A stretch of 10,600 nucleotides of DNA from Promethearchaeati archaeon (GTDB lineage Archaea > Asgardarchaeota > Heimdallarchaeia > JABLTI01), in NCBI GenBank assembly GCA_013166835.1, contig JABLTI010000093.1, positions 1-10,600 of the forward strand, written 5' to 3'. Numbering within the stretch: position 1 is the stretch's first letter; each line of letters begins with the position of its first letter. Both the position numbers and the translations under genes were made by a program. Of the stretch, positions 1-10,600 are shown one piece after another. The notes beneath the pieces were generated by a model. The model did not search any database. It saw nothing but the letters and a program-made list of their open reading frames with translations, and had not been told where the DNA came from.

Positions 1-1041
1 ACCTGCTAGAGATACTTGTTCTCTATCGAACAATCCACATAAAGGACCAAAGGATGCAACTGTTTCAAATTCAGGTCCATCAGTTACTATCTCTTTAGAA
101 TCATGAACGATTACTGTGTGTTTAGCACATTTTATAGTGCAACCTGCACAACCAGAAGTGAAAACAGGTAAATGCTCCTTAATCGTTTTTTCTGTTAGGA
201 TTTCTGCTGGAAATTCTGATTCTGTAAAATAATAAGCAGGAACATCTCCAGCGAACATACCCATATCCATGTAAAGATTTGTTCCGTAAAGATATTGCAT
301 GATTGGGAGTAATTGCGATAGTTGTTCCTTTTCTCCATCAATCTTCTTTCGTAATTCTAACATAGCTTTCTTATCTTGCCCAGTAATCTTCGAATGTTTT
401 TGTATTGCAATAGCTTTGAGTTTCTTTGAACCCATGATTGCTCCTAAACCACATCTACCTTGTGCTCTACCCTCATCATTCATTATACAAGCATAACGAA
501 CTAGGTTTTCCGCTGCTGGTCCAATACAAGCAATTCGTAACCCATTGATTTTAATCTGTTCCTTAAGGATTTCTTGTGTTTCATAGGTTCCTTTACCCCA
601 GAGTTTGGTTGCATCTTTGAATTTTATTTCACCATTCTCAATGAGAATATAACATGGTTTTTTTGATTTCCCAGTTATTACTAGAGCATCATATCCTGAT
701 CTTCGGAGATTTATACAGAAGAAACCACCACTTGTTCCTTCTCCCCATTGATTTGTTAATGGCGAGATTCCTGATACTGAATATCTTCCTGATGCTGGAC
801 GAGGAGTGCCGGTCACTGGACCTGTTGCATAGACAATTGGATTTACTGAATCGTATGGATCTTTCTTCAATTTCTTGTAATCATCTTCGGAGAGTAAATC
901 ATAAATGAGCTTTGCACTTAATCCTGTCCCTCCAATATAATCTTCTGCGATTTCCGGATCGAGTGGTTTTACTACAACTTCTTTCTTAGTTAAATCGATA
1001 TAAGCTATTTTTCCATTGTAACCTGTCATTGTTTCAGTCAT
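1..1041 (-). CDS. aor: Aldehyde:ferredoxin oxidoreductase (tungsten-pterin AOR family), N-terminal part; runs off the left edge
   Basis: Manual translation from ATG at 1041: MTETMTGYNGKIAYIDLTKK...YIGGTGLSAK...TGPVTGT...SPLTNQWGEGTSGG...LRRSGYDALVITGKS...LWGKGTYET...IGPAAENLVRYACIMND...GRCGLGAIMGSKKLKAI...CAGCTIKC...GPEFET. These are typical AOR motifs including the CxxCxxxC Fe-S ligands. SD GGAGTGG at about 1049-1055. Absent from the ORF track because no stop falls in the window. Confidence 0.95.
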   Translation of the reverse strand, partial: MTETMTGYNGKIAYIDLTKKEVVVKPLDPEIAEDYIGGTGLSAKLIYDLLSEDDYKKLKKDPYDSVNPIVYATGPVTGTPRPASGRYSVSGISPLTNQWGEGTSGGFFCINLRRSGYDALVITGKSKKPCYILIENGEIKFKDATKLWGKGTYETQEILKEQIKINGLRIACIGPAAENLVRYACIMNDEGRAQGRCGLGAIMGSKKLKAIAIQKHSKITGQDKKAMLELRKKIDGEKEQLSQLLPIMQYLYGTNLYMDMGMFAGDVPAYYFTESEFPAEILTEKTIKEHLPVFTSGCAGCTIKCAKHTVIVHDSKEIVTDGPEFETVASFGPLCGLFDREQVSLAG

Positions 1042-1054
1042 TTTTTTTCCACTC

Positions 1055-2356
1055 CTAGTATACTAGTTTCTCCCCATCCCAAGCAGCTTCGAACATTCGT
1101 CTGTAGTTTTTTTCTCCTACTGGTCTGTAGGATGTTAATGTGCAAACATCTTCTTTTGAATATCTTGCAAGAACAGCCAGTTTACTCTGATAATCTGTTT
1201 TGGTAATTTTTGGTTCAGTAATTTCTTTCACGGAAGCTACTCCACCCATTGAACGTTGGAAGGCTTGTATTGCTTTGACTAGTGCTTCCAGTAAATCTTG
1301 TCTTGTTGAATATTTCTCTTTTTCAACTCCAAATAATGGACACAATTTGATCCATTTCTCTGTTACCTTGGCTTGCCAGGCAACGGATTGAGCTGAGAAC
1401 ATACCAACTGAGAGTCCATGATGGACATGCATAACTGCTCCGAAGGAATGACCAAGTGCATGTTCTATTCCAGGCATTGCATTATTGAATCCCATACCAG
1501 CCAATGTTGCAGCCCATTGCATGTGTTCCAAAGCTTCTTCATCTTTTGTTCCATATTTTACTAAGCGTGGCAGATACCGAAGTACTTCTTCAATTGCTAC
1601 CATATTTATCGCATCTGACAAAGGTGAACCCCAATTAGAGGTTATAGCTCCTAAACTGTGAGCTAGAGCATCTAATCCTGTTGCCATAATGAGGAAAGGT
1701 GGCAGTGTTTTCACAAATTTAGTGTCTAGAATAACATAATCTGGTAAGGTTTCATCCACAGATAAACTGATTTTTTTCGGAGGATCTCTTTTAGTATCAG
1801 TTATTATCGATGCTGTGGTTACTTCGCTTCCTGTTCCAATTGTTGTTGGAATTGCTACTAATGCTTTGACTTTTCTTCTTAATCCAACTGCATTATCTAG
1901 AATATCAATTTGCATGAGATTTATTCCGGGTTGCTCATAGACAATCCAGAGAGCTTTCGCTGCATCCAATACCGACCCACCTCCAACAGCAAGGAAGAGC
2001 GTTGGTTTAAAGTCATTACAAATTTTTACTCCTTCTTCAAGAATATCCATTGGAACTTCTGGTTCAACACCACTCCAAACTTTGATTTCGAATCCATTAT
2101 CTTCAAAATCAGGAGCTATATCTTCGTAAAATCTTTTTGTGAAAGAATCAGCTATGATAAGTAGGCGTTTTTCTCCTTCATCCAATCTTTTACCTAACTC
2201 AATAGCAACGGTATTTACACCAGTTTTTCCACCAAAAATACGATTCCCACTAAATGTATTCATGATCCCTTGCATTGCACGAGCTCCCATTAAACCTACA
2301 ACATCGTTGAGAGCTGGGCTTTCGTACCAAGGTATTTCAAAATCTTCATCAGACAA
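1055..2356 (-). CDS. Iron-containing (group III) alcohol dehydrogenase
   Basis: Motifs GGGSVLDAAK, PTTIGTGSEVT, GLDALAH, EHALGH and HHG (metal ligands). The ORF track starts at GTG 2365, but that GTG is part of a GGAGTG SD, so TTG at 2356 is the more likely start. Confidence 0.93.
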   Translation of the reverse strand: MSDEDFEIPWYESPALNDVVGLMGARAMQGIMNTFSGNRIFGGKTGVNTVAIELGKRLDEGEKRLLIIADSFTKRFYEDIAPDFEDNGFEIKVWSGVEPEVPMDILEEGVKICNDFKPTLFLAVGGGSVLDAAKALWIVYEQPGINLMQIDILDNAVGLRRKVKALVAIPTTIGTGSEVTTASIITDTKRDPPKKISLSVDETLPDYVILDTKFVKTLPPFLIMATGLDALAHSLGAITSNWGSPLSDAINMVAIEEVLRYLPRLVKYGTKDEEALEHMQWAATLAGMGFNNAMPGIEHALGHSFGAVMHVHHGLSVGMFSAQSVAWQAKVTEKWIKLCPLFGVEKEKYSTRQDLLEALVKAIQAFQRSMGGVASVKEITEPKITKTDYQSKLAVLARYSKEDVCTLTSYRPVGEKNYRRMFEAAWDGEKLVY

Positions 2357-2453
2357 TAAGAACACTCCAAGTTTAGTTAAACTGCAAATACTAGCAAATC
2401 ATGCTTTATTAATTTTCATCTTTTTTATGGTAGCATAATTTATATCAAAAATG

Positions 2454-2492
2454 AATAAAACTAGGAATAAATTAATAATTTCTAGTTTTATT
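2454..2492. promoter_or_regulatory. Inverted repeat in the divergent ADH / histidine kinase promoter region; candidate operator
   Basis: AATAAAACTAG (2454-2464) and CTAGTTTTATT (2482-2492) form perfect 11-bp arms around a 17-nt spacer that is partly symmetric. Confidence 0.5.
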
Positions 2493-2573
2493 TCTTAAAC
2501 AACAGCACTTAATTAATTGACAAAATTCAGTATTTAGTATATTGTCCAATATTAAATCCTTGAAGATGTTATT

Positions 2574-3719
2574 ATGCCCAAAGCTAAAACACATTTTGCC
2601 TCTCCTGATCGGCTAGAAAAAGGAGAATTAAAGGAGCAATACAAAAAAGTTCTTTCTTTAGAACATACAAAAGAAATTCTTAATTCATTCCCAAATCTAG
2701 TTGTTGTTTTAAATAAGCAAAGACAAGTTATTTTTGGAAATGAAACCTTTGTAAAAATGTTAGGACTTAGTGAATTTGAGGATGCTCTTGGTCAAAGACC
2801 TGGAGAATTATTGAAATGTGTTAATTCAGCTATCCTTGAAGGTGGTTGTGGTACATCAAGAAATTGCCGTTACTGTGGAGTTGTTCTAACTATATTGAAA
2901 AGCCTAGAATCTGGTGAAGAAGAAGAGAGTGAAGCAAGACTAACTACCAGGCAACAAGACAAAATAGTTCCACTAGATTTGCAAGTCATAGCAAAACCTC
3001 TGTTCATGGATGGAGATCAATTCATTGTAGCAATCATGACGGATATTAGCATTCTAAAAAGAAAGGAGTATCTCGAGCGAACTTTTATGCATGATATGAT
3101 TAATACTACTTGGTCGTTATCAGGTAGAATTGAATTCTTCCCGAGAGATGGTTTAAATGAAATCCAGGATGAGTATTTTAATCGGATTAAAATAGAAATT
3201 GGCAAACTTCTTGATGATATTCAAGCACAAAGAGATCTATTAAAATTAGACAAAAAGGAACTTGTCACTGAATTCAGAGAAATTGATTCCCTTGAATTAA
3301 TACAAATGATTATTCATACCATGTCAACTGATAAAACTGCTAAAAACAAAAAAATAATTATAGCTAAAAATTGTTGTTCAGCTAAATTAAAAACCGATGT
3401 ACGATTATTACGTCGATCACTGATAAATCTTCTAAAAAATGCCTTAGAAGCAAGTACTGTTGATGAGGAAGTAATTATTGGTTGTGAAAAATCTAGTAAC
3501 GGAATTACTTTCTTTATAAAAAATAAAGCTGTATTATCTGAAGAAGTTAAAAGTCAAATATTTCAACGTTTCTTCTCAACAAAAGGACAAGGTAGAGGTT
3601 TGGGAACATACAGTGTGAGGATACTTGTGGAAGAGCATTTGAATGGTCAAGTTAATTTTGAATCATCAGAGAAAACTGGTACAATATTTAGAATCATTTT
3701 ACCACTAAAAATTAATTAG
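2574..3719 (+). CDS. Cytoplasmic PAS-domain sensor histidine kinase (HisKA-like + HATPase_c)
   Basis: PAS start (ILNSFPNLVVVLNKQRQVIFGN), H-box FMHDMIN, N-box LINLLKNALEA, F/G boxes IFQRFFSTKGQGRGLGTY and GTIFRIILP. No hydrophobic TM segment. Confidence 0.92.
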   Translation: MPKAKTHFASPDRLEKGELKEQYKKVLSLEHTKEILNSFPNLVVVLNKQRQVIFGNETFVKMLGLSEFEDALGQRPGELLKCVNSAILEGGCGTSRNCRYCGVVLTILKSLESGEEEESEARLTTRQQDKIVPLDLQVIAKPLFMDGDQFIVAIMTDISILKRKEYLERTFMHDMINTTWSLSGRIEFFPRDGLNEIQDEYFNRIKIEIGKLLDDIQAQRDLLKLDKKELVTEFREIDSLELIQMIIHTMSTDKTAKNKKIIIAKNCCSAKLKTDVRLLRRSLINLLKNALEASTVDEEVIIGCEKSSNGITFFIKNKAVLSEEVKSQIFQRFFSTKGQGRGLGTYSVRILVEEHLNGQVNFESSEKTGTIFRIILPLKIN

Positions 3720-3742
3720 AGTAATTTAATTAGTGAATTGAT

Positions 3743-4465
3743 ATGAAAATTAAAGATTTCTTCCTAGGAAATTTCAGTCATGAGTTTTGGAAAAATCGCG
3801 TATCACCATTAATAATTATAGAATTTCTTGGTACTCTTATGATAGCTTGGGCTCTCCGACCAGTGTGGCTTGGTGAGGAATGGATCTATTTCCCTTTTAA
3901 ATTTCATATAAGTGGATTAGGCAATGGACGTATGGAAGGAAATATTGGTGCATGGATTTTTGTTCTTGGATTCTGTCTCCTACCACTTCTTGGTACTGTT
4001 TGGAGTAATTTTATTTACAAGCAATTTGCGAAAATTTCCAAGGTGTTTGCTGTGATACTTTGGATACATCTGGAATTCAGTATGATTTGCGTTGCTTTTG
4101 TAGGTATTTTTGATGGCATTTGGCCCACTCAAAAAATTTCCGGATTTATGCACTCCTTTGGAGCTACTTTTTCTTTCTTGGGTTTTACAATTGCTGCTGT
4201 TTTAGTCTTCATTGTGATGTTGATTATTTTTTGGAAGATTCCATCAGAATCTAGACAAGTACTACACCAGGTAATGTTCTTCTTAGTCATTGTGGAATTG
4301 GTAGGAGTTTACATCATATTTCGAATAATTGGAACCGCATTTTGGCAGTGGACGTTGATGCTTTCTTTAATGTTGTTCATATTTATTATAAGCAGATTCT
4401 TTCCTGAAAATTTGATTTCACACGAAAACAAAAAGGATGAAACTTTAGAAATCCTTCCAGAATGA
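3743..4465 (+). CDS. Integral membrane protein with about 6 TM helices, DUF998/Frag1-like
   Basis: Multiple hydrophobic segments; HISGLG, VGIF and HSFGA(T)FSF resemble the DUF998 pattern; GTGA SD at about 3733; 23 nt after the kinase stop. Confidence 0.7.
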   Translation: MKIKDFFLGNFSHEFWKNRVSPLIIIEFLGTLMIAWALRPVWLGEEWIYFPFKFHISGLGNGRMEGNIGAWIFVLGFCLLPLLGTVWSNFIYKQFAKISKVFAVILWIHLEFSMICVAFVGIFDGIWPTQKISGFMHSFGATFSFLGFTIAAVLVFIVMLIIFWKIPSESRQVLHQVMFFLVIVELVGVYIIFRIIGTAFWQWTLMLSLMLFIFIISRFFPENLISHENKKDETLEILPE

Positions 4466-4519
4466 GAGAATACCAATATTAAACATAATATATATTAAAA
4501 CCAAAAGCAATTCTTTAAT

Positions 4520-5872
4520 ATGTTTTCAAAGGGCGATAAATATAAAAGAAAATTTCTGGTTTTTCTGTTTTTCTTTATTCTTCTTGCACCTTTACCTAGT
4601 TTTAGTAATTCTGCTTTCTCTTCTAAACAAGAAAAATACTATGATTCTGAATTACTATATGCCTTTGAAACTCAAAATCTTAATCTAGTAAAATCTTTAG
4701 CTACTACTAATAATTATAGTTTAATTAGTCAATGGAATGGTAGTTTAGGTAGTACATTTGATGTTTTCGTTGTTGACGAATTTGCTTATCTTGCCGATAA
4801 AGACGGAGGGTTAGTTATACTCGATATAACCAATCTAACCCAACCTCGAGAAATAGGTCGTAAAGCCATTGCTGGTGATATCGTTGGTGCAGTTAATCTC
4901 TTTATAGAAAATGATTATGCGTACATCGCAAATGATGTTGATGGAGCTAGAATTATTGATATTAGTAATAAATCAGAACCTAAATTAATTAGTGAATATC
5001 ATGATGAGTTATATTATTGGGATGTTTACGTAAGTGGGAATTATGCTTTTTATACTACAATTGGAGATGGTTTAGAGATAATTAATGTGAGTAATAAAGC
5101 GATTCCAAATGAAATTGCTCAATACAATATGGGAGGATTTATCTGGAGTGTTTGGGGTTCTGAAAATTATATATATATTACAGATCTTAATACAGGCCTG
5201 GAAATAATTAATGTAACAGAAATTACAACTCCTACAAAAGTTGGTTTTCATGATGTTTATACAGGGCAACCCTTTTCTGTTTTTGTAGAGGAAGATGTTG
5301 CTTTTATTGCTGTTGGAAATGAAGGTCTTGAATTGGTCAATATTAGTGAAAAAAGCAGCCTTGTAAAATTAAGCCAATTTAAAGAAAGTGGTTCAATAGT
5401 CGATGTACACTCTAACAATGATACTGTTTTTCTTGCAGATAAATTCAATGGTTTGAAAATATTAGATATCTCCAATAAATCAAATCCAGTTAAAGTTGGT
5501 TCTTATTCTCTTAGTGGTGATTCTTGGAATGTTTTCTATCAAGAAGAAGTAGTTTACTTAGCGAATGGACAAAATGGTTTAGCAATAATAGGAATTGATA
5601 GAGACAATGATGATCTCGCTGATTATTTAGAATTAGAAATTTACGATACAGATCCTTTGAATCCGGATTCCGATGGAGACGGATTTCATGATGGTTATGA
5701 AATAGAAATGGGAACGAATCCCAATGATCCTAATGATTATCCTATTATTCCTAGTCCAAGTCCAACAGAAACCAGTGGATTCAAATATGGCTTGATTTTT
5801 GTAATTTCATTTATTTTCATAAAAATATTTTTTGTTATAAAAATTAATAAACGAAAGAATAAACTAAAATGA
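4520..5872 (+). CDS. Membrane-anchored surface protein: signal peptide, about 7 LVIVD repeats (beta-propeller), acidic Ca-binding repeats, C-terminal TM and basic tail
   Basis: N-terminal KYKRK plus hydrophobic stretch; repeated 'V.v.gnyAYva....GL.IidisnkxxP' units; DRDNDDLAD...DSDGDGFHDGYE; Pro/Ser/Thr linker; TM followed by KINKRKNKLK. Confidence 0.88.
   Translation: MFSKGDKYKRKFLVFLFFFILLAPLPSFSNSAFSSKQEKYYDSELLYAFETQNLNLVKSLATTNNYSLISQWNGSLGSTFDVFVVDEFAYLADKDGGLVILDITNLTQPREIGRKAIAGDIVGAVNLFIENDYAYIANDVDGARIIDISNKSEPKLISEYHDELYYWDVYVSGNYAFYTTIGDGLEIINVSNKAIPNEIAQYNMGGFIWSVWGSENYIYITDLNTGLEIINVTEITTPTKVGFHDVYTGQPFSVFVEEDVAFIAVGNEGLELVNISEKSSLVKLSQFKESGSIVDVHSNNDTVFLADKFNGLKILDISNKSNPVKVGSYSLSGDSWNVFYQEEVVYLANGQNGLAIIGIDRDNDDLADYLELEIYDTDPLNPDSDGDGFHDGYEIEMGTNPNDPNDYPIIPSPSPTETSGFKYGLIFVISFIFIKIFFVIKINKRKNKLK
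4727..5596 (+). repeat. Protein-level LVIVD repeat region (about 43 aa period)
   Basis: GLVILDIT, GARIIDIS, GLEIINVS, GLEIINVT, GLELVNIS, GLKILDIS, GLAIIGID. Boundaries approximate. Confidence 0.85.
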
Positions 5873-5880
5873 GAAATAAA

Positions 5881-5940
5881 AGAAAGGAAGTTAAACCTAT
5901 TGAAGGTTAACACCTCTTTCTATTCTATTTTTTATCTTTT
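5881..5940. terminator. Imperfect hairpin with A/T tracts between convergent genes; possible bidirectional terminator
   Basis: AGAAAGG-AA-GTTAAACCT-attga-AGGTTAAC-A-CCTCTTTCT followed by T-runs, with A-rich sequence on the other side. Confidence 0.45.
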
Positions 5941-5957
5941 CAAGAGACATTAATTAA

Positions 5958-6593
5958 TTAGCAGCAACAATCTTCAATTTCTTTAGCGATATCAAATTCT
6001 AAACTTAGAGCTAACCAACCAATGTAATCAATTAAATAGTCAATTAAACCCCAATCTAAATTTGATATTTTCTCCATTGTTTCTTCATTTGCGTTTCCAA
6101 AAATTTCATTTATAAGTTGAAATTTTCTAGATTCAAGAGTGCTAATTAACTTATCAACACCCTTATCTGTTTTTAGTTTGTCTTTGAATTTGCCTGCGAG
6201 TAAAGAATAGATTGTATCGTAAAACAATCCTACATCTTTTTCTTCCATGGAATCTATTTTTTTCTCAAGATTTGCTGTTAAGAAAATCTTTGCAGTTCGA
6301 ATGTATATTGTTTCACTCTGAAGATCACCTGCACCCTTAGATGTAATTCGCTTACCTGCTTTTGCGACTAAACCTATTTCTATTAAGTTCTTTAGGTATC
6401 GATAAATTGACTTATCAGATTTCTTCATACCTTTATGAGCAAAATCACTCTCTAATTCCTTTACAGTTCTAGGACCTACTCTTAAGAATTTTAAAATGTA
6501 GTATAAGTTTTCATCTCCATGTAAGATCTCTGCTTGCTTTTCAGATAGATCAATTACTGTTTTTTGGTTGAATGTTATTACATCTTGGCTCAT
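5958..6593 (-). CDS. Winged helix-turn-helix (ArsR-like) transcriptional regulator with a C-terminal helical domain and terminal CCC
   Basis: ILKFLRVGPRTVKEL...SDKSIYRYLKNLIEIGLVAKAG...ETIYIRTAKIF is a wHTH pattern. SD AAGGTGG precedes ATG 6593; the ORF-track GTG at 6602 lies within this SD. Confidence 0.85.
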   Translation of the reverse strand: MSQDVITFNQKTVIDLSEKQAEILHGDENLYYILKFLRVGPRTVKELESDFAHKGMKKSDKSIYRYLKNLIEIGLVAKAGKRITSKGAGDLQSETIYIRTAKIFLTANLEKKIDSMEEKDVGLFYDTIYSLLAGKFKDKLKTDKGVDKLISTLESRKFQLINEIFGNANEETMEKISNLDWGLIDYLIDYIGWLALSLEFDIAKEIEDCCC

Positions 6594-6608
6594 ATTTACC
6601 ACCTTTTT

Positions 6609-6725
6609 TTCTTATTCTCTTATATTATGTTCTCATGATAATATATTGTATTCTCATGTATTTAAATATTATTCTTAAGTCGTAATATTAGATTCTAATG
6701 AAATAATATCATTTTCTCATCTTAT
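6609..6725. repeat. Degenerate 21-bp tandem direct repeat array with a TTCT(C/T/A)A core; candidate cooperative operator
   Basis: Cores start at 6609, 6630, 6651, 6672, 6693 and 6714. Units: tatattatgTTCTCAtgataa / tatattgtaTTCTCAtgtatt / taaatattaTTCTTAagtcgt / aatattagaTTCTAAtgaaat / aatatcattTTCTCAtcttat. Confidence 0.8.
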
Positions 6726-6764
6726 GAGAAACCTTTATATATAAGTGTGAGAATAATATTCTCA
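6713..6764 (+). promoter_or_regulatory. Archaeal-type promoter (BRE/TATA) flanked by two palindromes of the TGAGAA/TTCTCA box
   Basis: TTTCTCAT-ctt-ATGAGAAA (6713-6731); TTTATATATA at 6734-6743 preceded by purine-rich GAGAAA; perfect TGAGAATA-a-TATTCTCA at 6748-6764, near the expected transcription start. Confidence 0.7.
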
Positions 6765-6789
6765 AACAATAAGAATGGTGTTAACAAAA

Positions 6790-6891
6790 ATGAATAAAAA
6801 AGCTGAAAGCAAATACAGAAAAAAAATGATGAATGAAGATGTTGAGAAACAAAAACGAAAATTAGCTTTACTAGTTGGACACTATAGATAA
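6790..6891 (+). CDS. Small basic peptide 1 (33 aa; 38 aa if started at ATG 6775): MNKKAESKYRKKMMNEDVEKQKRKLALLVGHYR
   Basis: Manual translation; GGTG SD at 6777-6780, 9 nt before the ATG; directly downstream of the TATA box. No recognised homology. Confidence 0.6.
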   Translation: MNKKAESKYRKKMMNEDVEKQKRKLALLVGHYR

Positions 6892-6923
6892 AAAAAATGA
6901 GAAAATTACTGGAGAAAAATAAA

Positions 6924-7013
6924 ATGATGAATAAGAAAAATAAGATTAAAAATCAAATCAAAAAGTACCAGAATAAAGCAAGAATGGATTATCAGATGTT
7001 AATTGGGCGATAA
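6924..7013 (+). CDS. Small basic peptide 2 (29 aa; 38 aa if started at ATG 6897): MMNKKNKIKNQIKKYQNKARMDYQMLIGR
   Basis: Manual translation; GGAG SD at 6911-6914, 9 nt before the ATG; tandem TAATAA stops; followed by T-tracts. Confidence 0.55.
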   Translation: MMNKKNKIKNQIKKYQNKARMDYQMLIGR

Positions 7014-7040
7014 TAAAATTATCCTTGACAACTAATTAAC

Positions 7041-7086
7041 CTTCTTTTAAAATTCGTTCTTGCTTTTTTTTATGTACTTTGTTTTA
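7041..7086 (+). terminator. Oligo-T tracts; candidate archaeal terminator for the peptide transcript
   Basis: CTTCTTTT...GCTTTTTTTTATGTACTTTGTTTT. Strand composition switches from A-rich in the peptide ORFs to T-rich just after them. Confidence 0.45.
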
Positions 7087-7100
7087 CTCATTCTAATTGA

Positions 7101-7988
7101 TTACAATTGTTTTACTTCTTCAATGAAGGTTAATGTTTCCTTACTGAAATCTTCAGGTTTTAGTATTGCGGTATATGCGTGTACAGAACCTTCAATTGTA
7201 ACAATTTTATGATATTTCAGTTTCTCTGAATATTTCTTGAGGTTTCTTTGTACAATTTCATTCGGTGCTTCTGCTTCGTCTGGCAACCAAAGAATCGGAC
7301 AAGTTATTTTGTCAAAATATTCTTGAAATCTAATATCATAAAGTGGCCAAATAAAATTCCAACTGATTTTTCCTTCTTGTGGAGTCCGGAATTTTCCTTC
7401 TTTAGTTTCGAAGATTTGATCTTCCGCTTGAATTCGAAGTACTTCTGACCACGAAACGCCTTCATTTTTCCAAGCTTCTTTGAAGTATTCTAAACAATCC
7501 TCTTTGGAATCGTACAATTTTACTGGTTTCTCTAGAATTATTTCTTTCAATTCTTTTCTTGCTTTATCTATGGCTTCTTCTGTTAAGATCTGATCTTTGC
7601 TGTCAGGTCCTACAAGGTCATATAAACCACCATCAAGAACCATAGCAATTGCTTTTTCTGGATAATTTGCTGCAAAACTTATTGCTGCATCTGCTCCTAA
7701 TGAGCTCCCAACAATGTATGCTTTCTCTATTCCTAGTTGTTTCATTAAGGCAGCTATATCACTTGCCATATCATCAATGTGACATTCATTTGGTTTATCA
7801 GAGAAACCATGACATCTCATGTCTAATGTTAATATTCGATAATCTTTTTTCAAATAGGGAATAACTCCATTCCACATACCAATAAGGGCACCACCGTAAG
7901 GTAAGAGAATAATTGTTTCTTTTCCTTCGTTTGGTATGTCAAGATATCGAATGTTTAAACCATTGACCTTTGTCATCTTTGTGTTCAT
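7101..7988 (-). CDS. Alpha/beta fold hydrolase
   Basis: LDMRCHGFSDKP, nucleophile elbow VGSSLGA, C-terminal His in GSVHAY. GTGA SD precedes ATG 7988; the ORF track extends to 8009. Confidence 0.9.
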   Translation of the reverse strand: MNTKMTKVNGLNIRYLDIPNEGKETIILLPYGGALIGMWNGVIPYLKKDYRILTLDMRCHGFSDKPNECHIDDMASDIAALMKQLGIEKAYIVGSSLGADAAISFAANYPEKAIAMVLDGGLYDLVGPDSKDQILTEEAIDKARKELKEIILEKPVKLYDSKEDCLEYFKEAWKNEGVSWSEVLRIQAEDQIFETKEGKFRTPQEGKISWNFIWPLYDIRFQEYFDKITCPILWLPDEAEAPNEIVQRNLKKYSEKLKYHKIVTIEGSVHAYTAILKPEDFSKETLTFIEEVKQL

Positions 7989-8072
7989 TTTTATCACAAA
8001 AATTCTCATAAATTATAATTATAAATAATATAGATAGGTCTTGGAAAATCACTGCTAGATAAAATTCGAAAA

Positions 8073-8756
8073 TTAGCTTTCTAGATTCTCTATTGGAAAT
8101 GGTGCTCCATGACCAGGATAAATGGTTTTAACACCATTATTAATTATTTTTCTCCAGCTTTGCATCAGCATTTCCTCTTCAATTATAAACGCTGGTCTTT
8201 TTCCTTTTCCGAAATAAAAGGTGCTTCTATTTGAGCAAGTATCTCCTACAAATCCTTGTCCATCTTTTAGAACTAATGTAATGCTATCAATAGTATGACC
8301 AAAAGTTGTTATGATTTTTCCATTTATTCCAATTTTTTTGAGTAGTTTATTATTGTCTTTCTTAATTGGAATAATTCTTTCATCAGCAATTGTTACACGT
8401 GGAACTCCATGTTTCATTGCTAAAACTGCAAGTTTCTTCATAAATTTGTAGTAGAAATTCACAGGTTTTGATTCTGGTTCAATTGTCCCATTAAATAAAT
8501 GTGTTATTGCATTCTCATGGACTATTAGCTTCGCTTCACTTGCTTGCAGAAATTGTTCTGCAAAACCAGAGTGATCCGCATGTGAATGTGTTAAGAGGAG
8601 ATATTTTATTTCAGTGATTTCAATTTTTAATTTCTTTAATTTTCTTAGAAATCTCCTGAAATCATGTGGTATTGACACATCAACTATGAGGAAGCCATCA
8701 TTTGTCTTTAACAAATAGCTATTAGTTGATCCCCTAATTATGATTACTTCAGTCAT
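8073..8756 (-). CDS. MBL-fold metallo-hydrolase (glyoxalase II-like)
   Basis: NSYLL, THSHADH, GHTIDS, VGD and YPGHG motifs. Confidence 0.92.
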   Translation of the reverse strand: MTEVIIIRGSTNSYLLKTNDGFLIVDVSIPHDFRRFLRKLKKLKIEITEIKYLLLTHSHADHSGFAEQFLQASEAKLIVHENAITHLFNGTIEPESKPVNFYYKFMKKLAVLAMKHGVPRVTIADERIIPIKKDNNKLLKKIGINGKIITTFGHTIDSITLVLKDGQGFVGDTCSNRSTFYFGKGKRPAFIIEEEMLMQSWRKIINNGVKTIYPGHGAPFPIENLES

Positions 8757-8824
8757 TCAGACAACCCACACTAGAGACAATTAGTAAGAATAATTATTTG
8801 AATGATTTGCAATAATTTCCCTTC

Positions 8825-9601
8825 TCAATCATTTTTTGGTTTGAAGGTCATGGTCCATTTCTCGTCCCCTTCCCAGCTATCAAAAACATGACCTAATCCT
8901 TCTTTTCTAGCGAGTTTTTCCATTTCTCTTAAGAGAATTTGTTGTATTTGATAATCACCTGTCTCGTATATTTTAAACAACATTTCAATAAGTTCCTTAG
9001 AGGACCAAGGAAATTTCTTTAGGGGGAATTTTTCTAATTCATATTCAAGATATTTGTAATAGGGACTTAATCTCGAGTCATGAAATGCAAATGCACAAAT
9101 TAGAAATAGCCTTACAGAGTCTGCTGCCTCTAATCGATAACCAACATGATTATTATCTCGCAAGCTTTTCAGTGAACGATAAACAGAATTAATATAACCA
9201 TCTAGATAACCAGCAACGTAACCCTTCCAATATTTTTCTGGTATCTTCCCTTTTTCATCAATAATTTCTTGTAATTCACCATTTGTTTTGTCTTTTATTG
9301 TTTGAACATGAGCGTAGTTGTATCTATCCCATTCATATTCTGTTCCAATTTCTGCGTGTTCTTCAAATTCTTTTATAGTTTTTACTCCACAATCTATTCC
9401 TTTGATTTCATCATATTTCTCAAATTTTTCTCTGTACTCTTTTATCACGTCTTCTTTCACAATCACTAAGAAATCGTAATCAGAATATTCTTTATAAAAT
9501 CCCTTCCCTCGAGAGCCACCGAGAACTAATCCCAATATATTTGGATCTTTCTCAGATTCCTTTTTTATTTGCTCAAAAATCTCATGTATTGATTTGGTCA
9601 T
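8825..9601 (-). CDS. Pol-beta superfamily nucleotidyltransferase with a C-terminal helical domain (KNTase-like architecture)
   Basis: LGGSRGKG...SDYDFLVIV...GID supplies the GS, DxD and third Asp signature; the C-terminal half is helical. Confidence 0.85.
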   Translation of the reverse strand: MTKSIHEIFEQIKKESEKDPNILGLVLGGSRGKGFYKEYSDYDFLVIVKEDVIKEYREKFEKYDEIKGIDCGVKTIKEFEEHAEIGTEYEWDRYNYAHVQTIKDKTNGELQEIIDEKGKIPEKYWKGYVAGYLDGYINSVYRSLKSLRDNNHVGYRLEAADSVRLFLICAFAFHDSRLSPYYKYLEYELEKFPLKKFPWSSKELIEMLFKIYETGDYQIQQILLREMEKLARKEGLGHVFDSWEGDEKWTMTFKPKND

Positions 9602-9658
9602 ACAATCAGGGAAAATTTTAACTTTAAAAGATTTGTTAAAAGAAAAAGAAACTGGAAG

Positions 9659-10045
9659 CTAACCTCCAGCTGCACCATAAGTGAATCCTGGAGCACACCA
9701 GCTTGTTTTGTCATGTTTCAACCAAGCATCAAGTGAATCTTGTTCATAAACAACATTATCATTAATGATAAGTTTAATTTTCTCTATGCACCAATCATCA
9801 TCTTTACTATGAGATTTCTTTCTTAAGCATAAATACCTAAAATCAGAGGAATTTACACCCATTGAAACATCTAATTCAAAAGCATCAGTTTTTCCCTTTT
9901 CAAATTCATCATGCTTAGTAATATCGAGTTGCCATGTATGTCCACCCACATAAAGTTCAACAGCATTGTCTGTATCACTTCTTCGTTCTTTACAAGTTGT
10001 AATTTCAATTACAATTTTTTCTATTTTCTCGTATTCAGATTTCAA
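9659..10045 (-). CDS. Stand-alone PLAT/LH2 domain protein
   Basis: IEITT...SDTDNAVELYVGG...FEKGKTDAFEL...LCLRK...DDWCIEKIKLII matches the PLAT pattern (T..aGTD..V.l.l.G / Fe.G..D.F / dW.l..v.v). GAAGGA SD precedes a TTG start. Confidence 0.75.
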   Translation of the reverse strand: MKSEYEKIEKIVIEITTCKERRSDTDNAVELYVGGHTWQLDITKHDEFEKGKTDAFELDVSMGVNSSDFRYLCLRKKSHSKDDDWCIEKIKLIINDNVVYEQDSLDAWLKHDKTSWCAPGFTYGAAGG

Positions 10046-10132
10046 CGATTTATCCTTCTAGTATATTTTTTATGTTGTTTAACTTGAATCAGCTATAAAT
10101 TACTATGGAAATAGGAACTAAACTTGAAAACA

Positions 10133-10600
10133 TCACTCCTTCGATTTCTTCTTATTTACTTTTTCAATAAATTTTTCAATTTTTTTCCTTGGAATTTTTT
10201 TAGCGGTCATATGTGAAGGAATAGCGAAATCCCATTCGTAATCTAAGATTGTTTTCAATGTATCTTGATACTGCTTGAAATCATCATGATATTTTTCGAA
10301 AACCTCTCGCAATCCAAAAGGCATAAACATTATGGTATCACCTAGAAAAAGCAACTTTTCTTTCTCGAGTAACAAACAAATATGTCCCCAGGAATGACCT
10401 GGAACATGAATAGCTTTAAGCTTTAATTCTTCATCAATAATTTCATTATGTTTTATGGTACGATTAGGATTAATAATTTGACCTCGGAGAGCATTAGCAA
10501 AATGAGGGGCTTCATCTTCATGACAAACAATTTCAACTCGTTCTTGTGGAGATTCAGGAGCACTTATTGTAGTCATTTCTTTCATTAATGGAGCCAATCC
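10133..10600 (-). CDS. MBL-fold metallo-hydrolase, C-terminal part; start lies outside the window
   Basis: IVCHEDEA, HVPGHSWGHICLL, LFLGD and IPSH. The frame is open to the window edge and the HxHxDH motif is expected upstream. Confidence 0.85.
   Translation of the reverse strand, partial: GLAPLMKEMTTISAPESPQERVEIVCHEDEAPHFANALRGQIINPNRTIKHNEIIDEELKLKAIHVPGHSWGHICLLLEKEKLLFLGDTIMFMPFGLREVFEKYHDDFKQYQDTLKTILDYEWDFAIPSHMTAKKIPRKKIEKFIEKVNKKKSKE

Follow-up and report, generated by a model that had tools for sequence, protein, structure and literature searches.

Repressors of the ArsR/SmtB type typically autoregulate through palindromes near their promoters, and archaeal repressors usually act by blocking access to the promoter. 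Peptide sensing is the function of the Rgg/SHP and RRNPP systems of Firmicutes, and likenesses can further be drawn to the CI/Cro switch of lambdoid phages and to the leader-peptide attenuators and intrinsic terminators of bacteria. Asgard archaea are the closest relatives that eukaryotes are known to have; to our knowledge their gene regulation has hardly been studied, and annotation usually overlooks microproteins. The locus described here lies in a window of 10,600 nucleotides from a Promethearchaeati archaeon of the Heimdallarchaeia (contig JABLTI010000093.1), in which a winged helix-turn-helix (wHTH) regulator gene is divergent from an operon of two microprotein genes and the region between them carries an array of operator boxes (Table 1). 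A first-pass annotation had proposed this layout as an undescribed module, and every element that it listed was recovered, namely the wHTH gene, the TATA-like box, the pair of ORFs led by Shine-Dalgarno (SD) sequences and the T-tract. The layout is real and stronger than first described; the interpretation then given to it is partly supported. Within the parts of the literature reached by searches on PH1932, Heimdallarchaeia and Asgard sORFs or microproteins, no described precedent was found, as had been supposed. The gene located 3' of the peptide operon is convergent, and neighbouring genes are common only to L012 and L013 among the orthologous loci. A toxin-antitoxin pair is rejected because the genes are transcribed divergently instead of together and because the family has orphan copies, a phage switch because the window carries no phage genes, and upstream ORFs of a downstream gene because the next gene converges.

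Table 1. Features of the regulator-microprotein locus (positions in the window).
Feature	Position	Strand	Basis or remark
wHTH regulator gene	5958..6593	-	ORF, 211 aa; ArsR-like winged helix N-terminal, helical domain C-terminal
Shine-Dalgarno GGTGG of wHTH gene	6600..6604	-	read from sequence; 6 nt before ATG 6593
Half-site array, six direct boxes	6609..6719	+	21-bp steps; spans the regulator's own promoter
TATA-like box of wHTH gene (TTTAAATA on minus strand)	6659..6667	-	orthologue alignment; putative promoter role
Operator O1, palindrome TTCTCA-N5-TGAGAA	6714..6730	.	abuts BRE/TATA of peptide promoter
TATA box TTTATATATA of peptide operon	6734..6743	+	orthologue alignment
Operator O2: TGAGAATA just 3' of TATA box, plus TTCTCA 6759	6748..6764	.	
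Microprotein gene 1 (ORF1), 33 aa, C-terminus ...KLALLVGHYR	6790..6891	+	SD GGTG 6777-6780
Microprotein gene 2 (ORF2), 29 aa, ...IKKYQNKARMDYQMLIGR	6924..7013	+	SD GGAG 6911-6914
RNA helix 5' arm (GCAAGAAUGGAUU)	6978..6990	+	within gene 2 codons A-R-M-D-Y
Terminator-like 3' end: 3' arm AAUUCGUUCUUGC 7051-7063, U8 7064-7071, conserved AUGUAC 7072-7077	7051..7077	+	

The proposal that the regulator is an ArsR-like wHTH protein held. Pfam HTH_5 (PF01022) is matched by the window protein with an E value of 6e-4 and 20.1 bits, under the gathering score of 22 bits, and by 34 of 43 members of the wHTH family at E <= 0.01 (best 3.3e-6). Residues ~15-105 of its AF2 model (pLDDT 81.6) align with chains of CzrA, SmtB, CadC, RosR and ArsR (Z 9-10, rmsd 2-4 Å), which points to a winged helix-turn-helix fold of the ArsR type. 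The same core is common to metal- and redox-sensing ArsR/SmtB repressors (CzrA, SmtB, CadC, SqrR, BigR and HlyU) and to archaeal RosR and Phr (Z 9-10 over ~75-90 residues), from all of which the window regulator differs in scoring below the HTH_5 threshold and in carrying, according to the model, an extra C-terminal helical domain of ~100 residues. It also differs from ArsR/SmtB proteins in having its Cys-Cys at the extreme C-terminus, where the sequence ends in Cys-Cys-Cys; this CC(C) tail is kept in the orthologue group and in some paralogues and is missing from others. The only solved chain that aligns with the model over its full length is PH1932 of Pyrococcus horikoshii (PDB 1ULY and 2CWE, 'ArsR homologue DNA-binding protein'), with Foldseek E values of 3.5e-6 and 4.8e-5 (TM 0.41-0.45), VIA Z of 10.0-10.3 over 176-179 residues and a profile-to-sequence E value of 0.012. 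A PH1932-like two-domain architecture, in which the wHTH is followed by a C-terminal helical domain, is thus predicted for the regulator, although identity is 14-18% and the rmsd of 7.2-8.9 Å implies that the packing of the domains differs. Going by the PDB titles alone, no ligand, operator or associated microprotein genes are attached to PH1932. PadR (PF03551) is not matched by the window protein and is matched by 4 of the 43 family members at E <= 0.01 (best 0.0032), and PadR/VanR two-domain chains reach a Foldseek E value of about 3e-3 only (TM 0.27-0.29). ATG 6593 is backed as the translation start by the family alignment; the alternative GTG at 6602 given in the ORF list sits within the SD, which the aligned orthologues retain as ccacc/tcacc. 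The recognition helix (KSDKSIYRYL) and the wing (AKAGKRITS) are mostly invariant or at least 90% conserved among 43 orthologues and paralogues, which fits one operator common to the family. The 68 wHTH homologues found are labelled Heimdallarchaeota or Asgard where they are named, except three labelled otherwise. Contig scans with the wHTH protein as query gave 3 loci in metagenomes and 1 in genome contigs, and the loci compared below come mostly from genome searches. A complex prediction for two copies of the wHTH protein and the 38-aa reading of ORF2, run without controls, returned a score of 0.01 (mark 0.32), which counts neither for nor against contact between them.

Between the two transcription units, about ten copies of one hexamer box had been reported and described as phased, which is accurate when one-mismatch variants are included. 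Exact TTCTCA/TGAGAA boxes number 19 in the window versus 13.0 +/- 3.6 in shuffles, a total that is not significant, and their density in the genome is 1.13 per kb over both strands. A single 135-bp stretch takes in six of these boxes (6630, 6651, 6714, 6725, 6748 and 6759), and six exact boxes per 135-bp span occurred in 0 of 2000 dinucleotide shuffles, in which the maximum was 4; likewise, the intergenic region 6594-7100 holds 8 exact boxes, versus a maximum of 5 in 2000 shuffles. The forward boxes follow each other at exact 21-bp steps (TTCTTA 6609, TTCTCA 6630, TTCTCA 6651, TTCTTA 6672, TTCTAA 6693 and TTCTCA 6714, with the half-site consensus TTCT(C/T/A)A), and a further one-mismatch box, TAAGAA, is found at 6770. 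The offsets -105/-84/-63/-42/-21/0 are near complete in five orthologues (L012, L013, L014, L016 and L020), each of which misses at most one box, and the spacing is looser in L015, L017 and L027. This exact two-turn arrangement suggests that one face of the DNA is coated cooperatively.

The shared divergent promoter with its operators is a conserved unit, its layout being kept in 9/9 aligned orthologue regions at a protein identity of 46-78%. The TATA-like box of the wHTH gene is bracketed by boxes 6651 and 6672 and falls in ATATTTAAA, which is invariant in 9/9 of these regions; the start of transcription of this gene probably lies near box 6630. At the peptide promoter, both half-sites of O1 and the sequence TTATATAT at the TATA box are invariant in 9/9 orthologues, and a similar TATA box (CTTATATA) is found at paralogous modules. 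The TGAGAA of O2 is present at +34 from O1 in 8/9 orthologues and its TTCTCA half in 4/9, and O2 probably overlies the start of transcription of the peptide operon. The 15 sequencing runs listed for region 5000-8100 are all of DNA or of unknown type, with no RNA run among them. The palindrome TGAGAA-N5-TTCTCA named in the first-pass annotation is present in the window, as O2, but the one conserved throughout the family is only the inverse arrangement, TTCTCA-N5-TGAGAA. Other promoters of the window (8010-8072 and 8757-8824) have single boxes and no palindrome. A scan for sigma-70 promoters and hairpin terminators gave 6 promoter-like sites versus 4.2 expected and 0 terminators; such a scan is no guide for an archaeal host, and its definition leaves out the long-loop helix. 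The region resembles the CI/Cro control region of lambdoid phages in that a repressor gene stands opposite a small gene, with a compact stretch between them in which several graded operators cover both promoters, and the presence of apparently high- and low-affinity sites suggests an ordered occupancy. It differs from it in the lack of a phage context, in small products of 29-33 aa without HTH, and in the use of 21-bp phased direct half-sites plus palindromes instead of three spaced palindromes.

The two short ORFs are real genes. The ORF list gives 38 aa for each, but conserved SDs point to ATG 6790 and ATG 6924 and hence to the shorter products of 33 and 29 aa. Gene 2 is present in 9/9 distinct orthologous loci and gene 1 in 6/9 (L012, L013, L015, L017, L027 and L029); L014, L016 and L020 each have one hybrid ORF instead, and that of L020 is out of frame because an A-run is 1 nt shorter. 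Both belong as paralogues to an unnamed family of lysine-rich microproteins with the profile ..K..IK.QI.K....ARMKFAL.TG., encoded by stand-alone SD-led ORFs of about 28-35 aa, and a search of the genome with the family profile recovers ORF2 at an E value of 2.6e-12 and ORF1 at 4.9e-10. GGAG or GGTG precedes nearly all of the 44 peptide starts listed by ~8-10 nt. A comparison of 14 pairs gives a pN/pS of 0.28 for the reading frame versus 0.68 and 0.97 for the other frames, and differences at the three codon positions number 36/29/67, so that the microprotein genes are under purifying selection; in one pair (L014/L016) non-synonymous change exceeds synonymous change (9.0/80.3 versus 1.0/15.7). 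The family occurs in 10/10 other genomes of the genus that were searched, with one marginal match in 50 genomes outside it, and forms a genus-specific, multi-copy family of ~29-residue proteins. In public data it comprises 46 clusters (50%-identity representatives, E <= 1e-3) of 27-86 aa, mostly 28-33 aa. That the ORFs arose by chance in AT-rich spacer DNA next to a common autoregulated repressor of the ArsR type has next to no probability: Lys- and Asn-rich ORFs do arise easily at 25% GC and the hexamer count over the whole window is not significant by itself, but the retention of ORFs, SDs and frame across orthologues and paralogues, the selection on them and the number of clusters already contradict it. 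Pfam searches with ORF1 and ORF2 gave no match, and the ESM Atlas search with ORF1 gave no usable one. For the peptide of L014, a YlbE match (E 0.038, 14.7 bits versus a cut-off of 27) was dismissed. Of 10 peptide clusters looked up, nine are unnamed and one is a 'hypothetical protein'.

On balance we lean towards the view that a repressor-microprotein module specific to this lineage is present here in one of its copies. In the proposed circuit, a dimer of the wHTH protein would bind TTCTCA-N5-TGAGAA where it abuts BRE/TATA, together with the TGAGAA just 3' of the TATA box, and would thereby block the access of TBP, TFB and RNA polymerase to the peptide promoter. The weaker half-sites, which extend in a 21-bp (two-turn) phase from the palindrome over the TATA box and the putative start of the regulator gene, would allow cooperative binding along one DNA face that also shuts the regulator's own gene. 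The protein would let go of the DNA when its C-terminal helical domain senses a signal, for which the Cys-Cys(-Cys) tail suggests a redox, metal or electrophile cue as a candidate. With the promoter free, a short bicistronic mRNA would be transcribed, ending at the U8 tract behind a helix that has its 5' arm inside the last ORF, and two lysine-rich microproteins, each probably a single helix, would be made from it. The locus offers a compact and directly testable circuit, in which the operator of the putative repressor family can be read clearly.

Divergent small ORFs were found at 17/17 wHTH-subfamily matches, as the first-pass annotation would have expected. The loci compared contain 56 distinct genes of the peptide family, of which 27 are divergent from a wHTH gene at a distance of 96-898 nt and 29 are orphans that have strong promoters of their own and no operator. 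The palindrome (N5 or N6) is located upstream of 26 of the 27 wHTH-linked peptide genes and of 0/29 orphans, a strict link between wHTH gene and operator among loci that are related rather than independent. The idea that the peptides are a private pair of their regulator does not survive these counts, with 13 family copies in this genome and 29/56 family genes that have no neighbouring regulator or operator. Since many members of the family occur with no regulator at all, regulated output is the most likely role of the microproteins, which would act as small basic intracellular effectors; in that event they would be a new kind of small basic protein, controlled within a dedicated regulon of the stress type. 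The argument for an effector role comes solely from the orphan copies. The view that the regulator has only local targets also fails: the exact TTCTCA-N5/6-TGAGAA palindrome occurs at 18 sites in the genome, 16 of them intergenic, of which only 4 are beside wHTH-family genes. At the other 12, which adjoin among others the genes of an SBP_bac_5 protein and an FtsX/ABC pair, either another factor may bind or the control exerted by the family may reach far beyond the peptides.

The peptides may instead act on the regulator from within the cell. In such a feedback switch, which the first-pass annotation had suggested, peptides of the GR type would bind the C-terminal helical domain of the neighbouring wHTH protein as anti-repressors or co-repressors and make both promoters bistable or pulse-like. 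Each wHTH subgroup has its own peptide subtype, namely ...MDYxxLxGR and ...KLALLxGxYR at this locus, ...KTRMKFALFTGR and ...RARIKFALYTGR on contigs C143 and C21, and ...VSTNWR at L018, L019 and L023. The peptides end in Arg or Arg-Tyr (GR, GxYR, GRY) in 23 of the 27 linked cases versus 3 of the 29 orphans, which end mostly in GA, GC or GQ, and hydrophobic residues read at i, i+4 and i+7 are consistent with an amphipathic helix able to dock on the helical domain. The subtype pairing can, however, be explained by the co-inheritance of neighbouring genes without any contact between their products, a regulator is absent for 29/56 family genes, and distant wHTH paralogues on contigs C208, C215 and C210 have no peptide genes, so that we regard this switch as unlikely, though still worth considering. 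The distinct Arg/Arg-Tyr-ending subtype at wHTH-linked loci would also fit a regulator-specific partner.

A related possibility is signalling of the Rgg/SHP (RRNPP) type, in which the peptides would be exported, perhaps trimmed to their C-terminal part, imported with the help of a family-5 solute-binding protein and then detected by the wHTH protein. As at rgg/shp loci, the regulator is divergent from a gene for a peptide of 20-35 residues whose N-terminus is basic and whose C-terminal part (here the last 10-12 residues) is conserved, several paralogous pairs occur per genome, and an oligopeptide-type binding protein belongs to the same putative regulon. An SBP_bac_5 gene (C143:494-2233; E 2.8e-44) has the palindrome ~120 nt upstream, the FtsX-permease and ABC-ATPase pair that adjoins the C21 wHTH pair is also preceded by it, and in two other genomes SBP homologues lie ~1 kb from orthologous modules (L042 and L066). 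The host, on the other hand, is an archaeon, and its regulator combines a wHTH with a small helical domain instead of an HTH with TPR; no TPR family is among the Pfam matches of the 43 wHTH family members. Unlike SHP and Phr precursors, the peptides are hydrophilic and highly basic, with no signal peptide on reading their sequences and no hydrophobic stretch longer than ~6 residues. Moreover, the ORF map gives no permease candidate beside the SBP gene on C143, and the operator-free promoters of the orphan copies speak against signalling as well. We consider this reading rather improbable.

At its 3' end, the putative mRNA of the peptide operon carries a conserved element, whose arm before the U8 tract pairs with the ARM codons of the last ORF and covaries with them. 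TTCTTGC followed by T7-8 and AT is invariant in 9/9 orthologue regions, and the same element, with compensating changes, also ends orphan peptide operons. In the helix alignment, 88.9% of cells are paired versus 31-51% when the partner is slid; pair 12-118 appears as AU (9), CG (6), UA (1) and UG (1), and the observed covariation score was reached in 0/500 shuffles, with few independent events among related sequences. For eight orthologues, RNAalifold predicts the long helix with a covariation term near zero, and covariation becomes visible only after the orphan operons are added. Rfam has 0 matches in the whole window, which also contains 0 tRNA genes. The arrangement, in which a U-tract follows a stem that has one of its arms in a short translated ORF, recalls bacterial leader-peptide attenuators and intrinsic terminators, and the position of the ribosome could therefore decide whether the stem forms. 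It differs from these in that no downstream structural gene is controlled, the next gene being convergent, and in a loop of at least 60 nt; archaeal termination is thought to need mainly a U-tract. The invariance of the element, its presence on orphan operons, its covariation with the ARM codons and the likely need of a ribosome on the last ORF to melt the helix could mean that the transcript is mainly a structured or dual-function RNA, whose 3' helix and U-tract are functional and whose translation is only modulating. Such an RNA is quite improbable, since the amino-acid sequence is under selection, upstream ORFs that lack the 5' arm keep the same peptide motif, the SDs are conserved and Rfam recognizes nothing.

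Set beside the favoured effector role, a broader proposal can be made of archaeal peptide-based communication or feedback, in which GR-type microproteins or their C-terminal parts are ligands of the neighbouring wHTH protein, either intracellularly or after re-import through the co-regulated SBP/ABC proteins, and translation of the last ORF is coupled to 3'-end formation via the helix. We hold this to be doubtful as a whole. If true, the peptide-ligand reading would represent the first such transcription switch described in Asgard archaea, and if the peptides act as ligands or signals, the control of transcription by peptides would be extended to the archaea. The covarying helix, with one arm in the coding sequence and the other at the terminator, offers in itself a clean case for a link between translation and 3'-end formation in archaea. 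This helix, which joins the last ORF to the terminator, is a feature that the first-pass annotation had missed.

The regulator gene and the two divergent microprotein genes lie in the region 5958-7086 on a contig (C247) of a 3.56-Mb assembly of 260 contigs, and homologues of the window genes carry mostly Heimdallarchaeota or Asgard group labels. The spacer next to the regulator gene is 500 bp long and AT-rich (GC 0.246) and contains two plus-strand ORFs. The two short SD-led ORFs and the T-tract described in the first-pass annotation are present, and the SDs are conserved. Peptide starts were set by this conserved GGTG/GGAG motif about 8-10 nt upstream, not by the 38-aa ATGs of automatic ORF calling.

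Positions of module features in the window, of single small ORFs in related loci and of further palindromes in the window genome (G000)
Feature	Position	Strand	Remark
Regulator gene	5958-6593	minus	211 aa; ATG start at 6593 supported by family alignment
Inverted TGAGAA	6725 and 6748
TTCTCA	6759
TAAGAA	6770
ORF1	start 6790	plus	33 aa; start placed by conserved SD
ORF2	start 6924	plus	29 aa; start placed by conserved SD
T8 tract	7064-7071		within spacer
Alpha/beta hydrolase gene	7101-8009		next gene, convergent on spacer
Single ORF	L014:1211-1306; L016:1203-1298; L020 about 2299-2427
12 other intergenic palindromes	C21:3452, 23761, 35172; C40:4299; C43:47531; C47:5852; C48:2651; C63:7879; C69:1445; C143:2355; C224:1823; C237:546

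ORF1 aligns with ORF2 and with further copies, all following the pattern K..IK.QI.K....(A/T)R(M/I)K(F/Y)AL..G, then R, A or xYR. In 14 pairs, pN/pS is 0.28 in frame versus 0.68 and 0.97 in the other two frames, and differences per codon position number 36/29/67; the exception is the pair L014/L016, in which non-synonymous exceed synonymous differences (9.0/80.3 versus 1.0/15.7). The in-frame ratio and the family of copies indicate that the small ORFs are real, conserved genes of a single family. This family has 13 copies in the window genome and is detected by profile in all ten other genomes of the genus, not in the single sister-genus genome, and in one of 49 genomes of other families, where the sole match is partial and of marginal significance (E 1.2e-3). 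Among 1.84 billion library representatives, 46 clusters were retrieved at E <= 1e-3, which are stand-alone peptides of 27-86 aa, mostly 28-33 aa; none of the ten clusters looked up has a functional name. In L014, L016 and L020 a single ORF combines an ORF1-like N-terminus (..YHKK..) with an ORF2-like C-terminus, as if a deletion had fused two paralogous ORFs; in L020 the A-run is one base shorter and the frame is broken. All 13 copies of the window genome are plus-strand genes of their contigs (C247, C59, C253, C143, C21, C138, C95, C123 and C37); strands are mixed in related genomes, and contig orientation is expected to be arbitrary.

Over the whole window the exact hexamer TTCTCA/TGAGAA is unremarkable (19 versus 13.0 +/- 3.6 in shuffles), and its density across the genome is 1.13 per kb. 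Six exact boxes fall within 135 bp, a number reached in none of 2000 dinucleotide shuffles (maximum 4), and eight fall within the spacer (shuffle maximum 5). Forward boxes, including one-mismatch variants, occur at 6609, 6630, 6651, 6672, 6693 and 6714, spaced exactly 21 bp apart. The earlier description of a phased operator array is therefore correct, as both the clustering and the spacing bear out. Two more exact TGAGAA boxes, inside ORF1 (6843-6848) and just before ORF2 (6898-6903), are conserved only among the closest relatives. Because the palindrome O1 is positioned against the BRE/TATA of the peptide operon, a TGAGAA lies between TATA box and inferred start, and the phased half-sites cross the TATA-like box (6659-6667) and start of the regulator gene itself, we infer that the regulator is a repressor. 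It would silence the peptide operon first, and cooperative spreading would then silence the regulator gene itself.

In a genome search at E <= 1e-40 the regulator was found in eight of the ten other genomes of the genus and in none of 50 genomes from other genera of the class. Alignment of nine distinct orthologous regions (46-78% protein identity plus the window) shows that the regulator SD, the boxes, ATATTTAAA at its place between 6651 and 6672, the palindrome TTCTCA-N5-TGAGAA, TTATATAT, TGAGAATA, both the small ORFs and their SDs, and the 3' element TTCTTGC-T7/8-AT are all kept. The 21-bp offsets recur in L012, L013, L014, L016 and L020 with at most one box missing per locus, and spacing is looser in L015, L017 and L027. 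Flanking genes are common only to the window and its two closest relatives, which indicates that the conserved unit consists of regulator, spacer, peptides and 3' element. As the first-pass annotation had supposed, no description of such a regulator-microprotein module was found in the titles and abstract openings of the literature. In three related genomes (G003:C199, G007:C37 and G004:C270) a single contig carries both an orthologue of the window module and C143-type modules, at a distance of 5-12 kb, and thus C247 and C143 may be neighbours in one super-locus; in G004:C270 an SBP gene lies between the two module types.

The closer wHTH paralogues of the window genome, on C143 (two genes) and C21 (a tandem pair), also have divergent peptide genes behind TTCTCA-N6-TGAGAA, a TATA box and TGAGAATA, in the layout of the window, some with two additional small ORFs. 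A third paralogue class (L018, L019, L023) combines identical operators with three different small ORFs of 34-36 aa. Conserved small ORFs outside the family occur at L034:1262-1464 (C21), L035:1255-1451 (C143), L018, L019 and L023, and include ..KVKI.L.MFYSDGLI (33 aa), MKEIKK.. (23-24 aa), ..VFILMFEDYCYDYI (36 aa) and ..LQKSRLTQTM.QSIT.KYK (34 aa). Among 56 distinct family peptide genes, whose loci come from related genomes and hence are not independent, 27 are transcribed divergently from a wHTH gene; the palindrome lies within 400 nt of 26 of these linked genes and of none of the 29 orphans. The distant paralogues (C208, C215, C210) have none of the divergent peptide genes. A C-terminal Arg or Arg-Tyr (GR, GxYR or GRY) ends 23/27 linked copies versus 3/29 orphans, which end mostly in GA, GC or GQ. 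The existence of orphans argues that the microproteins would act on a target other than this regulator. The orphan pairs L033:1130-1330 (C59) and L036:1200-1376 (C253) have a conserved promoter region in common, AACAACTTGTGACCTCT ... AGTGAATCCGCTTTATATAT, which differs from linked promoters and has no TTCTCA boxes; the ORF just upstream of the C253 pair may be Gar1-like, judged by eye.

Exact TTCTCA-N5/6-TGAGAA occurs at 18 sites in the genome, six with the 5-nt and 12 with the 6-nt spacer, compared with about 1.1 expected per spacer length from hexamer frequency and 0-6 sites at other spacings. Sixteen of the 18 are intergenic and four adjoin wHTH-family genes. The peptides, proposed to be the regulator's only targets, are so locally; genome-wide the claim fails, since the palindrome also stands at 12 other intergenic sites. 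Pfam domains there include nitroreductase, PEMT, BD-FAE esterase, DUF6144, 4Fe-4S, MBL-fold, nucleotidyltransferase, beta-lactamase family, radical SAM, LVIVD, SBP_bac_5 and ATC_hydrolase (two tested paralogues and a third by similarity only), and one site adjoins an FtsX permease gene followed by an ABC ATPase gene. SBP homologues lie near orthologous modules in two other genomes. Because these palindromes adjoin hydrolase, reductase, transporter and binding-protein genes, they suggest a broad detoxification- or stress-type regulon. Feedback and signalling readings of the peptides are kept alive by the C-termini that set linked copies apart, together with the SBP/ABC genes of the predicted regulon.

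The window regulator scores below threshold against Pfam HTH_5 (20.1 versus 22 bits); hits to HTH_5 at E <= 0.01 were obtained for 34 of 43 family members. In the AF2 model of the window regulator (pLDDT 81.6), five helices come after the winged helix. The wHTH matches many ArsR/SmtB, RosR and Phr chains (Z 9-10), whereas a full-length alignment is obtained only with PH1932 (1ULY/2CWE), which also ranks first in a PDB profile search (E 0.012). Most positions of KSDKSIYRYL and AKAGKRITS are invariant or at least 90% conserved across 43 orthologues and paralogues, which fits with use of the same half-site by paralogous modules. The C-terminus is Cys-Cys-Cys (5958-5969); the orthologue group retains CC, as do several paralogues (CCC, CCS, CCP, CCQ), and others have IFVK or LYK in its place.

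A 3' helix is absent from the first-pass annotation. The ORF2 codons A-R-M-D-Y (GCAAGAAUGGAUU, 6978-6990) pair with AAUUCGUUCUUGC (7051-7063), immediately 5' of the U8 tract, and orphan operons end in the same element with compensating changes (GCA/TTCTTGC, GCC/TTCTGGC, GCT/TTCTAGC, ACC/TTCTGGT). Over 18 sequences, 88.9% of cells pair versus 31-51% with the partner slid. The covariation score is 0.297, which none of 500 shuffles reached, versus at most 0.119 with the partner slid; few independent events underlie it. The helix may terminate transcription or protect the 3' end of the transcript, and translating ribosomes would presumably open it. Both the window (7025-7032) and orphan operons have a short CCYTGACA motif after their last stop codon, and in orphan 3' UTRs a GTTCAAGAG..CTCTTGAAC hairpin comes next. 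Elsewhere in the window, the 128-aa protein encoded at 9659-10045 (minus) contains a PLAT/LH2 domain (E 1.7e-8), which is known mostly from eukaryotes.

Follow-up and report, generated by a model that had tools for sequence, protein, structure and literature searches.

Two short tandem frames on the forward strand of the window (the whole stretch of 10,600 nucleotides analysed here) are, on comparative evidence, very probably both genuine protein-coding genes. They appear to belong to a many-copy family of proteins of about 28 residues, restricted to one Heimdall genus among the genomes searched and without described relatives in the libraries searched. Small proteins encoded by short frames are a known kind, and what is new here is their link with an embedded 3' stem, in which the Ala-Arg-Met codons of the second gene are predicted to pair with an element that precedes a run of eight T, with covariation at a synonymous site. 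Three signals agree here, namely comparative genomics, ribosome-binding sites and synonymous-site covariation.

The two frames and their starts

Both frames are held in a 498-nt intergenic space (6603-7100), flanked on one side by the start of the gene of a winged-helix protein (5958-6602, minus strand) and bordered on the other by the end of an alpha/beta-hydrolase gene (7101-8009, minus strand), which is convergent with the small frames. The G+C content of the frame region is 23-25% and its plus strand is A-rich. An earlier, sequence-only reading of this DNA had drawn attention to two tandem Lys-rich frames, and this overall observation is confirmed: both maximal frames are present, at 6775-6891 and 6897-7013, each of 117 nt and 38 aa. 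The same reading had listed their equal length, which does exist but carries no meaning. In the relative G003 the first maximal frame measures 123 nt, and in the relative G001 the two frames measure 96 and 90 nt, stop codon included; judged from these sequences, the match is coincidental. The four-residue word common to both long forms, also remarked upon at the time, is indeed there, but it is trivial and not conserved.

The Shine-Dalgarno sequence that this reading placed 9 nt upstream of each start is present as a Shine-Dalgarno-like tetramer before the ATGs at 6790 and 6924. For the first frame, ORF1, the purine-rich tetramer occupies 6777-6780 and is retained in G001, where the ATG equivalent to 6775 is missing. 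The conserved short form of ORF1 (6790-6891, plus strand, 33 aa and a stop) is open in the four relatives G007, G003, G001 and G009. The second frame, ORF2, is a core member of the family and extends from 6924 or 6927 to 7013 on the plus strand (29 or 28 aa and a stop), so that its product begins with Met-Met-Asn-Lys-Lys or Met-Asn-Lys-Lys, respectively; its tetramer (6911-6914) stands 9 nt ahead of the first of these ATGs and 12 nt ahead of the second. The 38-aa long forms starting at 6775 and 6897 were rejected, their ATGs being absent from G001, from G009 and from the single-frame loci described below. Relatives preserve the tetramers but not the upstream ATGs, which indicates that the conserved products begin at the ATG at 6790 for ORF1 and at one of the ATGs at 6924 and 6927 for ORF2. 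In this species alone, ORF1 might still be read from a leaderless start at 6775. No Rfam family matched the region at the gathering threshold and a tRNA scan returned no hit.

Conservation of the locus in related genomes

When 40 relatives were searched at the DNA level, G007 and G003 proved to carry the 2-kb neighbourhood in its entirety, with 82% identity. Its parts are unequally conserved: the regulator and hydrolase genes on the flanks are 78% and 80% identical, whereas the intergenic stretch reaches 89-90%, and within the small unit the values are 89% for ORF1, 97% for the spacer, 97-98% for ORF2 and 90% for the 3' region. The locus of G001 is more distant (about 70% DNA identity), and both frames are still open there. 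The order of the two frames is the same in G001, G007, G003 and G009, an ORF1-type frame preceding an ORF2-type frame in all five genomes when that of the window is included. Paralogous loci with a single frame are found once in G004 and twice in G005; the piece that they lack runs from just past the start of ORF1 to just past the start of ORF2.

The third codon positions of both frames are 90% identical to those of G007, versus 63% in the flanking genes (p 6e-6), and the 5' leader (26/26 positions) and the spacer between the frames (31/32) are almost unchanged. The transcript as a whole, non-coding parts included, is therefore more conserved than the genes around it, and at the window's own locus a role at the RNA level is inseparable from coding. 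The comparison of ORF1 with G007 and G003 speaks against coding, in that the few changes are distributed 3/3/5 over the three codon positions, with six non-synonymous codons exceeding three synonymous ones.

A family of small proteins found in one genus

A first profile, built from ten peptides, retrieved additional copies in the window's own genome and elsewhere in the genus, and the alignments A2 (37 rows) and A7 (52 rows) were developed from there. A7 matched 11 of the 400 genomes of the phylum, that is, the genome of the window and all ten other genomes of its genus, g1. No match was obtained in the 389 genomes of 84 other genera. Many of the searched genomes are 64-92% complete, so that this absence is to be read as not found in those searched. 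The family occupies 80 places, 2 to 14 per genome, of which 79 are free of internal stops and one contains a stop. Of the 59 family loci compared, 21 carry tandem pairs as detected with A7. Among 1.84 billion representative proteins, 40 clusters matched (E<=0.001; best 9.1e-10); their sizes range from 27 to 86 aa, nearly all between 27 and 50 aa, and the motif is present in every one of them. Metagenome contigs supplied just three family loci and viral contigs no relative. The peptides matched no family in Pfam, NCBIfam, PHROGs or PADLOC, no PDB sequence at E<=10 and nothing usable in the ESM Atlas, and a literature search by title and abstract did not find such a family described.

Chance was assessed in the six-frame set of the window's own genome, comprising 90,664 segments, and the sequence matches to the family profiles are far beyond it. 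ORF2 scores E 6.7e-13 against the A7 profile and E 2.3e-13 against a profile deprived of ORF1-type rows, which still contains ORF2's own row; for frames of the ORF1 type the E values lie between 1e-11 and 1e-9, with family profiles that contain the window's own rows. Both frames of the window share the characters of the family, with 24-33 aa, a tetramer ahead of the start and a C-terminal Gly after a hydrophobic stretch.

The sequence-only reading had also proposed that the two peptides are diverged paralogues. This is probably the case, judging from a profile-profile comparison by hhalign, in which the ORF1-type sequences (A6, 5 rows) matched the remaining members (A7, 52 rows) with 93% probability and E 3.5e-7 over 22 columns, and from the two-frame order kept in G001, G007, G003 and G009. 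A simple HMM speaks against it: when built without ORF1-type rows it fails to retrieve ORF1 at E<=10. An HMM of ORF1 alone places five family members among its 14 best non-self matches, with E values of 0.5 to 5.5. The idea of a DNA tandem repeat of about 135 nt was rejected, none being left at the locus.

Properties and predicted fold of the peptides

The members are 24-33 aa long, and their medians are 29 aa for length, +6 for net charge and -0.99 for GRAVY. Their first half is rich in Lys and a hydrophobic stretch follows near the C-terminus, closing with Gly; the longest uncharged run, also C-terminal, has a median of seven residues. The likeness between the C-termini of the two peptides noted earlier is real and corresponds to a family-wide motif in A2 and A7, which opens with a basic residue and one that is either aromatic or aliphatic, continues with Ala-Leu and two positions that vary, and closes with Gly. 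Likewise, the conserved hydrophobic C-terminus with its Gly end holds across the family, and the earlier view of diverged paralogues sharing a C-terminal determinant is largely borne out. An Arg is invariant in the 52 rows of A7 and the C-terminal Gly is near-invariant; the Lys-rich N-terminal part and the length are conserved too. Nothing was found that points to cleavage of the peptides.

In the AlphaFold model (pLDDT 87), ORF1 forms one helix, which DSSP places at residues 3-32. Gly 30 is still within this helix, and confidence drops at the very end, with a mean pLDDT of 61 for residues 31-33. A helix-capping role for the Gly is conceivable but is not seen in the ORF1 model. An amphipathic or membrane-active helix was discarded, the peptides being too polar and their helical hydrophobic moment no higher than that of shuffled sequences.

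Evidence that the frames are coding

Eleven groups of close relatives contributed one pair each to a count of differences by codon position, with totals of 27, 21 and 49 at positions 1, 2 and 3 (chi-square p 0.0012). The counted loci are mutual orthologues and paralogues, and p-values such as this one overstate the support because of their kinship. A Shine-Dalgarno-like tetramer is located between -16 and -4 of 78 out of 90 assigned family starts, as compared with 1166 of 9546 ATGs (12%) in the same 59 loci. Variation in length among the members is in whole codons, and the similarity of the peptides persists where the DNA is dissimilar. The invariant Arg is retained in the operon-type members, which have no stem (see below), and the constraint on it must therefore bear on the protein and not on the RNA alone.

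It had been stated beforehand that stops or frameshifts in orthologous regions, together with a lack of codon-level conservation, would speak against the idea. The frames were found to be mostly open; a frameshift within an A-run is present at one paralogous locus (G005:C55), in addition to the single internal stop mentioned above. The caveat that A-rich DNA by itself causes richness in Lys and Asn is answered by the fact that frames, starts and motif are kept although the DNA has diverged.

A long-range stem that includes codons of ORF2

When the plus strand is folded, part of ORF2 pairs with a conserved element placed before the T8 run (z -2.76). The 5' arm of the stem (6977-6985, plus strand) lies inside ORF2 and reaches from the end of a Lys codon across those of Ala and Arg into the start of a Met codon; its partner in the RNAalifold helix, the 3' arm (7056-7064, plus strand), leads into the T8 run (7064-7071, plus strand), read from the sequence as the presumed terminator. 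A conserved hexamer (7072-7077, plus strand) follows the T-run and is kept in most of 21 loci; its partner in the minimum free energy (MFE) structure, 6965-6968, is not conserved beyond the three closest genomes. The 22-nt element formed by 7056-7077 occurs twice in the 3.56-Mb genome, each time 45-70 nt past a pair of family frames, and was found at 15 of the 25 related loci first examined.

RNAalifold, run unaided on 17 aligned loci, predicts a helix of 9 bp (columns 18-26 of alignment A4). The cells of this stem are paired in 98% of cases, versus 35-56% when the partner is slid, and its covariation score is 0.249 compared with 0.149 after shuffling, none of 500 shuffles scoring as high. Where the third base of the Ala codon is paired, eight loci have C-G, seven A-U and one U-G, and a further locus has U-A. 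The Ala residue stays through these swaps, and at the loci where Ala is replaced by Thr the partner has changed to match. The 21 loci carry 13 distinct pairs of arms, and in all 15 loci folded singly the MFE structure pairs the Ala/Thr-Arg-Met/Ile codons with the element. The window's loop spans about 70 nt, compared with 55-105 nt at other loci, and contains the end of the coding sequence with its stop codon.

The distribution of this structure over the family is selective. A stem with at least eight of its nine positions paired, followed by a T-run, is present after 21 of the 38 last frames of stand-alone units, compared with 6 of 114 shifted-arm controls; it is found in none of the 17 cases with a same-strand gene within 45 nt and in none of the 26 non-last frames. 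This restriction to stand-alone last frames would suit a stem that helps the transcript's 3' end to form or shields it. The stem also accounts for part of the frozen synonymous sites in ORF2. The leader, ORF1 and the spacer were searched for conserved RNA structure as well, and only a 5-bp hairpin devoid of covariation was seen there. The conservation of the leader, the spacer and the hexamer after the T-run is a separate observation, for which the stem gives no account.

The unit ends in a run of at least five T, as archaeal U-tracts do, and the T8 run is presumed on this basis to be its transcription terminator; a scan for consensus intrinsic terminators gave no site here. PMC8716108 describes archaeal terminators as U-tracts that work with aCPSF1 and have no known dependence on a hairpin. 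Under this mode of termination, the stem would be no less likely to stabilise the RNA than to terminate its synthesis.

Candidate promoter, palindromes and the divergent regulator

The winged-helix regulator is encoded divergently from the small unit (5961-6593, minus strand; 211 aa when counted from its ATG, with the stop codon at 5958-5960). It has a weak Pfam match to HTH_5 and no sequence-level match in the PDB. Its AlphaFold model, derived from an alignment of 14 sequences only, has a mean pLDDT of 74.5, and the best Foldseek matches of this model are PH1932 (1uly, 2cwe; E 1.8e-6), then Phr (2p4w), then PadR. The PH1932 and Phr matches have E values of 1.8e-6 to 4.6e-4 and a probability of 1.00, with TM-scores of only 0.31-0.43 and 15-18% identity. 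The paralogues of this regulator mostly end in two or three cysteines.

Ahead of ORF1, an octamer resembling a TATA box can be read on the plus strand at 6734-6741 and is identical in G007, G003 and G001. A first palindrome (6713-6731), with 8-nt arms that are 100% complementary and a 3-nt spacer, abuts it on the upstream side; this candidate operator is retained in G001, G004 and G005. A second palindrome (6749-6763), a candidate repressor site conserved in the orthologues, lies between the TATA box and the transcript start, which the usual archaeal TATA spacing would place near 6764. The six-base half-site of the palindrome is also found upstream of the regulator's own gene. A paralogue of the regulator is present at 17 of the 59 family loci, always upstream and divergent, and is the nearest upstream neighbour on the opposite strand at 16 of them. 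Half-site palindromes occur within 200 nt upstream at 13 of these 17 loci and at none of the 42 others. On the strength of the shared half-sites and of palindromes tied to the regulator loci, we read the regulator as a putative repressor that would act, through the candidate operators, on its own gene as well as on the small unit. A complex prediction combining the regulator and ORF1 gave a score of 0.01, which is no answer and counts neither way.

Genomic neighbourhoods of the family

The 59 loci can be arranged in about ten syntenic classes common to several species. The largest is the one with a divergent Phr-like regulator (17 loci), followed by loci with a HEAT-Ras GTPase gene on one side and an adenosine-specific kinase gene on the other (9 loci) and by loci situated 16-31 nt upstream of a protein of 350-372 aa with a C-terminal ArsR-type domain (8-9 loci). 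The family is further encountered ahead of a bactofilin-domain protein at a distance of 30-39 nt (5 loci), after a Gar1 gene (5-6 loci), upstream of a 94-aa protein that has a 219-aa HTH_5-like gene in its vicinity (4 loci), after an ArsR-type gene of 143-149 aa (3 loci) and in a few other settings. One HTH_5 match was obtained for the upstream proteins of 219-220 aa (E 5.7e-5), while a scan at 1e-5 of three of them (L080, L083 and L110) gave no match. Winged-helix neighbours characterize four classes and about half of the loci; the link is suggestive, although the classes are few. No transporter, immunity or toxin-antitoxin family was found among the 111 nearest neighbours.

Possible functions of the two genes

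The reading that we regard as probable is that of two coding genes forming one short two-gene transcription unit. Transcription would proceed from the TATA box at 6734-6741, the divergent Phr/PH1932-like winged-helix protein would repress the unit via the two palindromes that flank this box, and the unit would end at the T8 run, where the long-range stem would help to form or to protect the 3' end of the messenger. Such a function of the stem would explain the frozen synonymous sites of ORF2. The most speculative part concerns the products, which may be small adaptors: their hydrophobic C-terminal patch could dock on a larger partner and their Lys-rich helix could touch an acidic surface or nucleic acid, and this partner may be linked to the neighbouring ArsR-type winged-helix proteins.

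The adjacency of the regulator permits another interpretation, in which the micro-proteins are ligands or cofactors of the winged-helix factors (co-repressor, anti-repressor or feedback element), so that regulator and peptide constitute a self-contained switch. The 17 loci at which a regulator paralogue is invariably upstream and divergent would agree with this, as would the three further classes of loci found beside ArsR-type (HTH_5 or HTH_20) proteins. However, at least 24 of the 59 loci have no such neighbour (for example the Ras-GTPase/adenosine-kinase, Gar1/NAD-kinase and bactofilin settings), winged-helix proteins are common in archaea, the approximately ten locus classes are not independent, and adjacency fits equally well with peptides that are the regulated output; this interpretation is accordingly held to be rather unlikely. 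The peptides could also act as leader or arrest peptides, the translation of the last frame controlling the stem, hence termination or mRNA stability, and the released peptide having no function. In that case one would understand why the conserved residues cluster in the final 11 codons, why the 5' arm of the stem is within the coding sequence and why 17 loci have a member 16-45 nt upstream of a larger gene on the same strand. These same operon-type members, where control would make sense, are nevertheless devoid of the stem (0/17); the window offers no downstream target, the next gene being convergent, and the Lys-rich N-terminal part and the length are conserved as well as the C-terminus. 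U-tract termination in archaea has moreover no known need of a hairpin (PMC8716108), and the leader mechanism has, on balance, a low probability.

Small cationic peptides (median charge +6), tandem at 21 of 59 loci and belonging to a family both lineage-restricted and expanded, bring to mind membrane-active products such as a type I toxin, a leaderless archaeocin or tandem bacteriocin-like peptides. This is made very improbable by the polar composition and the short uncharged runs given above, by hydrophobic moments at the level of shuffled sequences, by the 111 nearest neighbours, among which no transporter, immunity or toxin-antitoxin family was found, by the lack of any PADLOC match and by loci that are syntenic across species and not mobile. 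It could be argued, finally, that there is no protein at all and that a non-coding RNA or a purely cis-acting element contains frames that are open by chance in A-rich DNA. Indeed, conservation of the transcript exceeds that of the genes beside it, third positions and non-coding parts included, and the conserved RNA stem is real. Yet 79 of 80 frames are open, family-wide sums of changes are highest at third positions, a tetramer precedes 78 of 90 starts, peptides are similar where DNA is not, the covarying pair of the stem leaves the Ala codon synonymous and the search for conserved structure found none outside the 3' stem, so that little credence can be given to this view. The Rfam null is neutral in this respect.

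Going back to the two-gene unit, a broader picture can be drawn at the level of the genus, in which dozens of helical 28-residue proteins, each from a small unit of its own, would bind ArsR/Phr-type winged-helix factors or their targets and switch them. The coding sequence of the messenger would double as an arm of its own terminator or stability stem, making the protein and the 3'-end formation of its RNA evolve jointly. We propose this genus-wide peptide control as a bold conjecture, with only a small chance of being correct.

Comparison with known systems

Small proteins of Methanosarcina mazei bind glutamine synthetase or the ammonium transporter. Like them, the proteins described here have fewer than 50 residues and derive from short frames that stand alone and carry expression signals of their own; their size precludes catalysis, and binding to a larger partner is what one expects of them. 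In contrast, the present family has 2-14 copies per genome, is confined to one genus among the genomes searched and is often tandem. Functionally studied archaeal small proteins are on record in PMC10714827 and PMC11456600. Frames this short are at or under the usual length limits of gene callers, yet about 80 of them in 11 genomes form a coherent, conserved family within the Asgard archaea, the archaeal group closest to eukaryotes.

The RRNPP family and the arbitrium system AimR-AimP are peptide-regulator pairs of Gram-positive bacteria and their phages. The resemblance lies in a short peptide gene beside the gene of a DNA-binding regulator and in the C-terminal position of the conserved residues in the peptide. 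The differences are substantial: the family has neither signal peptide nor hydrophobic N-terminus, its N-termini being Lys-rich; the regulator is predicted to consist of a winged helix and a helical tail, no TPR-like repeat domain being matched; and the genes are divergent here, with 42 of 59 family loci lacking the regulator. If it were true that the peptides modulate winged-helix regulators, this would represent a new type of control in archaeal transcription.

In its predicted fold, the regulator may resemble Phr of Pyrococcus furiosus (2p4w) and PH1932 of P. horikoshii by its N-terminal winged helix and its long C-terminal helices. Operators of archaeal repressors usually overlap the promoter, and so do the candidate operators found here. 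The cysteine-ending paralogues set this group apart from Phr, which is not known to end in this way.

A bacterial intrinsic terminator is composed of a hairpin and a U-run. As in such terminators and in archaeal U-tracts, the 3' arm of the present stem runs directly into 7-8 T. Unlike intrinsic terminators, however, the structure is no G+C-rich short-loop hairpin, given its loop of about 70 nt, and unlike known terminators its 5' arm is made of conserved sense codons. Conserved codons that overlap a terminator-proximal stem are an example of dual constraint on a coding sequence, and such constraint may be the reason for the "too conserved" appearance of some tiny genes in DNA. A further terminator-like trait is the A-rich stretch ahead of the 5' arm, which is able to pair with the T-run.

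Association with bactofilin genes and a second promoter type

The family of basic micro-proteins to which, of the two small frames of the window, ORF2 and probably also ORF1 belong extends to loci with a different gene neighborhood. In five genomes, a gene encoding a bactofilin-domain protein is found 30-39 nt 3' of a family member and on the same strand, an arrangement that looks like a two-gene operon. It is observed at C123:3611-4941 (locus L072) in the own genome of the window, and also at L090, L096, L103 and L116.

A second promoter type, characterized by a 13-nt palindrome located about 45 nt 5' of the TATA box, is shared by other family members. Within the own genome it is present at C59:21724-21740, C123:3549-3565, C253:41368-41384, C72:2030-2046 and C249:231-247. 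The same type of promoter precedes a bactofilin-like gene of 390 aa on contig C72 as well as a further 32-aa frame on C249. With up to two mismatches allowed, six matches were detected genome-wide, and this second promoter type may define a small regulon.

Non-coding elements and damaged copies

The hexamer lying 3' of the T-run that presumably terminates the ORF2 transcript (window 7072-7077) is kept across locus classes, at the same position in most of the stem loci compared; its pairing partner is not conserved. At the two-frame loci adjoining an adenosine kinase gene, the spacer between the frames contains a conserved short hairpin-like sequence (1415-1465 in L041 and the equivalent place in L050, L051 and L052).

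Two copies of the family are damaged. One, L017 (G005:C55, around 1855-1960), is frameshifted by the loss of 1 nt in an A-run, and the other (G002:C258:3663-3746) is interrupted by an internal TAA. These copies could be pseudogenes or homopolymer assembly errors.

The regulator C-terminus and other genes of the window

Ten of the 14 paralogues aligned for the divergent Phr/PH1932-like winged-helix regulator carry two or three terminal cysteines inside their last two to four residues (window 5961-5975). These could constitute a redox, metal or lipid-attachment site; such terminal cysteines are not known from Phr-type regulators.

Elsewhere in the window, a 450-aa protein combining six LVIVD repeats with a bacterial TSP3 repeat (4520-5872, forward strand) is probably a surface beta-propeller protein. 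A 128-aa protein encoded on the reverse strand (9659-10045) contains a PLAT/LH2 domain (E 1.7e-8), which is known mostly from eukaryotic lipoxygenases and polycystins.
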